Assembly (NCBI RefSeq): GCF_000372725.1
Contig: NW_005202176.1
Span: 353,152 to 376,880, forward strand
Source: Emiliania huxleyi CCMP1516
Taxonomy: Eukaryota
Direction: 5' to 3'
Length of the DNA stretch: 23,729 bases
Shown here: positions 1-23,729 of the stretch, piece by piece
Layout: every line of letters begins with the position of its first letter
How positions within the stretch are numbered: the stretch's first letter is position 1
Position numbers and translations under genes: made by a program
Notes under the pieces: generated by a model
Database searches by the model: none
Seen by the model: only the letters and a program-made list of their open reading frames with translations
Told to the model about the DNA's origin: nothing

Positions 1-8
1 GGCACGGC

Positions 9-671
9 ATGTTCTGGGCGCTCGTCGCCAGTCTGCTTTCGGTGCAGTGCCGCGACCGCGTTGCGCTGGCGGCGACGCGCGCCATGCTTAGGCTGTGCGC
101 CGGCGAGGGCGCCGCGGGCGTTGCGGCTCTCGGCGAGGAGGAGCTGCTGCGGCTGGTGCACAGCTGCAACTTTTGCGCCTCCAAGGCGAGGTACGTCCGG
201 GCGGCGGCCGAGCACGCGCAGCGGCACGGCGGGCGCGTCCCGCGCGAGTACGACGCGCTGGTCCAGCTTCCCGGCGTGGGTCCCAAGATTGCACACCTCA
301 TGCGCAGCGTGGCGTTTGGGGAGGCGGAGGCGGGGATCGTCGTGGACACGCACGTGTTTCGCGTGGCGACCCGGCTGGGCTGGGTGGACGGGGCCGCCGC
401 GCGTGCGGGGCCAGAGGGCGTGCGCGTGCAGCTCGAGAGGTGGGTCCCGCGCGAGGAGCGCGTCGGCTTCACCCTCGCCGTGGTCGGCTTCGGCCAGCTC
501 GCGCGCGGAGGCGGCGGCTGGGGCGGGGCGCTGGTGGAGCACGCAAGCAGCGGGGCGCGCGCGACGCGGCTGCCCGACAGCGATGCCGCTGAGGCCGAGT
601 CTTGCGTGGCCTCAGAGGCGAACATAGAGCTCGCAAAGTCCATCGTGGCGCGGATGGACGCGTCAGGTTAG
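9..671 (+). CDS. Endonuclease III (Nth)-like HhH-GPD DNA glycosylase; may begin upstream of the window
   Basis: Motifs FWALVASLLSVQCRD, helix-hairpin-helix LVQLPGVGPKIA (catalytic Lys position) and IVVDTHVFRVATRLGW (catalytic Asp). The frame is open to the window edge. No C-terminal 4-Cys Fe-S motif. Confidence 0.88.
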   Translation: MFWALVASLLSVQCRDRVALAATRAMLRLCAGEGAAGVAALGEEELLRLVHSCNFCASKARYVRAAAEHAQRHGGRVPREYDALVQLPGVGPKIAHLMRSVAFGEAEAGIVVDTHVFRVATRLGWVDGAAARAGPEGVRVQLERWVPREERVGFTLAVVGFGQLARGGGGWGGALVEHASSGARATRLPDSDAAEAESCVASEANIELAKSIVARMDASG

Positions 672-1398
672 CGGTAGCAAGGGGTGACACCACCTCCGAG
701 CGTCGCACTTTGGGCACTCATACGTGCTACTGTATTCAATGGGTTGCGAGAAAGTTGTTCACAAAGCGGCGCGCGTGTCATCGGGGCCGTCACACAGGCG
801 CTTTAAAATATATTGACTTCACCCGCCGCCGCCGCTGTCGAACCACGACAGCACCGCTCCCACTTGGCCATCCACGGCGGCCTTCCGAATGCTTGCAGGG
901 ACGTCGCCGCCGCGCGACGGATGAGGCGGCGAGTGGCGCGCTGCGGACATAGCGCGAAAGATTTTACCGAAAAAGAGAATTTTACACCACAACACAATAA
1001 TATGTGTTTTGGTTTTAAAAGAAACGGGGAATGAGGGGCCCCGCCACGAGGAGTGCGTTTTGGGGATGCAGAGCGCGCAAGGGGGTAGGGATGAGGCCGC
1101 AAAAGAGGCGCGCGAGGCAAGCAAGGAGGATGTCCGGCTGCAGCGCCGGCTCGAGCACACGAGCAGCACGGCCAGGGAGGTCTGTGTAACAGTGAATATT
1201 GCGCCTGTGGCTCGCGAAAAAAGTCGAGACGAAGGTTTCACAAATCCGAATCGCTTCACATTTCTTCCACGTTCCACCCCTCCCCTGTCTGCTATAGCCG
1301 CAGCCACTCCCAGCTGCTCGGTGTGAACAGAGTTCGTACACCGAGCAGCAGGGAGCAACTCGAGATCCCTCGAGAGTTCACGCGGAGTCGGCTGGGGC

Positions 1399-1407
1399 TA
1401 TAAAAAA
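1399..1407 (+). promoter_or_regulatory. Putative TATA box
   Basis: TATAAAAAA in GC-rich context, ~70 bp upstream of the ATG at 1475. Confidence 0.5.
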
Positions 1408-1474
1408 GACAGACCCCTCCCTACCCGAGACACACATCATCCACCCACCACCGACAATCACCGAGCGCTTGCTC

Positions 1475-1954
1475 ATGACCAAGCTGCTGCTCGTCACCTT
1501 CCTCGCCACGGCGTCGGCCCTCAAGGTGGCCGGCGGCCCCGTTGTGCCCCAGCCCGCCGTCAAGCCGTCCTCGACGTCGACCGCCCTCCAGCTGCGCGGC
1601 GGCGGCATGGTCGACCAAGGCGTGTGGCTCAAGGCGGCTTCGGCCTTCTTCGGCTTGTACGGCGTCGGCTTCCTGCTCGCCCCAGAGATGACCATCACCC
1701 AGAACTTTGTCGTCACGCCCGACAAGTACCACTCCTTCTTCGCACGCAACATTGGGCTGTGCATCCTGTACACGGTGTATCTGCTCAACTACAAGATGGA
1801 CGTTGCGGCAGCTGTGCCCGCGCTGGTCGCGTACATGGCCATCTGCGCTGTCGTCGGCCCGGTGTATGCCGAGCTCAAGCTGGAGACCACGCCGGCGCAC
1901 AAGGCCGCCCTGCTCATGGTTCCGTTTATCGTGACCGGGCTGCTTGCGCTTTAA
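1475..1954 (+). CDS. Small multi-pass membrane protein with signal peptide and LRGG motif, function unknown
   Basis: Intronless ORF with strong GC3 codon bias. Hydrophobic signal MTKLLLVTFLATASA, then ALQLRGG, then about 4 hydrophobic segments. Confidence 0.8.
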   Translation: MTKLLLVTFLATASALKVAGGPVVPQPAVKPSSTSTALQLRGGGMVDQGVWLKAASAFFGLYGVGFLLAPEMTITQNFVVTPDKYHSFFARNIGLCILYTVYLLNYKMDVAAAVPALVAYMAICAVVGPVYAELKLETTPAHKAALLMVPFIVTGLLAL

Positions 1955-2177
1955 GCCCGGTCATACTCTCGCACGTGTGCACAACGCTCTGGTGAGTCAA
2001 GTGGAGCGCTGGCGACACAGTGTGCGGACCTCTCTCGAGCTGGCTCCTCATCCTCTGTGACTGTGTACGTTGAGTATGAGAAAATCAGTAGTTTGCACAG
2101 CTAACACATCTCAGACGGATCGCGAACGTGGTCAGAAGTGTCTCGTATAATGCGCCTCGTGCCGACGCGCCGCGCGC

Positions 2178-5100
2178 TCACGCCGGCAGCAGCGTGCCCC
2201 GCTCGCGCATCTCGCGCAGGAGCTCGCGCTGCGCGCCCGCGCCGGTCACGGCGTGGGCGGCGGCGATGCCCGACCCCGCGACGGCCGGGACGCCGATGCC
2301 CGGCCAGCACGAGTCGCCGCACGTCAGGAGTCCGTCCACGGCCGTGCGCGCGCCGGGGAAGGCGGAGTCCGCTGCGGAGAGCTCGGGGCCGTAGGTGCCG
2401 CGGTGGCGGCGCAGGAAGCGCTCGTGCGTGAGCGGCGAGCCGACCAGCTCCACATCGACCCGCGCCCGCACGTCGGGGATGAAGCGCTCGATGGCGGCGT
2501 ACAGCGGCGCCGCCCGCTCCGCCTTGAGCCGCCCGTACTAATTAGTGAATTAATTATGCGCCTAGTGAATTAACTAGTTGACTAATTCGTGCCTTGAGCC
2601 GCTCGTACTCCGCCGATCCGCGCGTGAGGCCCTCCCAGACCTCGTACGGCTCGGTGGCGGGCAAGTAGGCGTGGATGACGGCGCGGCCCTCGGGCGCGAG
2701 GGAGGGGTCGAGCAGCGACGGCACCGAGACGAAGGCGGCCGACTGCGGCTGCGTCAGCTTCTCCCACTCTGGCACCTACTCCCGCACGCGCGCGCACTCG
2801 TGAGGAGGGCCGCTCCCCTTGCCCTGCGCCGCCCGCTCTGCCGCCCGGGCGCCACGATGTGGTGGATTGAGGACAGCGCCTGGGAAGGTTCCAGGAAAGG
2901 TCCCAGGAGAGGTCTAGGAAGAGCCACGATGTGGTGGATTGAGGACAGCGCCTAGGAAGGTTCCAGGAAAGGTCCCAGGAGAGGTCTAGGAAGAGCCACG
3001 ATGTGGTGGATTGAGGACAGCGCCTGGGAAGGTTCCAGGAAAGGTCCCAGGAGAGGTCTAGGAAGAGCCGCGATGTGGTGGACTGAGGACAGCGCCTGCT
3101 CGCTCAGCCCATCGGAGCGGATGCCGAGGTGCAGGTGCACAAAGGACGGCGTCGGAGGCGTGCTCGCGTCGAGCGGGGCGCTGCCGGTGGCGCGCACCGC
3201 AGCGCGCGCTGCCGGAGGCAGGAGCGCCGCTGTCTGCCAGACGGGGGCGTTCGAGATGACTGCGCGCCGCGCGTGCACGACGCGGCCGCCGACGAGCCGC
3301 ACGCCCGTGCAGCGGCCGTCCGCCTCGTCCACGAGGATCTGCTCGACGGCGCTGCGCAGCCGCAGCTCGCCCCCGTGCTTGCGCAGGCCGCGCACGAGCG
3401 CCTCCACGACCGCGCCCGATCCGCCGAGGGGGTAGTCCATCCTCGCGCCGTCGGCGTGCAGCTCGGCGAGCATGTAGACCATGGCCGCGGCGACGGTGCC
3501 GTCCGACGGCAGCCCCGAGAAGGCAAAGGCGAGGAAGTCGAACCAGTTGCGCAGCCACGGGTCCGTCACGCCCGCAGCCTCGAGCACCGCCGACCACGTG
3601 CCAGAGAGCAGGTACGCGCGCAAGCCGATGCGCGGGTCAGCCATCGCGCCTAATTCATTACCGAATTCGTTCATTCGTTCACCAATCAAGCCGATGCGCG
3701 GGTCAGCCATCGCGCCCATGTAGGGTCCCGCCGTTAGCACGGCGCCCACGTCCGCCCGCAGCGCGATCGGCGGCACGGCGAGCACGGCGCGCTGCAGCGG
3801 CTCGATGAACTCGAGCAGCCGGTCCCACTGACCGACCGTCCTCTCGCCGTCGCCCAGCCGCGCCATCGTCCGCCGCCACTCGCCCATGTCGCCCGCGGCG
3901 GCGTAGAAGCCGGCCGGCGCCTCGGGTGTATACATGTTCCAGCCGCCGTACTGCACCCACTCCGGCGACTCGCCGACCGCGTCGAGCACCTGCCGCAGCG
4001 GGTTGGTCGACGGCGCAGCGCACCCGCTCCACAGCGACGGCCCGCTGTCGAACGTGTACCCGCCGCGCTCGAAGGCGTGCGCGCAGCCGCCCGCGATGTA
4101 GTGCGCCTCGCAGACCAGCACCTTGTGGCCGTACTTGGCGCTCAGCGCGCCCGCGCTCAGCCCGCCCAGCCCGCTCCCAACCACAACCACGTCGTACTCC
4201 TCCGCCGCCTCCTCCGCCGCCTCCGCCGCCGCCGCCTCCTCCGCCGCCGCCGCCGCCGCCGCCTCCGCCGCCGCCGCCGCCGCCTCGCTGCCGGCGAGCG
4301 ACATCCTCGGCGAGCCGCGTGGCGGCGGGCGGGCGGCCATCTGGACGCTCGCGCGCGCCGCCGCCGCCGCCGCGCCTCCCGCTGGCGACGGCGGCGCGGG
4401 CGGGCGCGTGGGGAGCGCAGGGCGGAGGGCGAGGTAGGCGCAGAGGCCGTAGAAGGGCACACACCTTGCGGCGGTGCGCAGCGCGCCGGCCTGCTCTGGC
4501 TCGACGCCGCGGCGGCGGAGGTCGTCGTCCACGAGCCAGCCCTGGAAGCAGGCGAAGAGGCCGAGATCGACCACGAAGCTCGAGCCGAGCCGGTCCTGCG
4601 AGAGGAGCTCGCCGAGCGAGGCGAGCCGCGCGGGGAGGTCTCCGAACTCTGGCCTTCCCGCCACGCCCCAGCCGAGGGCGAGGGTGCCCACCGAGGCGAG
4701 GAGCGGACCGAGGAGCCGCGACTCGCCCACCGCCGCCGCCGGCTCGTCGAACTCGTCCGCGTAGACGACCTCGCCGCCCTCGGGCGAGCGGGTGGCGAGG
4801 TACGGCAGGAAGAACGCGTTGGTCAGCAGCTGCATCCAGAGCACGGTCGGGAGCATCGAGCCCGAGGGGCGGCCCTTGCGGCCGTCGACCAGGAAGCCGC
4901 CAAAGGCCGCCGCCCAGGCGAGCAGGAGGTTGAAGATGGCCTCGAGGCCGGGGTGCACGGTCGGCGCGAAGGGGAGGCCGAGCAGCGGCGAGAGGAGCCA
5001 AAAGTTGAGCGACAGGTCGCGCACCTCGACCCAGGTGGCGGCGTCGAGCTGGGTGGCGTCCGGGCCGGGGAGGATGCCATTCGAGAAGAAGACGATGCTG

Positions 5101-5669
5101 CAGTAGAGGCCCCACGCGACGAGCGGCACGCCCCGCACCGGCTCCTTGATGACCTTGGAGGCGAGGCTGAGCAGCGCGAGACCCGCCGAGCCGGGCTTGA
5201 GCGGCGCTGGCTCCGGCACGTCGAAGCCGGAGACGAGTAGGCCGGCAGTGTCGGTCTTGTACATGGAGCAGCCGCGAGTGAAGGGCAGCGGCTGGCCGTC
5301 GTTCTCGACGTGCCACTGCACGCCGCAGGTGGCGCCTGCGTCGGCAACCTCGTCTATGCAGAACTGAAAGGTTGGCGGCAGCGCGTCGGCGACGCGGTTG
5401 AGGTGCGCCTCGAGTGCCTCCTTGCCGCTGAAGGCGTCTGCGTACTGCGTGTCGTCGTACTCGCACTCGTCGGCGAACTGAGCGACGGCCGCCGTCATGT
5501 CACGCTCGTTCCAGGCGGCAAAATAGCGGCGAATGGCCGCCGCCGCCGGTCCCTCGGCAGGAGGAGCGGTCATGCGCAGCGAGAACGCGCTCGAGCGCAG
5601 CGATGGGCTGCGGATTGGACCCACGTCGGGGCGGCGGAGGGCCACGGTGGCTGAGCCGACGAGCAACAT
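2178..5669 (-). CDS. Putative plastid-targeted fusion: SnoaL/NTF2-like domain + multi-pass membrane domain + carotenoid isomerase (CRTISO)/phytoene desaturase-family FAD oxidoreductase. Exons 5669-3716, 3649-3096, 2879-2853, 2775-2593, 2522-2178 (1020 aa)
   Basis: SnoaL-like [13 protein letters not shown]...[10 protein letters not shown]...EPAPLKPG. Rossmann [109 protein letters not shown]. Four GC-AG introns restore one frame (3063 nt with stop). Confidence 0.85.
2523..2592 (-). other. 70-nt GC-AG intron formed by a 19-bp exon duplication plus AT-rich filler
   Basis: Direct repeats gccttgagccgc(c/t)cgtact at 2521-2539 and 2591-2609 flank a 51-bp filler. Removal at AAG|GC joins YERLK to AERAAPLY. 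70 nt is not a multiple of 3 and contains stops, so splicing is required. Confidence 0.85.
2776..2852 (-). other. Ordinary 77-nt GC-AG intron
   Basis: ATCGTG|GCGCCC...GAGTAG|GTGCCA joins HHIV to VPEWEKL in frame. Confidence 0.7.
2851..3097. repeat. 72-bp tandem repeat (four 31-bp exon copies separated by three 41-bp fillers) forming a 216-nt GC-AG intron at 2880-3095 on the - strand
   Basis: gccacgatgtggtggattgaggacagcgcct at 2851, 2923, 2995 and a variant at 3067. Filler (g/a)ggaaggttccaggaaaggtcccaggagaggtctaggaaga. Donor CAG|GC, acceptor ccCAG|GC. Confidence 0.9.
3650..3715 (-). other. 66-nt GC-AG intron formed by a perfect 30-bp exon duplication plus 36-bp AT-rich filler
   Basis: caagccgatgcgcgggtcagccatcgcgcc at 3621-3650 and 3687-3716. 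Unspliced translation shows [10 protein letters not shown] twice. Donor G|GCGCGA, acceptor ttAG|GC. Confidence 0.75.
4200..4285. repeat. (GCC/TCC)n trinucleotide tract encoding a poly-Ala/Glu linker
   Basis: Runs of gcc interrupted by tcc; translates to [17 protein letters not shown] on the - strand. Confidence 0.85.
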
Positions 5670-5892
5670 CGCAAACAGAGCAGTCAGCAGTGCCCCAGTT
5701 TCTGAGAAACTTCCGGCGACCCAAATTTTTTCTTAGGTTGGCTCCTCGGCCCTGGATGTGAGGTTACCGACTGCACTCCAAGTGCTCCAAGGTTGTCGCG
5801 CGAAACGCTTGAATGAAAGCCAAACACGGCCTTTCCACAGACAGGTGGCGCATACGCACACGGGCCCGTCCCCGTCCCGTACCCGTCTCCAG

Positions 5893-7130
5893 AGGGACCC
5901 AAGACGACCATCGACCTGGCGGCCGTCGAGGTGGAGGCGCAGGAGGAGTACCGGAAGAGCCGCAAGCTCGTGGAGGGCGAGGCGGAGGCGCCTGAGTACA
6001 CGCCGACGGCGACGCCCAAGGAGCGCGGCCTGTACGAGGCCCTCGGCGTCGAGCCCGACGCCAGCGCCGCCAAGATCAAGAAGGCGTACTACAAGCTGGC
6101 GATGAAGGAGCACCCCGACAAGGGAGGCGACAAGGAGAAGTTCCACGCCATCGGCGACGCGTACCAGGTGCTGTCGGACGTGCCGAAGCGCAAAAAGTAC
6201 GCCGCGCGCACACGCGGAGCGCCCCCCACTCGCACCCATGCCCCGTCTCATGATTCCGTCTCCTCGTCGCTCGCAGATACGACGAGCTCGGTATGGCGGG
6301 GCTCAACGACGCGCCGCTGGCGGACCCGGGGGTCGTGTTCGCGATGATGTTTGGGGAGCGGAAGTTTGGGCACCTCGTGGGCGATCTGGCGGTGGTCACG
6401 CAGCAGCGACTGCAGGACGAAGGGCTCACGAAGGAGGCCACGGCCGAGAAGCTCAAGGCTGCGCAGGACGCGCGGGAAAACCGCCTCGCGAAGCTGCTGG
6501 CCACGCGCCTGGATGAGTGGGTGAGTGGGGACAAGGAGAAGTTTGTGCGCGAGGCGCTGGTGGAGGTCGCCGAGCTCCACGAGCTGCACATGGGTCCGCA
6601 GATGCTCGCCAGCATCGGTGCGCGAGCGCAACTCCTGTACCTACACGACCCTCACAGCGCGCGCACGCACCGTACCCACACGCATGTCGCCATCCCTCAC
6701 AGCGCGCGCGCACTCCACCGCAGGCATCGAGTACGAACTCTCGGCGGACCGCGCCCTCGGCGTGAAGGGGCACGACTGGTTTGGCCACGCGGCGTTGAGC
6801 CACCAGTTCGCCTCCGCCTCCAAGGCGCTGCGCGCGTCGCAGCAGATGGCAAAGGACGCCGCCGAGTTCGACAAGCTCGACGACGAGCAGAAGGCGGCGC
6901 AGCAGGCGCAGTTCGCCGCGCAGATGCAGAACTCGCTCTACAACTTGATGGCCATTGACATCGAGTCGACGGTCGCGTCCGCCGTCGCCAAATGCTGCGC
7001 CGACACGTCCGTCTCAAAAGACGTCCGCCGCGAGCGCGCCAAGGGCTTGCTCAAGCTGGGCAAGATCTTCCGCGGCGTGCTCCCGCCGGCGGCGGAGGCG
7101 GCGCCGGCGGCGGCCGCGCCCGTGTCGTGA
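5893..7130 (+). CDS. J-domain (Hsp40) protein with DnaJ-X-like C-terminal domain (Caj1/Djp1 type). Introns 6197-6276 and 6618-6723; start codon uncertain
   Basis: LYEALGV...[22 protein letters not shown]...AYQVLSD..KRKK|YDELG with HPD motif. [11 protein letters not shown] and DIESTV...[14 protein letters not shown] are typical of the X-domain. GT-AG introns restore the frame. No in-frame ATG before the J-domain. Confidence 0.85.
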
Positions 7131-7602
7131 GCCGGTGGAGCGTGCAGCGCAGCCTTCCGCTCGGACGAGCCACGCAAAGAAGCAGGCAGCCTGCCAGGTG
7201 CCGGATTGGGAGCAGCCGGCGTGGTGCCAGAGGGCCACGCGGCCGCTCTCGTACACGTCGAGCTCGCTGGTGTCGCGCCCGCGCCAGAGCGGGGCTCACG
7301 CTCGGTCAGTACGACGCGGGACGCGCGCATCCGCATCGAGACCTCTCATACTAGAGCATCATCGGCCATGGCCGCAGGGAGCGCGGGGGAGGGCGCTGGG
7401 AGCAACACGGAGCTCCGTTGGACGTTTTCAAGATTTTTAGCGTGTCAGAGTGTGAATTCAGTGGAACTAGCCAACTAGCAACTTCCCCACTCAAAAGCAA
7501 CAGCAAAATAAATAGTGGGACAGAGTGCGACGTCCCTGCGTCGCTCCTGTCATGCAATGGGTCGCGCCCCGACTTGCGGCGCGGCTTGACCTGTACATAG
7601 GC

Positions 7603-8859
7603 TTATCCGCACCCTTTGGCGGTGATGCCGGCGACGGCCTTGCCCAGGAAGGTGTCGACGAAGGCCTTGATCTTATCGGCGACGCCACGGAAGCGCGGGT
7701 CGGCGTTGCAGTGCGCCAGCCACGCCGCCAGCTTTGGACGGCCCTCGGTGACGGACCCCACGAGCGAAGCGGCGGCCTGGTCCTGCATCATGGCGACGGT
7801 CGGGTAGAGGACGACGTCGGCGAAGGAGATCGCGTCGCCGACACAGTAGGGCCCCGCGGGCCGCAGCAGCGACTCGACAAGATCGAGCTGCTTGAGGAGG
7901 TCCTTGAGGCGAGCGGCCCGCTCCGGGCCCGGCATCGCAGCCTTGTAGAAGACGGCCTGCGGCGGAGAGAGGCGCTGCCTCACCCCGGCACTGCCTCGCG
8001 CGCAGACGGGTGCGGCGGAGGCGCGGGGCGGCGGCGCTCTGCGGGTGGGAGAGTTGCGGCGTGGTGCCTGGTTCGAGAAGAACTGCGGCTGGGAGCAGTT
8101 TGTGCCAGAGATGTACATATCGTGCACGCGGACGAGGAGGGCGCTCAGCGCGCGAGCCTCGACCGTCGGGCCGCGGCAGTCGTTCTCGAGCAGCGGAGCG
8201 TACTTGTCGGCGACGTACGACAGGATGACGTCCGACTCGAACAGGCGCAGCCTGCACGCAGAGCGCGACGGTGTGAGAAGATGGTGGCGGCGGCGGTCCC
8301 CGCTCGTGAATCGCCGCGCGACCCTCCGGCGGTGAGGGCCACGGGACACAGCTTTTGTGGCGAGACCTGCGGCGGGCGGTGAGCATGAGCATGAGCCGTG
8401 CAACCGGCTAGCTGTCGCGCTGCTCCGTCGCCTTTGCAAACTCGTCGCCGCCAAAGCCGCCGTAATCGGCGGGCGTCTTCCAGTCGATCACCTTGCCACG
8501 AGGGGTGCCCGGCGGCGTGGAGCAAATGGGCGAGGCCCGGGCTTGGTGTGCCGTGGTGAGACGTGGGTGGCGGTGATGCAAACCTCGCCGAGCTTTGGGT
8601 TGAGGGCGGCAAAGAGCATGAGCCTGCCTGGGTTGTTGGTCGATATAATAACCACGGTGTCCTTCTTGCTGGCCGCAGGCGGCGGCTGCACGTCGCAGGA
8701 CTGGCGCTCGGCGGGACGTCCCTGACGGCCATTGCCGAAAACCTCGACGTCTCGTGCACCATGTCCGATCGCAGCCTTCGAGGCGAGGCCCGCCATGTCG
8801 TCGAGCGCTCCGGGAAGGTCGAACTCGATGTCGCGGGACGAGTGGCGAGCGCGGGACAT
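7603..8859 (-). CDS. Glutathione S-transferase family protein. Introns 8492-8583 (GT), 8367-8431 (GC), 8252-8322 (GT), 7957-8067 (GC); start uncertain
   Basis: Spliced: ISTNNPGRLMLFAAL...DEFAK|VSPQKLCPVAL..G|LRLFESDVILSYVADKY (cis-Pro and ES motif). C-terminal domain GPYCVGDAISFADVVLYP...RPKLAAWLAHCNADP. Confidence 0.82.
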
Positions 8860-9196
8860 GTCGCTGCTGGGGTGTGTGGTCGCAGCAGATCTCTGGCGCG
8901 GCCTGGGGTGCACACCAGCTGGGTGCACACGGACCCGAGGTGTCGTTCTCGAGGTTCTCGGAGGGGTGGATATGCTTCGGCCTGCGGTGCCTAACCATGA
9001 ATACCAGGCGTTTGCGGATTTGCTTTTTCGTTTTTCACTGCGCCCTTCGCTGTTCATTTGCGAGAGATTCTCCCGCCATTCTCTCGCCATTCTCCCGCCA
9101 TTCTTCCTCCTTTTGTTTAAATTCTTCCTCCGTTTTCCGAGTAATAACGGATTTGCAAGAAAAACCGATTTTCAACCCTGACTCGCACCAAAACGC

Positions 9197-9578
9197 CCTA
9201 CCTACCTACCTATTGCGGGCGCCAATCGCCAGGAGCCTGGCTCCGTGGTCCGTGCCCCACCTACCTACCTATTCCCACCCAGGCCGCGCAGCGAACGAAG
9301 CGAAAAAATACCCGTTAGCCCTCTGCGAATAGCAATAGGCTCCCAGCCGGCTTGTACCGCGGTGCGCGCCGCTCGCGAGCCCGCCAGAGCATGGCCTACG
9401 GGGCTTTTGACGCGTTGGACGGCCCTGTTCGCGGCTAAACGCGCCGTCTCCCGCGCGAGCGAAGCGGTCCCCCCCCCCGCCCCCCGCCCCGCCCCCCCCC
9501 CCCCCCCACACACCACCACCTACCTACCTATTGCGGGGCCCTCTGGGGCGGTCAAAACCGGACCTACCTACCTATTGC
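9197..9578 (+). repeat. Four dispersed copies of CCTACCTACCTATT plus a poly-C tract
   Basis: Copies near 9197-9214, 9260-9273, 9519-9532 and 9563-9576; C-rich tract at ~9469-9507. Confidence 0.75.
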
Positions 9579-10471
9579 ATAGGGTCTAACCGTGGGGAAC
9601 AGACCCCCTATCTGGGTAGGAGCCGGAACCCTGGGGTGCACGGAGTTAGTTGCAACCCTCTCCTCTCCCGAGGTGTCAAAGTGATGACCCTTTGCGTCGA
9701 ACCCGAGACCTAGCGCGGTGGGTTGGAGGGGGCTCGCTGCGAGGAAGGGCTGTGTAAGAAGCCGATCCCCGTAGTCCGCCCCACTCCTCCCCATCGTCGG
9801 GCCGCATAAGCGGCCGCGCCTCGCAGGTTCGTCGTTTCGTCCTCTATAGAGAACACACACCTGAGATTTTTAGCAATACCAAACAACTCTAACACTTTGT
9901 TTTTGTGTTGCTCTATAGCCGCGAGAGCGGCACAGTAAAAAAAACGCGTGTCGTGTCCTGAGCAGTGGTCCGACAGCATCAAGCGATCGGGTCGCTCGCG
10001 GAAGCCGGCCTCTCTCCTGTGCCAAGGCAGCTCGTCAAAAAGCGGCCCCTAGCCCCCGCCGCTGGTGCGAGTTGACGACCAGGCGCGCCACGAGCCCAGC
10101 CACCCCCGAGGCTTGCGCTGCCACAGCGCGCGCCCACCGCGGAAATGCGGGGGCAGCATGCCAGGTTTGCGAACTCCGCTGTGCGCCGACAAGCGGTATG
10201 GCGCCGAGGAGAGGCCATTTTCCTATTAGAAAAGGCTGCCGAGCGCAAGATTTTCTTCGCTGCGCGCCCAACCATGGTGGGCACGCAGCGCGGGGCGCCT
10301 GCGGCGCCCATTTTTTGAAATGTCTGCCACTCGCCTAACCTGATCTCAGAATCACTCTCCTCTTCGCAGCCGCGGTCGACACACGACAGCCGCAGGGTCT
10401 GCTGCTCTCTGCCGTGCTCACGCGGCGGCCCGCCAGGCCCAACGCGCCCTTGCCGCCCGGTCGGGGCTCGC

Positions 10472-12094
10472 CTAGACGTCGATGCCGCGCTCCTCGCACA
10501 CGGCCGCCAGCTCAGGCTGCACCTTGTTCTCCCAGCCCACGACGCGGAGCATCTGCGCGCGGAGCACCGGAGCATCAGCACGCGAGGGGAGGCGCGATGA
10601 GCATTGGGCGGGGGAGGGGCGTGCGGCGAGGGGTTCGTCTCGCGCCTTCAAGCTCGGGGCGGCCAGCGCCTTGCAGCCCTCTTCGCCAATCTGGTTGCCT
10701 TCGAGATAGAGCGTCTCGAGCCGCGGCGCTGTCCCCTCCTTTCCGATGGCGGCGGCCAGCGCCTTGCAGCCCTCGTCGCCAATCTTGTTGCCAACGAGAG
10801 AGAGCGTCTCGAGCCGCGGCACTGCCCCCTCCTTGCCGAGGGCGGCGGCCAGCGCCTTGCAGCCCTCGTCGCCGATCTGATTGTAGTTGAGCCAGAGCTT
10901 CTCGAGCCGCGGCGCCGCCCCGCTTGCCAGGACCTCCGCCAGCTGCGCCACCTCCGCGTCGCCCCAGCCGAGGTCGCCGTAGATCAGCACGGTCACCTTG
11001 CCAAACTGCTCCTAGAAGGCGGCCTCGTACAGCCGCTTCACCAGCGGCTTGTCGTCCTTGCCGTTGGTGAAGCTCTTCGACTCCAGCTCCGCTGCGAACG
11101 CAGACGGCAGCAGCGGAGGGCGCCGGCCGCCGTCCTGGGTGCAGTCGTCGGTTAGGCTGCCCCAGTCGTACTCCACGCCGTCGCGCATCTTGCCGAGGTC
11201 GAGCGAGAGGCGGCCGTCCTTGGTCAGGCTCGCCCAGCTGTTCTCGCAGAAGCACCAGCCGCGGTCAAAGTACGTGGCCACGTTGGTGCCCTCGGCCTGG
11301 TCCTCCGCATTGTGGCCGTCCGGGAAGGAGGTCAGCCGCAACACGAAAATCTGCGGGTTGGAGTAGAGGGTGCCGAGGCAGCCCAGCCCCTGCTTGAAGA
11401 GCGCGTTCTGCTCCTCGGTGCGCTCGACGCCGTGGGCGGGGTCGGGGTGCTGGTGCAGCGAGCCGAAGTCCCAAAAGACGCCGAGCCGCGTGAGGGGGCT
11501 GTGCGCGAAGTGGCTGTCAGTGAGCAGGGCCTTGAGCGCCCTTGCGACGCGGGAGAGGTTGGCTCCGCGCGGGTCGGGGTGGTCCTTGGTCAGCCACGGG
11601 TAGGAGAGCGCGGCGACGGGAAAGTCATCCTCGTCTGTGGCCTCGGCGAGGTCGGCGAGGGAGAGGAAGGCCTCTTTGGGCAGCGCCTGGCGGTGGGCGA
11701 GGACGCCACCCGCCTCGGCGTGGCTGATAATCCACTGAGCGTCGAGGAGTGCGACGGCGCCGCTCGCGAGGACCGGCTCCAGGTCGCCGCCGCCGTGCTT
11801 GCGCCAGTTCTTCAGCTTCTTGGCGGCAGAAGCGCGGGCCAGCCGCGCGTGTTGCACGGCGAACAGTATGATGCAAGCTTTCGGCCCGGAGCGAGATGCG
11901 TGAACCGCCGGGCCGGAGCGGATGGGGCGCACACCGCGAGAGCGGCGTTCCGGCTCTAGCGCAAGCCAGTGGCTTTTGTACCACGCGAACCACGCCTCTA
12001 GCTTGCTCTCGTCCACGCCGAGATCGGTGACCGGCTGCGTTGGCGCGGCGGTGCAGGGCAGCGACTTCTCGAAACACGCGCGCTTGGACAGCAT
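10472..12094 (-). pseudogene. HET-like domain + RI-type leucine-rich-repeat protein interrupted by one in-frame TAG at 11012-11014. Probable intron 10553-10645; start uncertain
   Basis: ALSYPWLTKDHPDP, VFWDFGSLHQ and YFDRGWCFCE resemble HET (PF06985) motifs. Three ~29-aa LRRs LExLxLxxNxIGDEGCKALA. The two ORFs are in the same frame, joined by YEAAF*EQFGK. Confidence 0.72.
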
Positions 12095-12869
12095 CGCGAT
12101 GGTGCTCAACAGCGGCTGTTCAAGCAGTCGCCGGAGCTGAAGGCGTGTCACGAGTGGGAAACGGTTTTCTTCTTTTTGCTGTGCGACCCCGGGTAAGCGT
12201 TCCCGTGCCTCGACAATTGCCGCTGGTAGGCGCGCCGCGCCGAACCATGGCGGGCGCGCCGCGGCCGCGCGCAACCTTCGTCACAATCAACCGCGCGCGG
12301 CCGTCGACCGGCAAGCACACGCCTCGACTCGGACACACTGTTCCGAGGGCAAGGGAGAGGGGCTGGCCCCTAGCCCTAGAGGAGAGCTTCCGAGACCCAC
12401 TCCAAGACCACGCACGCATCATCCCGCGGCCTGGCGGTCGGCGGGATTGCAACCAGTCTTCGCGTGCCGCCTGTCGTTCGATTCGGGCGCCTTTGGCGTC
12501 GGGGTGGCGAGCAGGGGACGCGGCTCTGAGCGCCCAGCGACGCGTGCCGGATGGAGTCCGGCCGCGGGTGACTAGGGAAGTTCGCTCAGGATGTGTGGCA
12601 GTCAGTTTGGCTGAGTGTCTTGTCTTGTGGTTCTGTGTGTCGCTCCTGTGTGACCGTCATCGCCCGTCCTGCGTCCACCCATACCGCGTTGGTGTCCCAG
12701 TCGTTGGTCGGACTGTGTTTCGCCTTCCCATCAATCAATCAATTGAACGAAAAGAAGAGCCGCGAAGAACGACACATCGAGCCTGCGGGGTCTGTTTGTA
12801 TTTGCGCCTACCCTCACCTCGGGTAGGCCGTTCACACTACGCGCAATTACGGCCGTTGCGGCGCACATC

Positions 12870-13274
12870 TCACACATCCTCAGCAGCTCTGTGTCTCGCT
12901 ATCTCCTCCTGAAGCAGTCGAGCCATGTCGTCCACGCTGTTTCGTGGTCGCGCCTCGCGGCTGCGCAACAAGCTCCGCACCGCCGCGTCAAAGTGACGCG
13001 CCGCCACCACTGGCGGCGGCACCGACTCGGCCTGCGTGACCGCTTGCCCCTCCGCGCCCGCCGCCTGGCCCCCGTCCGCCTCGTCGTCCTCGCTGCCGTC
13101 GTCGCTCTCGCTGCCGCTGCCGTCGGCGCCGTCCTGTGCCGCCACCGCCTCCGCCTCCGGGAGGCCCTCCTGGATTGCGCGCACCATCGCGTCGGCGCAG
13201 AGCGCGTAGTAGTCGGCGCCGGAGAGGCCGATGGGGCAGCGGGCGGCGACGTCGGACAGGGCGACGTCGGGCGC
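12870..13274 (-). pseudogene. C-terminal fragment of a PEX6-like AAA+ ATPase (D2 lid only)
   Basis: APDVALSDVAARCPIGLSGADYYALCADAMVRAI...VVAARHFDAAVRSL matches the PEX6-type GAD(F/Y)YALCxDA lid. In-frame TAG upstream at 13296-13298; no Walker A/B exons before the next gene. Confidence 0.65.
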
Positions 13275-13356
13275 TCGCTCGCCCTCTGCCTTCGGCTAAC
13301 CTCGGAATGTGACAGCAGTATTGCTGTGAACGTTCCTGCACAGCCTCTTACCTAAG

Positions 13357-13625
13357 GATGGCTGAGCTAGCTACAGTGCAGCCATAGCCTCCAGCCCGAT
13401 GGCTGCGATACACAGAGGGCAGCTATCCTGACTAGGGATGGCTGGAAGCTCGCTGCTGCAGCCATACCGCCCGCCCCGGGGCGGGCCCTCATGGCTGAGC
13501 TGGCTATATCGCAGCCATTTTGGGTAAGATGGCTGGGGCACAGCCATTGCAGCCATCTGCTATGGCTGGAGCACAGCGATTGCAGCCATCCGGAGCATGG
13601 CTGGTGATAATCGACAGCAGCCATC
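13357..13625. repeat. Low-complexity array of CAGCCAT/ATGGCTG in alternating orientation
   Basis: About 14 copies of the 7-mer or its reverse complement, mostly alternating. Confidence 0.8.
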
Positions 13626-13912
13626 CCGCCACCCCCGCCACGAGCCCGACGCCGCTGCTGGACGCCGCGGGCGCCGCCTCCGCCACTACACCCACCGGCA
13701 TCAAGAGAGGAGCTTGTAGAGAGCCGAGCCCACCCTCTCTGTTGATTGTCGGTGTGTTTTTCTTTTCGGCTTCTTCCCTCACCTCCTCCTCGTTCTAAAA
13801 GATCTGTAGAAAAAATTCATTTTTCGGAAGTTTGGGCGACCCGGACCCTTGGCGGACGACCATGATGAAATGCCGAAGCGGCTTCAGCTCTCACATGAGT
13901 GTAGGCATCATC

Positions 13913-15561
13913 TCACATGACGCGGCGGAGCTGCTTGGGCAGGGGGTAGCCCGTGTCGAGCCAGCACTGCGGATTGGGCTGGCGAAGCTCAAGGCCCCGT
14001 AGCTTTCGCTCAGTTGGAGCTCCGTTGAGCTTGAGCGGCAGTCCAAAGACGTGCCTCCCGCCGAGCTCGGCGCGGGTGAGCTGCAGGGCGGTGCCGACCA
14101 CCTCCTCCACCTCCTCCTCGCTCTCCGAGTCGTCGCTGTAATCGTCAGTACGAGCCACCGTCTTCAACTCCTTGACCTCCCGCACCGAAATCAGATCCTT
14201 GAGCTCATTCCAATCTGCACAGGCCATAATCCAGGAATCACTGTGTGAATGTAAATGTGTGCGCGCAAGGCATGTGCGCATGTGCCGGTCGCTGGTGCCG
14301 AGGCAGGGCGTGGGCGCGCACAGTGCGGAATGGCCGAGCCGATCAGCATGCTCCTTGTTTGCACGCGCTTTCCCACAGTGCATCTCGAGCCATTCTTGCA
14401 CCGTGGACCGTGCGCGCATATGCTCAGCGCGTCATCGTACAATCTCGTCCACCCCGCGGCCAGCTGAGGGTCGTCCTCGGCGATCAGCTTGAACCGTGGA
14501 ACACCACTCGGTAACTTCTGAGTGAACTCAGCGAGAGTCACGGTTACCCCCGGTCCGATGCCTGGCCGGAAGACGCGGAACAATGCGACCTCGTTGTTCC
14601 TATCGTGGACATGGCGACTCTTGCAGATGAGCAGGGCGTAGGCGAGGACGTCCTTCTCACGCCCAAGCAGAGAGTTGTGGGAGACGTAGAAGCCCTCGCC
14701 CTCGAACAGCCCGCCGCCCGACGCGAGGCGGAGCTCAGCCACGTGCGCGGCCGCACGCTCGAATGAGATGCCTCGATCCCGGTCAAGCTTGAGCCATTGC
14801 AGCCGTCCGCATTTGCACGGGATGTCACGCGGGTAGCCGGGGTGCATCGTCTCGTGCGAGTCGAGCGGACCGAAGTCGAGCGGACCGAAGTCGAAGGTCT
14901 CCCGCCCGAGGGCCTCCGCCGCCTCGCGCAGCGCGGGGAGGTTGTGCTGCTCAGCGAGCTCCCACGCATCGAGCACGTTCGCAGCGGTGAGGCGGCTCGC
15001 GATGGCCCCCTCGACGGCGCGCTGGGCCGTCGGCATCTGCAGCCGCGCCGCGGTGATCAGGAGCGCCGGCAGGCCGCCGCAGCGCACCGAGCACTCGCCG
15101 TGGTAGACGAGCTCGAGAAGTGCCTGAAGCTCGGTCGCAGTCACTTCGCGCAGCGCCACCTCTCGTGCGGTGCTGTCCGTCATGCCGGCCCCGAAGAGCG
15201 CCGCGAGGAAATCGGAGGCGGCCGCCATCGCCGAGGTGTGCACGCGGAAACGCTGATCGTCAGAGAGGAGCGTGAGGTCGGCCGGTTCGCCGGCGTCGAG
15301 GCACGACTGCGCCTCCGGGGAGGCGATGGTGCGCACGGTGACGAGCTCGCCAGGTGAGCCCATCGCGAGCAGCTGTGCAGCATCGCTGCAGAGCGGCTCC
15401 CAGCCGGCCTGCTCCTGGGAGCTGGCGGTGCGCAGGTAATCCTCCACGGCTAACCCATTTCCGCCGAGCGGCCGGAGCGATTCGACGAGGGCGAGCAGCT
15501 GGTCCCGAGAGAGATCGGGGAGCGCGAGGCTGCGGCGCGGGAGTTTGTTGGCAGCGTGCAT
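13913..15561 (-). CDS. BTB/POZ(-BACK) protein fused to a Strawberry notch (SBNO) C-terminal-like domain. Probable intron 14215-14321
   Basis: BTB: ADLTLLSDDQRFRVHTSAMAAASDFLAALFGAGM...LQALLELVYHG. C-terminal DRDRGISFE..A, GFYVS, FRVFRPGIG, W..LY....CAHGPRCKNGSRCTVGKR...LIGSAIP resembles the SBNO C-terminus (recognised from memory). Confidence 0.75.
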
Positions 15562-16044
15562 AATAAGCAACGGGAGGGGAGCTGCGGGGCGCGTGTTTTT
15601 TTTCCCCTCGCGCTTGTAGGTTCGTTGGCACGACAAAAAGAGAAGGAAGTAAACCTCCATATTATTTTGGTGTTCGGCTCGTGTTCATAAAATTAAACAA
15701 ATTTATTTAAGCATTAAGGCCAACCAGTAGCACGAGAGGACAAACACCTCGCAGGAAAGAATCCGCATCAACGCATGAAACTCGATGAAACACAATATCT
15801 AACCCATTGGCATTGCCATGACGCCACACGGTCCTTAGTGTGCCGCCCCCACGATATTGCTCCCCCCTCCGCCCTCACCGTGCGCCGCCCCACCGGTTTT
15901 TCGCGATCAGGTAAGGTAAGGTAAGGTAAACTTCTCCACACACACGAGGTGGTGGGGCAAGGGGGGGCAACCCTCGCGTCTCCACGTCTGACGACAGGAG
16001 CCCCACGGCATTCAAAGTGCAAGGCCCAGTGCGCGTGGGTGAGC

Positions 16045-16170
<126 letters not shown>

Positions 16171-16309
16171 ACGTCACTGCATCCTCCGCCGGTTCCTCCC
16201 GTCGCCTCTTCTTTGTTCGAATGTTTTTCAATCCATCCTTCACGAAGCCCTCCCATGTAGCTAGCGTTCTTGGCGAATGCCTCGAAATGGCCAGCAGGCG
16301 CTTGATCAA

Positions 16310-16349
16310 GCACTTGGAGCACTTGGAGCACTTGGAGCACTTGGAGCAC
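16310..16349. repeat. 9-bp tandem repeat (GCACTTGGA)x4
   Basis: Seen directly; (GGTAA)x4 also lies at ~15910-15929. Confidence 0.9.
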
Positions 16350-16985
16350 TGTGCGGGCCGCTCGTCCTCCCCGCCCTTCTTTCGTCCTCCCGTCCCTCCC
16401 CTCCACCATGGCCTTCTCGGCACTTCTTTCTCCATCCGCCTCGCCCTGCCTTTTCGTATCGTGCCGTTCGCCCTCCATTCGGTGACCTCCATGGCTGTCC
16501 GCCCCCCTTTGGGTGGCGCTCTCGATACGGTTGCGTCAACCTCGACGTCGCTGTCGCCCTCCCCGTCCCCGCCGGCGTCCGTGCCTCGGTTCGCGTATCG
16601 GTAGCGTCTCCGTTGTTCCCTCGTGCCCCGCCGTCGCCCTCTCTGCTCGGGCCGTTAGCGATTTCGCCCCTCCTGCGTGTCGCCCCTCCGTCCCCTCCCC
16701 TTTCTTCGTCGTCATCGTCGCTGTCGCGAAAGCCCTCATCCACATCAATCGGCTCTCGTCGTCGCTCTCTCGCAAATCGTCGAACGTCGAGAACGCGGCC
16801 GACGACCCGCAGCCGCCCGACGTCCCGCACGCGCCCGAACACCGGGTCCCGAGTGTATCGCCGACCGCAAGCTCCGAAGAGCGAGCTCGCTGATCTTGAA
16901 GGACAGCCCGGATGCGCACGCGGCGCAGGGCTCGAATCAAGCGGACGCGCGAGGGGGGCTCCCGCGCTCTAGTATACTTTGCGAC

Positions 16986-17858
16986 CTAGGCCTTGCGCTG
17001 TTCGCCTGTCGGGATCGGGCCGAGCATCTCCGGCGCGCCCAGCCGGAACGAGGTGAGCCCGATCGGCGGCGCGGGGCTCGACGTGACCGAGCTTTTGTGC
17101 AGGCGCTCGTCGTTCGGGTCGGGCGCGTAGATCTCGCCGATAAAGGGGCGGCTCGTGTCGTAGTTCGCAAACCAGACGCCCATCGCGGCCGTTAGCGCGT
17201 CGTCGGATTTATCCATGTGTTTCAGGTACGCGTCGTGGTTCGCAAAGAGCCGGAGATCATGGACCCGATCCGCGTGATCGGGGTCGCGCGAGACCGACGC
17301 ACCCAAGATTCCGGGCACCTTCGCGCGCCAAAGATCGCTCACGGTCTGAAACGACGACGCGAGATCGTCCATGCAGCCCGGTTTGACGTATCGCTTCGTG
17401 AAGCCAAACAGAGGAGGCCCTTCCGGGATCAGCCCCGCGTCGTCGGCTTTGACGAACCCCGCCATCGGAGCGTGGAATCGGTATGTCACCGACGAATTAG
17501 CTGCAGACTCCGCAGCCAGTCCCTCGGTCCACCCGCCGTAGCAATCCAACGCGTCCGGATCCTGCTCGGAGCTCTCGTAATACGCTGCCAAGCTTTCCTG
17601 TTGACTCGCATCGTGCGCGAAGGAGGATGCTCCCGCAGACCAGAAAACGTGCCAGAAAACGCGCGGGTCGTCATGATCGGCGAAAGCGAACATCGCGTGA
17701 ATACCCGAGCCCGGTCTTGTCGACGATGCGGCGAGAGACGAGAAACGCTCCTTGAACTCGTCGACCAAGCCCTCTTTGACGCGCCTTCTGCCGTGGACGA
17801 GAAGGGGCACGGCCGAAGCCGCGCTGGACGCGAGCGTGCGGCCATCGAAAGAAGTCAT
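16986..17858 (-). CDS. Intronless protein with two tandem ABM-like (dimeric alpha-beta barrel) domains
   Basis: Two similar modules: LVHGRRRVKEGLVDEFKERF...ADHDDPRVFWHVFW and FGFTKRYVKPGCMDDLASSF...SRDPDHADRVHDLRLFANHDAYLKH. Confidence 0.65.
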   Translation of the reverse strand: MTSFDGRTLASSAASAVPLLVHGRRRVKEGLVDEFKERFSSLAASSTRPGSGIHAMFAFADHDDPRVFWHVFWSAGASSFAHDASQQESLAAYYESSEQDPDALDCYGGWTEGLAAESAANSSVTYRFHAPMAGFVKADDAGLIPEGPPLFGFTKRYVKPGCMDDLASSFQTVSDLWRAKVPGILGASVSRDPDHADRVHDLRLFANHDAYLKHMDKSDDALTAAMGVWFANYDTSRPFIGEIYAPDPNDERLHKSSVTSSPAPPIGLTSFRLGAPEMLGPIPTGEQRKA

Positions 17859-18052
17859 GCGGCAAATAGAGCAGACATCTCCAGGAGAGATGGGCGACGC
17901 ACAAACACAGAGGCACGAGCAGGGCACGAGAGCAGGGGCACGAGAGTGGCCGCGTCGGCTTTTTTTTGTTTTTTTGGCAACTCTTCCCGCGAGTGTTTCC
18001 GCCGCAGGTTTTTTTCTTTTCGGAGAACTCCTTCCCGGGACTGTTCAATACC

Positions 18053-18174
18053 ATGCTGCCTCTCGCCTCGCTCTTCTCGCCCTCCGTCACCACTCTCCTC
18101 AACGGCGTGCGCATCGAGCACGCCTCCTGGAACAGCGGCTCGTCCGACGCGGTCCTGCTCCTCATGGCACATGG
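18053..18174 (+). other. Possible first exon or remnant of an alpha/beta-hydrolase-like gene
   Basis: MLPLASLFSPSVTTLLNGVRIEHASWNSGSSDAVLLLMAHG has coding-like GC3 bias and ends in a hydrophobic-HG motif. No continuation found downstream. Confidence 0.3.
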
Positions 18175-18268
18175 GGCACAGCGCGCGCCTCTGTCCGGCC
18201 CTCTCCGAGCTCCGAGGGGGGGAAAGGGAATTACGCACCACACACACGCACGCGCACCCTGAGCCCTG

Positions 18269-18985
18269 GCTGTCAGGCTGTCAGGTGCTGTCACCTGTCA
18301 GGTGATCTGTCAGGCTGTCAGGCACTGTCAGGCACTGTCAGGTGCCTCTGTCAGACCAGCTGTCAGGTGCTGTCAGTGCTGTCGGGTGCTGTCGGGTGCG
18401 TGTCTGACATCAGAGGGGCTCCGTAGCTGTCGGGTGCTGTCGGAGCTGTCGGGTGTTGCTGTCAGACGCTGTCGGAGCTGTCAGAGCTGTCGGGCTGCTG
18501 CTGCTGTCAGAGACGCCGGTGCTGTCAGGTGCTGTCGGTTGGTGCTGTCGGGGTGCTGTCAGGCTCTGACACACCATCCACACTTATGACATTATCAAGA
18601 GGAGACCAGCAGGACTCTACTACACATACTCTAGCCTCTACTCTGCCAGAAGGGGTCCGCCTGGGGAGCGCAGATGGCGGCGCAGGCGCAGGCGGCGGCG
18701 ACGGCAGGCGCGGCACAGACGGCGGCGGCCACCCCCACCCAGACGCCGTAGGCATATGGCTGTAGGGCCCCAGAAGGCTAGCTGGTAGCTTCATCTGTAG
18801 TTGTAGCACAGCCGCGGGTCCGCAGAGCCAGAGGTGGGGCGGGAGGGTTGAGAGAGAGACCCATGAGGCATGACCATCCCATGTCGGAGCTGTGTACACA
18901 GTGCTGTCGGAGCTGTCAACACTGTTTCAGGCTGTAGGGCGCACTATCATGCGCTGTACGGGGGTATTTGCTGTCAGGCTGTCAG
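18269..18985. repeat. Degenerate CTGTCAG/CTGTCGG short-word arrays (18269-18570 and ~18880-18985)
   Basis: Dozens of ctgtc(a/g)g words at 8-11 bp spacing, with occasional inverted ctgaca copies. Confidence 0.85.
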
Positions 18986-19348
18986 ACCAAGGGCTCAGCG
19001 CGCACCGGCACGGGCAGCGGCCTTGCGCAGCGCTCGCTGTCGCGCAACGTGCAGACGTGCATCGCTAGTAGACTAAGCCACGCTTACAGGTACACGCACC
19101 CGGTCTCGGCCAAACCCACACCGGGGCACCGCCACGTCGCGCCCATTATCATCTCCCATATCTCACACCCAGACCCTTCCCCCACCTGCACGCCGTCCAC
19201 TTTCCCGCCACGTTACATGCATAGACACCGGATCCGACCCAGCTCGACCCGCACCAGCCTCTCCCCCTCTCTCCTCCTCGCACGACTTCATCCGATGGCC
19301 TCATCGTAGCCGTCCTAAACCGCGATTCAGTTGCCACGAGAAAGGCCC

Positions 19349-20327
19349 TCAGGCAGTCGGATACTCCCACTGCGTCACGTTCAGCGTCGGGTTGCAGTAG
19401 TAGGTGACGCCGCTCTTCGGGTCGACCTGTGGCGGGGCCAAGGACCTCAGTCTATGCCTCGGCGCATCGGCCGCACGCACTACGAACGGACCCCAGACTG
19501 CCACCCCGGAGGCAGCGCCGCGCCGCCACTCGGTGCAGGCCGAGGAGGGGCCGCTGGCTGCGCCGCCGGCTGCGCCGCTGGCTGCGCCGCTGGCTGCGCC
19601 GCTGGCTGCGCCGCCGCTGGCTGAGCCGCCGCTGGCTGAGCCGCCGCCGGCTGTGCCGCCACTGGCCGTGCCGCCGGTTGGGCTGGTGCGGAGCGCGCCG
19701 GCGCAACAGAGGCAGGGGCGGGCGTAGAGGCAGGGGTGGAGGGCATGGCAGCGGGTGTGGCAACCGCTGGCGGGGCCGGGGCTGGCGGCGTCGGGGCCAC
19801 AAGCGCCGGCGGGGCCACAGGCGATGCCGGCGGAGGCTCCCACCGGCTCGTGTTTGTCGCAGCGTGGTAGTAGTACGTGCGGCCGTGCGGGTCGCGGCCA
19901 GACACCCAGCCTGCAGCAGACGAGCGCCGGTGAAGTGCGGCTCCGACGCACCAACAAGGCTTGCAACGGGGAGGCGAGGGGGGAGAAGCCACACCTGCGG
20001 GCAATGCCGGCGCCGCGCCTCCGCCGGGAGCGGCGCCGCCGGAGCGCATCGCTGCCAGGTTCGGGAGGCTGCCTCCTGCCGGCGCGCCAGGCTGGGCCAT
20101 CCGCGCCAAGCTGCCGACCGGCACCGGCGCTGGTACCTGCCCGGCGCCAAGCCCGCCCATGAGGGCGCCTCCCATACCGCAGCCCATGCCGGCCCCCATG
20201 CCGCCCGGCATGCCCGGCATGCCCCCTCCGGCCATGCCCCCGCCCGGCATGCCCGGCATCCCCGCTCCGGGCGCCCCTCCTCCGCACTGCCCAAACGCAG
20301 CCGATGGTGCGCCGAGGCCCATCGGGC
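19349..20327 (-). CDS. 3' part of a Pro/Gly/Met-rich protein with two WW domains. Introns 19911-19994 and 19427-19491; 5' exons lost in gap/satellite
   Basis: WW1 LPA|GWVSGRDPHGRTYYYHAATNTSRWEPP and WW2 LPPGWQSG|VDPKSGVTYYCNPTLNVTQWEYP. GMPG repeats and an AAQP linker. Acceptor TAG| at 20328. Confidence 0.85.
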
Positions 20328-20561
20328 CTACCGCGGACGCGAGACGCCCTCAGAGCGGCGGGCGGTGCGAGGAGCGAGCGGCGGCGTCGCGGCGCCGCGG
20401 GTTTGCGGCGCTGCGATCATCGGAGGGCGCGGCGCTGCCAGCTGCGGCGGCGCGGAAGAAANNNNNNNNNNNNNNNNNNNNNNNNNNNNNNNNNNNNNNN
20501 NNNNNNNNNNNNNNNNNNNNNNNNNNNNNNNNNNNNNNNNNNNNNNNNNNNNNNNNNNNNN

Positions 20562-23500
20562 GTGCGGGAGATATGGGGAGATATGGGGAGAGATGGGGAG
20601 AGATGGGGCGATGTGGAACCTCGAGCGAGCCGTGCGGGAGATATGGGGAGAGATGGGGAGAGATGGGGAGAGATGGGGCGATGTGGAACCTCGAGCGAGC
20701 CGTGCGGGAGATATGGGGAGATATGGGGAGATATGGGGAGAGATGGGGCGATGTGGAACCTCGAGCGAGCCGTGCGGGAGATATGGGGAGAGATGGGGAG
20801 AGATGGGGAGAGATGGGGCGATGTGGAACCTCGAGCGAGCCGTGCGGGAGATATGGGGAGATATGGGGAGAGATGGGGAGAGATGGGGCGTTGTGGAACC
20901 TCGAGCGAGCCGTGCGGGAGATATGGGGAGATATGGGGAGAGATGGGGAGAGATGGGGCGATGTGGAACCTCGAGCGAGCCGTGCGGGAGATATGGGGAG
21001 AGATGGGGAGAGATGGGGAGAGATGGGGCGATGTGGAACCTCGAGCGAGCCGTGCGGGAGATATGGGGAGATATGGGGAGAGATGGGGCGATGTGGAACC
21101 TCGAGCGAGCCGTGCGGGAGATATGGGGAGATATGGGGAGAGATGGGGAGAGATGGGGCGATGTGGAACCTCGAGCGAGCCGTGCGGGAGATATGGGGAG
21201 ATATGGGGAGAGATGGGGAGAGATGGGGCGATGTGGAACCTCGAGCGAGCCGTGCGGGAGATATGGGGAGATATGGGGAGAGATGGGGAGAGATGGGGCG
21301 ATGTGGAACCTCGAGCGAGCCGTGCGGGAGATATGGGGAGATATGGGGAGAGATGGGGAGAGATGGGGCGATGTGGAACCTCGAGCGAGCCGTGCGGGAG
21401 ATATGGGGAGATATGGGGAGAGATGGGGAGAGATGGGGCGATGTGGAACCTCGAGCGAGCCGTGCGGGAGATATGGGGAGATATGGGGAGAGATGGGGAG
21501 AGATGGGGCGATGTGGAACCTCGAGCGAGCCGTGCGGGAGATATGGGGAGATATGGGGAGAGATGGGGAGAGATGGGGCGATGTGGAACCTCGAGCGAGC
21601 CGTGCGGGAGATATGGGGAGATATGGGGAGAGATGGGGAGAGATGGGGCGATGTGGAACCTCGAGCGAGCCGTGCGGGAGATATGGGGAGATATGGGGAG
21701 ATATGNNNNNNNNNNNNNNNNNNNNNNNNNNNNNNNNNNNNNNNNNNNNNNNNNNNNNNNNNNNNNNNNNNNNNNNNNNNNNNNNNNNNNNNNNNNNNNN
21801 NNNNNNNNNNNNNNNNNNNNNNNNNNNNNNNNNNNNNNNNNNNNNNNNNNNNNNNNNNNNNNNNNNNNNNNNNNNNNNNNNNNNNNNNNNNNNNNNNNNN
21901 NNNNNNNNNNNNNNNNNNNNNNNNNNNNNNNNNNNNNNNNNNNNNNNNNNNNNNNNNNNNNNNNNNNNNNNNNNNNNNNNNNNNNNNNNNNNNNNNNNNN
22001 NNNNNNNNNNNNNNNNNNNNNNNNNNNNNNNNNNNNNNNNNNNNNNNNNNNNNNNNNNNNNNNNNNNNNNNNNNNNNNNNNNNNNNNNNNNNNNNNNNNN
22101 NNNNNNNNNNNNNNNNNNNNNNNNNNNNNNNNNNNNNNNNNNNNNNNNNNNNNNNNNNNNNNNNNNNNNNNNNNNNNNNNNGGCGGCTTCAACGTTACGC
22201 GAATCGCAGAATGGAGGGTTGGCTCCTCGCGCGTGTGCGATCCGGCGGCGAGTGAGCGTGCGGGCGCAGCCTTGAGCGACCCGTGCGGGAGATATGGGGA
22301 GATATGGGGAGATATGGGGAGATGTGGAACCTCGAGCGATCCGTGCGGGAGATATGGGGAGATATGGGGAGATATGGGGAGAGATGGGGCGATGTGGAAC
22401 CTCGAGCGAGCCGTGCGGGAGATATGGGGAGATATGGGGAGATATGGGGAGAGATGGGGCGATGTGGAACCTCGAGCGAGCCGTGCGGGAGATATGGGGA
22501 GATATGGGGAGAGATGGGGAGAGATGGGGCGATGTGGAACCTCGAGCGAGCCGTGCGGGAGATATGGGGAGATATGGGGAGATATGGGGAGAGATGGGGC
22601 GATGTGGAACCTCGAGCGAGCCGTGCGGGAGATATGGGGAGATATGGGGAGAGATGGGGAGAGATGGGGCGATGTGGAACCTCGAGCGAGCCGTGCGGGA
22701 GATATGGGGAGATATGGGGAGAGATGGGGAGAGATGGGGCGATGTGGAACCTCGAGCGAGCCGTGCGGGAGATATGGGGAGATATGGGGAGAGATGGGGA
22801 GAGATGGGGCGATGTGGAACCTCGAGCGAGCCGTGCGGGAGATATGGGGAGATATGGGGAGAGATGGGGAGAGATGGGGCGATGTGGAACCTCGAGCGAG
22901 CCGTGCGGGAGATATGGGGAGATATGGGGAGAGATGGGGAGAGATGGGGCGATGTGGAACCTCGAGCGAGCCGTGCGGGAGATATGGGGAGATATGGGGA
23001 GAGATGGGGAGAGATGGGGCGATGTGGAACCTCGAGCGAGCCGTGCGGGAGNNNNNNNNNNNNNNNNNNNNNNNNNNNNNNNNNNNNNNNNNNNNNNNNN
23101 NNNNNNNNNNNNNNNNNNNNNNNNNNNNNNNNNNNNNNNNNNNNNNNNNNNTGGGGAGAGATGGGGGCGATGTGGATCCTCGAGCGAGCCTTACGGGAGA
23201 TTTGGGGATATATGGGGAGAAATGGGGAGAGATGGGGCGATTTGGAACCACGAGCGACCCGTGCGGGACTTATGGGGAGATATGGGGAGAGATGGGGAGA
23301 GATGGGGCGATGTGGAACCTCGAGCGAGCCGTGCGGCAGATATGGGGAGATATGGGGAGAGATGGGGAGAGATGGGGCGATGTGGAACCTCGAGCGACCC
23401 GTGCGGGAGATATGGGGAGATATGGGGAGATATGGGGAGAGATGGGGCGATGTGGAACCTCGAGCGACCCGTGCGGGAGATATGGGGAGATATGGGGAGA

Positions 23501-23729
23501 TATGGGGAGATATGGGGAGATATGGGGCGATGTGGGACCTCGAGCGATCCTTTCGGGAGATATGGGGAGATATGGGGAGATATGGGTCGATGTGGAACCT
23601 CGAGCGAGCCGTGCGGGAGATATGGGGAGATATGGGGAGATATGGGGAGATATGGGGAGAGATGGGGCGATGTGGAACCTCGAGCGACCCGTGCGGGAGA
23701 TATGGGGAGATATGGGGAGAGATGGGGCG
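20562..23729. repeat. 60-bp satellite: ~23-bp unique core (gtggaacctcgagcgagccgtgc) plus 10-bp ggggaga(t/g)at words, interrupted by N gaps
   Basis: Blocks at 20562-21705, ~22273-23051 and 23152-23729. Unit length varies by exactly 10 bp in places. A unique segment lies at 22182-22272. Confidence 0.95.

What the first reader, a model, noticed from the sequence alone, without database searches (positions are those of the whole stretch)
2521..3716. Three introns in one gene share a 'duplicated exon + low-complexity filler' architecture: candidate intron-generating system
Seen: introns 2523-2592, 2880-3095 and 3650-3715 each consist of a near-perfect 19, 31 or 30 bp direct duplication of host coding sequence containing a G|GC or AG|GC site, plus a 51, 41 or 36 bp filler. 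The fillers differ from each other and from the GC-rich host, and are built of short degenerate words (TAATT/GAATT; CCAGG/AGGAA; ATTCGTTC), two of them at roughly 10-11 bp spacing. Splice sites come from the duplication, so splicing regenerates the original CDS exactly. Copies differ by 0-2 substitutions, implying recent origin. Established: introner transposons also co-opt target-site duplications as splice sites, but have short TSDs and a shared element sequence. Inference: these arise from staggered-break repair with slipped or non-templated DNA synthesis (polymerase-theta-like, terminal-transferase-like or telomerase-like), tolerated because GC donors are accepted. I cannot confirm novelty.
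Basis: partly seen in the sequence, partly recalled or inferred. Interest (0 to 1): 0.88.

Follow-up and report, generated by a model that had tools for sequence, protein, structure and literature searches.

The report
Newborn introns: exon copy plus filler
In a carotenoid-isomerase-like gene of the alga Emiliania huxleyi, three inserts of about 70 bases each consist of a 19-31-base copy of the gene's own coding sequence plus a stretch of simple repeats; they are likely young introns, likely left when staggered DNA breaks were patched with newly made repeat DNA, which would be a recurring way for these algae to gain introns.

Summary
The three units (66, 72 and 70 nt; duplications of 30, 31 and 19 bp) recur in independent metagenome contigs.

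Corrections: intron 2 is three tandem units here but one in two other alleles. The filler period is 4/8/12 nt (introns 1, 3) or 12 nt (intron 2), not 10-11. The fillers of introns 1 and 3 are different strings of the same in-register 4-nt words. The A of intron 1's acceptor comes from the filler.

The design recurs elsewhere: 8 of 14 unrelated loci with another filler type carry flanking duplications 51-96 nt apart. A related haptophyte has a telomere-repeat insert in this same gene, present in 7 and absent in 2 sequences that are 99% identical.

Splicing was not shown by RNA, and no genome was available. Against: a distant haptophyte has an intron at intron 2's position. Best reading: a long-overhang, simple-repeat variant of intron gain by break repair, not a classical introner. 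The enzyme is unknown.

The parts
2178..5669 (-). Host gene: one reading frame running from a SnoaL-like domain through a hydrophobic middle part into a CRTISO/phytoene-dehydrogenase-like FAD oxidoreductase; all four introns lie in the oxidoreductase part
3650..3715 (-). I1, predicted GC-AG intron, 66 nt; donor from the duplication, acceptor A from the filler and G from the duplication
   Evidence: present in L001 and L002; exactly absent in P0002
3687..3716 (-). I1 duplication, first copy (intronic except its first base)
3651..3686 (-). I1 filler, 36 nt = 9 in-register 4-nt words, 33% GC
3621..3650 (-). I1 duplication, second copy (exonic except its first base)
2880..3095 (-). I2, predicted GC-AG intron: three tandem 72-nt units (31-bp exon copy + 41-nt, 12-periodic pyrimidine-rich filler); a single unit in L001 and L002
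3067..3097 (-). I2 first copy, with two amino-acid-changing differences from the orthologue-like last copy (predicted intronic)
2851..2881 (-). I2 last copy: a 27-nt exon (2853-2879) that ends in the donor of I2b
2776..2852 (-).
2523..2592 (-). I3, predicted GC-AG intron, 70 nt; both splice sites from the duplication; branch-point-like word 20 nt before the acceptor; a second in-frame AG 15 nt earlier
   Evidence: present in L001; absent in P0137
2591..2609 (-). I3 duplication, first copy (exonic except its last 2 bases)
2540..2590 (-). I3 filler, 51 nt (13 in-register 4-nt words when the next base is counted), 29% GC
2521..2539 (-). I3 duplication, second copy (intronic except its last 2 bases; carries the one mismatch)
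20562..23729 (-). Related feature: 70-bp tandem array with assembly gaps; each unit is about 30 nt of non-repetitive sequence with one AG|GT site on the minus strand plus about 40 nt of 10-periodic filler. Possibly an amplified unit of the same kind; host gene not seen

Best explanation
The three inserts are direct duplications of 19-31 coding bases around a 36-51-nt simple-repeat filler; they are likely young spliceosomal introns, each likely made in one step when a staggered break with a long overhang was filled in (giving the duplication) and bridged by newly synthesised repeat DNA.

Steps: (1) offset nicks 19-31 nt apart in an exon [inferred]. (2) A polymerase adds 35-50 nt of repeat words to an end. 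Because one word set recurs at separate sites and is not copied from the flanks, it likely copies a short template of its own or an abundant repeat by repeated jumps: telomerase for the telomere-type insert of the related alga, unknown for the three here [inferred]. (3) Fill-in and joining duplicate the overhang [duplication shown, route inferred]. (4) Inserts survive when the copy holds G|GC or AG|GC and the whole reaches about 65-75 nt, so that this GC-donor-rich spliceosome removes it exactly [frame restoration shown, splicing inferred]. (5) The two copies later allow unequal exchange, so that one unit becomes three (shown for I2 between alleles) or perhaps dozens, or is lost cleanly [inferred].
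For: Anatomy and nulls. Independent alleles.

The spliced model aligns without gaps over 528 aa to P0003, P0135 and P0136 at 91%. Genomic L004 has no intron at I1, I2b or I3, and L005-L007 have none at I2b or I3. P0002 (98.8% identical) lacks I1 exactly but reads into I2. P0137 (96.8%) lacks I3.

All 3 differences between copies in the window fall in the copy predicted to be intronic when polarised on orthologues. Window vs L001: 5 differences in 1584 coding nt (4 silent) against 5 in the 87 filler nt of I1+I3.

The fillers are not copied from the flanks: longest shared word 6 nt, reached by 287-497 of 500 shuffles. They are not alignable to each other. The I1 and I3 fillers are 4-phased (0 of 5000 shuffles for each of 5 alleles; statistic chosen after seeing the period) and share 6 of 9 words in the L001/L002 alleles (2 of 5000) and 4 of 9 in the window (103 of 5000).

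Generality: of 37 filler blocks with usable flanks in 17 unrelated ORFs, 14 beat the maximum of 350 cross-locus pairs. One is filler against filler, leaving 13 of 36; 8 of 14 loci; offsets 51-96 nt, median 76. P0021 shows an in-frame 8-aa duplication 30 aa apart in the same gene family. Telomere-type insert: 7 listed members of P0025's cluster run into it after five duplicated codons, 2 members 99.0% identical lack it, and L005 shows its acceptor end in DNA. Three L004 introns keep 10-11-bp junction duplications, above the null maximum of 8.

Precedent: Daphnia neointrons from staggered breaks (PMC4202315, passages); telomerase insertions at breaks with target duplication (PMC2246262, passages).
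Against: No RNA reads were seen, so the junctions are predictions; intron retention is common in this species (reads through 478 of 535 introns, PMC4028052). I1 is stop-free and in frame in the window allele. I3 has a second in-frame acceptor that would add 5 residues. A single 293-nt intron 2776-3068 also opens the frame.

L004-L007 have an intron at I2's exact site, so that site may be old. P0002, P0137, P0003, P0175 and P0176 were seen only as proteins and could be transcripts, not empty alleles. L002's exonic I2 copy has its own Ile-to-Leu change, and window vs L002 shows 3 amino-acid changes in 9 differences.

No genome was held, so distant copies of the fillers cannot be excluded. The 17 ORFs were found with a query that is itself filler plus spacer, which favours tandem cases; their organisms are unknown; 23 of 37 blocks did not pass; and 7 proteins, one from each of 7 of the 8 passing loci, had no Pfam match, so their duplicated pieces are only inferred to be coding. 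The two ends of the telomere-type insert come from different records (L005 is 95% identical to P0175). The fillers show no significant hairpin energy (z -1.4 to +0.65), so snap-back synthesis is not supported. Only this one gene in the window's first 20 kb has the design.
Confidence: 0.55

Rival explanations
1. A mobile element makes them: a short non-autonomous introner, or tail-only insertions of a non-LTR or Penelope-type retro-element by target-primed reverse transcription. The duplication is then an unusually long target-site duplication and the filler a repeat tail that varies quickly.
For: Filler types recur at many loci (17 ORFs share the satellite's 10-mer type). Unit length is nearly constant (66, 72, 70, 70). 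The I1 and I3 fillers share words. I3's filler has a 7-bp inverted pairing near its ends. Introner screens list small E. huxleyi families, one noted with '10bp terminal direct repeats' (PMC12130899 supplement file 8 rows), and they removed low-complexity families (PMC9860276, passage). Variable, sometimes long duplications from target-primed reverse transcription are recalled, not checked.
Against: Described introner duplications are 3-9 bp (PMC9860276) or 3-8 nt and fixed per class (bioRxiv 10.1101/2020.10.14.339549, passages); here they are 19, 30 and 31 bp. The three fillers do not align (best pair reached by 108 of 500 shuffles). I1 and I3 use the same words in a different order. A protein search with the I2 read-through gave 12 hits, all unrelated repeats (weak test).
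Confidence: 0.22
2. The introns are older, ordinary introns. The duplications arose later by local tandem duplication or gene conversion across the junction, and the simple repeats grew inside them.
For: An intron sits at I2's site in L004-L007. I2's copy includes the donor of the neighbouring intron I2b, and I2 has expanded by tandem duplication. Simple repeats are abundant in this genome (PMC12480563, passage).
Against: Each of I1 and I3 consists of nothing but the copy and the filler. Both sites are empty in genomic L004 (I3's also in L005-L007) and in 91%-identical orthologue proteins. The L004-L007 intron is unrelated in sequence, and its weak duplication lies on the other side of the junction (8-12 bp upstream). 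Parallel gain at one site made up 43 of 90 Daphnia gains (PMC4202315).
Confidence: 0.11
3. The inserts are real but are not removed exactly: I1 is retained (22 extra residues) or uses inner sites, I3 uses the nearer AG, or the alleles are damaged.
For: I1 is open in frame in the window. I3 has a second in-frame AG. The public gene models P0122 and P0123 use other junctions. Intron retention is common.
Against: The same units occur in several alleles with an otherwise intact gene and mostly silent differences. I1 has an in-frame stop in L001 and L002. Copy differences sit in the predicted intronic copies. The public models were mostly ab initio and biased to GT donors (PMC4028052). The nearer AG lies only 5 nt after the branch-point-like word.
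Confidence: 0.09
4. Assembly artefact.
For: The window has gaps and repeat arrays; the three-unit form of I2 was seen only here.
Against: L001 and L002 are independent assemblies with the same units and allele-level differences.
Confidence: 0.02

Closest known systems
Neointrons from repair of staggered double-strand breaks, Daphnia pulex (PMC4202315, passages; reviewed in PMC3488318 and PMC3296678, passages)
   Same: A new intron with a copy of the adjacent exon end at its other end, an insert of unknown source, polymorphism, parallel gain at one site.
   Different: Daphnia exon-intron repeats are 4-12 bp (33 cases); here 19-31 bp, half the intron. Fillers here are periodic word strings that recur between loci, and unit length is close to 70 nt.
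Introners / introner-like elements (PMC9860276, PMC12130899, bioRxiv 10.1101/2020.10.14.339549; passages and supplement rows)
   Same: Splice sites taken wholly or partly from the duplicated target; mRNA unchanged; marine protists with GC donors.
   Different: Duplications of 3-9 bp fixed per family, a shared element sequence, often terminal inverted repeats. None of these holds for the three inserts, and the 2022 screen removed low-complexity families.
Intron birth by tandem duplication of a segment that contains AG|GT (Hellsten et al., PMC3265369, abstract only)
   Same: A duplicated proto-splice site gives both ends (I2, I3) and exact restoration.
   Different: There the intron is duplicated host DNA; here 36-51 nt of foreign filler bring a short duplication up to a spliceable length.
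Interstitial telomeric sequences inserted at breaks by telomerase (PMC2246262, passages)
   Same: A repeat made at a break, sometimes with target duplication (6 of 130 rodent and 4 of 25 primate loci); matches the telomere-type insert in L005 and the P0025 cluster. TTAGGG is the haptophyte telomere (PMC3622300, passages).
   Different: Not described as introns in the passages read; duplication is the minority outcome; the three window fillers are not telomeric.

Membership tests
Introner (intron-generating transposon) | Many near-identical copies of the element at unrelated loci | tested here: inconclusive
   No alignable likeness among the three fillers; outside their own introns, 8-mer word matches in the window (only 8-mers were tested); protein search found only unrelated repeats. 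No genome to search.
Introner (intron-generating transposon) | Short target-site duplication (3-9 bp) of fixed length, or none | tested here: not met
   30, 31 and 19 bp against 3-9 bp (PMC9860276).
Introner (intron-generating transposon) | Terminal inverted repeats (many, not all, families) | tested here: inconclusive
   None for the I1 and I2 fillers; a 7-bp end pairing in the I3 filler, folding z -1.4.
Introner (intron-generating transposon) | Splice sites co-opted from the duplication or carried by the insert, mRNA unchanged | tested here: met
   Predicted junctions restore the orthologous protein; from sequence only.
Neointron from staggered-break repair | Direct repeat of the adjacent exon end at the far end of the intron | tested here: met
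   (30, 32, 19 against a null maximum of 8)
Neointron from staggered-break repair | Recent and lineage-restricted, with empty sites in relatives | tested here: inconclusive
   I1 and I3 sites empty in genomic L004 (I3's also in L005-L007) and in close proteins P0002, P0137, P0003, whose DNA was not seen; I2's site is occupied in L004-L007.
Neointron from staggered-break repair | Insert with no homologous source element | tested here: inconclusive
   Not from the 150-nt flanks; rest of the genome not available.
Neointron from staggered-break repair | Formed at an actual break by an end-joining pathway | not testable with these tools
   Needs induced breaks or repair mutants.
Tandem-duplication intron (Rogers/Hellsten type) | Duplicated segment holds AG|GY and gives both splice sites | tested here: met
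   I2 and I3 yes; I1 takes the acceptor A from the filler.
Tandem-duplication intron (Rogers/Hellsten type) | Intron made wholly of duplicated host sequence | tested here: not met
   36-51 nt of non-host filler.
Telomerase-made interstitial telomeric insertion | Insert of TTAGGG/CCCTAA repeats | tested here: not met
   Not in I1-I3; met only for the separate insert in L005.
Telomerase-made interstitial telomeric insertion | Microhomology in register with the telomerase template at the break | not tested
   The 5' junction of the telomere-type insert was seen only as protein.
Spliceosomal GC-AG intron of E. huxleyi | Removed from transcripts at the predicted junctions | not tested
   No reads were obtained; indirect support only.

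The most novel reading that the evidence does not exclude
Haptophytes run a standing intron factory without a transposon. A template-bearing, template-jumping polymerase (telomerase in some lineages; another reverse transcriptase or repair polymerase that strings 4-, 10- or 12-nt words in Emiliania) patches long-overhang breaks in exons and leaves units of about 70 nt of exon copy plus repeat. These units would be a main source of the group's new introns, of its intronic simple repeats and, by unequal exchange, of its 70-bp satellites.
Probability: 0.25. Interest if true: 0.9.

Novelty: new variant of a known kind. Interest (0 to 1): 0.68.

Why it matters
Where new introns come from is an open question. 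The reported break-repair cases carry 4-12-bp footprints that are hard to tell from chance, and the 2022 introner screen discarded low-complexity families. Here the footprint is 19-31 bp and unmistakable, occurs three times in one gene, and appears to recur in other genes and lineages with different repeat alphabets, one of them telomeric. If it holds genome-wide, it gives thousands of datable birth events in a species with many sequenced strains. That would make gain rate, overhang length, the minimal-length filter and the source of the inserted DNA directly testable. It would also explain the repeat-filled introns and mis-annotated gene models of coccolithophores. The in-register 4-nt word strings point to a DNA-synthesising activity that I could not match to a known enzyme.

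Tried and rejected
No genome is held for this window, and no sequencing reads were obtained: splicing, the three-unit form of I2 and empty alleles remain open.

Attempts to gather more Emiliania DNA failed. The host protein found nothing in viral contigs. A satellite word gave 0 viral hits and 1 Streptomyces hit. An I2 filler word gave 7 viral hits, all chance matches in unrelated sequence. HMMER with the I2 read-through over 1.84 billion proteins gave 12 unrelated repeat proteins. A search for longer homologues found no full-length fused or transcript-derived Emiliania protein among 22 hits.

Rejected: 10-11-bp filler spacing; local templating from the flanks; a strong hairpin or snap-back signature (palindrome excess only in the I3 filler, 9-10 of 1000 shuffles); assembly artefact. 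The single 293-nt intron is disfavoured, not excluded, because it would keep the copy with two changes from the orthologues.

The repeat blocks at 13150-13800 and 18150-19100 and the GST-like gene (7600-8950) show no flanking exon duplication of 12 bp or more. The second L004 intron was left out of the junction null because its donor was ambiguous.

Ten literature searches showed no paper describing this design in haptophytes. The library lacks most subscription papers; the 2013 Emiliania genome paper and the 2009 Daphnia paper were not held. Supplement files 13 and 14 of PMC12130899 were not searched and no introner consensus sequences were seen, so overlap with its small E. huxleyi families is open.
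Full report
Setting. The window encodes, on the minus strand, a CRTISO/phytoene-dehydrogenase-like protein that matches the Emiliania huxleyi gene model EOD40572 (P0123) residue for residue outside the junctions; a second model, EOD16224 (P0122), is a near copy. GC donors are the majority in this species (56-65%) and intron retention is common (PMC4028052, passages). No genome was held and no reads were obtained.

Observation. The three units are there. I1 is 66 nt with a 30/30 duplication and a 36-nt filler. I2 has a 31-bp copy and a 41-nt filler. I3 is 70 nt with a 19-bp copy (one mismatch) and a 51-nt filler. Removing them and a fourth, ordinary 77-nt intron (2776-2852) gives an open frame that aligns without gaps over 528 residues to P0003, P0135 and P0136 at 91%. 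Junction duplications of 30, 32 and 19 bp stand against a maximum of 8 in 68 cross-paired junctions, while I2b and two DnaJ introns of the window score 6, 5 and 2. Of 8 loci from a metagenome scan, L001 and L002 are 99%-identical alleles. L001 has all four introns; L002 has I1, I2 and I2b before it leaves the gene. In both, I2 is one unit; the window has three.

Are they spliced? This is not shown. Indirect support: I1 has an in-frame stop in L001 and L002. All 3 differences between copies in the window lie in the copy predicted to be intronic when compared with orthologues. The coding sequence differs from L001 at 5 of 1584 nt (4 silent), while the I1 and I3 fillers differ at 5 of 87. P0002 lacks exactly the 22 residues of I1 but reads into I2, and P0137 lacks I3; either could be an empty allele or a transcript. 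Against: I1 is open in the window allele; I3 has a second in-frame AG; one 293-nt intron could replace I2+I2b; L002 has an amino-acid change in its exonic I2 copy and 3 non-silent differences of 9.

Age. Genomic L004 (78% identity; it has other introns) is empty at I1, I2b and I3, and L005-L007 at I2b and I3. All four carry an intron at I2's exact site. It is unrelated in sequence, 109-137 nt long, and its weak duplication lies on the upstream side, while the closer P0003 group reads straight through as protein. Parallel gain at an AG|GC site is my reading (43 of 90 Daphnia gains were parallel; PMC4202315, passages), but an old site is not excluded. The units predate the split of the alleles seen, and the copies have diverged by 0-2 bases.

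The fillers. They are not 10-11-periodic. Those of I1 and I3 are strings of 9 and 13 in-register 4-nt words (0 of 5000 shuffles reach the phase statistic in each of 5 alleles; the statistic was chosen after the period was seen). They share words such as ACGA, ATTA and GTTA in a different order: 6 of 9 in the L001/L002 alleles (2 of 5000 shuffles), 4 of 9 in the window (103 of 5000). They do not align with each other, are not copied from 150 nt of flank and do not fold better than shuffles. I2's filler is 12-periodic (0 of 5000). A shared alphabet without a shared order and without a local source suggests a polymerase that re-primes on a small template; this is inference.

Beyond this gene. The window's 70-bp array (20562-23729) has the same make-up: about 30 non-repetitive bases with one AG|GT site on the minus strand and about 40 bases of a 10-periodic filler; its host is hidden by gaps. 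Its translation found 17 ORFs from unnamed contigs. In a frame-aware test, 37 of their 42 filler blocks had usable flanks and 14 beat the best of 350 cross-locus pairs. One of the 14 is filler against filler, leaving 13 of 36, at 8 of 14 loci, with offsets of 51-96 nt, median 76. The query favours tandem cases, the organisms are unknown, and 7 proteins, one from each of 7 passing loci, had no Pfam match, so the pieces are inferred to be coding.

In the host gene family itself, a scan of 201 proteins found P0021 with an 8-residue duplication 30 residues apart around a filler; the other hits were P0122, P0123 and two N-terminal tandem repeats. In the cluster of P0025 (15 of 49 members listed), 7 run from five duplicated codons into a telomere-like filler, 2 that are 99.0% identical read straight through yet stop in the next intron, and 6 do not cover the site. 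L005, 95% identical to those 2, shows such a filler of CCCTAA repeats ending in AG before the same codons. The two ends come from different records. TTAGGG is the haptophyte telomere (PMC3622300, passages) and is pervasive inside the Calcidiscus genome (PMC13518057, passage). Three L004 introns keep 10-11-bp junction duplications, as older cases might.

Mechanism. Most likely (0.55): offset nicks or a staggered break, repeat synthesis on an end, fill-in that duplicates the overhang, and survival of those inserts that hold G|GC and reach a spliceable length near 70 nt. The copies then permit expansion, as I2 shows, or clean loss. The duplication, the filler anatomy and the change in unit number are shown; the break, the enzyme and the splicing are inferred. 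A mobile element with long target duplications (0.22) remains open because no genome could be searched. Older introns with later duplication (0.11), inexact splicing (0.09) and artefact (0.02) follow. Polymerase-theta end extension and long duplications from target-primed reverse transcription are recalled from memory, not checked.

Comparison. It works like intron gain at staggered breaks, where Daphnia footprints are 4-12 bp, and it shares splice-site co-option with introners, whose duplications are 3-9 bp. It fails the introner test on duplication length and is undecided on copy number. The 2022 introner screen counts 653 elements in this genome but removed low-complexity families. The 2025 screen lists three families of 5, 6 and 45 copies, one noted with 10-bp terminal direct repeats; I saw no sequences. 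Direct repeats of 4-30 bp near splice sites have been reported broadly (PMC11782384, abstract). Telomerase insertions at breaks sometimes duplicate the target. Ten searches found no description of this design in haptophytes (listed under Tried and rejected). That the 2013 genome paper reports 10-11-bp repeats in introns is recalled only. Two earlier AI notes from other genomes describe similar units; they are leads, not support.

Verdict. Real, probably general in haptophytes, and a new variant of a known kind: long duplications, a near-constant unit and recurring repeat alphabets. Interest 0.68; 0.9 if a dedicated template-jumping polymerase is behind it (probability about 0.25).

Noticed in passing
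window 2178-5669 (-): The oxidoreductase is in one stop-free frame with an upstream SnoaL-like domain and a hydrophobic middle part, with an Ala/Pro-rich linker; the same order is in L001 and in the 78%-identical L004, so a conserved fusion or polyprotein is likely. The public models start only at 4304.
   Followed up: partly
window 20562-23729: 70-bp tandem array of at least 26 exact core copies across gaps; unit built like the introns studied, with one AG|GT site on the minus strand.
   Followed up: partly
L005 1-76 and the P0025 cluster: Telomere-repeat insert with a likely 16-base exon duplication in the orthologous gene, present in 7 and absent in 2 near-identical sequences.
   Followed up: partly
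P0170, P0171, P0178, P0179 (cluster of P0025): The other introns of that lineage also seem present in some sequences and absent in others, which suggests rapid turnover or partly spliced transcripts.
   Followed up: no
P0002 residues 1-22: N-terminus unrelated to the window's, joined where the window has a 15-bp tandem repeat (4138-4167): a chimera or another insertion.
   Followed up: no
L002 1238-1767: The contig leaves the gene abruptly into unrelated sequence that ends in a short repeat: a chimera or rearranged allele.
   Followed up: no
window 12900-13640: C-terminal piece of a gene (AAA-ATPase-like by recall) next to a block of quasi-palindromic 28-29-bp repeats; no flanking duplication found.
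   Followed up: partly
window 18268-18990: Block of degenerate 8-10-bp repeats without an exon-like duplication.
   Followed up: partly
window 10500-11900 (-): Gene with three 93-bp leucine-rich-repeat-like units and an apparent in-frame stop near 11012, seen by eye only.
   Followed up: no
P0005 cluster: Several ORFs of a 70%-identical lineage break off within a codon or two of the I2b site, so an intron near I2b may exist there too.
   Followed up: no
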